The position numbers and the translations under genes were made by a program. Of a stretch of DNA of 64,000 nucleotides, positions 1-64,000 are shown in pieces. Source of the stretch: an uncultured archaeon (GTDB taxonomy: Archaea; Asgardarchaeota; Lokiarchaeia; Sigyniarchaeales; SOKP01); assembly GCA_964388035.1 (NCBI GenBank), contig CAYLZE010000006.1, positions 32,001 to 96,000 on the forward strand, given 5' to 3'. Positions within the stretch are counted from its first letter, which is position 1. The number at the start of each line of letters is the position of its first letter. Under the pieces are notes generated by a model. That model ran no database searches. It worked only from the letters and a program-made list of their open reading frames with translations, and was not told the origin of the DNA.

Positions 1-374
1 GCATCCTCATTGGATACGATTATCTCCTTGTCATTCTGAACCAAATCATTCAATCGTAAATTTTCATGAATCATTTGAATTGCTAAGGGATTGATATCAT
101 TGATGCAGATTTTATGGACATTTTTGCATTCTTTTAAAATCCTTATTGCTCCCACTCCCGACGCTGCCATTGGATCTACCACAAATAAAGAAGAGTTTTC
201 TAAAATTGAAAAAGCATTAATCGCAAGTGAAGTAATATCTCGATTTATATCCATCTTTTTATTGTAAAAAACCTGCATGGATTTCGATGGAATGGATTGG
301 AAATCCTGTTCATGAATGAAGAAGAGTGCTTTCCCTTCTTGAACTTTTTTATAGGTATTTTGATTATTCTTCAT
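1..374 (-). CDS. trm1: tRNA (guanine-N2)-dimethyltransferase Trm1, 5' part (runs off window)
   Basis: Manual translation from ATG at 374: MKNNQNTYKKVQEGKA...VFYNKKMDINRD...DPMAASGVGAIR...NDINPLA, the Trm1 N-terminal and SAM-binding motifs. Not in the ORF track. Overlaps the fbp stop. Confidence 0.9.
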   Translation of the reverse strand, partial: MKNNQNTYKKVQEGKALFFIHEQDFQSIPSKSMQVFYNKKMDINRDITSLAINAFSILENSSLFVVDPMAASGVGAIRILKECKNVHKICINDINPLAIQMIHENLRLNDLVQNDKEIIVSNED

Positions 375-1356
375 TTAATCTGTTGAATAAACGAACTGCT
401 TTTTCATTTCCTATTAATCCACCACATGTAGTCGAATGAATTTCATTTACATTTTCTTTTTTTAAAGGTTCTATTTCATCCATTTTCTTAATATTATTAC
501 TAAAGTCAATCAGATAAAAGTCTCCTCCTAACGTTTTTGCCATAAAAGCTAAAGGAAGCCATTCATAGTATAAACGTAATTTCGCTTTTTTCTCTTCAGC
601 AAAATAGGAATAAATTCCTCCATAAACCAAGATTGCATGAAAATCGCCAACAAAGCTGCCACTATAACGATCTTTAAAATTTTTTGCGATGAGTTCTTGT
701 TCGTATTTTTTACATTTATTTGACCATTTATCAGCATTTCCTCCCAAGCATCGAATCCCTCCCGTACTCACATTCGGCATTTTTAAAAAATCCAAAAAAA
801 TGTATTGAAAAAAGGTGATACTATAGGGTGCTTTATCTAAAATAAATTCCGCTACTTTGCCATTTAACGCAATAACTAAATTCGTGAATATTCCATAGAG
901 AACATAAAAAGAGCAAATAATTTTACCCTCCGCATCCCAAATTCCCACGATGGTCCCGACTGTTCTATTGACTGCCACGTTGGAGGATCCATCGACAGGA
1001 TCGATGGTAATGCCGAAATCACCCTTTCCCAACACGGGAGCAGCTTCTTCTGAAGCAATAAAAGAATATATGGTCTCTCTTTCTTTTAGCGCTTTAAGAA
1101 TTATGGAATGAGTTAGAATATCTTCATGAATTTGTTCTTCGTCATAAATATTAATGGTGCCTGTTTCTGGTTCCTTAATATCCATTCGAAGATGAATTTC
1201 TTTAGAGGTTATCCCTTTTTCAAGCAATCCTCTAATTGGAATTGTTGCTCCCGCAATAATCTCGATTATATTTATTAAATCTCCTCTGTTGGGAAAATAA
1301 TGAGGTACATTCATTTCTAAAAATTGCGATAATTTCATGTATGTAGATTTTTCCAT
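364..1356 (-). CDS. fbp: Fructose-1,6-bisphosphatase class I
   Basis: SEE, DPVDGSSN, RYSGSFVGDFHAILVYGGIY and KLRLYYE motifs. Confidence 0.88.
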   Translation of the reverse strand: MEKSTYMKLSQFLEMNVPHYFPNRGDLINIIEIIAGATIPIRGLLEKGITSKEIHLRMDIKEPETGTINIYDEEQIHEDILTHSIILKALKERETIYSFIASEEAAPVLGKGDFGITIDPVDGSSNVAVNRTVGTIVGIWDAEGKIICSFYVLYGIFTNLVIALNGKVAEFILDKAPYSITFFQYIFLDFLKMPNVSTGGIRCLGGNADKWSNKCKKYEQELIAKNFKDRYSGSFVGDFHAILVYGGIYSYFAEEKKAKLRLYYEWLPLAFMAKTLGGDFYLIDFSNNIKKMDEIEPLKKENVNEIHSTTCGGLIGNEKAVRLFNRLNEE

Positions 1357-1514
1357 CCTATTTCTACATAATGAAAGAAGTGATAAAAATTTTACCCAAG
1401 CTTACTTTTTTTAAAAAAGAGAGATTCTTTGATTAATTCCTCGCATCGAACGCGGAAGGTTCTTTTAAATTTAAATAAGAAATCATGGCAAATCGAGTAA
1501 ATGAACATTCAAAG

Positions 1515-2222
1515 TTAAATGAATCCCCCTTTCGTCATTACCGAAGAAAATCTGATTTCTTGGTTACTTTTTTTATTTTTTAAAAGTAATTGTCTCTTAT
1601 TCATTTCTTTATCCCTTATTAAATGAATGGAATAAGTGATCCAATTTTCCATTACTTTTCGCCCGCTTTGAACTTCCACGGTACTTTGGTTTTGTTGTAT
1701 CTTGCTAATTTCATTAACTATCAAGACGTAGCATTCATATTCTTTATTTAAATAAGCTAAAGTCGCGAGAGATTGATTTAATTGGTAATAAATTTTAATG
1801 TTTTTCTTCTTTGAATCCGGATTCCATTCTAATCGCATTAATTCAGTCAAAGAATCAATTATGATCAAACCTTTAGATCGATTACTTTTAGGTTTCTCAG
1901 ATAAGATTTGAAATTCTAATTTAAAAATTAAATCATATAAAGCATCAAATTTGTCAATCCGAATGAATTTAATGTTTTCCAATATTTTTTTCTTTTTTTC
2001 TTTATCTTCCTTAATAGGAATGAGGGTTGATAATCTAACTAATGGAAAAATGGGTTTACTATAGATATATAATACTTTATATTCTAATCCTGCCATTTGA
2101 AGAGCAGCTTGAAGGGTAAGTGTTGTTTTTCCAACACCAAAATCTCCAAAAATTGAGACTAATCCTTCACAATGTGAATCCAACCCAAAAAACTCGTTTA
2201 TTTTCGAAATAGGAAAAAGCAT
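1515..2222 (-). CDS. radB: RadB-like RecA-family ATPase
   Basis: Walker A GDFGVGKT, Walker B LIIIDS, VLIVNE; single RecA core of 235 aa. Confidence 0.7.
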   Translation of the reverse strand: MLFPISKINEFFGLDSHCEGLVSIFGDFGVGKTTLTLQAALQMAGLEYKVLYIYSKPIFPLVRLSTLIPIKEDKEKKKKILENIKFIRIDKFDALYDLIFKLEFQILSEKPKSNRSKGLIIIDSLTELMRLEWNPDSKKKNIKIYYQLNQSLATLAYLNKEYECYVLIVNEISKIQQNQSTVEVQSGRKVMENWITYSIHLIRDKEMNKRQLLLKNKKSNQEIRFSSVMTKGGFI

Positions 2223-2291
2223 GAATATTTTTTATACTATTTTTGAATATAAATCAAAATTTTTAATTTTGAAGAATCCTATTAAGAAATA

Positions 2292-3158
2292 TTGAAGAAA
2301 AAACCTATAAAAAATATTTTCATTTTAACAAGGGATTTAAATTTTTTCTATCAAGCAAATAAAAGCTTGAAAGCTTTAAATATTCCTATAAAAATCCTTA
2401 ATCCTCAAGACAGAATTCCTAATATGGATTGCTTAATTTTGACTACGGTAAAAGAATTTAGAGAAATGTCAAGGATGGCGGAAACAGAGGCTAAATTCAT
2501 TCCTTATGATAAGAGCCAAAGCTTTGAAGAATATCTCGTGAAAATACTAGCTTTTTATAGGGTTGGGTATAAACAATTTTCGGAGGTAACTTTTTCAATA
2601 GATCCGGGAACAAAAAAGATAGGATTAGTGATAATCTTAGATAATTATTTCTTACATTCCCATACATTCTATGAAAAAACTCTCTTGTTGGAAAAAATTA
2701 ACCAATATTATTCTGCTCTTCAAAATGAGAACAAAAATCAATTATTTGTGAGATTTAAATTTGGCATGGGCGTGCTCTCTCTCACTGAGATGTTAGTAGG
2801 AGAAATTTTTGAACTCTTTAAAATTAATCGCAATTTGGAAGTTTTCCTTGTTGATGAATCAAAATCCTCTAAAATTCGCATACCTGATAAAAAAATAAGG
2901 ATATCTAAGCATGAAACTTCAGCTTTAATTTTAGCATTAAGAAAAGGAATACAAATAACTCGTGATGATTATGTATCAATTTTCAAGGCAATTCAAACTA
3001 AAAGGATCAGAAAAAAAGAATCTCATTCGCCTTATATATATGATTTCAATGATCTTAGAGGTGAAATAGGAAATATGGCAAAAAAGATTATAACAGGAGA
3101 ACAATCAATCAGTACGACTTGTAAATTAATAGAAAATTTAAAAGAATCTAAATTTTGA
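2292..3158 (+). CDS. Protein with RNase H-fold (YqgF/RuvX-like) domain
   Basis: SIDPGTKKIGLVI and FLVDESKSS resemble the YqgF/RuvX DxG and VDE motifs. Confidence 0.55.
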   Translation: MKKKPIKNIFILTRDLNFFYQANKSLKALNIPIKILNPQDRIPNMDCLILTTVKEFREMSRMAETEAKFIPYDKSQSFEEYLVKILAFYRVGYKQFSEVTFSIDPGTKKIGLVIILDNYFLHSHTFYEKTLLLEKINQYYSALQNENKNQLFVRFKFGMGVLSLTEMLVGEIFELFKINRNLEVFLVDESKSSKIRIPDKKIRISKHETSALILALRKGIQITRDDYVSIFKAIQTKRIRKKESHSPYIYDFNDLRGEIGNMAKKIITGEQSISTTCKLIENLKESKF

Positions 3159-3492
3159 GAAATTAAATAACTATTAAATGAAAAAGTTAAGTGATCCTTG
3201 AGATTCCATTCAAAATCAGCATGCTTTTCTTTTTTATTTTTATATTATTCATTAACAATTTATAAGATGCCTCACGTATTGTTTTTTATTTTTTTGTATT
3301 CATTAAATCTTTATCTCTTGTGTTTTTTTTATAATTATAACGATACCACTTAACAATTTTACTTTTAAATTTTTTTTTCAGAAGTTAAAAAAAATTGTCT
3401 TGCTTAAGGCACAATTAAATAGATTAAGCATGCTATTGGTACCTATGAATTCAAAGATTATTTCTTAAATTTATTAATTAAACGATGATGAA

Positions 3493-4662
3493 ATGAAGAG
3501 AATAAAGACTATTGATGTATTACGGGGAACAAGTATTCTATACATGCTGGTTGGTCATCTTCTAGAATGGTGGATCATTCCAGCAGATTTTTGGGCGTAT
3601 GTTCTTCTAAGAATATTATTTGAACCTATCGGGTCATCAGCTTTTATATTTATTTCAGGTGTGAGCACGTCTATCTCATATCGTAAACGGATGAGAGTGG
3701 CAGACCCTCTGAATATAGGAGAGTTAAAAAAAATAAAGCATGAGTATCTATTTCGTGGATTTCTACTATTCTTGATAGGAATAATATATAATCTTGTAGT
3801 TGCATTGGCTATTGACACGCTCTATGACACGTGGAAATATTTCGTGCTCGTCACTATAGGGCTCGCTCTCATGATTTCTTGGCCCTTGTTAAAGACGTCT
3901 AAATTATTTAGATGTACTCTTGGGATTGCAATATGGGCAAGCGATTATTTTATTTTGGGATTTTTAATGCCATTTCAAGGGCAATCAAATGTATATGGCA
4001 TTTTATTTCATTTTCTATTTAATTCCCTAGATGTGGATCCTCTCCTTTTCTTCTTCACTTTTTTCATCGTAGGGACCGTGATTGGAGACATTTTAGATGA
4101 GAGTTTGAAGGAGGATAGAGCTACTATGAATGAAACTTATATAAAAAATAAACTCCTCCTTCCCTCCTTGCTCTCGGGATCGATTCTTATTGTATTTGGA
4201 ACTTTATTCCAATTTCCCACATTTTTGCAACATCGAACCTTCCCTTGGTTTTTTTATGCGATGGGTGTTATCTTGATTGGTTTTTCGAGCCTTTTAACGT
4301 TGGAAATTTATCATAAGATATATAAAAAGCAGAAAAAAGGCATACTTTTTTATTTTTCTTATTATTCTCTAACGCTTTACTTAGGACATAATGTCTTGTT
4401 CTTTTTATTTCCAGAACAATTAAATTTCGTCAATTATCTACTAATAACAAGTATTATCGTTATACTTCTTGGAATTGCATTGAAATATGCCTATCAAAAA
4501 GTAGGAAATAAAATATCCTTGAAGTATCTGATCAATGTCATGAGTTCAGAATTAGCAAAATTTACCGTGCAATTATCTATTAAAAACGTGGTCAGTACTA
4601 CAATGGATGGGAAAGCCCAAAAAGCTAAAATAATTACTAAATTGCATGACCAAAGAAAATGA
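3493..4662 (+). CDS. DUF1624 / heparan-alpha-glucosaminide N-acetyltransferase-like membrane protein
   Basis: RIKTIDVLRG..IL.M..GH, FIFISGVS, SLTLYLGH; multiple TM helices. Confidence 0.8.
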   Translation: MKRIKTIDVLRGTSILYMLVGHLLEWWIIPADFWAYVLLRILFEPIGSSAFIFISGVSTSISYRKRMRVADPLNIGELKKIKHEYLFRGFLLFLIGIIYNLVVALAIDTLYDTWKYFVLVTIGLALMISWPLLKTSKLFRCTLGIAIWASDYFILGFLMPFQGQSNVYGILFHFLFNSLDVDPLLFFFTFFIVGTVIGDILDESLKEDRATMNETYIKNKLLLPSLLSGSILIVFGTLFQFPTFLQHRTFPWFFYAMGVILIGFSSLLTLEIYHKIYKKQKKGILFYFSYYSLTLYLGHNVLFFLFPEQLNFVNYLLITSIIVILLGIALKYAYQKVGNKISLKYLINVMSSELAKFTVQLSIKNVVSTTMDGKAQKAKIITKLHDQRK

Positions 4663-4685
4663 TGGTAAATTCAGGTGAAGAAAAT
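4223..4685 (+). repeat. Copy 1 of ~460 bp degenerate direct repeat (3' end of DUF1624 gene plus first codons of the APC permease)
   Basis: Aligns by eye to 5651-6112; shared blocks include caattaaatttcgtcaattatctactaataacaagt and taattactaaattgcatgaccaaagaaaatgatggtaa. Confidence 0.92.
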
Positions 4686-4778
4686 ATTTAATGAAGTTGA
4701 AAACTCTTAATTTAGATATAACATTAGAAAATTCCCTCACCTGAAAAATTCTTATTAAATTAAATTATTAGTGATAAC

Positions 4779-5444
4779 ATGGCTGAACAAAATGCATTGG
4801 TAAAATCGGAACAAAATTATATTATAAAAACGCTCTCTTCAACGATCGGTGCGCTTGTCGGTTTTGCTGGAATTGAACATGGCATTTTTGAGACGCTTCA
4901 AGGGAATATCGGGACAAATGGATTTATTATTGATGCCATTGGTCCTGCTCAAGAACTGTGGTCTGGGGCAATGGAACCTGCATTTAGTTTTATTCCGAAT
5001 TTTTTAATTACTGGGATATGTTCTATTTTGATTGGTATTTTTGTCGTGTTTTGGGCGTGTATTTTCATTCAAAAGAAGCATGGAGCTGTAATTATGCTGA
5101 TTCTTTCCATTTTGCTTTTTCTAGTGGGAGGCGGTTCACCTCCAATATTGCTAGGAATTATTTCTGCGGCTCTTGCAACAAGAATTAATAAACCCTTAAC
5201 ATGGTCTCGAACCCATCTAAGCAATAAAACCCTCGCTAAAGGATGGCCGTGGCTTTTCATTTTATTTGTCATTGTTTTTATCTTCATAATAATAGCCGCG
5301 ATTACAGGTTGGCCATTCTTAATATTCATGGATACAAGCAGTTTTACAAATATCTTAGGTCCGATTGGGTACATTTCTGATTTGATTTTGATATTGGCTA
5401 TTATTAGTGGGTTTTCGAGGGAAGTTAATAAATCCGCTTCTTAA
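4779..5444 (+). CDS. Hypothetical integral membrane protein
   Basis: 221 aa with ~6 hydrophobic segments; AGIEHGIFETLQGN and EPAFSFIPN look like conserved motifs. Confidence 0.75.
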   Translation: MAEQNALVKSEQNYIIKTLSSTIGALVGFAGIEHGIFETLQGNIGTNGFIIDAIGPAQELWSGAMEPAFSFIPNFLITGICSILIGIFVVFWACIFIQKKHGAVIMLILSILLFLVGGGSPPILLGIISAALATRINKPLTWSRTHLSNKTLAKGWPWLFILFVIVFIFIIIAAITGWPFLIFMDTSSFTNILGPIGYISDLILILAIISGFSREVNKSAS

Positions 5445-5650
5445 TCGATGACTTAAAGAAAAAAAAAAGGTAGATACAAAATTTTTGATCTTAATTACCC
5501 TTCCCTTTTCTTCGATTCGAACTCTTTTTTTGCACGATCTTTAAGGTTCTAACAAAATCCTGAGTTTTATCCCTCCTTTTTTCCTTCTTTAATCCTTTTT
5601 ATTAAATTTGACTCGATTTTATTATTAATTGCTCTATTATGGGCTTTAAT

Positions 5651-6072
5651 TTTTACACCATCAAACTTTTCCATGGCTTTTTCATGCCATGGGTTGTATC
5701 TTAATTGGTTTTTCGAGCTATTTAACGTTAGAATTATACCATGAGATATATAAAAAGCAAAAAAGAGGAATGTTATTTTATTTCTATTATTAATCTCTAA
5801 CGCTTTACTTAGGACCTAACGTCTTCTTCTTTATTCCTAGGACAATTAAATTTCGTCAATTATCTACTAATAACAAGTTGTAGCATCCTAATTCTTGGAA
5901 TCGCATTGAAATTTGATTATCAAAAATTAGGGAATAAAATGTCTTTGAAATATCTGAACAGTGTCATGAGTTCGGAATTCGCAAAATTTACAATACAATT
6001 ATCCATTAAAAACGCGGTCAGTGGTACAATGGATGGGAAAGCCTTAAAAAGCTAAATTAATTACTAAATTGC
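5651..6072 (+). pseudogene. Degraded duplicate of the DUF1624 gene 3' end
   Basis: Homologous to 4223-4645 but with an in-frame TAA (tat tat taa) and indels. Confidence 0.85.
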
Positions 6073-7467
6073 ATGACCAAAGAAAATGATGGTAATTCAA
6101 GTGAAGGAAAATTGCGGCGAGAACTCGGGCTTTCCTCAATAGTTTTCTTTATCTTCGGTTATGTTGTAGGAGCAGGCATTCTCATACAAACGGGAGTCAC
6201 AGCAGGGACTACAGGCCCCTCACTATGGCTCGCATTTATCATTGCTGGAATTCCGAATATTCTTTCGGCGATAATTGTAGCCTATATCGTAAGTGCTTTT
6301 CCAGTATCGGGTGGATCTTGGGTCTATAGTTCTCGTTTGGCATCACCCGCCATTGGATTCATCGTGTTGGCTTCTGTCATCCTTCACATTATTGGAGCTT
6401 TGGCATTATTAGCAGCAGGATTTGGAAAATATTTTGAACTGTTTATCCCAGGGAGCTTATTACCCATGGCAATAGCATCGATCGTAATTTTTTATCTCGT
6501 CAATCTTTTTGGAATTAAATTTGCAAGTTGGGTTCAAATTTTAATGGCTATATGCGGAGATTTCTTAGTAATCTTCATTTTCATCATATTTGGCCTTCCG
6601 CATGTCAATCTTGATTTATTAACAGGAGCTAATTCTGGAGGTCTTTTTCCCACGGGTTTTGTCGGAATCTTTATGGGTGCTGTCATATTAAGTTTTAGTT
6701 ATGCGGGCTTTACTAGTGTCATTGAGATTGGGGGTGAAATTAAAAATCCACGTCGAAACATTCCCATCGGAATCCTCTTAAGTTTTTTTTTAGTTGCAAC
6801 TGTCTACATATTAGTTGCAGTAGTCATGACAGGAAACATGGATTGGCGTACTTTAGGGGCAATCGAGGGAACTTTATCCGATGTAGCAATGACCTTCTTT
6901 CCCATACAAGTTGTATTTATATTAAACATCCTTATATTGATTGCCATTGCCTCAACCATTCATGGAATTCTAATTGCCTTTTCGAGGGATTTATTTTCCG
7001 CAGCACGAGATCGGATCGTTCCTTCTTTTCTTTCAAGATTAAATAAAAAGTATAAAACACCTCATTGGGCACTCACTTTTTTTGTGGTTGGCACGATTAT
7101 TCTATTATTTTTTCAAACGAGCATTATTGACCTGAGCGTGTTATGCAATTTTGCGGTGACTATTCCTGGATTAATCTTGGCATACATCCCACTTAAGTTG
7201 GAGAAGAAGTTCCCCGAGTTGGTTAAAAAATCCCGATTTACAATGAATCGAAAATTAATGGTGGGGATAATTATTTTCAACGTCATGTATAGCTTGTTTG
7301 CAATAGTTGCCATGATTGCTCTGAGCCCTTGGGTAGTCCTTGGAGTTGCAATCTTTTATGCATTTGCTTTGCTTTATTATTTCTTTCGGAAAAGATGGTT
7401 AGATAAGAGAGGAATCGATATCAAAGAAATCTGTAATTCTGTGCCTGAAGAAGCTCTTGAATGTTAA
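6073..7467 (+). CDS. APC-family amino acid permease
   Basis: LRRELGL, GYVVGAGI, PVSGGSWVY, FSYAGF..EIGGEIKNPRRNIP, SRDLFSAARD, TPHWAL. Confidence 0.93.
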   Translation: MTKENDGNSSEGKLRRELGLSSIVFFIFGYVVGAGILIQTGVTAGTTGPSLWLAFIIAGIPNILSAIIVAYIVSAFPVSGGSWVYSSRLASPAIGFIVLASVILHIIGALALLAAGFGKYFELFIPGSLLPMAIASIVIFYLVNLFGIKFASWVQILMAICGDFLVIFIFIIFGLPHVNLDLLTGANSGGLFPTGFVGIFMGAVILSFSYAGFTSVIEIGGEIKNPRRNIPIGILLSFFLVATVYILVAVVMTGNMDWRTLGAIEGTLSDVAMTFFPIQVVFILNILILIAIASTIHGILIAFSRDLFSAARDRIVPSFLSRLNKKYKTPHWALTFFVVGTIILLFFQTSIIDLSVLCNFAVTIPGLILAYIPLKLEKKFPELVKKSRFTMNRKLMVGIIIFNVMYSLFAIVAMIALSPWVVLGVAIFYAFALLYYFFRKRWLDKRGIDIKEICNSVPEEALEC

Positions 7468-7603
7468 ATGCTTTTTTTAATTATTTTTATTTTTTTATTT
7501 TAGTTTTGATAAAGAGGTTTATTTTATCTTTCTCTAAGGAATGTATACGTGCTTCACATTTTTCCCTCAAGAGTTTAAATAGCAAGCTTTATTGCTATTT
7601 ATC

Positions 7604-7894
7604 ATGAATAAAGTTATAAAAGTAGCACTTCTTCTTTTAACTGCAACTCTAATTACCTTCATTTCGGGACTCTTTAACACCACGCCCTTCATGTTAGTGG
7701 GAGCAGAATGGTATGGATTTCCTTTTGCTTGGAGATATATCATAATCTATACAACTTTTATCGTATCCTACAATATTCTTTATTTCTTCCTTGATATCTT
7801 GTTTTGGTTTGCTATCATTTGGTTGATTTTAATCCTCCTGCATTGGATAAAAGTAAGAGAAAAATCCTCTCCCTCCAATTTAACCTCTATATAA
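7604..7894 (+). CDS. Small membrane protein (YGFPFAW motif)
   Basis: Hydrophobic ORF; ATG at 7604 preferred over TTG 7592. Confidence 0.6.
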   Translation: MNKVIKVALLLLTATLITFISGLFNTTPFMLVGAEWYGFPFAWRYIIIYTTFIVSYNILYFFLDILFWFAIIWLILILLHWIKVREKSSPSNLTSI

Positions 7895-7946
7895 CTATTA
7901 TATAATCATAAATTAGTTATCATATTATTAATTTGTAATTTTTAAG

Positions 7947-9125
7947 ATGAACAAGGAAAAGCCACAAATATTTATACTTAAAACAAGCCCTGACATAATC
8001 CTGGGAGATTATGCTAAGTTAATGCATTTAGCCGAATATCAAAAAAGATTTCCTAAAAATTTAAAAACTATCATTAAATTAAATCTTAGTTGGTCTAAAT
8101 TCTTTCCTGCATGTTCTAGTCCGCCTTGGCAAGTGGAAGGAGTATTAAAAACTATGGTAGAAGATGGTTATGACCCCAGAAAGCTATTTACAGCAGAGAA
8201 CAGGACGGTAGTCACTAACATAGCGAAGGGATTGACCGGGAATCGTTGGAAGCCGATTATTAAGAAGTATGGTGCTTGGTTCGTTCCTTTAACAAAAATC
8301 CCGTTTGTTCCCTATGATGAGAAGTTGCGCAGTAAGTTTGAAAGCTTGCGGGATGCAGAATTACATGTTTTGGACTCAAAGATATTTCCCAAGGGATTTA
8401 GCATCCCAAAATTTTATGTTGGAAAGCCCATTATTCATTTACCCACCATGAAAACGCACGGTCATACTGGAGCTATGGGAGGGTCACTAAAAAATACTGC
8501 CGAAGCTCAACAGAACGGAGGTATCACGTGTGCGATGAAAAATGCGTTCGGAGGCCTTTTAACTAAGCGGCGACATTACTCGCACGAATATTTAGCTGAA
8601 GTCCTCCTAGATTTGCTCATTATCCAAAAGCAAATCCATCCCGAAATTATGGCCGTGGTTGATGGAACAGTTTGTGGGGATGGGGCTGGTCCTCGCACGA
8701 TGATCCCTCGTATCAAGAATTATATATTAGCGGGCTACGATCAAGTAGCGGTTGATACCGTTGTGGCAAAAATGATGGGATTCGAACCCCTTAAACTCCC
8801 TGCTATTAAATTGGCTCATGATGAGGGATTAGGATGTGGAGATTTCGACCAAATTGAACTCATTGGCGAAGATGTTTCAAATATAAATTGGCATTTCAAT
8901 GTTAAACGGAGTTTGGTCATTTGGGGGGATCAAATGGTGAGAAAAGGATCCTTACAATTTCTTAATCCCCTCATGAGAAATAAATTATTCATGGCCATGC
9001 CAATCATGGGATCACTTATTTATCATGACATGTTATGGTATCCCACAATCGGCAAAAAAAGGGTAAATGATTTTTTCGAAACAGATTGGGGAAGGAAGTT
9101 TTTGAGCTATCCAAATGGCCAATAG
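7947..9125 (+). CDS. DUF362 family (putative Fe-S) protein
   Basis: IIKLN, LPTMKTH, TCAMKNAFG, VVDGTVCGDGAGP, DQVAVD, HDEGLG. Confidence 0.85.
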   Translation: MNKEKPQIFILKTSPDIILGDYAKLMHLAEYQKRFPKNLKTIIKLNLSWSKFFPACSSPPWQVEGVLKTMVEDGYDPRKLFTAENRTVVTNIAKGLTGNRWKPIIKKYGAWFVPLTKIPFVPYDEKLRSKFESLRDAELHVLDSKIFPKGFSIPKFYVGKPIIHLPTMKTHGHTGAMGGSLKNTAEAQQNGGITCAMKNAFGGLLTKRRHYSHEYLAEVLLDLLIIQKQIHPEIMAVVDGTVCGDGAGPRTMIPRIKNYILAGYDQVAVDTVVAKMMGFEPLKLPAIKLAHDEGLGCGDFDQIELIGEDVSNINWHFNVKRSLVIWGDQMVRKGSLQFLNPLMRNKLFMAMPIMGSLIYHDMLWYPTIGKKRVNDFFETDWGRKFLSYPNGQ

Positions 9126-9179
9126 AATTAAATTATGATTCGTGTAGATGCCATTGAATTTCAAGTCGGGAAAAAATTA

Positions 9180-10184
9180 TCACTGTTTTATCATGATTTC
9201 ACCCAACAAGCTTTCAAGATCGAAGGTTTCTTGCCGACTTATTTTCAGTGCCTGTCCAATAGCGTCTTGTATTTTGGTGGAAAATTGAGGGAGAATCAAC
9301 CTTAAAAGCCCTAATTTTTGTCCTGTCTTTCCAATTTCAGCACTGAACAAGGAATTATTCAATTTATTAATAAATTGAAACGAATCCTTGCAATCAATGA
9401 GAATATTTTCCACATTCATTTTTTTCAATAACCAAGCACAACGATCACCGATCTCTAATAAGGAACAACTCATGGCAGAGGTAATATCCAGATTGATTTC
9501 ATGTTCTTTAATGTTTTTAAAAACTTTTGAGGCAATAACTCCCCCTTCCAGAGATATAAAAGCATACTTTAAATCCGGTAGGGTAAGTGAAAAAGCATTT
9601 AAACTATCTTGTAACTCTTTTGCTATGCTTGAAGGGATGCTAAATGAAGGATTCGTAATTCTATAATCCGATTCTTCATCATCTTTTAATTTAAATCCTC
9701 CCATGATATGGTCGGTTTCTTCTTCGGTAAATTCGATTAAAGGAGGTTTAAAAGATTTTCCTGAAGTAATCAGCGCGGCCTTAATTTTCTTTAAGCTCTC
9801 TCCCGTTTGTAAAAATATTCCCCCTAGATTCACCTTAGGATGAGCAGTAATCGCGATGAAGAATTCATTCTGATTATCAACAAGCCCCATATCTTTAATA
9901 ATTTCATCTAGATTTGCGTGTAGAGGATTATTCAATGGAGCAATCAATATTTTAGCATTTTTACCCTCGATGAGGATGTATTTCAAATCTTTGGGATGCA
10001 GATGGATGCCAACATTAAATACTGCGCTGGTAGCTGAAGAAACATTGAAGATTTCTTTTTTGGAAAACCAAATTCCCGTTGATTGAATGGGATTTCCATC
10101 CCTTTGGGTTAACACCACATTCTCTACCCCTTTCAAATGCTTTATTTGTTCCAATGATAGCTTGATTCTTTCATTTAGATCCAA
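9180..10184 (-). CDS. Tandem roadblock/LC7 domain protein
   Basis: Two roadblock-like units (GVENVVLTQRDGNPI...ILIEG...NLGGIF and DLKYAFISLEGGVIAS...ILID...KLGLL); TTG start after GAGGT. Confidence 0.8.
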   Translation of the reverse strand: MDLNERIKLSLEQIKHLKGVENVVLTQRDGNPIQSTGIWFSKKEIFNVSSATSAVFNVGIHLHPKDLKYILIEGKNAKILIAPLNNPLHANLDEIIKDMGLVDNQNEFFIAITAHPKVNLGGIFLQTGESLKKIKAALITSGKSFKPPLIEFTEEETDHIMGGFKLKDDEESDYRITNPSFSIPSSIAKELQDSLNAFSLTLPDLKYAFISLEGGVIASKVFKNIKEHEINLDITSAMSCSLLEIGDRCAWLLKKMNVENILIDCKDSFQFINKLNNSLFSAEIGKTGQKLGLLRLILPQFSTKIQDAIGQALKISRQETFDLESLLGEIMIKQ

Positions 10185-10372
10185 TTTAGATTACCTCTTT
10201 TTAATACTACTTTTTTTAAAGAATAGTTATAAACTACCCGATTTATGATGGATCGTTCCCTCCATTCAAAATATAAAATAACAAGCTTAGAAAAATAAGT
10301 ATAAATCTGGGTTAAAAAAAAAGTAATTTCTTATTATGATTCCAATCAGGATGAAGTATAAATAAATTTAAA

Positions 10373-11059
10373 TTAAAAGTATAATCCCCTGAGGAACTTA
10401 TTAATTATTGTTTTGGCATGTACGAGAGGCGAGGATAAAACTCCTGCGCTTCTTGATTGTCTTGAAAATAAAGCTTTTTTAATATCCTCTTCATCAGATA
10501 TTAATTCTTTTTTAAGCAGGGTAAACCCATTCCCAATTTCATTCATGGTATGAGCATCAGAGCCTCCCGTTTCAAAGAAGTGAAATTTCCTGTTAAAATC
10601 TCTAGCTTTTTCAATACATTGCCTAAAAATTATCCTAGAATTCATTATCTCAATTCCATCAATACAGCCTAATAAAGATTCATCCCCTAATTGATCAATT
10701 TTAAGACGATTAGCCCGTAAAAAATCAAATGGATGGGGAATCACGATTAAACCTCCATCTTGTTTGATCTTATCCACAATTTCAAAAAAAAAATTATTGG
10801 TAGTTTTTATTTCATCATGAATGAAAAGGGCAAGAATTTCTCCCCTGTCCGTTTCAATTTCCATTCCCGGGATTAAATAAAAATCATCCGAATTGAAGTT
10901 TCTTTTTAGTAATTTCCACGCATCTAATGTCCCATGGTCGCAAATTGCCAAACCATCCAAGTTTTTTTTTAAGGCGTGCCTAATTAGATCTTGGGGGGAA
11001 ATTGTTGAATCCTTCGAATAAATTGTATGTACGTGTAGATCTAATTTTAACAGAGACAT
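10373..11059 (-). CDS. PHP-domain phosphoesterase
   Basis: DLHVHT..S.D, ICDH, GMEI, PHPF, GGSDAH. Confidence 0.9.
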   Translation of the reverse strand: MSLLKLDLHVHTIYSKDSTISPQDLIRHALKKNLDGLAICDHGTLDAWKLLKRNFNSDDFYLIPGMEIETDRGEILALFIHDEIKTTNNFFFEIVDKIKQDGGLIVIPHPFDFLRANRLKIDQLGDESLLGCIDGIEIMNSRIIFRQCIEKARDFNRKFHFFETGGSDAHTMNEIGNGFTLLKKELISDEEDIKKALFSRQSRSAGVLSSPLVHAKTIINKFLRGLYF

Positions 11060-11071
11060 TAATAAGATCGC

Positions 11072-12019
11072 CTATGAAATTCCAAATAGAGTGATTAAAA
11101 AATTTAATACCGCATTAAAGTAAAAAGAATAAGCCAAAATCAAGAAAAGAATGACCCCGGCTATGATGATCCCCTTATCAAAAAATACAAGCTCAGGGTT
11201 TCTAGCTATTTTAGGCTTTGATGAAGTTAAATACATGTAGCGCATTAAAATGTAAAGTAATAGTGGGATGGTAAGAACTACAAAATATTGTTGAATATTT
11301 ACTTCTTCAGCGGAAAATAACTTAAAACTTAATATGAGATAAAGAGAATAGGTCATAAATAAAGAAGCTGCAATTAAAATGTGAAATTGGTCTAATAATT
11401 TGGCAGAATACTGATCATAAGACTTTTTATGCTCAATAGCATTTTCTTTTCCTAAGAGTAATAAATCTCCCTTCCTTTTCGCGATTACTAAAAATAAAGC
11501 CAGTTCAATAATCGCAAGAAATAACCAAGCAGATATAAACACGTTTATTAATAAACATCCTGCCAATGCCCTCCACAAATAACCTAGAGAAAGGATGAGG
11601 ATATCGATAAATGCAAACTTCTTAAAAAGATGGTTATACGATTGCCCCGTTATTAAAATCAAAAGGATCATCAATATAAAATTCCAATTTTGGATAAAAA
11701 AAATGAAACACGAGATAATAAATCCTATTAAGAGAAGGAGAATAATGATTCCACTCATTATAGAAAGTTCTCCTGATGCAAGAGGTTTCTTTTTCAACTT
11801 TTCTGGATGCTTTTTATCGTTCTCGATATCAACGATATCATTGATAATATAATTGATGGAGGAGGTAAAGCATAATAAAACAAAGCCTAAAATGAGAAGG
11901 GGATATAAATTAAAATTCAAAATATTTTTACTGAAAAAAGCACCAACGAATACTAAACCATTTTTATAATATTGGCGAATCCTTAAAAGATTGGAAATAC
12001 ATTTTATTTTATTTTTCAT
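11072..12019 (-). CDS. UbiA-family prenyltransferase (decaprenyl-phosphate phosphoribosyltransferase-like)
   Basis: LRIRQYYKN, YIINDIVDIENDKKHPEK..KPLASG, KRKGD. Confidence 0.88.
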   Translation of the reverse strand: MKNKIKCISNLLRIRQYYKNGLVFVGAFFSKNILNFNLYPLLILGFVLLCFTSSINYIINDIVDIENDKKHPEKLKKKPLASGELSIMSGIIILLLLIGFIISCFIFFIQNWNFILMILLILITGQSYNHLFKKFAFIDILILSLGYLWRALAGCLLINVFISAWLFLAIIELALFLVIAKRKGDLLLLGKENAIEHKKSYDQYSAKLLDQFHILIAASLFMTYSLYLILSFKLFSAEEVNIQQYFVVLTIPLLLYILMRYMYLTSSKPKIARNPELVFFDKGIIIAGVILFLILAYSFYFNAVLNFLITLFGIS

Positions 12020-12056
12020 ATAATTCTTGTAAATCTATATGAAAATTAAACTTTTT

Positions 12057-14588
12057 TCAGATGATTTCTTTGGGTCTAACTTTCCTTAGAACAAGATATC
12101 CTATTTTACTGAAAATGCTTGTATCACTTTTTTTCTGAATGAACGCGGTGTCCTCCTTAAATGAAATTGCCTCGACTTTTTTACTAGGTAATTGGATGAT
12201 CTGTCCAAATATATTTTCTAAAACTAAAATAAATTCAGCATTATCTATTAATTTGGAATTATGGTCTATTTCCTCTTTATCTTCAAATTCGATTTTTTTA
12301 ATATATCCCAATTCGATATTATTCACCGGCTTTTTTAAAAAAATAGTTGCTCGAATTTGCGCTTTTATCATCCAATTTAAAATTTCGATAATAGAATCTT
12401 TTTCTTCCTGACGCTTTCGCATGGAAACATGGATATTTTTAGGATGGATAATGAGATCACTCATTCTAAGATTAACCTTATCTTCCCCGTTATTTCCGGA
12501 ACTTAACTCAATTTCGTAATTTTTTACAGTATCGTCGGTTTTAATATTTAGACATTTAAACAATTTTGTCATGCCTTTAACTTTCATAAAAACCATTTTT
12601 CCCTCTAGATGTTCAATAAAATTGATAGGATTCGGTAACTTGCATTTCTCAATTGATTTCAATATCTCATCATTTTTCTGATTGGTAAAGACATAAAACC
12701 CATTGGTTCTCTCCTCATTGAGGTCAATTCTATCTAATTTTAAAGGCTTTGAATTATTAAGTAAGTATTCTTGATTTAACTTTATAGCAGTTCTAGTAAA
12801 AAGAGATGAAGATAAAACACTAATGTGTCCATTATTAATATCTTTTACAATTAATTTATCTGGATCGGTAATATCATCTTCAAATTGTACGTCTATCATT
12901 TTTCCTATTACAATTTGTTTATCCATCTTATTTCTGAAGAGAAAATCCTGGTTAAGATCAAGTTTATATTTAGTCTTTTTATCGAGTCTTTGCATGAGGG
13001 ACGCAATGTTTTGAACATCAAAAAAAACTTTAAATTTATTGTTAGCTATTTCTTTGAATTTGTTCCTAGCGATTTCAAATTTTCGAGAATATTTCTCTTG
13101 CTCTTTTTTGGATAATAGGAGAAAGGGAAGTATGGCTTCCTTTTTAGGATTTAATCCGTCATCTAGTAAAGCAACAAGCCTGAAAAAGGTCGGCGGGTGA
13201 GAATTGAGAAAATTGGCCAGTAGCGACGTTTTAGAGGGTTTAATCATGGAATTATTAATATATTGAGCGGTTTCAAGATAATCTAACATTTGATTCTCGC
13301 GAGTAATTTTTTCATCGCTTAAAAGCATGGTATTAAGACCTATTTCCCGACCTACGGCATAGAAACTTTCTAAATTGTATAATGCAGTGGCAAGTTCCTT
13401 TCCATAACCTGCTTTTTTTGATCTTAGATCCGCATTCCCTTCTAAAAGACGTACAAAAATATAGAGAAAAGCATAAATCCCCACGTTTAATAAAATAAAT
13501 CCTAGCAAGGGTATTCTAGGTTCTCCAAATGTATAATCATAATACGTCGCAGGTAATCCTAAAATCATCCTAAATACCAAATCAAGAGAAGTGATGACAG
13601 TTAATATTAGTGTATGATTTCCTTTCGTGTGGGATAATTCATGGGCAACGATTCCTTCCAGCTCCGCTTTAGGAATTTCATTTAAGTCTGATGCAATGAT
13701 TGCAATCCTTTTATCAAAAACAGGGCCATAAGCCATGGCATTAAGAATGGGATATTTTCCGAAACCCGTTTTTACTTTTCCTTTTATGCCCAGTTTATTT
13801 TTAACATCATTAACTGTGTTTAATATCTCGTCATTATTCGATATTCTTCTAATTCCAAGCATTTTATCCAAAATTGGTCCCGAACTGAAATATACCAGCC
13901 AATTCACTAATATCAATACAAAATAAATATTGAAAATCAGATTTCCTAAAGTTAATTCATCAAAATTTAAGGGTGTATTCTGATTAAATTTTAGAGGGGT
14001 GTATTGATCTACGAATACTACTGCTATCCACGCCAATATATATAAAAATAAAGTCAGATAAGATGGACTCATGAATCTCCATACTACGATGTATTTTCTC
14101 CCGAATAAAAGGAATCCCAAACCCAAAATGATCCAAAAAGAGAAAGCAAAAGAAGTATTGAGAACGATAGGATTCTGAATAAAAAAAGAAATCAACCCCG
14201 CTATAAAGATTACATTGTAAGTTATTAGAGAAATCACCAGGATCTTATTCAACACGGGATAATCTTTCAGTTCAAATACTCCTACCCATAAATAAATTGC
14301 AAAGGCTCCCATGAGAGACGTCATTAAATCATTTGTAAAAAGCAAGATCAAAAAAAAGAAAAATAGAATAGCAACCACATCAGACATTTCACTACGTTTA
14401 CCAACTTTAATCCAAGAATAGAACTCCTCTACTGAAAATATGTAAAATAACACCATCGGATAAAAAGTCCAATTGAATAGCAGAGGATTCCAATTATTAT
14501 GAAGCACCAAAATAAAATAAAGAATGAAGGAAATAATGGAAGTTGTTATGTAAGCAAGACCTAGAATACTTCTATAAAATTTTCTCAA
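12057..14588 (-). CDS. M48 (HtpX/Ste24-like) membrane zinc metalloprotease with long C-terminal extension
   Basis: NAMAYG, GIVAHELSH, EGNAD, SHPPTFFR; N-terminal TM bundle. Confidence 0.85.
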   Translation of the reverse strand: MRKFYRSILGLAYITTSIISFILYFILVLHNNWNPLLFNWTFYPMVLFYIFSVEEFYSWIKVGKRSEMSDVVAILFFFFLILLFTNDLMTSLMGAFAIYLWVGVFELKDYPVLNKILVISLITYNVIFIAGLISFFIQNPIVLNTSFAFSFWIILGLGFLLFGRKYIVVWRFMSPSYLTLFLYILAWIAVVFVDQYTPLKFNQNTPLNFDELTLGNLIFNIYFVLILVNWLVYFSSGPILDKMLGIRRISNNDEILNTVNDVKNKLGIKGKVKTGFGKYPILNAMAYGPVFDKRIAIIASDLNEIPKAELEGIVAHELSHTKGNHTLILTVITSLDLVFRMILGLPATYYDYTFGEPRIPLLGFILLNVGIYAFLYIFVRLLEGNADLRSKKAGYGKELATALYNLESFYAVGREIGLNTMLLSDEKITRENQMLDYLETAQYINNSMIKPSKTSLLANFLNSHPPTFFRLVALLDDGLNPKKEAILPFLLLSKKEQEKYSRKFEIARNKFKEIANNKFKVFFDVQNIASLMQRLDKKTKYKLDLNQDFLFRNKMDKQIVIGKMIDVQFEDDITDPDKLIVKDINNGHISVLSSSLFTRTAIKLNQEYLLNNSKPLKLDRIDLNEERTNGFYVFTNQKNDEILKSIEKCKLPNPINFIEHLEGKMVFMKVKGMTKLFKCLNIKTDDTVKNYEIELSSGNNGEDKVNLRMSDLIIHPKNIHVSMRKRQEEKDSIIEILNWMIKAQIRATIFLKKPVNNIELGYIKKIEFEDKEEIDHNSKLIDNAEFILVLENIFGQIIQLPSKKVEAISFKEDTAFIQKKSDTSIFSKIGYLVLRKVRPKEII

Positions 14589-14776
14589 ATAATTAACCTA
14601 TCATGTTTATTCTTCTCTATTTGACATCGTGTTAATATAATCTATATAGTGATCGTAATATAAAGTTCGATAAAAAAGTCTTCTTTTCTAAATTAATTAT
14701 TTTTCTTTTTTTTCAAAAAGCAATATAATTTTTACTTGAATGCTTGCTTGCGCCTGATATTTTATTCTTTATAAGT

Positions 14777-16141
14777 TTATAGAGGGGACTGTTTCATTTT
14801 ATTTACAACATGATTAAAATATTTAATAGTAATTACATACCAAATGATAAGGAAAGGTATCGTAATTATTAAGGACAAAATTATATTTATGGGTATTTGG
14901 ATCGATAAAATTTCTAAATGTTCAAATTCTATAGGCATGATGTATATCTCGATAAAAATTAGAAATATACATCCACCTAATAAAAGTAATGCCATTAACA
15001 CGATTATTCCCCTTATTCTGGGTCGATAATAGGATAAAATGATGACGGGTATTAACATTATCAAGGAAAGTAATAGGGTAAGAGAAAGTTCCATCCTTCC
15101 CACGCTAAATAACATTAAGAAAGTAGTAATTATTGAAAAAAATCCACAAATAATCGAAATTATATAAATATTTTTTACTAAAACGGGTTCAGTCAAAGGT
15201 CCTCTTGCTAATATTAATCTTGGTAAGGTTAACACTGCTCTCTTTTTATCTGATGCAGCAATTCTATCATCTTCCAAGAGAATTATGTCACTGTTAGCTT
15301 TTTGAATACTTGCGCTTTCTAAAAAACCTCGAACAGAACTGAGGACATAAAAACTATTAAATATATGAATTAAAAGTGCTGAAAAAACAGCAGCTTCAAG
15401 GGAGCCAAACAAAGCAATACACGCAATCATCGAACCCATACTTAAAGTCCCTATATCTCCCGGAAAAGCACGGGCGGGATATCGATTTAATAGGAAAAAA
15501 GGAATGATTGCTGCGATTCCAACAATACAGAAGAGGATTGCTTCCGCTGAATCCCAAATCATTGCACAAATTAAGATAAACACGCAAGCTATCAAACAAG
15601 TACCAGATCCCTCCCCATTATATCCCTCTAACATGTTAACCGTATTCGCAAAAACTGCCACTATTAAGGGAGCTGCCAGAGGATAAATTACAGTTAATCG
15701 TAATTTCCCTAGAATCGGAATAGTAGGAGAAGTAATATTAATTAATGAAAAATAATTGGCAATAAAAATAACACTTCCCGTGAAAAGAGTAAGTATAATT
15801 TTAACAAAAGAGCGAAGCTTTAAACGATCATCAAAAAAACCAATGAGTGCAGAAAGAATTATGGTTATTAAGAATATTAGGATTTCGTTAATAAAAAGAG
15901 GGAAAAATAATATTAATAATACCGAACCAATCGCGAGTCCGATGACGATAATTGTCCCTCCCGATTCAGGTACTTCTGGTCTCTGGTTTTTATGAATATC
16001 GTATCCAACATATCCTTTTTTCTTAAGAAATTTGAGAATATGAGGAGAAAGGATGAACATCACGATAAAAATTATCGCAAATATAATAGCAAGATAAATT
16101 ATCTCTAAAATACCCCAATGTAAATCTAAAAATGAGGTCAT
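14777..16141 (-). CDS. UDP-GlcNAc:polyprenyl-phosphate GlcNAc-1-phosphate transferase (AglH/Alg7/MraY family)
   Basis: GYDIHK..PEVPESGG, GFFDD, NTVNMLEGYNG, NRYPARAFPGDIG. Confidence 0.9.
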   Translation of the reverse strand: MTSFLDLHWGILEIIYLAIIFAIIFIVMFILSPHILKFLKKKGYVGYDIHKNQRPEVPESGGTIIVIGLAIGSVLLILFFPLFINEILIFLITIILSALIGFFDDRLKLRSFVKIILTLFTGSVIFIANYFSLINITSPTIPILGKLRLTVIYPLAAPLIVAVFANTVNMLEGYNGEGSGTCLIACVFILICAMIWDSAEAILFCIVGIAAIIPFFLLNRYPARAFPGDIGTLSMGSMIACIALFGSLEAAVFSALLIHIFNSFYVLSSVRGFLESASIQKANSDIILLEDDRIAASDKKRAVLTLPRLILARGPLTEPVLVKNIYIISIICGFFSIITTFLMLFSVGRMELSLTLLLSLIMLIPVIILSYYRPRIRGIIVLMALLLLGGCIFLIFIEIYIMPIEFEHLEILSIQIPINIILSLIITIPFLIIWYVITIKYFNHVVNKMKQSPL

Positions 16142-16394
16142 GATGATTTTTTAAATTATTCCTTTAAAAAAATCTTTTTCCAAATAATATCCTAACAAGC
16201 AATAAATCTCTAATTTTGTAAGAATGATGCTTAAAGAAAAAAAGATTGAAGAAATGTTTTAATGAAGTGATTTTCAATGTTCGAATTTATAATATATAGC
16301 GTAAATCTCCAAAATACACTCTCCACTACCAGGATAAAAAAGCGGATTATCTAATTTTCCCAATCTATATATTCAATAAGGGAATTTAGAGTAA

Positions 16395-16467
16395 TAGTCC
16401 CGTCCGGATTTGAACCGGAGTCTCAGGGTTCAAGGCCCCATATGCTTGGCCGCTACACCACGGGACT
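16395..16467 (-). tRNA. tRNA-Gln(UUG), no encoded CCA, atypical C33
   Basis: Reverse complement AGTCCCG TG GTGTAGCGGCCAAGCAT A TGGGG CCTTGAA CCCTG AGAC TCCGG TTCAAAT CCGGA CGGGACT A folds as a cloverleaf; 5' end typical of archaeal tRNA-Gln. Confidence 0.92.
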
Positions 16468-16678
16468 AAAGAATCGGCAACAATATTTGATGATAAAGGG
16501 TTAAGTGAAAAAACAATATTGTTGTAATATTAAAATGATCTAGTATTAAAAATATAACGAGATATTAATTTTTTATTATTTTTACCACTATTCTATAGTA
16601 CAAAACCTCTAACTAATGGGAGAAGTTTTTTCAAAACACGCAAATTAAAAATCATTTAGCGCATGAATAAAATGGGAT

Positions 16679-17308
16679 TTAATGAGTAAGATTAAATGGT
16701 TTTAAATCTACCAATAATAAATCTTTTTCAATTAACTTTTTATTTTCTTCAAGGAATTTGATATCTTTTTCTTTATCCCGATATTGATCTGGGAGCATTT
16801 GCGGAATTGTTTCTACAATGGGATACCAACGATTACATTCTTTACAGAAGAGTAATCCTGTTTCGATTTCCACCTCTAATTTGAGCTGGTTTATAAAGAA
16901 AAGTTCGGGTAATACGCAATTAATCTCCTCCTTGGTCATGTTCCGGGAAACTTCCTTTAATTTTTCCTTGATCGTTGTCTTACTCAATTCAAAACATTTT
17001 TTAGCTAATTCATTGGAAGATCTATCCTCAACATGATCAAATTCTTCAATACTTGAGAGAATTTTTTCAATATACTTGCCGAATTCCGTGAATTCTAAAA
17101 TAATATTATCCTTAATGAGCGTTTTCCCGTTTTCTTCGGATATCAATATTATTTCTTTTTGATCAATAACCTTCATATCTCTATTAATAAAGGTGTCCAA
17201 CATGGATTGAATTGATTCATTAGAGGTTTCATAGCTAAAAATCTTTAATTCCAAGGGGTAATATTTATCAATTGGGCAAGCAAGGATGTCAAAAAGCCAC
17301 GGTTTCAT
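16679..17308 (-). CDS. Trm112-family methyltransferase activator, long form
   Basis: MKPWLFDILACPIDK...IETGLLFCKECNRWYPIVETIPQMLPD. Confidence 0.88.
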   Translation of the reverse strand: MKPWLFDILACPIDKYYPLELKIFSYETSNESIQSMLDTFINRDMKVIDQKEIILISEENGKTLIKDNIILEFTEFGKYIEKILSSIEEFDHVEDRSSNELAKKCFELSKTTIKEKLKEVSRNMTKEEINCVLPELFFINQLKLEVEIETGLLFCKECNRWYPIVETIPQMLPDQYRDKEKDIKFLEENKKLIEKDLLLVDLKPFNLTH

Positions 17309-17390
17309 TTTAATTCACCAATATAAATTTTTATAAATTAAAGGTAAGAAAATATTTATACTTTTTATACCTTGATGTGATATCTTTCAA

Positions 17391-19226
17391 TTATTTCAAG
17401 AGATATGAACGAAGTTGTTGAATTATTCTGTCTATTGAGCGGTCGATTTTACTTCTACGCTTTTCAAAATCATCCGTTAACTTTTGATATGCGACTTTGG
17501 AAGGTAGCTTTCCCTTCTTGTAACGAACTTCAAGAAGCCTGAGACTATCATTCACGGAAAGTCTTTCTGCATCGAGTAATTCGAGTCTTTGAACAATATT
17601 TGCAAATGTATCATTAATTCCTGAGAGCACTTCTTTCAGGGGTTCTGTATCTTTTTTCAGTTCTTCTATTCTTGATTCATTTCGATCGATAGTGTTTTTA
17701 AATTTAGGTTTTGACACTCTCTTATATTTTAAATCTTCCAATAGGTTTCTATTTTCAATTAATAATGCGCTCCTTTCTTCATAAAGCAGGCAAAACTCTC
17801 TTATATCCGAAATGGGGAGGCGTTCTTCTTTGATAAAGGCAGCTTCTTCTCTCTTTCGAGTTTTAATAATGACCACAAAAATAGAGGCAATTGCCATTAA
17901 AGTTAATATTAAGATCATGACTGGCAAGAAGAGATCAAAAAAATCCAGAGTATATGTAAATTGAATTACTTTATTCTCTTTTGGACCTAGCAAGTTTTCA
18001 TTGTAAGTAATAATATCTCCGTCTATTGTATTCTCAAGCGCGTTGGGTGGGTGAGATATGTATGTAAATTGATGAGTTCCCTCGAGGACAATATTAATGG
18101 TTTGACTTCTACATAAAAAGTCAAATTTGGTGGTATAAATATTCATTCGGATGGATTCTTGGATCCAATTAAAGGTTAAGTATTTTCCAATAGGTAAATT
18201 ATATTCTAAGGTAAATCTAAATCTTGAATTTATAGGAATTATGGCTCGATTTTGGGTTAAATCGATAGTTACCTCTTTTTCAGGAAAAGTATAATTATAT
18301 GCTGGATTTATAGTTACTCCCTGAATTTCTCCTAATTCATCCGAAACGAAAATACTTTTAGCATCTCCGGGAATGGTAAAAGCTAAATCAGATACACTGA
18401 TTTCTCCCACATTTTCGACTAAAATATCATCAGTTACTTTTATGATTCCCCAAGGATTAATATATATTTCTCTATTCAAATCAAGAAGTTCCATTTTTGT
18501 TGTACTAGTTTCGGAAAAAGAAAGGGAGACATTCTCCTTTGAGCCTAGATTCCCTAAAAAAGGAGATAACTGCTTTTTTCCTCCACTGTAGGAACTAAAA
18601 TTATAAGTATATACATTTTCGCTTGACTCAGGTTCGACAAATGTCGACGTATCGGGAATTCTGAACGAAGAAACTATGCTTCCTTTGGCCACGTAAGGCA
18701 TTATCGGAAATATATATCCCGTATAGTTTATTTGTTGAGCGGATTGTACTATTCCATAATCCAGGAGATCCTTATATGTTTGAAGGATATATACATTGAA
18801 TTTCTCAAGAGGTAAAATAGGTTCATCAAAATATACTGAGATTAATTCAAATTGATCCACAATGATTGAATCGTACTGATATAATAAGGAACTTCCCTCC
18901 TTTCCGAGAACTTCCAGATAAATTAAATCATCTCGGTGATTTTTTGGGATTCCAAATAAAAAGGAATCTATAGGATTATCATTCACGTTCTGTATTTCTA
19001 TTTTATCTCCAATATCCACTAAGCCATAACTGCTAAAATTTACCTCTCTTTCTATAGCTGTTATTAAAATATTGTCAGTATCTTCTAACGAAGCAGAACT
19101 TTCTGGTTTTTGAATACTTCTCCTTTCTTCATTAGTGTTATTAGAATAGGAGGGAAAATTGCTCAATATTATGATACAAAATAAAAAGATAACCGAAAAG
19201 TAAATCAAGAAGAGTTTTTTGCGCAT
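17391..19226 (-). CDS. Ribophorin I (OST1/RPN1)-like oligosaccharyltransferase subunit
   Basis: Signal peptide, two repeated luminal domains (REVNFSSYGLVDIGD / REIYINPWGIIKVTD, similar to RPN1 R.IEVSHWG), one TM, helical cytosolic tail. Confidence 0.72.
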   Translation of the reverse strand: MRKKLFLIYFSVIFLFCIIILSNFPSYSNNTNEERRSIQKPESSASLEDTDNILITAIEREVNFSSYGLVDIGDKIEIQNVNDNPIDSFLFGIPKNHRDDLIYLEVLGKEGSSLLYQYDSIIVDQFELISVYFDEPILPLEKFNVYILQTYKDLLDYGIVQSAQQINYTGYIFPIMPYVAKGSIVSSFRIPDTSTFVEPESSENVYTYNFSSYSGGKKQLSPFLGNLGSKENVSLSFSETSTTKMELLDLNREIYINPWGIIKVTDDILVENVGEISVSDLAFTIPGDAKSIFVSDELGEIQGVTINPAYNYTFPEKEVTIDLTQNRAIIPINSRFRFTLEYNLPIGKYLTFNWIQESIRMNIYTTKFDFLCRSQTINIVLEGTHQFTYISHPPNALENTIDGDIITYNENLLGPKENKVIQFTYTLDFFDLFLPVMILILTLMAIASIFVVIIKTRKREEAAFIKEERLPISDIREFCLLYEERSALLIENRNLLEDLKYKRVSKPKFKNTIDRNESRIEELKKDTEPLKEVLSGINDTFANIVQRLELLDAERLSVNDSLRLLEVRYKKGKLPSKVAYQKLTDDFEKRRSKIDRSIDRIIQQLRSYLLK

Positions 19227-19412
19227 GTAATCAAGGAATCTAATTTTTTTTTTCTAATTTTTCTGTTACAATTAAATAATCTAATTTAAAAATTAATAAA
19301 AATTTATCAATATTTTAGAGGTTTTTAACTTTTTTTTCTTAAGTAACAATATTTTAATGGTTGTTTGTATTAAAGTCATAAAAGGAATATAATCATAATG
19401 TTCTGATGTAAA

Positions 19413-19637
19413 ATGTCAACTAATCGAAAAGCTTCTCGACGTAAGAGGAGACGACAAGGAAACACCCCGATGCCCATGGGAGGCGCGGGTTTAATGAGGT
19501 TTTTTGAAGACAGTTCAATCGGAATCAAGATAGGACCCATAACAACCGTTATTTTTGCAGGAATTTTAATCATAATCGTAATTTTAGCTCACTTGAATGT
19601 TTTCACGTGGTTATTTACGCCAGGGGCTGGAACTTAA
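19413..19637 (+). CDS. Preprotein translocase subunit Sec61beta
   Basis: GAGLMRFFEDSSIGIKIGP followed by a C-terminal TM; basic N-terminus. Confidence 0.92.
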   Translation: MSTNRKASRRKRRRQGNTPMPMGGAGLMRFFEDSSIGIKIGPITTVIFAGILIIIVILAHLNVFTWLFTPGAGT

Positions 19638-19693
19638 AATATTTCCAAGGTTATTTTTAAAAGACGATAATTAACGTATAGATTAGTCTACAC

Positions 19694-19990
19694 ATGGAAT
19701 TATCAAACTTTCAAAAGTTAATTCGGGATCTATATTTTCAAAAAGATAAAAAGAGAGGCATCCAAGGGACTTTTATCTGGCTTGTAGAGGAAGTGGGTGA
19801 ACTTGCACATCTTCTTAAAAATAAGGAATTAGATTTAAATAATATTTCTCAGGAATTAGCAGATATTATTGCATGGACCGCCTCTATTGCTAATCTATTA
19901 AATATCGATCTTCAAAAAGCTTTTGCCGAAAAGTATCCCTTAAAGTGTTCAAAATGTGGTCAAAATCCCTGTAATTGTCTTGAACAATAA
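19694..19990 (+). CDS. MazG-like nucleotide pyrophosphohydrolase
   Basis: WLVEEVGELA, ELADIIAW, C-terminal CxxC..PCxC. Confidence 0.9.
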   Translation: MELSNFQKLIRDLYFQKDKKRGIQGTFIWLVEEVGELAHLLKNKELDLNNISQELADIIAWTASIANLLNIDLQKAFAEKYPLKCSKCGQNPCNCLEQ

Positions 19991-20128
19991 TATTAATGTC
20001 TCTTTCTTTTAAATTTACGCATTGAATTTGCTCCTAAAAAGTATTCTTAGGGAGTATATTAAAAAAAGAAATAATATAACATGCTAGTTTATTCTAGATA
20101 CTTTAATTATTTATAACTCTATGGTAAC

Positions 20129-20893
20129 TTGATGAAGGAATATTTTAACAATTCTCAGCTAAAGAAAATTCATGAGGATGCAAAAGTTCATGAAAGTGCT
20201 TTTATCGATAATTTTAGTGTAATTGGTAAAGGGGTAGAAATCGAGAAAAATGTATATATTTCTTCAGGGGTTAAAATCTATGGAAAAGCACTAATACAAG
20301 AAAATGCTTATATTGGAGAAAATTGTATAATCGGGCATCCGATTAGAGAACATCTTCAACAATTAATCAGAGAAAAAATACCCGCTCACGATTCTGAAGG
20401 AGCTTTAGTAAATATTGGGAAAAGGTGTGTAATTCGTGCTGGAACCATCCTTTATTCCGGTACATCAATAGGAAATGATTCTCAGACCGGACATCATGTT
20501 TTAATTCGTGAAAACACGCAAATCGATGAAAAATCATTAATAGGTACAAAAACAGTAATTGATGGTAAAACGTCAATAGCTGCCGGAGCAAACATACAAA
20601 CAGGAGTCTATATCCCGTTGAATTGTAAAATTGGAGAGAACGTATTCATGGGACCTCATTCGTGCGAGACCAACGATAAATACATGGCACGTAAAGATCA
20701 GGAGCTTAGAGGACCTGTAATCGGTGATAACGTATCTTTAGGAGCAAATTCTGTTCTCTTACCTGGAATATATTTAGCAAAGGGGACGATGGTTGGTGCA
20801 GGATCAGTTGTAACCAAGGATACTGAGGAAAATGATATAGTTCGGGGCAACCCCGCACAATTTTTACGAAAAAAGCCAAAAAACTGGAAATGA
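20129..20893 (+). CDS. Hexapeptide-repeat sugar N-acyltransferase (WbpD-like)
   Basis: Left-handed beta-helix repeats, IGENVFMGP...TND, VGAGSVVTKD, GNPA. Confidence 0.88.
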   Translation: MMKEYFNNSQLKKIHEDAKVHESAFIDNFSVIGKGVEIEKNVYISSGVKIYGKALIQENAYIGENCIIGHPIREHLQQLIREKIPAHDSEGALVNIGKRCVIRAGTILYSGTSIGNDSQTGHHVLIRENTQIDEKSLIGTKTVIDGKTSIAAGANIQTGVYIPLNCKIGENVFMGPHSCETNDKYMARKDQELRGPVIGDNVSLGANSVLLPGIYLAKGTMVGAGSVVTKDTEENDIVRGNPAQFLRKKPKNWK

Positions 20894-20946
20894 TCTCTTT
20901 TTTCCAGTTTATTACAAATTAAGAAAATGTAGGATTTGATAAGGGG

Positions 20947-22047
20947 ATGTCATTAGAAAGAAAGAGAATTTGGATAGATATCGAGGAACCTAAAACAGCA
21001 ATAATGTTCCGTTCATTAATTGATAAAATCTCGAAGGAAAAAGCTCGTATCTTAATAACTGCGCGAGATTACGATTCGACTTATCAAATTTTAGATGATT
21101 ATAATCTAGAATATGGAAAAATAGGGAAGTATGGGGGGCCCTCCCTAGAAGATAAATTACAAGCATACATCGAGCGCATATCTCAGCTTTATCCCATTAT
21201 AAAGTCATTTAATCCCAATTATTTCTTAACCTTTTCTTCGGTTGAGGGTGCACGAATCTCTTTTGGATTGAAAATTCCTTCTATTGGATATAATGATGAA
21301 CCCAGGAATGCTGCTGTGTGTAAATTGATTCTCCCACTTTTAGATAAGATATTGGTTCCAAAATGCGTACCCTTTGAAGATTATTTACAATTAGGAGCTA
21401 CCAAAGATAAATTAATACAATATAATGGTATAGATGAAATTGCATGGCTTTGGAACTATTCTCCTGATTCTACTATTCTTAATAAATTTCATCTCAAACC
21501 CAAAAAGTACATTATCTTACGAACTGAACCTTCCACTGCAAGTTATTTTTTAAATTCAATACCTCCCGAAAAAAGTTTAATTACAACCTTTTTTCCAAAG
21601 ATATTTCAAAATTATCCTAATTTTAAGTATTTAATTATCGCGAGAAGCATGCAACAAGAGAATTATTTGAAAAAGGAATTAAAACCCTTTTTGGAAAATG
21701 TTATAATCACCCGTTTTTTACCTAACATGGTTGATTTATGTTATCATGCCGCATTAGTAATTAGTGGAGGGGGGACTATTGTCAGAGAAGCTAGTCTTTT
21801 AAATACTCCTTGTATAGAATTTTTCCAAGGATATACTGCACCTCAAGAAGAATTTCTGATGGAAAATGGATTTCCAATTGAACATGTTAAAGATAGTAAC
21901 TTAATCGTGTCTAGAGCTCTGGAAATTCTTTCAAAATCTGCCAATTCTCACCAGTTTCAAGAGAGCTTTCGAGAGAAAATCAAAAGATTTGAAAATCCAA
22001 ACTTGATTTGTTTTAAAATCCTTAAAAAAGAACTGATAAAAACCTAA
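20947..22047 (+). CDS. DUF354 family (GT-B fold) protein
   Basis: RIWIDI, ITARD, IGKYGG, ISGGGTIVREASLLNTP. Confidence 0.85.
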   Translation: MSLERKRIWIDIEEPKTAIMFRSLIDKISKEKARILITARDYDSTYQILDDYNLEYGKIGKYGGPSLEDKLQAYIERISQLYPIIKSFNPNYFLTFSSVEGARISFGLKIPSIGYNDEPRNAAVCKLILPLLDKILVPKCVPFEDYLQLGATKDKLIQYNGIDEIAWLWNYSPDSTILNKFHLKPKKYIILRTEPSTASYFLNSIPPEKSLITTFFPKIFQNYPNFKYLIIARSMQQENYLKKELKPFLENVIITRFLPNMVDLCYHAALVISGGGTIVREASLLNTPCIEFFQGYTAPQEEFLMENGFPIEHVKDSNLIVSRALEILSKSANSHQFQESFREKIKRFENPNLICFKILKKELIKT

Positions 22048-22057
22048 GACATCCCGG

Positions 22058-23167
22058 TTATTGATTTAAAAAATTAGTATAAACTTGCTCCAATTTTTTC
22101 CCTACTGCTTTCCAAGTATACCGTTTAACAAATTCTTTAGAATTTCTGATGAGATCTTCTCTTTTTTCATCGTTTTTTAATATATTGATTATTCCTTGCG
22201 CTAATTTTCTTGGATCTCTTGGTCTAACAAATACAGCATTATCTTTTAGCACTTCCCTATATGCGAGTAAAGAAGAACATAGCACGGGCGTTCCGCAGGC
22301 AATTGCTTCTATGGGAGTTAATCCAAATCCTTCTCCGGCATGGGAATACGTTACAAATAAATCAGCCATAGAATAATACCAAGGTATTTCCTCTTCCGAA
22401 ACATGACCCAAAAATATGATATCTTTATATTTATTTTTCCAAGAATTATATTTTTTTTCCATGGTAAAATCAGGTAATCCCCCTATTATTAAAGTCACCT
22501 CATCAATCTCTCCTTTCACGATTTGATACGCTTGGATTAAATCTTCTACTCCTTTATATTTTGTAATACGTCCAATATATAATAGAACTTTTCCAGGGAT
22601 ATCCAAAGTTTCTCTTAATTTCTTTGCTTCTTCTGGATAAGGATGAAATTTATCCTCGATAGCTGAATACAAATTATAAATTCGGTCCTCATTTATCTGG
22701 GGATAAAAATACTTTATCTCCTTTTTGATAAAGCTAGAACAAGTAGTAATGAGAGAAGCTTTCTGTATTACATTTTTTATTAAGACTTTTTCAATAGGAA
22801 TTAAGGAAAAGTCCGTTTCCAAGGGTCCGAGGTCATGAATGGTAGAGATAAACTTCGTATTACTTTTAAAAAGAAGAGGTAGGGTACCTTTTGGACCATT
22901 ACAATGGATTATATCAAAGTGATTTGTTTGAATAAATTTTAAAACAGCTTGAATAAATTTGGGAACCCAAAAATAACTTCTTTTGAGGACATTAACTTGA
23001 AGAACATTCTCTTCCAGCAATTTATGAGTCCATAGGGCGGTAATTAACTTTACATCATGACCACGAGAATTTAGATAATTAAAAATACCCCGAAAAAACT
23101 TTGCGCTTCCATCTTGGCTGTCAGGACTAATAGTTAGAGAAACAAGCCCTATTTTCAATTTATCCAT
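22058..23167 (-). CDS. Glycosyltransferase family 4
   Basis: YIGRITKYKG, EGFGLTPIEAIACGTPV, RYTW. Confidence 0.93.
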   Translation of the reverse strand: MDKLKIGLVSLTISPDSQDGSAKFFRGIFNYLNSRGHDVKLITALWTHKLLEENVLQVNVLKRSYFWVPKFIQAVLKFIQTNHFDIIHCNGPKGTLPLLFKSNTKFISTIHDLGPLETDFSLIPIEKVLIKNVIQKASLITTCSSFIKKEIKYFYPQINEDRIYNLYSAIEDKFHPYPEEAKKLRETLDIPGKVLLYIGRITKYKGVEDLIQAYQIVKGEIDEVTLIIGGLPDFTMEKKYNSWKNKYKDIIFLGHVSEEEIPWYYSMADLFVTYSHAGEGFGLTPIEAIACGTPVLCSSLLAYREVLKDNAVFVRPRDPRKLAQGIINILKNDEKREDLIRNSKEFVKRYTWKAVGKKLEQVYTNFLNQ

Positions 23168-23199
23168 GCTATTTGTAATTAAAGTTGTTATTTCTCATC

Positions 23200-24300
23200 T
23201 CATGTAAGTTGCTCATGTCCATCCTTTGTAATAAGGATAGTTTCTTCACTCTGAGAAACATACTCGCCCTTCTTTTCCGCTAAAACGAAATGAGAATTAA
23301 TTTTTCCTTGTTGAAGGAGTTCCTGTAAGCCAAAAGCAACTCCCATTTGAAATTCTTCTGCTAACCATCGTTCTGCAAAAGGCAAGGTTTTATAATTCTC
23401 GTTGATAAATCCTAATATTTTTTTTGAACTTTTTCTCCTTAAGGGAACCCTTCCGGAATATGGATTTAATTCATATATGCTGCATGTATTTGTTCTGTGA
23501 ATCGAGCCCAAGCCGGTAGAAGCAAAGATTTCTACTCCAAAAATGTCTCCTTCCTCCATTAATTCTCCTCCTTGAGAACCTAATTCTGGTAAGGGTTTGT
23601 TTCCATGAACAATCCAACGCTCTATTTGATGTCCCCCTAATTCTTTTATGGGATTATATTTAAATCCCTTGACTATTTCTTCAATTTTTTTTCCAATTTT
23701 TTGAGTATGAGCTCCGGGTTTTGCCATCATTTTTGCGGCTTCAAGAGCAACTTGCGTGGCCTGAATGATGTTTTCTAGACGTTCAGAATTATTTAAATTC
23801 ACCGTAAAAGCAGTATCAACGATCCAACCTTCGATATGAACCCCCAAATCAATTTTAACAACATCTCCTTCCTCTATAGTGAGTTCATCATCTTTTAAAG
23901 GAGAAGTATAATGAGCAGCCACGTTATTTATACTTAAATTAACGGGAAATGCAAAAAAACCCCCCAATTCTCTGATTTTTGCTTCTGTTCGGGTAATAAT
24001 ATCAAGAGCCTTGATTCCTGCTTTAATTTCAGGTTTTATAAATTGTTTTACTTGTTTAGCAATTTCCCCTGCTTTCTTAAGGGATTCTACCTTTAATTTG
24101 ATCTCTTCTTCATTCTCTTTGGCCTCTTTTCCCTCTTTAGATGGTTTCTTAACATCTTGGGATGGTTTTTTGATCATTTCCTGCTTTACAGTTTTCTTTC
24201 CCCTTGCTCCAGATTTTTTCATAGTCTTTGAATCCGACATTTGGGATGGTGCATTCTTCGGTTTCTTCTTTTCTTCTTTTTCCGATTTTTTATCACTCAT
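23200..24300 (-). CDS. map: Methionine aminopeptidase type II with Lys/Glu-rich N-terminal extension
   Basis: AFPVNLSINNVAAHYT, KIDLGVHIEGWIVDTA, GGHQI, EIFAS, TLPFAERW. Confidence 0.95.
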   Translation of the reverse strand: MSDKKSEKEEKKKPKNAPSQMSDSKTMKKSGARGKKTVKQEMIKKPSQDVKKPSKEGKEAKENEEEIKLKVESLKKAGEIAKQVKQFIKPEIKAGIKALDIITRTEAKIRELGGFFAFPVNLSINNVAAHYTSPLKDDELTIEEGDVVKIDLGVHIEGWIVDTAFTVNLNNSERLENIIQATQVALEAAKMMAKPGAHTQKIGKKIEEIVKGFKYNPIKELGGHQIERWIVHGNKPLPELGSQGGELMEEGDIFGVEIFASTGLGSIHRTNTCSIYELNPYSGRVPLRRKSSKKILGFINENYKTLPFAERWLAEEFQMGVAFGLQELLQQGKINSHFVLAEKKGEYVSQSEETILITKDGHEQLT

Positions 24301-24505
24301 TAACTTTTTAAATGAAAAGATTCTTATCTTTTTTTGTTTTTTATCTTATTAATTCAAGGTTATAAAGCTTTATTGAGGTAGTTATTGATTTCCTTTTAAA
24401 AGAAAGGAAAATTTAAAATAAATAGAAGATGAAAAAATATAAAAACATAGAATTTTATCTTTATTTATAAGATCATACTACTCCTTATCATAGTTGATAT
24501 GAACC

Positions 24506-24877
24506 GTGAGTGAAAACATTTCCGAGCTCTTAGAAGCCCTTAAAAATTTAGAAGCAACGAATTCAGATATTCAAGGTAGTGCAATAGTTAGCGTACAAGG
24601 CCTTCCTATTTGTTCCGTTTTGAGCCAAAATAGCAATGAGGGAATCGTATCTGCCATGAGTGCCGCAATTTTGAGTGTGTCTGAAAGAGCTGTTGAGGAA
24701 TTGAAGCGCGGTCAACTTAAAAGGATCTTGATTGAAGGAAATGAAGGTCTAATTATTTTGTCCCGAGCAGGATCCAATGCAATTTTATGCACACTTGCAA
24801 AACCAAATTCTAGTCTAGGTATGGTTTTTATAAACATCCAGAGCATTAGTAAAAAAATTGCTCATTTATTGGACTAA
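24506..24877 (+). CDS. Roadblock/LC7 (MglB-like) protein
   Basis: GSAIVSVQGLPI, SAMSAAILSVSER, ILIEG, SLGMVF. Confidence 0.92.
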   Translation: MSENISELLEALKNLEATNSDIQGSAIVSVQGLPICSVLSQNSNEGIVSAMSAAILSVSERAVEELKRGQLKRILIEGNEGLIILSRAGSNAILCTLAKPNSSLGMVFINIQSISKKIAHLLD

Positions 24878-25026
24878 TTACAGTAGATTTAAATCCCGAA
24901 TTTATAATTAATTGAATTTAGAAATTTATTGTTAATAAATAAGATCTTAAAATATAGATAACAAATTATGGGTTTTGCAATATTGTGGGAACAGAATCAC
25001 TCCTTACGAACATGTAAATCTAAGCA

Positions 25027-26643
25027 ATGCAACTGACAAATAAATTTAATCAAATCCAATCGCGTCTTAAAGAGGAAATTAAGCGGAATTCCCTAAATTT
25101 ACATGCCTTTTTTGACGAATGTAACATTCAAAGTCGGGAAGAGGCAATTCAAATCCAACTCGTGTTAAGGGAAATATTATTAGATTATCTAAATTCCACG
25201 GAATTTGACAAATTTAAAAGTGTTCTGCAATATCTTTCACGGGAGAATGATAAAGGGCTGATGATTTTTGCCGCTCCTTCAAATTTGAATGAATTTGTGG
25301 AGGGGATATTTTATCAAGGGTTATCACGGTATCTTGAATTAAAAGAATTTGAAAGCTTTAAAGAATTAGTATGCATATCTGACAAGGTAAATATATTTTT
25401 AACCACTGAAAAAATACCCGATCGTTTGGAAATTTTATCTAAATTGATTGTCAATTATATCAGAAAACTGAGTGAATCTTATCACACTGAAAGCTTGGGA
25501 GAAATAATTGAATCCATTCGATTTTTTAACCAATTTAATTTATTGACAAGAGATTTTACAGGAGTAGATATAAGTTTTATTGAAGAAACAAAAAGAGATC
25601 ACGTATTTTGCTCGAATTTAAAAGACTTATTCAATACAATTACAGATCCTTTAATATATTATATAAGAATGGATTTGCCAAGAATATTCTATGATTTCTT
25701 TATTAATAATCCTAATCCTTATTTTCCCGAACCTTTAACACTAGTACATTATATTAAGGATATTTTTCTCAATCAATATGCCATTTATGGCCTAAGCGTT
25801 AAAAATTTAGGGAATGTGGTAAAATTTTTAGAAGGGTTTGAAGAATACTTAAAGATTTTTCATCAAAATTCTGAAGGAGCAGATAAACTTATAGAATATT
25901 CTGTAGAACATAAATATAGAACTTATTCAATGTTTAACATGGAATATAAAAACACGGAATATAAAAGACATTTATTGAATCACTTGAATTTAAAGAAAAA
26001 TTTTCAAAAAATAAGGGATGAAGAAAATTACAATTTTTATTGTATATCCATGGTCATTCTTGGAGGACTAGGTCCACAGGGCCATGGATTTACCTATTCA
26101 ACTCCTAAAGGAGAGTTGATAGAAATATGTTCTGATCGAAAAGAACACGAAGCTATAATTATAAAGTACAAGCAATTTTTAAAACAGCAATTTTTAGAGA
26201 AATTAAAAAAAGAATTAATGACTTATAACATTGGACCTTCTACAATCGAGAAAATACTCTCATTTCTCAATGATCTATTAAAAAATAAAGAATTGATAAA
26301 TATTTATAAAAAAGAGCTAATCATCAATCAGCTTCATGATTTTTTATATGAAAACTTCTTGCAAGCAAAAAATAATGAGCAAGATTATGATTCCATAATT
26401 GAGCAAATTTCAAAAACTATTACCATTATATTACGACCAATAAATTTAGTAGATCAATTTAAATGTAGAATGGAGTTAATTGCTCAAAATAAAGTTAAGT
26501 CTGAGGATATTGCAAAATTAACGAGTCTTCGTGGCAAATCGCATTATGATGTATTACGGGAAAGATTTTTTTATCAATATGTTATTTCTTGGTTCTTTCA
26601 ATTATTTAAACAAAGGAGAATGAATATTTTAAATAAATTCTGA
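25027..26643 (+). CDS. Hypothetical protein
   Basis: 538 aa ORF; one conserved-looking block GGLGPQGHGFTYSTPKGELIEICSD; family not recognised. Confidence 0.7.
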   Translation: MQLTNKFNQIQSRLKEEIKRNSLNLHAFFDECNIQSREEAIQIQLVLREILLDYLNSTEFDKFKSVLQYLSRENDKGLMIFAAPSNLNEFVEGIFYQGLSRYLELKEFESFKELVCISDKVNIFLTTEKIPDRLEILSKLIVNYIRKLSESYHTESLGEIIESIRFFNQFNLLTRDFTGVDISFIEETKRDHVFCSNLKDLFNTITDPLIYYIRMDLPRIFYDFFINNPNPYFPEPLTLVHYIKDIFLNQYAIYGLSVKNLGNVVKFLEGFEEYLKIFHQNSEGADKLIEYSVEHKYRTYSMFNMEYKNTEYKRHLLNHLNLKKNFQKIRDEENYNFYCISMVILGGLGPQGHGFTYSTPKGELIEICSDRKEHEAIIIKYKQFLKQQFLEKLKKELMTYNIGPSTIEKILSFLNDLLKNKELINIYKKELIINQLHDFLYENFLQAKNNEQDYDSIIEQISKTITIILRPINLVDQFKCRMELIAQNKVKSEDIAKLTSLRGKSHYDVLRERFFYQYVISWFFQLFKQRRMNILNKF

Positions 26644-26749
26644 ACTTCTTGAAAGGATTTTTTATTTTTTTTTTCCATTCCACTTTGTCTTGAAAATTAT
26701 ATTGAAGCTTTCATTCTACTTATTAAAAATAGATTACTTTAGATTCTCA

Positions 26750-27790
26750 ATGCAATCGAAAAAAAAGTATTATCCTACGGGTAAATTAAGCCACGATGAA
26801 TTAACAAAATTGATTCAAGAATATGTTAAAGATCTTTCTATTAAAGATGAACGTGTGATATTAGGCAGCCAGATTGGTGAAGATGCCGCAGTAATTGATA
26901 TGGGGGATAAATACCTTATCTCAAAAACCGATCCCATTACCTTTGCAACGGATGAAATTGGATATTACGTTGTGAATGTTAATGTGAACGATGTGGTGTG
27001 CATGGGAGCAAAACCAAAATGGTTCCAATCTACCATATTACTTCCAGAAAAAAATACAGATGAATCTTTAATACAGAAAATTTTTAAAGATATACATGAT
27101 ACCTGTTTAAATTATGATATTACGGTTATTGGGGGGCATACGGAAATTACAACAAACCTAAATAGACCCTTGGTAATAGGATGCCTATTAGGAGAGGTAG
27201 AAAAAAAGGATTTAGTAACTACTGCAGGAGCTGAAGTTGGAGATGCTCTGGTGTTAACTAAAGGAATTTTCATAGAAGGGACGTCCATTATTGCAAGAGA
27301 AAAAGAGGATTTATTGAAAAAAAAAGGCTTTCAGCAAGATTTTATCGAGAAATGCAAGAATTTCTTATTTAACCCCGGAATTAGTGTTTATAATGAAGCA
27401 GTTTTAGCCCAGAAGTATTTTAAAATAAAGGCATTTCATGATCCTACCGAAGGGGGAATTGCTTGTGGAATTGCTGAAATGGCAAAAGCATCTCACACGG
27501 GTGTTTTAGTAGATCAAGAAAAGATCAATATTTTACCTGAATCGCAAGAGCTCAGTAAAACCTTCAATTTAAACCCTCTTAATACTATTTCATCTGGATC
27601 TTTATTAATCGCAATTGAAGAAGAGAATCATGACAAACTTATCCGCTTATTGGAAGAAAAAGGCATTTTTGCCAAAAAAATTGGAAATTTCATTCCTGAA
27701 AAAAAGCAATTACTAATAAAAAACCGGGAAGGGAAAATTATTCCAATGATATACTCAGAAATGGATGATATCCTTAAAATTTATAAATAA
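26750..27790 (+). CDS. AIR synthase-related (HypE/ThiL/PurM-like) protein
   Basis: GKL, GEDAAV, TDPITF, NVNDV..MGAKP, GGHTE, HDPTEGG; ATG 26750 preferred over TTG 26690. Confidence 0.88.
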   Translation: MQSKKKYYPTGKLSHDELTKLIQEYVKDLSIKDERVILGSQIGEDAAVIDMGDKYLISKTDPITFATDEIGYYVVNVNVNDVVCMGAKPKWFQSTILLPEKNTDESLIQKIFKDIHDTCLNYDITVIGGHTEITTNLNRPLVIGCLLGEVEKKDLVTTAGAEVGDALVLTKGIFIEGTSIIAREKEDLLKKKGFQQDFIEKCKNFLFNPGISVYNEAVLAQKYFKIKAFHDPTEGGIACGIAEMAKASHTGVLVDQEKINILPESQELSKTFNLNPLNTISSGSLLIAIEEENHDKLIRLLEEKGIFAKKIGNFIPEKKQLLIKNREGKIIPMIYSEMDDILKIYK

Positions 27791-28001
27791 TGGGATGCGA
27801 TAGCACCAATCTTAATAAATACTTGGAATTTTAGTTATCCTTTATATTTTAATGTGATCATGATGAGTGGAAATTAGATGTATGTTTGACGGAAAGAAAT
27901 TAATGAAAAATGTCCTAAAATTTTTATTCTTAAAATTTAATTGTTAATTATATTAAAGTGATGTACATTCTTAATAACATAATTAGATATAAGATTATAA
28001 C

Positions 28002-29924
28002 GTGGTTAATAAGGAACTAAAGCAAGTTATAGACGATTTAATAGAGACGGTTAAGGAAAAACCAGAAAGATTTAGGGAAGAGAAAGAGTTATTTTTAGAA
28101 ATTTTAAAGCAAAAGGGAGATCTATTCAAGTTATTTAAAAAGGAGATTCGTTCGAAATGGCACCAGTTTAATATAAAAAATCATGATAGAGTAATATCAA
28201 AATCTTATACATCCTTTTTTCTACTGAATTTGCATGATTTATACATGCAATATTTACAAAGCTTTTATGGCTTTGATTCTAAATCAATAGAGCTCATCTC
28301 CACGGAAAAAATCTCAGATACAGATTTATACATGGAATATAAATATTTCATATCTTCAGAAGATGAAAAAATTTATAAAGAAGCATTAGAAGGTCTTAAA
28401 GATAAGATATATGGAATATCTTACCCCTTTGGATTATTATTTTTTGCGACATCAATATTTGGAATCATCATTAGAAATCAAATTAAAAAAAACATGTTTA
28501 TAATTTTGGAAGCAACGGTTTTAAAAAAAAAAGAAGAACGAAATTATATTCATTTCTTAATTTTAGTAAGGGATTCCCGTGATGAACAATTTAGAAATTA
28601 TTTTTATAAAGATCTCTACTATTTTCTAAGACCTTTTCGAGGAGTTCCCGAGAAATTTTACGAGAAGTTACTTGTGGGAAGGGAGAGATTATATCAACTG
28701 GCATTAAGAGAATATCCTCTCGCCAAAGAGAAGTTGATTGATTTATTTTATTACTTTTATAAGAAATGCACCCTTCTTCAAAGCATTAGCCCCTTATTGG
28801 ATTTCTTAAACTTTGTATGTGCACGTGTTGAAGATTCCGTATTTTCGAAGATTGAAGTTATTAGAAAGAATTTATTAAACAATCTTAACTATACACCGGA
28901 AGAAAAGAATGCCATTATACGGATATTTAACTTTATTGATAAAGAAAGTACCCTATATAGTACTTTTCAAGCAAATAATTTACCGTCAGAAAAATCTCAA
29001 TTAAATTTATTCTTGCTCTATATGAAATACTATTTTAGTTCAGGACTAGAAAGCTTAGAAGTAGGAGAACTTTTATTCTTTCCTACTATCTTTAAAGAAA
29101 AATTGAATGTAATCAATAAAAATAGAACACATGCTACTCTTGATTCAAATTCTATTAAAAATATTAACAATTTCATGAATTATTTTTCACGATTATCTGA
29201 AAATGAATATGAAGGCAACATTATTTTCTTTAAAATCTTTCATGCTAATGTTTTTAATTTGAATAATGATTTATTAAAAGCCTTCTTAACGAGCTTTAAT
29301 AAGAAAGTTCTAACTCTTATTGATCGAGAAAATGATGAATTATCCGACGTGATTGAAAGTAATAAGTTTACTTTTGAGAGAATTATTGGCGATTTCTGCC
29401 GGATATTATATGTATTGATCGAAAAAATATTCATTAAAACTACTCCTGATGAGGCCTCTAATAATTTCATAGATCCTCGCAGTCGTTATATTGGAAGGAA
29501 TATTGCATTGAGGGTCTTAGAATTATTCTTTTTTCAATCCTTAAATATATCGGATGATCTCTGGCCAGATTACCTCATAAGTTTAAATAGGCAAAATATT
29601 TTAGAAGAATTGAAGGAAAAGGTCTCCATCCCAGAAAAATATTTTTACAATATCAATGAACTGACGAATTTAATGTTATTTCACAGTCTACAGTCTTTTA
29701 TCAAACCCAAATATTTTGAGGACCAACTTATTGATGATGTTATTGTTCCCCTTAATGATTTTCTTTTAAAAATTCATAAGTCTGTCGAAGATCCTTCTAA
29801 TACAATAGAAGTATATGAAAAATTATTAGCTTTTTTTTTGGATGGTACCCCCAATAAGAAGATGATTAAGAGAATGGAATCTGCATGTCAAGTCATGGCT
29901 CCTTTTTGGAAAATCATGGAATAA
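28002..29924 (+). CDS. Hypothetical helical protein
   Basis: 640 aa ORF, no motif recognised. Confidence 0.7.
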   Translation: MVNKELKQVIDDLIETVKEKPERFREEKELFLEILKQKGDLFKLFKKEIRSKWHQFNIKNHDRVISKSYTSFFLLNLHDLYMQYLQSFYGFDSKSIELISTEKISDTDLYMEYKYFISSEDEKIYKEALEGLKDKIYGISYPFGLLFFATSIFGIIIRNQIKKNMFIILEATVLKKKEERNYIHFLILVRDSRDEQFRNYFYKDLYYFLRPFRGVPEKFYEKLLVGRERLYQLALREYPLAKEKLIDLFYYFYKKCTLLQSISPLLDFLNFVCARVEDSVFSKIEVIRKNLLNNLNYTPEEKNAIIRIFNFIDKESTLYSTFQANNLPSEKSQLNLFLLYMKYYFSSGLESLEVGELLFFPTIFKEKLNVINKNRTHATLDSNSIKNINNFMNYFSRLSENEYEGNIIFFKIFHANVFNLNNDLLKAFLTSFNKKVLTLIDRENDELSDVIESNKFTFERIIGDFCRILYVLIEKIFIKTTPDEASNNFIDPRSRYIGRNIALRVLELFFFQSLNISDDLWPDYLISLNRQNILEELKEKVSIPEKYFYNINELTNLMLFHSLQSFIKPKYFEDQLIDDVIVPLNDFLLKIHKSVEDPSNTIEVYEKLLAFFLDGTPNKKMIKRMESACQVMAPFWKIME

Positions 29925-29930
29925 TAATGC

Positions 29931-30437
29931 TTAGGGAAGGTTAAAAATCTTAAGGAATTCTTTAAATTCTTTCTCAATATCAATACAAGACAAATTTCCT
30001 CTTAATTGTATAGGTCCAGTACTTTTATTGCAGATGATACCCGAAATCATTAGAACATTGTCTGTTAATTGTTCATCAACTTGAGATGGATTTTCCACGC
30101 ATAATACCGTAGGATAATTTAAATTTCTAAATCCTTCGGTCACGCACATATCAACTTTAAAAGGAGCTGTTTCCATCCAATTTAATAGGTTTGTAAGGGA
30201 GAGTTCTTTTTTTATGAAAATTGCAGTTTCATTGTAAACGTTTTTTGTGATAGCGAGGAGAGCTCCATTTTCAGAATAGCGAAAAGTATCCTTTCCTTCT
30301 TTATCAATCTGATGTTCATGAATATTTTTAATAATAACTAAGTTATAATCGAAATATAGATCCATTAATTTAATTAAATTAATAATTTGATGTGTTTTAC
30401 CACTTCCCGAATAACCAATGAAACTCAATATTTTCAT
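29931..30437 (-). CDS. mobB: Molybdopterin-guanine dinucleotide biosynthesis protein MobB
   Basis: GYSGSGKT, IDKEGKDTFR, EGFR. Confidence 0.9.
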   Translation of the reverse strand: MKILSFIGYSGSGKTHQIINLIKLMDLYFDYNLVIIKNIHEHQIDKEGKDTFRYSENGALLAITKNVYNETAIFIKKELSLTNLLNWMETAPFKVDMCVTEGFRNLNYPTVLCVENPSQVDEQLTDNVLMISGIICNKSTGPIQLRGNLSCIDIEKEFKEFLKIFNLP

Positions 30438-30656
30438 TTAAACCCCTTTATTTTATGGGTAAATAAAACGATATATTGCAAATGCATTTTTTTTATTTGA
30501 AATTATCTAACTATTAACCGATAGAATTGTAAATAGTCATAATTATTGAAGCTCAATTTAATATAAAATGAAATATGAAACAAATATATATATGACTTGG
30601 TTTTTTTCTTTAAACTTAGTTTATTTAAAAATTTATTTCTAATTTAAAAAAATAAC

Positions 30657-32654
30657 ATGACAGGAGAAAAGCAAAAGATAGTATTTGACGCCAATTTCTT
30701 CATTTGCATGAATTCAATCCATGCAAAAGATTTTCTGGATAATTTAGGAAAAGCAGGATTTGAATTGGGCTATGAATATTATATATCAGAGATGGTGTTT
30801 GAAGAGATTAAAGCACCCCAAAATTTTAGGGAAAAATTTAAAGAAGTAGTAAATGTTAAAAAAATTGAAGCTAATCAAATTGACGAAATAAAGTCGAATT
30901 TAAAATCTTTCAACATACGATTTCCCGCTCAAGACCCCGATCTAAGTCTTGTTGCATTAGCAAATATTCTATTGAGTGAAGGTAATAACTCTAATGTACA
31001 TTTAGTTAGCGATGATTTTAAACTTGTAAAAAATACAAACCTACTTTACCGAGGAAAAATAAATATTCTTTCCCTATCCAGTTTCCTCTTAAAAGTTCAG
31101 AGATCCACGACTAAAAAAGTAAGACGGAATTATTTTGAGAATATTTGGAAGAAAAGCTTAAATTATACCTTGTCTTACATGATAGAACGCTCTAAAATAT
31201 ACCCTGCGGAGGAGAAAATACAATGGTTAATCGAGCGAGCTGTAGCGGTAACTGAAGATTCTATTGTCACGAAAGATGCACAATTATCATCCAATAAGAC
31301 GATGGAATTTAGAATAGGAGGGAAGAAATATTCAGAGCAAATTGCAATTGCAGAAAAATATATTGAAAACCAAAATCTTCCGGCAAGCGATGAAGTACTC
31401 GTTCAAAATATAATTACATTCCTCGAAAATTTGAAAATATCAAGAGAATACGTGAAGAGAGCCAGGGATGCCATTATTAAAAATGAGGCAAAAGAGGCGG
31501 TAAAATTCTTGAAAAAAGGAAATGGATTCTTGATTTCGCTGTTGCAATTAGCATCTGGGCGTCTACAAAAAGCTAATGATTATGAAATTGTGGAGCAATT
31601 AATTTGCATGGAAATTTCAAAAATGGAATTTTTACATTCATTTCTATTAATCTCTTTAGGAAGGGTAAGTACTTCAATAGATTCCTTAGAGCGTGCCGCA
31701 TTATTCTCAACCATAATTCATAATTATGAAACATGTCTTACCCTGAATTATTTGAAAGCTCTGATTCTCCTTTTTCATTCTTTTTATAATGAGGCAATTA
31801 AACAATATAACTTTACGGAAGAATTATCCGAAATATACTCAGACGATAAATTAAAGTTGAAATGCTTGATTGGAAAAGCTATCGCTTTATATCTGCAAGG
31901 TGGAGAAAATGGGAATGATACAAGGGCTGCAATGGCAATCATGGAAGACATTTCTAACATGGACCTCGATAATGATTTTATTGACGCCATCATTGTTTTT
32001 ACAGATTTGGGAGACTATTTTCTAGCCCTGGGACATTCTCAAATTGCAACTAACCTTTATAATCAAGCATTGGAAATCTCTATCGATTACAAATTAGATC
32101 TTAAAAGTGAGATTCTTATTGAAAAATTAAAACGTTCCTATATAGCCACCGTTTTGGAAGGATATAGCACGGAAGAAATGGGTGTGAATTTAGATGTACT
32201 TTTGGATAAATCTTATTCCGTTAAAGATGTGGAAAAATATAATGATCAAATTAAAAAAATATCAAGTTTTAATCGGTTGTTTTATGAACCATTTCCTTAC
32301 ATCAAAGGCAAAAAAAAAAATGTCTTGTTCAAAGATTTACCTGAAGAACTTCAAAATGACTATCTTGAGGTGGTTCATATTGAAAAGAAAGAAGAGGATA
32401 ACCAAGTATTATTCATTGTCTCTCATTATGAATTAGGACTCTTAGGAATTAAAATTAAGACAGATCAGAATATAACGGGAGTGGCAGAAAATTATTCTTT
32501 AAAAATAAAACCTACCGCAAAAATGAAAATATATGACCCCGATTCGATATTAAGAGAATCTTATTTAATAAGAGCGATAATAGAGATAACGCAAAAGGAT
32601 CAAATTGATATTGTTTATACCTTACCCAGTTTTTTCAAACAATTGAACATTTAA
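30657..32654 (+). CDS. PIN-domain nuclease fused to TPR-like repeats
   Basis: VFDANFFI, VFEEI, DLSLVALA, LVSDDF; C-terminal helical repeats such as LGDYFLALGHSQIATNLYNQALEI. Confidence 0.75.
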   Translation: MTGEKQKIVFDANFFICMNSIHAKDFLDNLGKAGFELGYEYYISEMVFEEIKAPQNFREKFKEVVNVKKIEANQIDEIKSNLKSFNIRFPAQDPDLSLVALANILLSEGNNSNVHLVSDDFKLVKNTNLLYRGKINILSLSSFLLKVQRSTTKKVRRNYFENIWKKSLNYTLSYMIERSKIYPAEEKIQWLIERAVAVTEDSIVTKDAQLSSNKTMEFRIGGKKYSEQIAIAEKYIENQNLPASDEVLVQNIITFLENLKISREYVKRARDAIIKNEAKEAVKFLKKGNGFLISLLQLASGRLQKANDYEIVEQLICMEISKMEFLHSFLLISLGRVSTSIDSLERAALFSTIIHNYETCLTLNYLKALILLFHSFYNEAIKQYNFTEELSEIYSDDKLKLKCLIGKAIALYLQGGENGNDTRAAMAIMEDISNMDLDNDFIDAIIVFTDLGDYFLALGHSQIATNLYNQALEISIDYKLDLKSEILIEKLKRSYIATVLEGYSTEEMGVNLDVLLDKSYSVKDVEKYNDQIKKISSFNRLFYEPFPYIKGKKKNVLFKDLPEELQNDYLEVVHIEKKEEDNQVLFIVSHYELGLLGIKIKTDQNITGVAENYSLKIKPTAKMKIYDPDSILRESYLIRAIIEITQKDQIDIVYTLPSFFKQLNI

Positions 32655-32679
32655 TAGTTTAGAGAGCTTTTGAATCAGT

Positions 32680-32955
32680 TCAAGCTCCTTTTCTTTCAGT
32701 TTTCGCTCTTTGAGCTACTTTGCCCGTATGGATAGCGCAACTAATGCATAAATATTTATCGCTACTACCACCCAGAATAATCGTTCCTTCTTTCTTTAAT
32801 TCACGATACATTCTGCTATCAATTAAGGACGTCTTGGACGTAAATTTTTTGGCTTTACTTCGACTCACAAATCGCCCGCAATTAGCACATTGAACTTTTT
32901 GGTAATTTCCTTTACTTGAACCGGTATGTCCTCCACTCCTACGTTTCTTAGGCGT
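32680..32955 (-). CDS. rps26e: 30S ribosomal protein S26e (91 aa, apparent ACG start)
   Basis: Extending the 62-aa ORF upstream gives (M)PKKRRSGGHTGSSKGNYQKVQCANCGRFVSRSKAKK...YLCISCAIH; GGAGGT lies 7 nt upstream of the ACG. Confidence 0.93.
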   Translation of the reverse strand, partial: TPKKRRSGGHTGSSKGNYQKVQCANCGRFVSRSKAKKFTSKTSLIDSRMYRELKKEGTIILGGSSDKYLCISCAIHTGKVAQRAKTERKGA

Positions 32956-33091
32956 ACGAATAACCTCCTTTTATAAGAATTAGTATTTTTATTAAGTTCT
33001 AGCTTATAATAATTTACTAAAACTTAAATATTTTTGTTTCCTTTCAGTTTTCTAAAAGGTCTAAAAAAGTCTCTCGATTTTAAGGAATTAA

Positions 33092-33775
33092 CTATAAATT
33101 AGACTGATTTCTGTGTAATGCCAAATTAACAAGACTAAAGTATATTCTTTGCCCTAAAGTATAGATGAGAAGAAGAGTGAAAATGAAGATGAAAACAGGA
33201 AAAAACCAAGTAATAGGAGTACCCGTGAAAATTTTGGAAAGATTGTAGATCCAACTCTCTGCAATTAGAGCTATCGTTAAAAGAACCAATCTCTCCGCCC
33301 TCTCTAGAAAACCAACTCCTTTCATGGTAAGACCAAGATTCTCCGCTTTTGCTCGCGAATATGAAATCATGATAATTAAGAACATTAAAATAAAACCGTG
33401 GAGAAAGTTAATCAATTCTCCATAGATTAACCCAATGAAAATGATAATATCAGAGACACGGTCTAAATTGGAATCTAAAAATGCGCCTGCATCAGAAACC
33501 TTACCCGTTTTTCGAGCAACTTCTCCGTCGAAAACATCAAATACTCCTCCAATGAAGAGGAAAAAAGGAACTAACCATGCCAGCCAGAGGGGATCATGAA
33601 TAAAATTCAAAGCAATCATAACGGTTGAAATGGCAGAACAAAGAAAACCAAAAAGAGAGAGTAAATTTGGAGTAAAATGGCACTTGATAAAGAATTCTAC
33701 AGGTTTTGCAATTATTTTACCGATGAATTCCTTTTGATTTTTTCGCTTATCGGGAAGTTCTTGTTGACTATTCAA
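33092..33775 (-). CDS. pgsA: CDP-alcohol phosphatidyltransferase (archaetidylinositol-phosphate synthase-like)
   Basis: TPNLLS, DVFDGEVAR...GAFLDSNLDRVSD, SYSRAKAE, ERAER. Confidence 0.9.
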   Translation of the reverse strand: MNSQQELPDKRKNQKEFIGKIIAKPVEFFIKCHFTPNLLSLFGFLCSAISTVMIALNFIHDPLWLAWLVPFFLFIGGVFDVFDGEVARKTGKVSDAGAFLDSNLDRVSDIIIFIGLIYGELINFLHGFILMFLIIMISYSRAKAENLGLTMKGVGFLERAERLVLLTIALIAESWIYNLSKIFTGTPITWFFPVFIFIFTLLLIYTLGQRIYFSLVNLALHRNQSNL

Positions 33776-33832
33776 TTTTCAACTTTTTTTTAGAGGATTA
33801 TTTTAATTTAAACCATGGTTAGAATAAAAAAT

Positions 33833-34426
33833 TTATGTATCGTGGTAGATTATTATCTTTATTAATCGGATAACACTAGAAGCCAAGTATGATTTTAACC
33901 CCAGACTTATTACCTTAATTTTTTCTGACAGATGAGCTTCAAAACGATGAGAAATTCCCATTTGATTCCCTATAATGAATACCATTTTTTGGGGTGAGGT
34001 ACTATTATTCATTCCTTCCATTATATTAATACCTTTTTCCATCAATGCATGGGCTCTGTATCCATCTCTCATTAAATTTGAGAGAGAAGCGTTCATGTCC
34101 TGATCAATGTAGGCAACTCCCGATAGAGGATTGTTATTTAATTCCTTGATAGAATAATATGATTTAATCGCTTTAACGAAATAATCAGTAAACTGTAGCT
34201 CGTTCTTGGGAAAAATCTCATAGATTAATTTTTTCGGGTTGAAAATGAAGGTTCCATACTTCTTTAGAAATACCCAGATTTCTGAGCTAATATCAAATCC
34301 ATCATCATTCATTAAAGCGGCGAGCACGCAACGGGAAATTACGTCTAAACGACCTGTAGATCCGGGAATATCCTTGATGGTGTAATTGCTAATATCCACG
34401 GTATCTGATTCAATAAAAAATATCAT
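33833..34426 (-). CDS. trmY: tRNA (pseudouridine54-N1)-methyltransferase
   Basis: DIPGSTGRLDVISRC, SPOUT-type ISLGLKSYLAS. Confidence 0.85.
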   Translation of the reverse strand: MIFFIESDTVDISNYTIKDIPGSTGRLDVISRCVLAALMNDDGFDISSEIWVFLKKYGTFIFNPKKLIYEIFPKNELQFTDYFVKAIKSYYSIKELNNNPLSGVAYIDQDMNASLSNLMRDGYRAHALMEKGINIMEGMNNSTSPQKMVFIIGNQMGISHRFEAHLSEKIKVISLGLKSYLASSVIRLIKIIIYHDT

Positions 34427-34548
34427 GGGGTTAACTTGATTATGATTTGTTTAATTTAATTAAGGGGAATTATTAGAATTTATCCTAAAATTGGAATTTT
34501 ACAAGCTATACGATTTCTTTGATAATTTTAATATTACAAAACCAAAGA

Positions 34549-34596
34549 TTTAAATACTGTGTAATACACAGATCAATAGTGTGTCATGCACAATAT
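34549..34596 (+). promoter_or_regulatory. TATA box plus tandem palindromic operator upstream of padR
   Basis: TTTAAATA 34549-34556; CTGTGT-AAT-ACACAG 34557-34571; TGTGT-CAT-GCACA 34580-34592. Confidence 0.65.
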
Positions 34597-34617
34597 TTAA
34601 AAAAAATCGATCAAACC

Positions 34618-34971
34618 ATGAACCAAACAACTGAAGAAATTATTGAAAATTGGATAAAGCAACTTCGAAAAGGGACTCTTGAGTTGGCTATATTATCTTT
34701 CATAAATAAACATTCTGAAAATACATACGGATATGATCTAATCAAGAATCTCAATGAAGCGGAAATTGAAATTGAAGGAAATACCGTATACCCGATATTG
34801 AGAAGATTAGAAAAAGCAGAATTAATTGAATCTACATGGATTACCAAAGATAATCAACCTAAAAAGTTCTTCAAGATTACCCAAGCTGGACACATAATAT
34901 TAAAGAGAATGAAAAAAGAATGGTCATTTTTTAATACACAAATTAAACATTTTATAAATGAAGAGGTGTAG
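34618..34971 (+). CDS. PadR-family transcriptional regulator
   Basis: QLRKGTLELAIL, YGYDL, GNTVYPILRRLE, KKFFKITQAG; ATG 34618 preferred. Confidence 0.93.
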   Translation: MNQTTEEIIENWIKQLRKGTLELAILSFINKHSENTYGYDLIKNLNEAEIEIEGNTVYPILRRLEKAELIESTWITKDNQPKKFFKITQAGHIILKRMKKEWSFFNTQIKHFINEEV

Positions 34972-34974
34972 ATT

Positions 34975-35643
34975 GTGAACAAAGAAGCAGAATTGATGAT
35001 GTCTAATTATATTAAAAAAGTTAAAAAATCTTGGGACTACCTCCCAAAAGACGAGTTAAAAAAAAGAATTGAAATGGTGGAAACCCACATCCTAGATGCA
35101 ATTAAAGATCAGAAAGGTGAGCTTACTGAGGTAGAAATCATCAAAAAATCCATGGAAGAGCTTGGAATTCCGATTAGAACAACAGATATTAAAGAAATCG
35201 TTAAGGGATACCTAAGCATTATTATAATCGGGATCGTATTTATCATTGGAGATTTACTATATTTTTATCCCACATATAAATATTCAATTTCCATCCCCTA
35301 CTTTTTGATTATTTTCACGGGAGACGTGGGTCATGAAGCTTGGAAAAAGTATATAGCCGTCCACGTGCACGATAAAAGAATTAATCTCCTATATGCCTGG
35401 ATTTTTTTCCCAATACTCTCTCTTGAATTATGGCTTGTAAATACATGGAACTTATTACCATCCGTAGGAATAATCAGCATATTTCTCTTAGGAACAATGA
35501 TCTATGGAATTGTACTAATCGTATTTACAATAATTGCATTTGTTTCTCCTGGAGAAGTATTTGAAAAAAGATGTCCAAATTGTAATGAGCTATTACCTTT
35601 AAATGCAAAATATTGTTTAAAGTGCGGAGAATCTTTGGAATAG
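34975..35643 (+). CDS. PadR-associated membrane protein (HAAS/DUF1700-like N-terminus, 4 TM, C-terminal zinc ribbon)
   Basis: YIKKV...LP..E...VETHI.DA...ELG; CPNC...YCLKCG. Confidence 0.75.
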   Translation: MNKEAELMMSNYIKKVKKSWDYLPKDELKKRIEMVETHILDAIKDQKGELTEVEIIKKSMEELGIPIRTTDIKEIVKGYLSIIIIGIVFIIGDLLYFYPTYKYSISIPYFLIIFTGDVGHEAWKKYIAVHVHDKRINLLYAWIFFPILSLELWLVNTWNLLPSVGIISIFLLGTMIYGIVLIVFTIIAFVSPGEVFEKRCPNCNELLPLNAKYCLKCGESLE

Positions 35644-35732
35644 ATGAATAAAAATTGGATTATATAAAATTGATAATTAATGGTAATGAAAAAAGAATTG
35701 AAAAAAAATCACCATGTAAAAAGAATTTAACT

Positions 35733-35837
35733 TGTTAAGTAGATTTGACAGTGATAATAAAAATATGTATATTATATAATAATGGAGGATAAATTTAAAG
35801 AATAACATTTAAATTCAATGTTAAGTTTACTTAACAT
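35733..35837. promoter_or_regulatory. Two copies of a palindromic operator upstream of the ABC exporter
   Basis: Perfect ATGTTAAGT-TT-ACTTAACAT at 35818-35837 just after TTTAAA; degenerate TGTTAAGT-AG-ATTTGACA at 35733-35750. Confidence 0.6.
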
Positions 35838-35914
35838 AAGATTATTTTTTTTAATATAAATTTAATAAAAAAAATTAGAGAATGAACTATCTATAAATTA
35901 AGGACGAGACCGAA

Positions 35915-36910
35915 ATGAAAAAATATGTCATTAAAGAAGATGAATTGGTAATACATAAGGATAGAACCATAAAAGTTGAGCATCTTAAGAAATATTTTGA
36001 AGACGTAAAAGCCGTCGATGACATTTCTTTTGAAGTGAATAGTGGAGAATGCTTCGGATTTCTGGGTCCTAATGGGGCGGGAAAAACGACTACTATAAAC
36101 ATCTTAGCTTGTTACCTAACTCCAGACGAAGGAAATGTGGAAGTAAATGGATTAGACGTGGTAAAAGAAAAAAATAAGGTGAAAGAAAGTATCGGAATAT
36201 GCCCTCAGGAGAACATTTTTTTTGAAGAATTAACAGTTTACGAAAATTTGATTTTTTTTGGTAACATGTACTCTGTTGATTCTAAATCCCTGAAAGAACG
36301 CGTGAATCGCTTGATAGAAAAAGTGGGATTAGGAGAGAAACGCAAAACAAAAGTTCAAAAACTTTCGGGAGGGATGAAAAGAAGGTTGAACCTCATTATT
36401 GGATTGGTACATGATCCCGAGATCATTTTCCTTGATGAGCCCACGGCAGGATTGGATCCACAAGCAAGAAGACTGATATGGGATTATATATTTGAATTAA
36501 AAAAACTAAATAAAACCATTTTCCTGACCACTCATAACATGGAGGAGGCAGATGCCTTATCAAATCGCCTAGCGATTATCGATCATGGAAAAATCATCGC
36601 AACGGGTAGTCCTGAAGAATTAAAAGAGAGTATTGGTAAGGGGGATCTGTTATCCTTTAAAATAGAAGGACCGAGAGAAAGTTTAATGCAAACCATGGAA
36701 AACCTTAAAAACATGGAGTACGTCTTGAGTGTAAGTTATGTTGAGGAAGATAACTTGACGCGAATCAGTGCCATGGATGGGTTGGGCAAGGTGGGTAAGA
36801 TCATAAAAGAATTCACTAGCAATGGCCTTCAAATTTTGGATGTTGGCGTGCAGCGGAATAGCCTAGAAAACGTGTTCTTGGCACTTACCGGCAGGTCCTT
36901 AAGAGATTGA
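35915..36910 (+). CDS. ABC-2 exporter ATP-binding subunit (DrrA-like)
   Basis: GPNGAGKT, LSGGMKRR, FLDEPTAGLDP, TTHNMEEA. Confidence 0.95.
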   Translation: MKKYVIKEDELVIHKDRTIKVEHLKKYFEDVKAVDDISFEVNSGECFGFLGPNGAGKTTTINILACYLTPDEGNVEVNGLDVVKEKNKVKESIGICPQENIFFEELTVYENLIFFGNMYSVDSKSLKERVNRLIEKVGLGEKRKTKVQKLSGGMKRRLNLIIGLVHDPEIIFLDEPTAGLDPQARRLIWDYIFELKKLNKTIFLTTHNMEEADALSNRLAIIDHGKIIATGSPEELKESIGKGDLLSFKIEGPRESLMQTMENLKNMEYVLSVSYVEEDNLTRISAMDGLGKVGKIIKEFTSNGLQILDVGVQRNSLENVFLALTGRSLRD

Positions 36911-36925
36911 TAAAGAGGTGAAAAT

Positions 36926-38473
36926 ATGATACGATTAATTGTTTTAGTGAAAAAAAACCTATTAAGATTCATTCGGAACCCTAAAACCTTGGGACTTTTA
37001 ATACTTATTCCGGTGGTGTATTATGCAATGATTGGTGCCATATTTGGAGGCATCAACTTTGAAGACACGACGACTACATATTATGTAGGATGGATCGATC
37101 ACGATAATACCACCGCCAATTACAAATATCACCCCAATTTTAAATTGGACTTCATTAATAATTTTATCACCACGAATGTTTCCGGTATTAATCTTGTTAA
37201 TTATACCACCCAAGAAGTCGCTAAAGCTGCATCCTTAAACGGTACGATTTCTGCTTATGTTTATTTTCCGCAAGGATTCGAGAAAGATTTGGAACAACGG
37301 TCTTACCTGAGATTGGCATTTTGGGATAAGGATAATTCCAATTCTACCCTGGGATATTCAAAAGCAGGTTATTTAGCCAGTTTAGAATCCACCTTGACGT
37401 CGGAGATAAAATTCACAAATGTTTCGGGCAAAGGGAATAAAATCTATAATAATTTTGATGATTATCAATATGATGCCATGCTGGTAATTAACGATAATTT
37501 TCTCAAGGGGTTAGATAACAAATGGAACGTTAACATGAGCTATTTATACAGAAAAAATAATACTTCTGGTCAAAATGCTTATGTAATGGGAAAGGTGATT
37601 AGTGCAACATACAACTATTTTTATTCTATCAATTACTTGCTAAGATCCAATTTTAGCTTCACGACTGACAGGGAAATTGCAGATAGCACTCCTTTTGACC
37701 CCATCCAATACGAGATCTATTTCCTTCAAACTGTATCTCCCGCAGAAAAGGCGGCAATCAAAAACATTATAACCCAAGTAATAGACGGAATAATCAATGG
37801 TGACCCAATTCAAATACAATTAGAAGCGGAAGAAAAGAGCACCGTTGGCAGAAAGGTGAACAATATCACATACTCTGCCCCCGGTTATGTTTTGTATGGG
37901 CCCATGACGATCTTGACTTTTGCATTAGTCGTCTTAACGGATGAAAAAAAGCAAGGCATTTACAAACGATTATCATCAACAGAAGTCAAGAATTGGGAAA
38001 TAATCTCCTCCAGCATTATATCTAACATCACGTTGATATTCATGCAATTTGCAATTGGTGCCTTCATATTATACTTATTTGGCTGGAACCCGATTGTATA
38101 TTCATTATTTGATGCCGTAGTTGGAATTATTTTAACCATGCTATTATTTTCCTTTTTGATTTTAGCTTTGGCATTCGCATTAGCTCCGGTGTTTAAAGAT
38201 CCGGATACTGCAGGAGGAGGGGTGTGGATCATCCTCATTCCTTTATCGATGCTTTCAGGGATCTTCGTTCCCGTGGAATTATTTGGCGAACAAATGCAAG
38301 CCATTGCTTCTTGGTTGCCACCGAGATTTGCAGTGGTCGCACTACAAAATCTCCTATTAAATGGGCTTCCCTTAAATAATCCAGAAACGCTCATAAATCT
38401 AGGATTACTTTTACTCTATTCAGCTGTAATTTTTATTATCGGGTTGAAACTCTTTAATAAATTCAAATCTTAA
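36926..38473 (+). CDS. ABC-2 exporter permease with large Asn-rich extracellular domain
   Basis: N-terminal TM, many NxS/T sequons, EKKQGIYKRL, LSGIFVP. Confidence 0.9.
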   Translation: MIRLIVLVKKNLLRFIRNPKTLGLLILIPVVYYAMIGAIFGGINFEDTTTTYYVGWIDHDNTTANYKYHPNFKLDFINNFITTNVSGINLVNYTTQEVAKAASLNGTISAYVYFPQGFEKDLEQRSYLRLAFWDKDNSNSTLGYSKAGYLASLESTLTSEIKFTNVSGKGNKIYNNFDDYQYDAMLVINDNFLKGLDNKWNVNMSYLYRKNNTSGQNAYVMGKVISATYNYFYSINYLLRSNFSFTTDREIADSTPFDPIQYEIYFLQTVSPAEKAAIKNIITQVIDGIINGDPIQIQLEAEEKSTVGRKVNNITYSAPGYVLYGPMTILTFALVVLTDEKKQGIYKRLSSTEVKNWEIISSSIISNITLIFMQFAIGAFILYLFGWNPIVYSLFDAVVGIILTMLLFSFLILALAFALAPVFKDPDTAGGGVWIILIPLSMLSGIFVPVELFGEQMQAIASWLPPRFAVVALQNLLLNGLPLNNPETLINLGLLLLYSAVIFIIGLKLFNKFKS

Positions 38474-38535
38474 ATATCATTTTTTTTGATCTTTTTTTCA
38501 TAATTTTTAACTTAAAACGTTATTTTAATAAGAAT

Positions 38536-39579
38536 ATGGTAACAAGACCCACTTTTGGGAATAATTTATCAATTGATAAATTAAATTCGCTTGATGATTA
38601 TGCTGTATTTACCATGGAAGAACCATGGAAGATCATTAACGAAAAGATCAATACAATGCCAAGAATCCTCAATTTCAATCGAGAGATGTCTTTAGAGAAT
38701 TTGAATAAAATTTACAAAGACTTAATCTCTAAAAGAATAAATGGATGCACTCTGATTGGATTAGGAGGAGGAACAGCATGCGATACCGCAAAATTCATGG
38801 CATGGAAGTTAAAAGAAGAAAAGATTTCATCTTGTCCTCTCATTTTAATTCCTTCTATCATCTCCGTGGATGCATTTTTGTGTTCTTCCATTGCCGTGAG
38901 AATTGCTGATAAAGTGAAATATGTTGGAGAAAGTGCCCCAAAAGAGATATTAATAGATTATGATTTAATAAAAAGTGCTCCAAATTATCTTAACAGGGCG
39001 GGGGTTTCGGATACCATTTCCATTACTTCCGCATTAGGTGATTGGATCATTGCAAGAAATGAGATAAATGAAAAATTTGATCAAGGTGTATTTACTAATG
39101 CTAAAAGAATTGTTGAAGACTTGATGAAAGCTAAAGAAGATATTCATGCTGTTTCGAACGATGGAATAAAAGCATTAGTAGATGGATTTTATCGAGAAGT
39201 CGAATTAACCAAGAAATGGGGAAATGCGAGACCCGAAGAGGGAAGCGAACATTTTCTGGCTTATTGCTTGGAGTCGATTACTCATGAGCATTATATTCAT
39301 GGAAATATTATTGGTTTAAACATATTGATTAGCTTAATCCTACAAGAGGAAAGAGCAGTTTTTCCTTTGGAGCTTATTCAACAATTCTTTAAAGATATTG
39401 AATTATCAATCTCACCAGAAAAGCAGAATATTTCTTTGGATCAATTGGAAAACGCGTTGAAAATGATAAAGAGGTATGTTGAATCCGAAGGATTATTTTA
39501 TTCAATTTATAATTCCCCTCAATTAATCCTTAATGAAGATAAAATAAACATAATTTTAGATTTTGTTAAAAAATTATGA
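38536..39579 (+). CDS. Glycerol-1-phosphate dehydrogenase-like (EgsA/AraM; DHQS-like alcohol dehydrogenase family)
   Basis: GLGGGTACDTAK, PSIISVDA, RAGVSD, GSEH, HGNIIG. Confidence 0.75.
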   Translation: MVTRPTFGNNLSIDKLNSLDDYAVFTMEEPWKIINEKINTMPRILNFNREMSLENLNKIYKDLISKRINGCTLIGLGGGTACDTAKFMAWKLKEEKISSCPLILIPSIISVDAFLCSSIAVRIADKVKYVGESAPKEILIDYDLIKSAPNYLNRAGVSDTISITSALGDWIIARNEINEKFDQGVFTNAKRIVEDLMKAKEDIHAVSNDGIKALVDGFYREVELTKKWGNARPEEGSEHFLAYCLESITHEHYIHGNIIGLNILISLILQEERAVFPLELIQQFFKDIELSISPEKQNISLDQLENALKMIKRYVESEGLFYSIYNSPQLILNEDKINIILDFVKKL

Positions 39580-39760
39580 GCAACACTGCTTTTTCACTAG
39601 CATTGTAGCAAGGTTCACGGACAATCAAGTAATTCTTTCTCGCAAGCTACTTTTCCATGTTTTATCATGTATTTAGAATGATAAAAAATTGGACTCCTTT
39701 ATTGATTAATACCGTCCTAAATAATAAGAATAATAAAGAGCAAAATAGCTTGAAAGTATA

Positions 39761-39928
39761 ATGTTAAATTTCATGTTCCTTATTCTGAATGTACTATTAC
39801 TCATTTTTCTAATCGCATTTTTTTCAAAATATGAGAATAAAAAATATCGTTTATTCATGATTATTTATGTGGTGTTCACTGCAATATTTGATATCTTTGC
39901 AGGAATTATCGTAATGGGCGGATTATAA
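39761..39928 (+). CDS. Possible 55-aa two-TM small protein or membrane gene remnant
   Basis: Manual translation MLNFMFLILNVLLLIFLIAFFSKYENKKYRLFMIIYVVFTAIFDIFAGIIVMGGL; AT-rich DNA can produce such ORFs by chance. Confidence 0.3.
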   Translation: MLNFMFLILNVLLLIFLIAFFSKYENKKYRLFMIIYVVFTAIFDIFAGIIVMGGL

Positions 39929-40123
39929 AGGATTAAATAAGCGTTGCACATGCACGATATTATTTTGATTCTTTTATTAGTATTTTACTCTCCTTTGCAA
40001 ATCAGGATTATAATAAAACTAGATCAAGAATCATGGAACTTGTCATTAATTCTACAACTGCTGGAAGGGTTACTATATTAACTTTTAAAAGGGAAAACTA
40101 AAAAAAAGAAAAAATTAATAAAA

Positions 40124-42100
40124 TTAATCAGAAGCAAGATCTTCAAGAAATCCTGCATCAATTTTATTAAATTCTTCAGCATATGGGACGCCATACTTTT
40201 GACCGGTTTCGCCATACACGAACTTGACCAATAAATTAACTCTAATGGCGTTAGGAACGTCTTCTTCTAGTAATTCAATATATAAATGATTCGCCCGAGC
40301 TAAAAGCTTATTCTGGAAGAACCAATTTTTCATGACTTCTTTCTGTTGCGTGATGGCTTTTATCTTTTCATCTACAAAATCAGTAATATCCACGTGAAAA
40401 TTAGCAATTGTCGGATTTCGAGCAAAAAGATAGCGCTCTCCTACGGTATGAATTTCCAATCCTTCCTCAAGATGTTCGGGATAATATAAGGCAAAAGAAC
40501 TTTGCCAACACGCTTCATTTACGGCCTGTGCCGTTACGATATGATCCATGTTCTCTTCATCTGTTCCGTTCAAATCAAATGAAACGATTACGTCCGGTTT
40601 ATATTTTCTTATTAAATAGATCAACTTGCCTCGTAATTCAAGATAATCAACTCCAGCAAGAACATCAGTCGGGTAATCTAAATGAACGATTTCTCCGGCT
40701 CCAATTGATCGATATGCTTTTTCAACTTCCTTCCGATTCTTTTTTATTCCTTGCTCTTTGGTTAATCCGTAACAATCGCCGTAATCGTCCGTTATTCGCA
40801 CGCAGATTAATTTATTGCCCTCACTCGTAAGCTTTTTGAGGGTTCCTCCTGCCCAAATGGTAAGATCATCTGCGTGGGGACCAATTCCCATAATAGTTTT
40901 ATAATAAAATATTTCTCGCACGGCATTACGAATCGTTTTGGCAATTTCTAATCCAACCGCTTCCGTTTCATGCCCAATGAACTTGCCGTTCTCTATATCA
41001 TCAACCCACACTTGCGGTTTCAAGCGATATTGTTCAATGGGAATTAAATAACCAATGGAATCATTTGCATTGCAAATGAATAGAATATCTTTTTCGGCGT
41101 TTTCCTTTAGCGTCTTGGTAAATAATCCGGGAAATGCCTCTCCCGGTAAATAAACAAGATGCAAATTCCCGATCCGAACTTTACTGACCGTGGTCTTGGC
41201 TGCTCCATTTATTAGTTCTCGTTCAAATATCCCCAAAGTAAATAATAGTAAAAAGTCAGAATTCTCTAATTTAGCTTCTATTCTACGGTGTCTAATTTCT
41301 ATTGGTTCTATATCTAATTTATTAGCCGTGGGGAAAATTTTTTGTAATTCAGTAAAAACTTCCTTGGCAAAAAGTTCCATCTTCTCAAATCCTTGCTCAC
41401 AATAGATGGGGGCTTGTCCACCGCAAATTCCCAATCCAAATAATGCTATCCCACCATATTCTTCTTCAAGTTTCGTGCATACTATTCCCGGATAATCACC
41501 GGATATGGCAAGATTCTCCCGAGTTGTTATTTCCGGTTGAGCACTAAAGGTCCATAGGCAAGAGACAAGTTCTTTTCCTGCCATGAACTTTAATAGATTT
41601 AAATCTCCCGTAACCACCTTTTCATCTCTATAATTCTCTACAAGACGTACTAAAGAGGATTTTGCACGAGACATCTCTACCTCCTTCATGTTTTCTTCCG
41701 CCTCGAGAATTGCATTGACAATCGTATCAATCAAAAAGAATTGATATTTCCAGTTGATGCCACTCTTGCCAATTATACCACCCCAGAGCCCCATAGTATC
41801 CGGTCCACCATGCGTGTGAGTCGAGAAAATGTAAATTTGCCGCTCCGTGTAACCGTGGGCTCTCAATCTATCTCTCACTCTATCGATAAAGTCCGCTAAT
41901 AATCCTATACATTCTACGGAAACTAATGCGATTTTAGTCTCATCATCAGAAAGTACCATTGCTCGCGCATGAATGGAATCGTGAACGGATTTGAATTTCG
42001 GAGCCATCATGGTTAAGTATCCCGCTACTTGTATATCTCCTACTTGGTTAAAGTTAGGAGTAATATCTTTTTTAGAAACTCCACATTTTAATATGGCCAT
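40124..42100 (-). CDS. Fusion of a neutral-ceramidase-like hydrolase and a PIG-L/LmbE deacetylase
   Basis: N-half: VHDSIHARAMVL, STHTHGGPD, ISGDYPG, LPGEAF, NDSIGY; C-half: GPHADD, KPDVIVSFD, NMDH. Confidence 0.85.
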   Translation of the reverse strand: MAILKCGVSKKDITPNFNQVGDIQVAGYLTMMAPKFKSVHDSIHARAMVLSDDETKIALVSVECIGLLADFIDRVRDRLRAHGYTERQIYIFSTHTHGGPDTMGLWGGIIGKSGINWKYQFFLIDTIVNAILEAEENMKEVEMSRAKSSLVRLVENYRDEKVVTGDLNLLKFMAGKELVSCLWTFSAQPEITTRENLAISGDYPGIVCTKLEEEYGGIALFGLGICGGQAPIYCEQGFEKMELFAKEVFTELQKIFPTANKLDIEPIEIRHRRIEAKLENSDFLLLFTLGIFERELINGAAKTTVSKVRIGNLHLVYLPGEAFPGLFTKTLKENAEKDILFICNANDSIGYLIPIEQYRLKPQVWVDDIENGKFIGHETEAVGLEIAKTIRNAVREIFYYKTIMGIGPHADDLTIWAGGTLKKLTSEGNKLICVRITDDYGDCYGLTKEQGIKKNRKEVEKAYRSIGAGEIVHLDYPTDVLAGVDYLELRGKLIYLIRKYKPDVIVSFDLNGTDEENMDHIVTAQAVNEACWQSSFALYYPEHLEEGLEIHTVGERYLFARNPTIANFHVDITDFVDEKIKAITQQKEVMKNWFFQNKLLARANHLYIELLEEDVPNAIRVNLLVKFVYGETGQKYGVPYAEEFNKIDAGFLEDLASD

Positions 42101-42322
42101 GATTCCTTTTACTCCAATTTGTTGAATGTTAATTATAAATCAAATCAATATTATAATTAATTTAATTCATACCCTATAATAAAGTATAGGTTCAACAATA
42201 ATATATAATTCGAAAAATGAAATGTTGCTCCTGAATGAAAGGAAAATTATTTAAATCTTTAAAACGAAATTAATTACACATCTGAATATATTTAGAATTA
42301 TATTAGGAAGGTATTAAAAAAT

Positions 42323-43717
42323 ATGAATGAAGAGCAAAAAAAATATAATTATCCCCTATTTACGTATGTAAGCTACGGATTGGCGGGTTTTGTAGATAAC
42401 TTTTTCACGGCATCCTTCACTGTCCGTGTCATTGATTTTTATGAAAATGAGTTGCTTCTGGGTATCTTTTGGGTCGGTCTGGCCTTCGGAATCTATGGTT
42501 TCTGGAACATGGTCAATGATCCCATTCTAGGCTGGATCTCAGATAAAAAGTTCAAGTTTACGAAGCGTTTTGGTCGACGATATCCTTTTTTTCTCATTGG
42601 AGCCCTATCTTTTGTATGGGTGTATTTGTTTATTTTTACGGTGCCCTTCACGGACCAGATTGGCATGTTTATCTGGTTATTGGTGACCATTTGTGTCTTT
42701 GAGCTCCTTTATTCTCTTTTTATTGTGAATTATTTAGCGCTCTTTCCCGATAAATTCCGCAGCGCGCATGAAAGGACCAGAACTGGGGCTCAAAATACCA
42801 TGTGGGGAGTTGTCGGCATCGCAATGGGGGTTTTAATCCCTCCCTTGATCATTATCTATGGCGATCTTATTTCCTATATTGTAGCCGCATTAGTTGTATC
42901 AATTATAGGTTTTGGTGTAGCTCTGACTTCAATACCTGGAATGAAAGAAGACAGGGAATTGATTGATAGACAACTAAAAATTGTAGAAGAACAAAAAGAA
43001 AAAGCCTCCTTTATTTCAACTCTCCAATATGGATTAAAGAGTAGGAATTACGTGGCGTATATTTTGATTAGCTTGGGACATGGAGTCTTGACTGTAATGA
43101 TGCTCTCTTCTCTTCCCTATTGGAATAAATATATTATCGGTTCTGACGATCCCCAGCTGGAAACAGTGCTTGCTGCAGGATTTCTCGTGGCGGTTCTTGC
43201 TTCGATACCGGTATGGACCTATATAGGACGTAAATTGGGAAATAAAAAAGCAATCACCTGTGGAACCTTAATCACTACGATATTATTCGTGTTATTATTT
43301 TTTACTAGTAGTTTGATAGGAAGCACGATTTTCATTGCTTTAATTGGAGTTGGCATCGGTTGCTTTTGGGTCCTCATGTATCCAAGCATGTCAGACGTCT
43401 ATGATGAACTCATCCTAAAAACGGGAAAGAGAGAAGAAGGAGTATTAACTGGGATCACAATCTTCTTTTTAAGATTATCTATTATAATTCAAGCCGTTTC
43501 ATTTGCCGTGATCCATCCTCTTACCGGTTATGTTGCTGGACTTCCTCCTGGACCAACTTCTCAGACACCTCTTGCACAGTTTGGAATTCGTTTTCTCATG
43601 GCAGGCATTCCCATGATTTTCTATTTTATTGCATTTCTCTCAATATGGAGGATATATAATTTAAATAAAGACCGCGTGCGAGAAAACACAAATTTACTAA
43701 AACAAAGGCATCTATGA
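42323..43717 (+). CDS. MFS glycoside-pentoside-hexuronide (MelB-like) symporter
   Basis: WNMVNDPILGWISD, RFGRRYP, DVYDE..KTGKREEG. Confidence 0.92.
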   Translation: MNEEQKKYNYPLFTYVSYGLAGFVDNFFTASFTVRVIDFYENELLLGIFWVGLAFGIYGFWNMVNDPILGWISDKKFKFTKRFGRRYPFFLIGALSFVWVYLFIFTVPFTDQIGMFIWLLVTICVFELLYSLFIVNYLALFPDKFRSAHERTRTGAQNTMWGVVGIAMGVLIPPLIIIYGDLISYIVAALVVSIIGFGVALTSIPGMKEDRELIDRQLKIVEEQKEKASFISTLQYGLKSRNYVAYILISLGHGVLTVMMLSSLPYWNKYIIGSDDPQLETVLAAGFLVAVLASIPVWTYIGRKLGNKKAITCGTLITTILFVLLFFTSSLIGSTIFIALIGVGIGCFWVLMYPSMSDVYDELILKTGKREEGVLTGITIFFLRLSIIIQAVSFAVIHPLTGYVAGLPPGPTSQTPLAQFGIRFLMAGIPMIFYFIAFLSIWRIYNLNKDRVRENTNLLKQRHL

Positions 43718-44070
43718 ACCAATTTTACTTCTTTTTTTTTAACTATTGGAAAAAAGTTAGATTTAATTGCTTTATTTTTTCTTCAAGAAAAATATAGTTA
43801 AAATCTTCCTTTAGGTTGACAACTTTCTTTGTATAGTTCTTTTTATTGAATTTGTAACAAAAATGGATTTTAAACCGATTAATTAATATCATGTTTAATT
43901 CTTTTTGCCTTAAACATGTAGAATATTATTTTTTAATGCTTTTTGACCATGAATTCCTTGCATTCATTACTTGCCCAAGACAATAGGAATAGCGGGGGTA
44001 TCAAATAATTAACCAGCATTCCCTACAAGTTAAAAAGCTCCTATCAAAGATCAAAATTTTGAGAATTTTC

Positions 44071-44637
44071 TCATTCACTTAAATCTTTGCCGCTTTGATA
44101 GGAAATATCGAATACTTTATTCTGTAAATCTACATCGGCAAAAGCACTTTTTATGGTTGTCACTAAATCCGTTCTAAATTCTTCAAACCCCAACCCCTTA
44201 ACAGCAGAAATTTCAAAATAATTCATTTTATAGTCCGAAGCTATTTTTATTGCCTCCTCCTTATTTACAACACGTGGTGTATCATCAATCTTATTTCCTA
44301 TTAAATAGGTCTTTATTAGATTATCCTGCTTTATCAACGGAATCCATTCCTCAATGTTCAAAAAAGAAGGGAATCTTAAAACAGAAAATACCAAAATTAC
44401 AACATGAGCGCTCTCGAAAAAGCATTCTTGGAAAGTTCTGAATTGGTCTTGCCCCCCAAGATCCCAGAGCTGTATTCTTATCAAGTCTTCGGCAATTTCA
44501 AGGTGATGAAAATCTATTCCGGGGGTCATTTTTCGATCTTCATTTAGTTTTAACGTGCCAGCGAGCGCTTGAGCGATGGTAGTTTTCCCGACACCTCCCA
44601 ATCCACAGAGGACAATTTTGCAGTTCTTATATGGCAT
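44071..44637 (-). CDS. Ras/Rab-like small GTPase
   Basis: G1 GLGGVGKT, G2 TPGIDF, G3 WDLGGQ, G4 NKID, G5 EISA. Confidence 0.93.
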   Translation of the reverse strand: MPYKNCKIVLCGLGGVGKTTIAQALAGTLKLNEDRKMTPGIDFHHLEIAEDLIRIQLWDLGGQDQFRTFQECFFESAHVVILVFSVLRFPSFLNIEEWIPLIKQDNLIKTYLIGNKIDDTPRVVNKEEAIKIASDYKMNYFEISAVKGLGFEEFRTDLVTTIKSAFADVDLQNKVFDISYQSGKDLSE

Positions 44638-45379
44638 GGTTCTAATCCATCTTTCTATATCTTTTAAATGAAAAATTGAGAAATATACCAGTACTCCCTT
44701 CCAATTTGTTAGAAAGGGTATTCTGATGTTTATTACTACATTTTAATTTCCCTAATATATTTCACGAAAGGTTTCTTTCACGAACTATAATTAAAAATTC
44801 CTTAATTTAAATTGAAACATAGAAATATTTAAAAATTTATGATTTTAAGGAGTAAAAAAAAAGTACGTTATACAAAGACGTCAAAAAATAACATGTCGTA
44901 TAAATTAAGGGACGCAAAACATGCGACAAAATTTCATCATTAGAAGAGTGCTTTTATAAGTTAAAACTTAGATCAATTATTCTATTAAGAACTTATACTT
45001 CCATTTTCTCGATGCTCTAAAATAAGTTACTATAAATACTAACTGCATTAGCGCATCATTTTAATTCATCTTGCGATGATTTAACTAAGCCCTTTTAAAT
45101 TTCGCTGAAAATAATGGTTTCTTTTCTAATAGATGGCATTCCAAAAGCATTTTACTATTTTTTTGGGAATAGAACCCAAATATTTGAGCTGTTTTTATAT
45201 TTACTTTTTAATATTTGATTATACTTCTTAATATTTAATATAGAATATAGAGAGTATTTTGAAAAGATCGGAAAAATTGATCCCATTCATATAGGAAAGA
45301 ATTAAATTTTTTTAAAGGGTTAAGTCTTATTGCTTTACTTTAATGTAATATTCAAAAAATAATTTCTATCAAAATCATC

Positions 45380-45901
45380 ATGCTAGAACAACAGATTAAA
45401 ACGAAAACATGTAAAATACTATTGGGTGGAGATGGGTTTGTCGGGAAAACTACCATGTGTAAGAGATTAGAAGGAAATTTAAATTCAAGAAAACCAACTC
45501 ATTTTACATGCGGGATTGATTTACATCACATGAAAGTCTTGAACGAAGGATTAACATGCGCGACGCTCTATGACCTGGGAGGGCAAGAGCGCTTTCGGAT
45601 CTTTCAAAAAACATTTTTTACAAATGCAGAGATCATTATTTTGGTTTTTTCTTTCGATCTTTATATTTCCTTTTCAAATCTCGATGAATGGCTCTCATTT
45701 ATTAGCAATTCTAATTCAAAAGAGATTTTCCTTGTAGGAAATAAATTAGATGTTTCAGAGAAATGTATTGAAACACGAGTGGCGCAAAAATTTGCAGAGG
45801 ATCATGGCATGAGATACTTTGAAACCTCTGCTCTAAAAGGCACTAATTTTGAGAGCTTTCGGAAAGCTCTTATTCAAACAATCATCAAGATTACCGAATA
45901 A
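45380..45901 (+). CDS. Ras/Rab-like small GTPase
   Basis: G1 GDGFVGKT, G2 TCGID, G3 DLGGQERFR, G4 NKLD, G5 ETSA. Confidence 0.93.
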   Translation: MLEQQIKTKTCKILLGGDGFVGKTTMCKRLEGNLNSRKPTHFTCGIDLHHMKVLNEGLTCATLYDLGGQERFRIFQKTFFTNAEIIILVFSFDLYISFSNLDEWLSFISNSNSKEIFLVGNKLDVSEKCIETRVAQKFAEDHGMRYFETSALKGTNFESFRKALIQTIIKITE

Positions 45902-46158
45902 AAATATGAATGCATTAATCTTGCTCCTTCTAGTTTCCTACTTACGAATATCAGAAAATGTACTCCTTTTTGAATGAAGCGAACGAATGATTAGAAATTT
46001 GTCAATTGGTGAGTGATTTTATGAATTATAAATAAACTTAATAATACTAATACAGAATATATCATCCCAGTTTTCTCTTTCCTCCCAAAATGGACTAAGA
46101 AAAATTTGATGTGAATTGTATCTCTAAATTGGAAAAGAACGAAAAAATAAAAAAATAC

Positions 46159-46470
46159 TTAAGCGCTTCTCTTCTTTTTTTTGATGTAAACTATTAAATA
46201 TAGCACGGATATCATTATAACAAGTGTCAAAACCACTCCGAGAATTCCGGCAACATACTCGCTTTGAATCCAACCTAAAATGGGTTTCCACGGGGAGCTC
46301 AACCCTTCCAGCCAAGATTCACCTTTTGAATCAATTACCACTCTCTCCAATCCATCCGGCTCTGAGGAAATGAGTCCAAGAGGCAAGCCAATGGCAATCA
46401 TTAACGTTAATACCACAATTGTAACAATAAGCGTGATGATGGGCCACTTATATCTGTTCAATGCACTCAT
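46159..46470 (-). CDS. PDGLE-domain Co/Ni ECF transporter accessory protein (CbiN/NikN-like)
   Basis: SSEPDGLERV between two TM helices; directly downstream of cbiM. Confidence 0.9.
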   Translation of the reverse strand: MSALNRYKWPIITLIVTIVVLTLMIAIGLPLGLISSEPDGLERVVIDSKGESWLEGLSSPWKPILGWIQSEYVAGILGVVLTLVIMISVLYLIVYIKKKKRSA

Positions 46471-46473
46471 TTA

Positions 46474-47193
46474 TCATACCACTCCTACTTGTTTTTCAGT
46501 CTTTATTATTTCTGGCTTCACTGGCTTTACTCCCAATTGTTTTTCAGTCATTATCAAATCTGGTTTCGCCTTATAAATATAAAAGATTATAAGACCGGTA
46601 ATGATTGCTTCTCCAATTCCAATTAGCATGTGCCAATATACCATGCTTGGAACAGCTACATTCATTGGAATGATGCCACCTAATCCAATCTCAACCCCAC
46701 AAGCGAAAGCGGCAAGAACGATAGCAATATAAGATCCGATGGCACTAGCTAGAGTAACCTTTAATGGCTTGCTTAATTTCGTCTTATTTAGTCCAACGAT
46801 AATCAGTTTCACGATATAAAATCCTAAAATCCCACAAATGATCCCCATATTGAAAGTATTCGCCCCTAAGGCAGTTATACCTCCATCGCCGAATAAACTC
46901 TGCACGACTAATACTAAAAATAGGACTATAACGGCTGCCCAGGGTCCTAAAATGATGGCTACCATGGTACCCCCTATCAAATGCCCCGAAGTTCCTCCCG
47001 GAACGGGATAATTAACAAATTGGAAAGCAAAAACAACTGCAGCTAGTACTCCAATATATGGAACCATTTTTTCGGAATCTTCTTTTTCAAACATCTTGCC
47101 GACTTTATAAAATCCCATTACAAGGACACTTATTGACACGATCCATAATACGATAAGTGTAGCGGGATCTAAAAGACCATCTGGTATGTGCGT
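46474..47193 (-). CDS. cbiM: Co/Ni ECF transporter substrate-binding component CbiM/NikM (apparent ACG start)
   Basis: Extends 18 codons beyond the ORF track to ACG-CAC-ATA-CCA-GAT-GGT = (M)HIPDG; GGTSGHLIG, FGDGGITALGAN, HMLIGIGEA. Confidence 0.93.
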   Translation of the reverse strand, partial: THIPDGLLDPATLIVLWIVSISVLVMGFYKVGKMFEKEDSEKMVPYIGVLAAVVFAFQFVNYPVPGGTSGHLIGGTMVAIILGPWAAVIVLFLVLVVQSLFGDGGITALGANTFNMGIICGILGFYIVKLIIVGLNKTKLSKPLKVTLASAIGSYIAIVLAAFACGVEIGLGGIIPMNVAVPSMVYWHMLIGIGEAIITGLIIFYIYKAKPDLIMTEKQLGVKPVKPEIIKTEKQVGVV

Positions 47194-47243
47194 TTTATAT
47201 CACCTTCACTACTTTTTAGTTTATTTATCTAAGTTCCCTAATA

Positions 47244-47325
47244 GTAATACTATTTTATTATTTAGTATTAAAAAATATAAATTATAAATCTTTAAAGAAT
47301 ATTACTATTTTATAAAATAGTATGA
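47244..47325. promoter_or_regulatory. Two palindromic operator copies (NikR-like candidate) between cbiM and cbiQ
   Basis: TAATACTA-N10-TAGTATTA at 47245-47270; perfect TACTATTTTATAAAATAGTA at 47303-47322. Confidence 0.65.
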
Positions 47326-47707
47326 AACCTAAGGTTAATCTTCTATTTAGTGATTATTTTAAAGAAAAAAGCCCATTTTATAATTAAAGATAATTAATAA
47401 CACTATATATTAAATAGGATGAAAAAGTTGGATTTAAAAATGTTATTTTCTCATGCTCCATCTCTCAATTTTAAAATCACCAACTTTCTGAATTAAAGAT
47501 TCGTTATTAAAAATAAAAAGTGAGTTGAAGATTATCGAGAGAATTGAAAAAATTAAGAGTAGGGGTTATTTTTATTTTATAATAAATCATTTTTATATAC
47601 TCCATGGTTTTTCATTCTTTGAAGTGTTCGGTGCAAAACAAACGTGACTATTATACATTTACTTCAATTTTTCAAATAGAATTAAAATTATCGTAATATT
47701 GACCAGA

Positions 47708-48514
47708 ATGGATACTACGTTACCTTTTCGGCATGAAAATGAATCTACCTTTTTAGCCTTCTTCCATCCCTTAACGCGGTTAATCTTACCCTTTATTTTT
47801 GTGGTACCCTTCTTATTCATGAAAGATACCTTTCTAATCATTACCTTAATCTTCATAACTTTTATCATTACCCTTTTAGTCCGCCTGAATCTAAAAAGGA
47901 TTTTTAGCAGAGTCGTAACGGTTTTGCCACTTATAATTCTTATCACCATCTTTCTTCCACTATATGAAGGAAGCACGGTCATTTACCAGATTCACCTAGG
48001 GATTACTATTAACATATATCAAGAAGGTGTAAGTTCAGCAATTCTTTTATTTCTTAGAATATTTGGGGCAATATTCATTTTCATGTCCTTTTTCTCATCC
48101 TTTACTTATTCCGAATTTATAGAAGCCCTAACTAAAGCACGGGTAATCCCCTCGATTTTTGTGGGTAGTCTCGTGATAATGCTACATTACATTCCCATTT
48201 TAGCCGAATCTAACAAGAAGATTTTGGAAGCTCAAGAGTTACGAGGCAAGAAAGTAATCACATACTGGGAAAATTTAAAGGCACATGCGTACATTATGGG
48301 AAAAAGCATTATAGTCAACATGGAACGTAGTGAACGCCTTTATGAAAGCTTGAAAATGCGCGGTTTTTCAGGAAAAATTACCTTTGCACCCAAGAAAATA
48401 AAAGTCTGGGATGTACTAATTATAGGGTTCTTTATTCTTTTAGTTAGCTTGTTCATCTATTATATTAACTTACAACAATTTTACATGGAGGTTTTCAAAT
48501 TATTCTTGCCGTAG
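47708..48514 (+). CDS. cbiQ: ECF transporter T component CbiQ
   Basis: HPLTR, AQELRG, ERSERLYESLKMRGF. Confidence 0.9.
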   Translation: MDTTLPFRHENESTFLAFFHPLTRLILPFIFVVPFLFMKDTFLIITLIFITFIITLLVRLNLKRIFSRVVTVLPLIILITIFLPLYEGSTVIYQIHLGITINIYQEGVSSAILLFLRIFGAIFIFMSFFSSFTYSEFIEALTKARVIPSIFVGSLVIMLHYIPILAESNKKILEAQELRGKKVITYWENLKAHAYIMGKSIIVNMERSERLYESLKMRGFSGKITFAPKKIKVWDVLIIGFFILLVSLFIYYINLQQFYMEVFKLFLP

Positions 48515-49257
48515 ACGTGGAAAATTTAAATTTTCAGTATGGATCTGGGTTTAGTCTCGAAAATATTAACCTTAACATCGAAAATGAATCCATATTTGCC
48601 CTTTTGGGAAATAATGGCGCGGGAAAATCTACCCTATTGCGGTTATTAGTCGGTTTATTAAAACCTAAATCCGGCACGATTAAAATATTTGGGACTCCCT
48701 TGACCCGAAATCGCCTTGATTTGTGGAAAATACGCCAACAAATTGGATTTTTGTTTCAAAACCCTGATGACCAACTTTTTGCTCCAACTATTGAAGAAGA
48801 TGTGGGATTCGGTGCCAGGAATTTGAAGCTTCCTGAAGAAGAAGTGCAAGAAAGAACCGAATGGGCTCTTAAAGCCGTTGATCTGCTGGGATATAAGAAT
48901 TTTTCTCCGTTTAACCTCTCATGGGGGCAAAAGAAAAGAGCCTCTTTAGCAGGCTTGCTGGTGCTCAAACCAAAACTTTTAATCTTGGATGAACCTTTTG
49001 CAAACTTAGATTTCAAGTCCATTTTGAATCACATCAAAATTATAGAAACCTTGCGAAAGCAGGAAAAAATGACCATTCTATTCACGACTCATAACCTCTT
49101 TTTTGCGGAAAAATGGGCGAAGGATTGCCTCATTTTAAAAGATGGGAGGACGTTTTACGAAGGAGATCCCCTAGAGGGGTTGGAAAAACCGGAAGTGAAG
49201 GAGTTACTGGGTTCTTATGAACAAATCGAGAGGATGTTCCAAAAATTTAAAAGTTAA
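48499..49257 (+). CDS. cbiO: ECF transporter ATPase CbiO (probable ATT start at 48499; GTG 48517 alternative)
   Basis: GNNGAGKST, FQNPDDQLFAPT, LSWGQKKR, LDEP; GGAGGT at 48487-48492. Confidence 0.9.
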   Translation: MILAVDVENLNFQYGSGFSLENINLNIENESIFALLGNNGAGKSTLLRLLVGLLKPKSGTIKIFGTPLTRNRLDLWKIRQQIGFLFQNPDDQLFAPTIEEDVGFGARNLKLPEEEVQERTEWALKAVDLLGYKNFSPFNLSWGQKKRASLAGLLVLKPKLLILDEPFANLDFKSILNHIKIIETLRKQEKMTILFTTHNLFFAEKWAKDCLILKDGRTFYEGDPLEGLEKPEVKELLGSYEQIERMFQKFKS

Positions 49258-49562
49258 AAAAACGGATTTCTTTTTTTGGTCTTAATTACGGATTCCCTTC
49301 CTTTTCCTCTAATTCTCGATATAAAACAAGGATTTGACCTTTTGAAAGAAAAGCTCCATGATTAGGCAAGAAGTAAATGTTCCTGGTTGGCTCGATTACT
49401 ATTTTTAAAATATTTGCTTACTGTATTTTTAACAGCCTCTTGCGTGCTACTTATCATTTAGAGGTACTCTAATGATATTTCCATACTTATAAATAGAATA
49501 AAATCAGATTATATTTTTAACTAATAATTTTGAAAAAGAATATATAAAATAAAGGACATGTA

Positions 49563-59683: not shown

Positions 59684-60865
59684 TTAACTTTTTATTTCAA
59701 AAAACTTTACTTGCTCTACGATGAATTCACATAATTCTTTTAACAAGTGGGCATCCACATTTTCGAGAGAATCGTATTTAGAGTGCATGTATTGACCTGC
59801 TTCGGGGCTTCCAAACTCGAAGAGATTAAATTTTTTTCTGAATAGATAGATTCCATCAGTATGGACACCACGATTAATCCTGCTGATATATGTAAAAAAA
59901 CCTCTTTTCTTAGCATGAGAGCGAAAAAGTTTGAGATAATCTGGATTATTTTCTAAATTATTTTTTCCTATAAAAATCCCCACGCTTTTTTTTCCTAAAG
60001 ATTCAAAATTATTAACAATTGTTCGACGTGGATCCACTTGCTTTAACTTTTTATAGAAATATCGTATTCCCATCGTGCCCGTTTCTTCAGCCCCCGTAAG
60101 AACGAACCACAAATTCAATTTTTTCAATTTCTCAGTGTTAGGAGGTTGAGAGTAATAGTCCATGAGTTCTAAAACGCATGCCACACCAGAAGCATTATCA
60201 ATAACCCCTTTAGATTGATTATTAATAGTATTAAGAGCAAGGATCGCAAGCGTTATTAAGTTAACAGCAAGTGGAAAAGCACCGATATAATAGAATAACC
60301 GTGCAAGTTGGGGTAAAATGATGTTCTTTAATAAAATGATGATTACGCAAGCAAGCAATGAAATTATAAAGAAGAAAATGCTGATAAATCGCAATCTTAC
60401 CGTAACTCTTTGCCCTTTAGAATCCAAATGAGCAATGAAGAAAATATTTTTGACGTTATTGGTTTTATCACCTTCCATTTCTTTGGATTTTTGTCCACTC
60501 AATTTAATGTATAAATTTTGGGAATCAAGTACTTTTCCGATTCGGATATTTTCGGGATTTCTTGTTAGGATAAAGAACGGAAGAAAAAAGAGGAATGTAA
60601 TGATAAGGCTTAAGGACACGAATATCCCGCTTAAATTCAAGTAGAGTGTAAATATAATCCATAATGCTGTGGGAAAAGCAATTTTAGGATAAATACGAGA
60701 ATAAAAAGTGGAGAATTTAAAAGATTGGGTTTCAAGAGGTAAATTTAATTTTTTAATCTCTTCCTTGGCGAGAGTAAAAGCTCTATCTTCATGAATTGTT
60801 CCCGATAATCTAGGGAAGGCAAATATTTTCAAATATTCTTGGATCCTTTCTTCATTTAAGCCCAT
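59684..60865 (-). CDS. M28-family membrane-associated metallopeptidase
   Basis: FPRLSGT, AHLDS, GVIDNASG, GAEETG, HTDG, HSKYD. Confidence 0.9.
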   Translation of the reverse strand: MGLNEERIQEYLKIFAFPRLSGTIHEDRAFTLAKEEIKKLNLPLETQSFKFSTFYSRIYPKIAFPTALWIIFTLYLNLSGIFVSLSLIITFLFFLPFFILTRNPENIRIGKVLDSQNLYIKLSGQKSKEMEGDKTNNVKNIFFIAHLDSKGQRVTVRLRFISIFFFIISLLACVIIILLKNIILPQLARLFYYIGAFPLAVNLITLAILALNTINNQSKGVIDNASGVACVLELMDYYSQPPNTEKLKKLNLWFVLTGAEETGTMGIRYFYKKLKQVDPRRTIVNNFESLGKKSVGIFIGKNNLENNPDYLKLFRSHAKKRGFFTYISRINRGVHTDGIYLFRKKFNLFEFGSPEAGQYMHSKYDSLENVDAHLLKELCEFIVEQVKFFEIKS

Positions 60866-61163
60866 GATGAGTATTTAAATGAAAATCTTAAATAATATAA
60901 TTATAATAATTAAAAATAAGTAGATAATTAAAAAATCTAATAGATGTAAAAAAACTTTTACAATATTTCACGTTTTCTGGTAAATTAGTTTAAAATATGC
61001 TTTTATATCTGATTTTGGAAATTTTTATACAATTGAATTGAAGGTTAACTAAAAAAGTAACAGATGTGAAGAAATATAAGAATGAAATGATATTCATTTT
61101 AATAGAATGATGAAAGATCGATTTAGTACCATGAAATATAAGAAATCATGGTCGTGATGAAAA

Positions 61164-61451
61164 ATGGAATTAAAGCATAATATACCTACTGAGGAAATAA
61201 GCGTAGCAGCGTACTACGTGTGGCAACGGCAATATAATTATGAAATCCTTTGTTGGTTATTGGCAGAACGTCAATTACATGTGGAAAAAGAATTTACTAA
61301 ATCATCCGTTACCTTGATTAGCCAATTGGCAGAGAATATTTTTTCGTCAAAAACTCCTTATGATATCCTCTGTTGGTATATAGGATTATATAATTTATTC
61401 ATAAAAAGAAAAACATCAATCAAAGATGTAGATTCAATCTTTAAGAGATAA
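61164..61451 (+). CDS. Small protein with two DUF2934-like repeats
   Basis: EEISVAAYYVWQ...YEILCWLLAE and ISQLAENIF...YDILCWYIG. Confidence 0.6.
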   Translation: MELKHNIPTEEISVAAYYVWQRQYNYEILCWLLAERQLHVEKEFTKSSVTLISQLAENIFSSKTPYDILCWYIGLYNLFIKRKTSIKDVDSIFKR

Positions 61452-61586
61452 TTTTTAATCTCTTTTGATATATTGACAAGATTTTTGTTCTCCTATAGGA
61501 GATCTTTTATTTTTAAGAGTTCGCAAGAGATAAGGAGGATTAATTCGTATATTACTCAATAATCCAAGAAAAATAGGTGAAGAGGA

Positions 61587-62255
61587 ATGGAAAAAATTGA
61601 AGAAGAATTGAAAATAGATGAATTTAGAAGATCCTTTCTAATATATACTAGAAAAGCATTTAAGATGCTTCCAAATTTAGAAAACCCCTGCATATTAGAT
61701 ATAGGATGCGGTTCGGGAATTCCAACTTTAGAATTAGCCACATTAAGTAATGGGAAGATCATCGGAATCGATATTGACCAAAATGCTATAAGTGAATTCA
61801 AAAAGAAGATTAAAGATTCAAATTTAAGCAAGAGGATTAAAGCTTTAAATCTCTCCTTGTTTGATGTAAATTTTCCTAAGGAATGTTTTGATATAATATG
61901 GGCAGAAGGTGCTGTAGGTCCTATTGGGTTTGAAAAAGCGTTAAGACATTGCAAGCGTTTATTAAAACCCAATGGATTCATGGTAATCCATGATGATCTG
62001 AAAAAGAAAGAAGAGAAATTAGAAATGATTTTAAAAGATGGATATGAATTACATGACATGTTTGAATTACCTGAGGATACGTGGGGTATTGAATATTATC
62101 AACCATTAGAAATCAAAATGAAAGAGTTTCGTATCAAGCATAAAGAATCACCTCAGATAATGGAGAAATTAAAGAAATACCAAGATGAGATCAATGCATT
62201 TAAGAACGATCCAAGCGATTTCAAATCCATTTTTTATATTATAAAAAGAATCTGA
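61587..62255 (+). CDS. Class I SAM-dependent methyltransferase
   Basis: ILDIGCGSG, IGIDID, FDIIWAEG, LLKPNG. Confidence 0.92.
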   Translation: MEKIEEELKIDEFRRSFLIYTRKAFKMLPNLENPCILDIGCGSGIPTLELATLSNGKIIGIDIDQNAISEFKKKIKDSNLSKRIKALNLSLFDVNFPKECFDIIWAEGAVGPIGFEKALRHCKRLLKPNGFMVIHDDLKKKEEKLEMILKDGYELHDMFELPEDTWGIEYYQPLEIKMKEFRIKHKESPQIMEKLKKYQDEINAFKNDPSDFKSIFYIIKRI

Positions 62256-62367
62256 AGAAAATTTGGATGCAAATTAAAACCAGATTATTATCTCTTTCAA
62301 AATTATTTTTTAAAATGATGGGTGATCAAAAAGTTACCTTTTTTAACATTTATCTAGAAATAAATGA

Positions 62368-62586
62368 ATGAAAGAGATTTCTAAGAAAGTTGAGAATGAA
62401 AAAATATGTGACAATAACATGTGGGATAAAATAAATGAGTGCCTTAGAAATGATGATTATGAATTACTGAAGGCGCATTTTGGCCGAGATGATTTAAGCT
62501 TACAAATTATTGATATGCTGCCCAAGTTAGGTAAAATTAAAGTGTCTATTGAAGATTTTCAATCGGGAACTATTCTTGGAAAATAG
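62368..62586 (+). CDS. Small hypothetical protein
   Basis: 72-aa ORF with protein-like composition. Confidence 0.5.
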   Translation: MKEISKKVENEKICDNNMWDKINECLRNDDYELLKAHFGRDDLSLQIIDMLPKLGKIKVSIEDFQSGTILGK

Positions 62587-62670
62587 AAGATCTCTAAAGG
62601 ATGAAAATGACCATTCTATTTTTACTTACTTCTAAAAAAAAAAAGAGAAAAGGAAAAACGGTGGCAACCG

Positions 62671-62712
62671 GAAATCGCTAATCTTCTAAGATTTTTAAGA
62701 TTAGGTCATATT
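62671..62712 (-). promoter_or_regulatory. Candidate eukaryote-like SECIS element in the 3' UTR
   Basis: RNA AUGAC-CUAAUCUU-AAAAAUCUUAG-AAGAUUAG-CGAU: AUGA/GA core, perfect 8-bp helix, apical adenosines; starts 10 nt after the stop of a UGA-containing gene. Confidence 0.8.
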
Positions 62713-62719
62713 TTTATGG

Positions 62720-63067
62720 TTATTTATATTTCAAGAACAGGTAGTTTCTACTCCATTTAAACATTTTATAAATCTTGGCATCCATGATGAAATCTTCGGG
62801 ATGTTCAAAATCGCCAAATAATGGTCGTTCTAAGTAGACTTGAATCGTTTTTTCACCAACTTTAAGTTCCGTCCATTTATCAACACTATCATACTTTCTC
62901 ACTTCACTTTCGGATAGCATTTGTACCATAATTTGGCAAGATGTTCCTGATCAGGATCGCATGAAATATCGATACACCAAGATGACAATTGGTTCTGCAT
63001 TTTCGTTCTCTAAGGTTTGCTCTAATTGTTCTTGAATTACTTGTTTAGCATCTTCAGTTACTTGCAT
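62720..63067 (-). CDS. Putative selenoprotein with HesB/IscA-like fold (115 aa, Sec at codon 39)
   Basis: ATG 63067 gives MQVTEDAKQVIQEQLEQTLENENAEPIVILVYRYFMRS-UGA-SGTSCQI in frame with the 69-aa ORF 62720-62929; TGA at 62951-62953; downstream SECIS-like hairpin. Confidence 0.8.
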
Positions 63068-63196
63068 TTTTTAAGTGATATTTCTTTTCTTAAAAAAATG
63101 GTATATATCCCTAAAATCTTAAGCTTATATTTTAAAATTATTTAAAAAAAAAGCTTTAAATAATATTTGTTTTGGGAAATATTTAGATCATGATTC

Positions 63197-63979
63197 TTAA
63201 ATTTCTTTTTCTTCTTTTATTTTGGGCTTGTATTTAACCATGATCACGATGATTACCCACAATATATAAAGCATTACGACTCCGCTTATCCAACCGTTTT
63301 CACCGCCCTCTTCCATAGTAAATATAGACAAAAATCCTAACGAAATGACTCCCAAAAGAGCAAAGAATACCATCATAATGACTTTACCTAAAAAACAATA
63401 AATCAGCGTCTTTTTCTTATCGTATTTAAGGAAACCCAATGTCGTTAATAAAATAGATTCTGGCAAGGGCGTAGCTCCGAATAATAAGATTATAAAGGGA
63501 ATTAATTTAGGTTTCTTTAAAATAAGCTGACTCCACGGATTTTGTAATTCATGAGACTCTCGACTGATTAGACTCTGAGTACCTCTGCCAATCACCCAAT
63601 CTAGCATGTCTCCCAAAGTATTAGAAATAGCTGCAGATAGAACTAATAATATAATCAATATCCACGCATCTTCTTTAGATAGTAACCAAGTTGCGGTAAA
63701 AGCGGTGATAGGAATGGCATAGGGCACGGGAATAGGAATGATCGCTCCAATGAAACATACTAATATCGTAAAACCGATTGCTATATATACAGGAATAGCA
63801 TCAAGGGCTTCAGAACCAAACCAGTTGCTCATATCGAATACATTCCCTACGTTTTGATAAAGTGCAGATAATATGGTGACTACGATTATCACTCCCAGAA
63901 AGAGAATCAGGATTATATTGATTTTTTTCTGAGACTTTTTCACCTTTTTCTCTTCCAGTATATTATTATTTTCAGTCAT
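63197..63979 (-). CDS. DedA/VTT (SNARE-associated)-like membrane protein
   Basis: IIPIPVP, GDMLDWVIGR, FGATPLPES...G, GKVI. Confidence 0.75.
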   Translation of the reverse strand: MTENNNILEEKKVKKSQKKINIILILFLGVIIVVTILSALYQNVGNVFDMSNWFGSEALDAIPVYIAIGFTILVCFIGAIIPIPVPYAIPITAFTATWLLSKEDAWILIILLVLSAAISNTLGDMLDWVIGRGTQSLISRESHELQNPWSQLILKKPKLIPFIILLFGATPLPESILLTTLGFLKYDKKKTLIYCFLGKVIMMVFFALLGVISLGFLSIFTMEEGGENGWISGVVMLYILWVIIVIMVKYKPKIKEEKEI

Positions 63980-64000
63980 TATGATAGTTTATTCAACGTG

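Follow-up and report, generated by a model that had tools for sequence, protein, structure and literature searches.

The cbiM locus and the head of the gene

The window, that is, the whole stretch of 64,000 nucleotides that was analysed, derives from an uncultured Asgard archaeon of Lokiarchaeia type and holds a cbiM/nikM gene in which the position of the initiator methionine is occupied by ACG. The gene, its start region and its neighbours are the following:

46474 to 47193, minus strand: cbiM/nikM coding sequence, S component of an ECF transporter (Pfam PF01891), 239 codons plus the stop codon (46476-46474)
47191 to 47193, minus strand: ACG at the Met1 position of cbiM, with its C at 47192 (direct sequence and ortholog alignment)
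47200 to 47206, minus strand: Shine-Dalgarno (SD) sequence AAGGTGA, a complement of the 16S 3' end ...GGATCACCTCCT, with 6 nt between it and the ACG
47206 to 47211, minus strand: two further in-frame stops, TAG (47211-47209) and TGA (47208-47206) (direct sequence)
46159 to 46470, minus strand: small membrane protein with a PDGLE domain, a CbiN-like partner (Pfam PF13190, 25 bits against a cut-off of 27 bits)
47699 to 48514, plus strand: cbiQ, the ECF T component, divergent to cbiM (Pfam PF02361, 2.2e-24)
48517 to 49257, plus strand: cbiO, the ECF ATPase (Pfam PF00005, 2.1e-32)

Read on the minus strand, the head of cbiM is AAGGTGA, TATAAA, ACG CAC ATA CCA GAT GGT. The initial annotation had described an ACG placed 6 nt behind GGTGA with an in-frame TGA three codons upstream, and the sequence confirms each of these points: the GGTGA core lies at 47204-47200 and belongs to a longer AAGGTGA that begins at 47206, the spacer is TATAAA (6 nt), and the TGA contained in the SD (47202-47200) is in frame with the ACG (TGA TAT AAA ACG). 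Since the 16S 3' end of this genome is ...GGATCACCTCCT, AAGGTGA is a true anti-SD complement, and its aligned spacing of 9 to the ACG is the modal spacing of the genome. Because three in-frame stops precede the ACG, an upstream start is excluded, as are read-through from upstream into cbiM and a longer CbiM precursor. The codon is thus one base off AUG, with no canonical in-frame start available in front of it; the next ones follow at codons 19 (GTG) and 26 (ATG). The ATA at codon 3 was also considered and rejected as a start, as it is too far from the SD and its product would be without His2. An Rfam search detected no riboswitch or other RNA element within or around the cbiM-cbiQ intergenic region.

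The translation from the ACG codon is T-HIPDGLLDP... and the Pfam CbiM profile (PF01891, E = 7.9e-57) aligns over positions 1-205 of 205 with residues 2-213. The protein holds the His2-Ile-Pro-Asp-Gly-Leu-Leu-Asp-Pro loop and His71, the equivalent of His67, while its Met1 would depend on initiation at the ACG. It retains all of the 38 columns that are invariant among 18 orthologs, and the comparison with the ortholog of another genome of the same genus (G001) gave a pN of 0.15 and a pS of 0.73. Judging from these conserved columns and substitution rates, cbiM is intact, under purifying selection and not a decaying gene. The CbiM homologues carry the labels Promethearchaeota or Candidatus Lokiarchaeota. 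Downstream, the PDGLE/CbiN-like gene begins with an ATG 3 nt past the cbiM stop, and the divergent cbiQ ORF is listed from TTG 47699, with ATG 47708 as an alternative start. The adjacency of the PDGLE/CbiN-like, CbiQ and CbiO genes fits a predicted ECF Co/Ni transporter.

In CbiM/NikM proteins the metal is bound by the Met1 amino group, His2 and His67 (PMC3945884). Their N-terminal loop gives three of the four metal ligands, changes in this loop abolish transport, and an extra Met or an inserted Ala is sufficient to do so (PMC3945884), which upholds the earlier claim that CbiM/NikM requires an N-terminal Met1-His2 for its metal. The protein studied here resembles TtNikM2 (PMC3945884) in its full-length CbiM domain, in the HIPDG loop that comes straight after codon 1, in the His67 equivalent (His71) and in the adjoining PDGLE/CbiN-like, CbiQ and CbiO genes. 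It differs from the CbiM/NikM of ECF transporters (PMC3945884) in that its Met1 codon is ACG and not ATG. As the function of CbiM fixes its N-terminus to the exact residue, this protein is an especially clean witness of where translation should begin.

One alternative is that translation of cbiM begins further downstream, at the GTG of codon 19 or the ATG of codon 26, and yields an N-terminally truncated CbiM. Gene finders do pick ATG26: the public CbiM gene call P0006 (214 aa, window 46474-47115, minus strand) begins at Met26 and is therefore without the metal-binding N-terminal loop. Nevertheless, the 18-25 codons skipped in this way encode the first transmembrane helix as well as MHIPDGLLDP, the stretch in which the family is most strongly conserved; the Pfam profile aligns from residue 2 onward, and the lost loop would hold those three of four ligands whose alteration abolishes transport (PMC3945884). 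Moreover, the sequence has no SD ahead of either GTG19 or ATG26. A downstream start consequently seems very unlikely. The call P0006 exemplifies a systematic mis-annotation in the lineage.

ACG and other near-cognate codons at conserved start positions

The genome to which the window belongs (G000) is a metagenome-assembled genome (MAG) of 5.47 Mb in 211 contigs, with 33% GC, 96.7% completeness and 7.3% estimated contamination. The codon that precedes His2 in the cbiM of 20 related genomes is ATG in 17, TTG in two and ATT in one; ACG was found in one genome only among the 20 cbiM orthologs, the present one, and the same-genus G001 has ATG. The two near-cognate genes, with ACG here and ATT in genome G011, each have the full AAGGTGA, and the SD of several ATG-start orthologs is weak or absent. 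Because ACG is unique among the 20 orthologs, a T-to-C change of recent origin, whether neutral or slightly harmful, and a selected ACG start are indistinguishable at cbiM alone.

This distribution could suggest that the ACG is not a functional start at all, being either an assembly or consensus error in place of a true ATG or a recent start-codon mutation in a gene heading to inactivation. The uniqueness of ACG among the orthologs and the ATG of G001 are congruent with this explanation, as is the fact that T-to-C is a transition. The genome is also a MAG and the single assembly of its species that was found: exact-pattern scans of metagenome and genome contigs, with Y at the position of the C, gave zero matches to an independent one. 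Yet, cbiM keeps every invariant residue together with a full-strength SD, and the same substitution occurs at the ortholog start in no fewer than four further intact genes, among them that of an essential ribosomal protein. This second ACG start of the window is the following:

32680 to 32955, minus strand: ribosomal protein eS26 (Pfam PF01283), with ACG at 32955-32953

The initial annotation had counted two ACG-for-ATG cases with well-spaced SDs in 64 kb, and the second one holds: the SD of eS26 is AGGAGGT (32969-32963), 7 nt before the ACG, and residues 2-89 align with positions 2-93 of the PF01283 profile. An in-frame ATT lies two codons upstream of the ACG, merely 1 nt past the SD. The start of eS26 in the relatives is ATT in G001 and several other genera, ATA in G011 and elsewhere TTG or ATG. 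In three further genomes (G002, G010 and G014; loci L051-L053) the eS26 genes have AGGCTGATTTTT-ATT-CCA in common, and a CTG lies in frame three codons ahead of the ATT, so that either codon could be the start.

Candidates in the rest of the genome were sought as SD 5-mers without a canonical start at the right spacing, and the ACG candidates lie mostly at an aligned spacing of 9. Every one that was compared with relatives falls exactly on the ortholog start codon. Including cbiM, five genes have ACG at this precise position. Apart from eS26, these are a DapA-like enzyme (GTG in G001, ATG in G013), a 4Fe-4S protein (ACG-AAT-AAA here, ATG-x-AAA in four relatives) and a membrane acyltransferase-like protein (ACG-AAC-GAA here, ATG-AAT-GAA in G001). 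A sixth case with Pfam support only is a rubrerythrin (G000:C33:24419-24964, minus strand; L221) with an apparent ACG start behind AAGTGA; its Pfam domain runs from residue 9, its first canonical start is codon 18 and an out-of-frame ATG lies within the spacer.

A genome-wide codon test was run on sites of the form GGTGA-N6-NNN, by scoring the share of sites that open an ORF of 100 codons or more. Since the TGA of GGTGA is in frame, such an ORF cannot belong to the inside of a longer gene. The ORF-heading sites over all sites for each codon are:

ATG: 19/65
ACG: 4/21
TTG: 9/80
GTG: 2/18
ATA: 8/92
ATT: 10/151
ATC: 3/60
AAG: 3/72, in each instance with a canonical start at most 10 codons away
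AGG: 0/71
Other 54 codons (control): 29/2868 (1.0%)

ACG is enriched about 19-fold over the 54 control codons (Fisher p = 7e-5), and the values for ATT and ATA against the controls are about 1e-5 each. In this test ACG behaves like a start codon, as do ATT and ATA but not AAG and AGG. This result also bears on the error or decay of the cbiM start, as random error or decay should also yield AAG and AGG, neither of which behaves like a start. A first scan of "orphan SD" sites, in which ACG was enriched just about 2.3-fold, was confounded by GC-rich codons and has been superseded by the GGTGA-N6 test.

The GGTGA-N6-ACG pattern was also searched in three relatives (G001, G009 and G032). Two genes headed by ACG were found in the same-genus G001. 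At the codon in question, the first has ATT in its G000 ortholog and GTG in a G000 paralog; the G000 ortholog of the second begins at an ATG ten codons further upstream. G009, which belongs to another genus, has one ACG-headed gene, and its G000 paralogs carry ATG, ATA and ATT there. These are paralogous membrane proteins with the N-terminus xSVPSSLK/R (G000:C90:14290, C90:17595 and C8:61911; L119 in G009), whose first codon is ATG, ATA, ATT or, in G009, ACG, each behind a GGTGA-type SD. G032, from a different family, has one ACG candidate (L145) without G000 homologue. The recurrence of ACG starts in G001 and G009 is a further argument against an error or a start in decay, an explanation that we regard as unlikely.

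The initial annotation had proposed a relaxed, SD-driven choice of start codons that would be systematic and not the product of error. Three independent tests support this proposal: the ortholog alignment of the five ACG genes, the genome-wide codon test with its internal controls and the ACG starts of two other genomes.

Initiation machinery and the question of C-to-U editing

The explanation that we favor, with a probability of about three in four, is that the cbiM ACG is used by SD-directed near-cognate initiation with Met-tRNAi, the choice of start codons being relaxed in this lineage. AAGGTGA would pair with the 16S 3' end and set the ACG in the ribosomal P site, where Met-tRNAi (CAU) would accept it through pairing at two of the three positions, despite the mismatch at the middle base. 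The CbiM product would then begin with Met1-His2, as the metal site demands. In this Lokiarchaeia-type family ATT, ATA, ATC, ACG and probably CTG would be primary starts behind an optimally spaced SD, with a stringency low enough for productive initiation. Output from such starts may be lower or tunable. In E. coli, the protein initiated at ACG has mostly an N-terminal Met, although Thr-N-terminal peptides were found in one culture (10.1101/063800, Hecht et al.). Since ACG initiation reaches there about 0.1-1% of the AUG level (10.1101/063800), the output of cbiM could be very low.

The initiator tRNA of the genome is ordinary (CAU anticodon, A1:U72, three G:C pairs, CU-CAU-AA loop). It is the sole initiator-type tRNA of the genome; one that carries a CGU anticodon was not found. 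Two aragorn calls of "tRNA-Thr(CGU)" were examined as candidates for a special ACG-reading initiator and rejected, as they are not initiator-like; aragorn recovers few tRNAs in this genome because of introns. The archaeal aIF1 proofreads the codon-anticodon pairing in the P site (PMC7531240). The likely start of the aIF1/SUI1 gene itself (G000:C78:3060-3374; L162:1426-1740) is ATT. Between the upstream stop and the CxxC zinc motif of this gene there is no ATG, GTG or TTG, and ATT or ATC are the sole options there, behind AGGTTGTGA, in 16 of the 18 family genomes. The low stringency of initiation could possibly be set by aIF1 autoregulation, in which the ATT start would act as a stringency feedback like that of the bacterial infC. 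Subunit D of the A-type ATP synthase (G000:C7:70906-71544, minus strand) also has an ATT start, behind GAGGTG; the next canonical start follows 62 codons further down, and the nearby subunit C starts at ATG.

Alternatively, the genomic ACG could be turned into AUG by C-to-U mRNA editing, as in plant organelles, by an activity that might also act on C33 of a tRNA-Gln:

16394-16468, minus strand: tRNA-Gln(UUG), anticodon loop CC-TTG-AA, in which C33 replaces the near-universal U33

The initial annotation had speculated that one C-to-U activity fixes both ACG starts of the window as well as this tRNA position. The C33 itself is real and conserved in several genera: it is also found in G002, G006, G009, G011, G012, G013 and G014 (at least seven other genera), and T33 is present in G008, G010, G026 and G027. 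The tRNA-Gln(CUG) of the genome (G000:C7:54735-54839) has U33 and an intron, and aragorn miscalls it as tRNA-Pyl. Two observations are congruent with editing: ACG is the sole near-cognate that C-to-U conversion turns into AUG, and both these start codons and position 33 of tRNA-Gln show C in some genera and T in others. Nevertheless, editing alone would lead to C/T alternation, and the start positions show more than this. ATT, ATA, ATC, TTG and GTG, none of which is convertible to AUG by C-to-U changes, occupy the same positions in orthologs or paralogs, so editing is unnecessary and the idea of a single activity for both starts and the tRNA finds no support. In addition, ATT and ATA are enriched behind the SD as ACG is, and the ACG sites share no common motif beyond the SD. 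A search of the genome with the cytidine-deaminase fold PF00383 returned one partial match, at a contig edge. We know of no mRNA C-to-U editing in archaea, and nothing on it was found in the literature searched; C-to-U editing of archaeal tRNA is known, from CDAT8 in Methanopyrus. If an Asgard C-to-U activity did make AUG in the cbiM and eS26 mRNAs and restore U33 in tRNA-Gln(UUG), archaea would gain their first known instance of mRNA editing, but we hold this to be very unlikely.

Known systems and implications

Start-codon editing from ACG to AUG is known from plant organelles. They share with the present case a genomic ACG at a conserved Met1 position; here, however, the non-editable ATT and ATA alternate at the same sites, and neither editing nor its machinery is in evidence beyond the partial PF00383 match. 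Several systems offer a comparison for near-cognate initiation by Met-tRNAi, the favored explanation. Eukaryotes and their viruses initiate at ACG or CUG in cases such as AAV VP2 and Sendai virus C', and AAG and AGG are known as the worst near-cognates in all systems. Here too AAG and AGG are unused, and Met-tRNAi would likewise read ACG under e/aIF1 control. In contrast, eukaryotic near-cognate starts rely on scanning and Kozak context and mostly serve alternative or upstream ORFs, whereas in cbiM the ACG would be selected by SD pairing and be the sole start of the main protein.

In the AUU starts of E. coli infC (IF3) and pcnB, a near-cognate behind an SD is decoded by the initiator tRNA, as would be the case here, and the fidelity-factor gene itself stands on a weak codon, infC there and aIF1 here. 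Yet, E. coli has two confirmed cases only (10.1101/063800), whereas near-cognates head a large share of the SD-led genes in the present genome. ACG is included among them, core genes such as eS26 are affected, and the factors are of eukaryotic type (aIF1, aIF1A and aIF2). Haloferax volcanii is also an archaeon with near-cognate initiation sites: in its ribosome profiles about 30% of the putative alternative initiation sites are near-cognate, and the authors set these aside (PMC7261190). Those sites are nonetheless alternative or internal ones in a mostly leaderless transcriptome (PMC7261190), whereas the near-cognates described here are primary starts at annotated positions and are conserved across genera.

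Near-cognate initiation as such is known already from bacteria, eukaryotes and viruses, and from minor sites in Haloferax. The literature searched gave no paper that links Asgard archaea to non-canonical starts, and routine SD-led near-cognate primary starts of core genes, ACG included, were not found there for an Asgard lineage. Very probably, some proteins of this lineage begin at near-miss codons and are cut short by gene finders. Genetic-code table 11 does not allow ACG as a start, so gene callers shorten or overlook the proteins that begin with it, and such calls distort the proteomes, domain inventories and metabolic reconstructions of Asgard archaea. Among known prokaryotes, these archaea are the nearest relatives of eukaryotes, with which they have in common the start-selection core of aIF1, aIF1A and aIF2. 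If AUU, AUA, AUC and ACG are indeed primary starts in this lineage, it would constitute a natural system for the study of start-codon stringency and its evolution, a suitability that is strengthened by the fact that the gene of the fidelity factor aIF1 also appears to stand on a weak start.

What the first reader, a model, noticed from the sequence alone, without database searches (positions are those of the whole stretch)
62671..63067. Hidden selenoprotein candidate: in-frame UGA in a HesB-like fold plus eukaryote-type SECIS in the 3' UTR
Seen: one frame runs from ATG 63067 to TAA 62720, interrupted only by TGA at codon 39 (YRYFMRS-U-SGTSC, a UxxxxC arrangement). Ten nt after the stop is AUGAC CUAAUCUU AAAAAUCUUAG AAGAUUAG CGAU, with the AUGA/GA kink-turn core, a perfect 8-bp helix and unpaired apical As. 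Established: Lokiarchaeota insert Sec using eukaryote-like 3' UTR SECIS elements, and HesB-like selenoproteins carry Sec at the first conserved Cys (GGC.G). The start MQVTEDAKQVI, the strand before U.G, and IQVYLE...MD fit a divergent HesB/IscA fold without the C-terminal CxC. Inference: a divergent, possibly undescribed Asgard selenoprotein that annotation splits in two. The 8-bp helix is shorter than in eukaryotic SECIS.
Basis: partly seen in the sequence, partly recalled or inferred. Interest (0 to 1): 0.9.

Follow-up and report, generated by a model that had tools for sequence, protein, structure and literature searches.

The report
Uncatalogued IscA-fold selenoprotein gene, Lokiarchaeon
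A small gene that gene callers cut in two at a UGA "stop" almost certainly encodes a 115-residue selenocysteine protein shaped like iron-sulfur carrier proteins; it belongs to a family confined to one Asgard (Loki-type) lineage that the published selenoprotein lists I read do not include.

Summary

- **Gene.** Window 63067..62720 (-) is one 115-codon frame with a single TGA at codon 39.
- **Recoding signal.** Ten nt after the TAA lies a hairpin with the published lokiSECIS geometry. A covariance model built only from this genome's VhuD and VhuU SECIS elements hits it. It is the only significant match in the 64-kb window (30.8 bits, E 6e-5).
- **Homologues.** A profile of the family finds 75 matches in 56 of 400 Asgard genomes, 53 of them in one family. 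About 69 carry one in-frame TGA and 3 full-length copies carry Cys. In the 36-member alignment the Sec/Cys column is the only invariant one.
- **SECIS across the family.** TGA copies carry a covarying SECIS. The three Cys copies do not.
- **Genome.** It has SelD (itself with UGA), SepSecS, and PSTK-like and EFSec-like genes. TGA is otherwise an ordinary stop.
- **Function.** It is only inferred.

This scan had already flagged a paralogue on another contig (e1-5630734).

The parts
62720..63067 (-). Selenoprotein coding sequence: 115 codons plus TAA, subfamily A of a Lokiarchaeial IscA-fold family
   Evidence: single frame. (homologues conserved across the TGA). (one compact domain, pLDDT 91.5, with a beta-hairpin spanning the TGA).
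62951..62953 (-). UGA codon 39, read as selenocysteine
   Evidence: It is the only invariant column of the 36-member alignment: 33 TGA, 3 Cys. About 69 of 75 profile matches in 400 genomes carry one TGA. hhalign places it on the GGC Cys of Asgard HesB proteins.
62936..62938 (-). Cys44 codon, the conserved partner five residues after Sec (UxxxxC)
   Evidence: Nearly invariant in A2. It is absent only in the three copies that have Cys instead of Sec.
62675..62709 (-). lokiSECIS element: AUGA, 9-position stem (8 pairs plus a basal C.C), 11-nt loop AAAAAUCUUAG, GA
   Evidence: Sequence. Geometry as in PMC4989117. Model R1, built from known VhuD/VhuU SECIS only, gives 30.8 bits, E 5.9e-5, the sole significant hit in the window. 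Covariation across 31 distinct family SECIS: 94.5% of cells paired, 8 of 9 pairs with compensatory changes.
62634..62670 (-). Short GC hairpin (CGGU UGCC ACCG) followed by a long T-rich tract: probable transcript end just after the SECIS
   Evidence: Sequence and fold. A similar hairpin plus T run follows the SECIS in L013. Termination itself is an inference and was not tested.

Best explanation
This is a genuine selenoprotein gene. The mRNA runs from just upstream of ATG 63067 to the T tract after 62670. UGA at codon 39 is decoded as selenocysteine because the 3' UTR carries a lokiSECIS, a kink-turn-type AUGA...GA hairpin that starts 10 nt after the TAA and about 240 nt after the UGA. That element recruits the archaeal Sec elongation system (EFSec with Sec-tRNA made by PSTK, SepSecS and SelD). 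The product is a 115-residue single-domain protein with the IscA/HesB (A-type carrier) fold. Sec39 sits in the turn of a beta-hairpin, at the position of the first cluster-ligand Cys of IscA, and a conserved Cys lies five residues later. Shown here: the frame, the conserved TGA/Cys column, the SECIS, the Sec genes, and the fold prediction. Inferred: actual Sec insertion and the biochemical role. My best guess for the role is that the Sec39/Cys44 pair binds and passes on an Fe-S cluster or metal, probably across a dimer (about 0.4). The alternative is that the pair cycles as a selenenylsulfide redox or chalcogen-transfer centre (about 0.35).
Against: There is no direct evidence of expression or selenium incorporation. 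tRNA-Sec is not cleanly found in this assembly; there is only a 25-bit Rfam candidate with a 19-nt insertion next to SepSecS. Rfam's own SECIS models do not hit the hairpin, as also reported for Loki genes in PMC4989117. The basal stem pair is a C.C mismatch. The hairpin is not thermodynamically unusual. On the functional guess: the C-terminal CxC ligands of A-type carriers are absent. Sequence similarity to HesB is below every curated threshold. In the model Sec39 and Cys44 lie five residues apart around a hairpin turn, and I could not measure their distance.
Confidence: 0.88

Rival explanations
1. Nonsense pseudogene: the TGA is an inactivating mutation in a decaying HesB-like gene, and the downstream hairpin is coincidental.
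For: Gene callers stop at the TGA. Neither Pfam nor NCBIfam recognises this protein.
Against: The same codon is TGA in about 69 homologues from 56 genomes at 20-50% protein identity, with conservation continuing after it. A covarying SECIS follows the TGA copies and is missing after the Cys copies.
Confidence: 0.02
2. Two independent small genes (38 aa and 69 aa), or a 38-aa peptide with an untranslated tail.
For: Both pieces begin with ATG and are listed as ORFs. Public protein sets contain both kinds of fragment.
Against: The two halves are always adjacent, in frame and separated only by TGA. The joined sequence folds as one domain, with a beta-hairpin straddling the junction, at pLDDT 91.5. 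Three natural paralogues have Cys there and are read through as one protein. The ATG of the 69-aa piece is not conserved in the homologues.
Confidence: 0.03
3. The UGA is read through, but another residue (Cys or Trp by near-cognate decoding) is inserted instead of Sec. Alternatively, the lineage reads TGA as Trp.
For: Many database homologues show W at the site. tRNA-Sec is only weakly detected here.
Against: For P0003, the one case where the DNA could be read, the W is TGA translated as Trp on a short contig ('with_TGA=W'). TGA ends 22% of long ORFs in this genome. The element after the gene is the same as after VhuD and VhuU, which are established selenoproteins. tRNA-Sec scores above Rfam's cut-off in 21 of 31 genomes searched, including the congener.
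Confidence: 0.05
4. Functional rival: the protein is not a cluster or metal carrier but a redox or chalcogen-transfer protein. Sec39 would be the nucleophile and Cys44 the resolving residue, forming a selenenylsulfide.
For: Sec and the +5 Cys go together: the three copies with Cys at the Sec site have lost the +5 Cys. The C-terminal CxC needed for cluster binding in A-type carriers is absent. According to the 2026 review, most prokaryotic selenoproteins are redox proteins with a nearby Cys (PMC13188914). DsrR, an IscA-fold protein of a sulfur-oxidising bacterium, is among the structural matches.
Against: The spacing is UxxxxC, not the usual UxxC or CxxU. The fold is not thioredoxin-like. No partner oxidoreductase is conserved next to the gene; the recurrent neighbours are a P-type ATPase, an aconitase and two membrane proteins.
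Confidence: 0.35

Closest known systems
lokiSECIS elements of Lokiarchaeial VhuD, VhuU, HdrA and PrxL genes (Mariotti et al. 2016, PMC4989117; 'type I eSECIS-like' of Huang et al. 2024, PMC11227280)
   Same: AUGA before a 9-position stem. An 11-nt apical loop beginning with five A and ending AG. GA after the stem. Position a few nt after the stop codon. It scores 30.8 bits on a model made from this genome's VhuD/VhuU elements.
   Different: The basal stem position is a C.C mismatch. That position is also unpaired in 10 of 31 family elements. The gene it serves is not one of the families listed in those papers.
HesB-like selenoprotein (NCBIfam TIGR01911, motif UxGP; 75Se-labelled in Methanococcus maripaludis, function unclear; PMC13188914, PMC11097638)
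   Same: A small protein related to IscA/HesB, with a single Sec near residue 40 after the second beta-strand. It is the only NCBIfam selenoprotein model of this fold class that gives even weak hits to the family.
   Different: It scores far below the curated cut-off: no hit for this protein, and 18.7 against 66.35 bits for its paralogue. The motif is U-S-G-T...C (or U-T-M-x-F-C in subfamily B), not UxGP. It uses a lokiSECIS rather than a methanogen-type SECIS. It is confined to one Asgard family.
A-type Fe-S carriers IscA/SufA (Pfam PF01521; PDB 1s98, 1r94, 2d2a, 1x0g)
   Different: The C-terminal CxC ligands are missing. A Cys replaces the conserved Tyr five residues after the first Cys. Sequence similarity is below Pfam's threshold. 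Canonical PF01521 proteins were not found above the cut-off in any genome of this archaeal family that was searched.

Membership tests
lokiSECIS (Mariotti 2016) | AUGA immediately 5' of the stem and GA (or AA) immediately 3' of it | tested here: met
   AUGA at 62709..62706 and GA at 62676..62675.
lokiSECIS (Mariotti 2016) | 9-bp stem and 11-nt apical loop | tested here: met
   The stem has 9 positions, 8 of them paired, with a basal C.C. The loop has 11 nt. The basal pair is often unpaired across the family.
lokiSECIS (Mariotti 2016) | First five loop nucleotides A-rich; last loop nucleotide G, usually preceded by A | tested here: met
   The loop is AAAAAUCUUAG. The criteria come from PMC4989117.
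lokiSECIS (Mariotti 2016) | Lies close downstream of a selenoprotein coding sequence and resembles the elements of known selenoprotein genes of the same organism | tested here: met
   It starts 10 nt after the TAA. Model R1 from VhuD/VhuU gives 30.8 bits, E 5.9e-5, the only significant hit in the window.
Selenoprotein gene (bioinformatic criteria) | In-frame TGA aligned with TGA or Cys in homologues, with conservation on both sides | tested here: met
Selenoprotein gene (bioinformatic criteria) | Organism has the Sec machinery (SelD, PSTK, SepSecS, EFSec, tRNA-Sec) | tested here: inconclusive
   SelD-U and SepSecS score over their cut-offs. The PSTK-like and EFSec-like genes score strongly but under the equivalog cut-offs. 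tRNA-Sec is only a 25-bit candidate with an insertion. It is clear in the congener, at 53.9 bits.
Selenoprotein gene (bioinformatic criteria) | Selenium demonstrated in the protein | not testable with these tools
   This needs 75Se labelling or mass spectrometry.
HesB-like selenoprotein, TIGR01911 | Score at or above the curated cut-off of 66.35 bits | tested here: not met
   No hit for this protein. The best among 36 members has E 0.0012. In a whole-genome search, only the paralogue on C124 hits, at 18.7 bits.
HesB-like selenoprotein, TIGR01911 | UxGP motif | tested here: not met
   Here the motif is U-S-G-T, and subfamily B has U-T-M-x. The UxGP motif is taken from PMC13188914, Table 1.
A-type carrier / Fe-S_biosyn, PF01521 | Pfam gathering score of 26.3 bits | tested here: not met
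   No hit for this protein. Five of 36 members hit weakly, best E 9.1e-5. In a six-frame search the family reaches at most 18.6 bits.
A-type carrier / Fe-S_biosyn, PF01521 | IscA fold | tested here: met
A-type carrier / Fe-S_biosyn, PF01521 | Three conserved Cys ligands (one after strand 2, plus a C-terminal CxC) | tested here: not met
   Only the first position is kept, as Sec. No C-terminal CxC occurs in any of the 36 members, unlike the Asgard HesB proteins ending in CGCG.

The most novel reading that the evidence does not exclude
Lokiarchaeales have replaced the canonical A-type Fe-S carrier, which was not found above the cut-off in their genomes, with a lineage-specific IscA-fold family. 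That family is almost always a selenoprotein and has diversified into three paralogous subfamilies (two with Sec, one with Cys), often in tandem beside a P-type ATPase. A Sec/Cys pair on the hairpin ligates the cluster or metal. This would be a first selenium-ligated carrier of this kind and a new entry in the Asgard selenoproteome.
Probability: 0.25. Interest if true: 0.8.

Novelty: new variant of a known kind. Interest (0 to 1): 0.6.

Why it matters
Published selenoproteomes of Asgard archaea list five to seven families, all found by homology to known selenoproteins (PMC4989117, PMC11227280, PMC13188914). This gene belongs to a further family, with 75 profile matches in 56 of the 400 Asgard genomes sampled, about 69 of them carrying the in-frame TGA. 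Ordinary annotation splits these genes or mistranslates them with Trp. Three consequences follow:
- The selenoproteome of the archaea closest to eukaryotes is larger than catalogued.
- SECIS-first scans recover new families there. The same pattern scan also flagged two more candidates in this genome.
- The family is a natural test case for why Sec is kept at the first ligand position of an IscA-type fold, including a built-in Sec versus Cys paralogue comparison.

Tried and rejected
- **Rfam.** A scan of 60000-64000 at E up to 10 gave no SECIS family, only chance-level sRNA and snoRNA hits. Mariotti et al. report the same failure of the tools they tried on Loki genes.
- **Protein family and sequence searches.** Pfam and NCBIfam gave nothing relevant for this single protein. 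A profile search against PDB sequences gave only a chance hit at E about 1.
- **tRNA-Sec.** ARAGORN at a relaxed threshold proposed a tRNA-Sec on C15. I rejected it: 24% GC, poor stems, and no Rfam support.
- **Profile comparison.** hhalign of the family against Asgard HesB proteins is weak (probability 19%, E 0.0013). I use it only for residue correspondence.
- **The search for related loci.** It failed with the whole-family alignment and with the C-terminal half. It worked only with the subfamily B alignment.
- **Genome context.** Context did not settle function. The recurrent neighbours are a divergent P-type cation ATPase, a convergent aconitase and two uncharacterised membrane proteins. 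In this window the neighbours are different: a VTT/DedA-like membrane protein and a methyltransferase.

Full report
**1. The observation**

On the minus strand, ATG 63067..63065 opens a frame that runs to TAA 62722..62720. It is interrupted only by TGA at 62953..62951, which is codon 39. Standard ORF listing gives two pieces, of 38 aa and 69 aa.

Ten nt after the TAA the RNA reads AUGA / CCUAAUCUU / AAAAAUCUUAG / AAGAUUAGC / GA (62709..62675). RNAfold predicts the 8-bp helix. The folding energy of the region is not unusual (z -0.84), so stability alone proves nothing. Directly after the element come a short GC hairpin and a long T tract (62670..62634). This looks like the transcript end, and a similar arrangement follows the element in a homologue.

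**2. Is the organism a selenocysteine user?**

The window is C6:32001-96000 of a 5.47-Mb, 211-contig assembly at 33% GC, 96.7% complete.

- It encodes a SelD that itself carries an in-frame TGA (184 bits, over the cut-off).
- It encodes SepSecS (471 bits).
- Its best PSTK-like gene scores 153 bits and its best EFSec/SelB-like gene 237 bits against a cut-off of 242.
- tRNA-Sec was not found by the whole-genome Rfam search. The congener's clear tRNA-Sec (53.9 bits) matches C6:4098-4156 at 81% identity, about 290 nt upstream of SepSecS. Rfam scores that site at only 25 bits, with a UCA anticodon loop and a 19-nt insertion. I count this as a candidate only.
- TGA ends 494 of 2226 ORFs of at least 300 codons, and the median read-through after it is 9.5 codons. 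TGA is therefore a normal stop here.

Record titles of family members name Promethearchaeota/Promethearchaeia MAGs, that is, Loki-type Asgard archaea.

**3. Is the hairpin a SECIS?**

Mariotti et al. (PMC4989117) define the lokiSECIS as follows: AUGA, a 9-bp stem, an 11-nt loop whose first five nt are A-rich and whose last is G (usually AG), then GA or AA. The element lies close to the stop codon. The element here fits each point, except that the basal stem position is C.C.

A scan of the whole genome for this geometry gave 72 hairpins with any loop. Only 10 had the Loki-type loop, where about 0.5 would be expected from base composition. Of those 10:
- 4 follow VhuD genes, which have two U each.
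- 2 follow VhuU genes.
- 1 is this one.
- 3 follow other ORFs with in-frame TGA.

I then built a covariance model from the six VhuD/VhuU elements only. Over the 64-kb window, both strands, it gives one significant hit: 62670-62714(-), 30.8 bits, E 5.9e-5. The runner-up scores 16 bits.

**4. Homologues**

- A six-frame search with the read-through protein over 400 genomes of the phylum found matches in 29 genomes. All 29 belong to one family-level group, and nearly all matches carry exactly one TGA.
- In the alignment of 36 members (A2) the Sec position is the only invariant column: 33 TGA and 3 Cys. Cys at +5 and an Asp at residue 96 are nearly invariant, and similarity extends along the whole length.
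- A profile of A2 over the same 400 genomes finds 75 matches in 56 genomes, 53 of 134 in that one family. About 69 have one TGA and 3 full-length ones have none.
- Three subfamilies appear. A includes this gene (...RS-U-SG..C). B has ...ST-U-TM.FCGN and a C-terminal ...KK..VYG; this genome's paralogue on C124 belongs to it. C is a Cys form (...QA-C-AGSY) without the +5 Cys. In some relatives B, C and A lie in tandem.
- In the 1.84-billion-protein library the family appears in three forms: N-terminal fragments of 38-40 aa, C-terminal fragments of 65-87 aa starting right after the Sec site, and full-length entries with W at the site. For P0003, where the DNA could be read, the W is TGA translated as Trp.

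**5. SECIS across the family**

Model R1 or the pattern scan finds an element within about 45 nt of the stop in nearly all TGA-bearing members that have downstream sequence (36 of 37 by my tally of those outputs). The remaining one (L013, subfamily A) has the same hairpin with ACGA instead of AUGA. None of the three Cys copies has one.

On the model-guided alignment of 31 distinct elements, 94.5% of cells pair, against 77% in shuffles and about 50% when the partners are slid. Eight of nine pairs show compensatory changes. The alignment was fitted to the model, which favours pairing, but the stem sequences differ widely.

**6. The protein**

AlphaFold2 with A2 gives a confident single domain: pLDDT 91.5, pTM 0.82. 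It has an N-terminal helix followed by beta-hairpins, and Sec39 with Ser40 form the turn between strands 27-38 and 41-52.

- Foldseek's six best PDB hits are IscA, SufA and an IscA-family NMR structure, at weak E-values.
- At sequence level the link is faint. PF01521 hits 5 of 36 members (best E 9e-5). TIGR01911, NF038090, SufA and TIGR00049 each hit one to three members, all below their cut-offs. In this genome TIGR01911 hits only the C124 paralogue, at 18.7 bits against a cut-off of 66.35.
- hhalign against 15 bona fide Asgard HesB proteins is weak (E 0.0013). It nevertheless puts Sec39 on their GGC Cys.

The C-terminal CxC of A-type carriers is absent. Canonical PF01521 proteins were not found above the cut-off in any genome of this archaeal family that was searched: 0 of 12 and 0 of 25.

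**7. What it does**

The recoding mechanism follows from established knowledge of archaeal and eukaryotic Sec insertion together with the features shown above. The biochemical function is inference.

- For a carrier role: the fold, Sec at the first ligand position, and the missing canonical carrier in this lineage.
- Against it: the lost CxC.
- For a redox or chalcogen-transfer role: the coupled presence of Sec and the +5 Cys.

Context is not decisive. In relatives the recurrent neighbours are a divergent P-type cation ATPase (22 loci), a convergent aconitase (8 loci) and two membrane proteins downstream (12 loci). Here the neighbours are an upstream VTT/DedA-like membrane protein and a convergent methyltransferase.

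**8. Novelty**

The Asgard selenoprotein families in the papers I could read are SelD, FrhA/VhuU, HdrA, FrhD/VhuD, PrxL, AhpF-N-like and DsbA-like. None of these papers mentions a HesB-type protein in Asgard archaea.

The HesB-like selenoprotein of methanogens and bacteria is known, and its function is unclear. This family fails that family's model and motif. I therefore rate it a new variant of a known kind.

Earlier notes of this scan reached the same reading for the paralogue on another contig (e1-5630734) and had flagged this stretch in another window (e1-5629987). I reached my reading from my own searches before consulting them.

Noticed in passing
Own genome outside the window: G000:C9:106082-106116 (+) and G000:C81:2544-2578 (+); loci L046 and L047: Two ORFs of about 150-175 aa contain UGUU and UU (two or three adjacent in-frame TGA codons) in a conserved context. 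Each is followed within 15 nt by a lokiSECIS (R1 scores 32.2 and 30.7 bits). This is a candidate multi-Sec selenoprotein family not in the lists I read.
   Followed up: partly
Own genome outside the window: G000:C9:15453-15487 (-); locus L048: A lokiSECIS (R1 37.3 bits) follows a tiny CxxC...CxxC ORF that ends at a TGA. An earlier scan note treats it as a 37-aa zinc-ribbon selenoprotein.
   Followed up: partly
Own genome outside the window: G000:C6:4085-4188 (L007:1110-1213), about 290 nt upstream of SepSecS: A candidate tRNA-Sec with a UCA anticodon loop and a 19-nt insertion in the T arm. Rfam scores it at only 25 bits. It is 81% identical over 59 nt to the congener's clear tRNA-Sec. ARAGORN without introns finds only 7 tRNAs in the whole assembly, so many tRNAs here may carry introns.
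   Followed up: partly
Library proteins P0002-P0009, P0011, P0016, P0022: Full-length database versions of the family carry W at the Sec position. For P0003 the DNA shows TGA read as Trp on a short contig. This is an annotation artefact that could be mistaken for a Trp homologue.
   Followed up: partly
L013:1860-1895 (+): The SECIS after one subfamily A homologue has ACGA instead of AUGA in the core, with the rest of the hairpin intact. It may be a tolerated variant, a dead element or a sequencing error.
   Followed up: no
Subfamily B genes, for example L028, L030, L032, L011 and L014: The frame upstream of subfamily B genes reads a conserved ...(R/I)W(F/U)LFK... I read this as a Shine-Dalgarno-like GGTG(A) followed by a TTG start, not as coding sequence. 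Many B genes therefore lack an ATG start.
   Followed up: no
Relatives' loci L011, L012, L014, L017, L025-L031, L035 and L036: Two conserved genes of unknown family follow the selenoprotein genes on the same strand. One is a protein of about 190 aa with one N-terminal membrane helix and many N-x-S/T sequons. The other is a polytopic membrane protein of about 170 aa. A P-type cation ATPase lies divergently upstream in 22 loci.
   Followed up: partly
window 59653-59692 (+): The second-best hit of the SECIS model in the window (16 bits, E 0.26). It has AUGA but a short loop, and is probably chance.
   Followed up: no
window 26780-27568 (+) (G000:C6:58780-59568): A SelD/AIR-synthase-related gene without TGA. 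It scores 91 bits on the selD model, below the cut-off, so it is a paralogue of unclear role.
   Followed up: no
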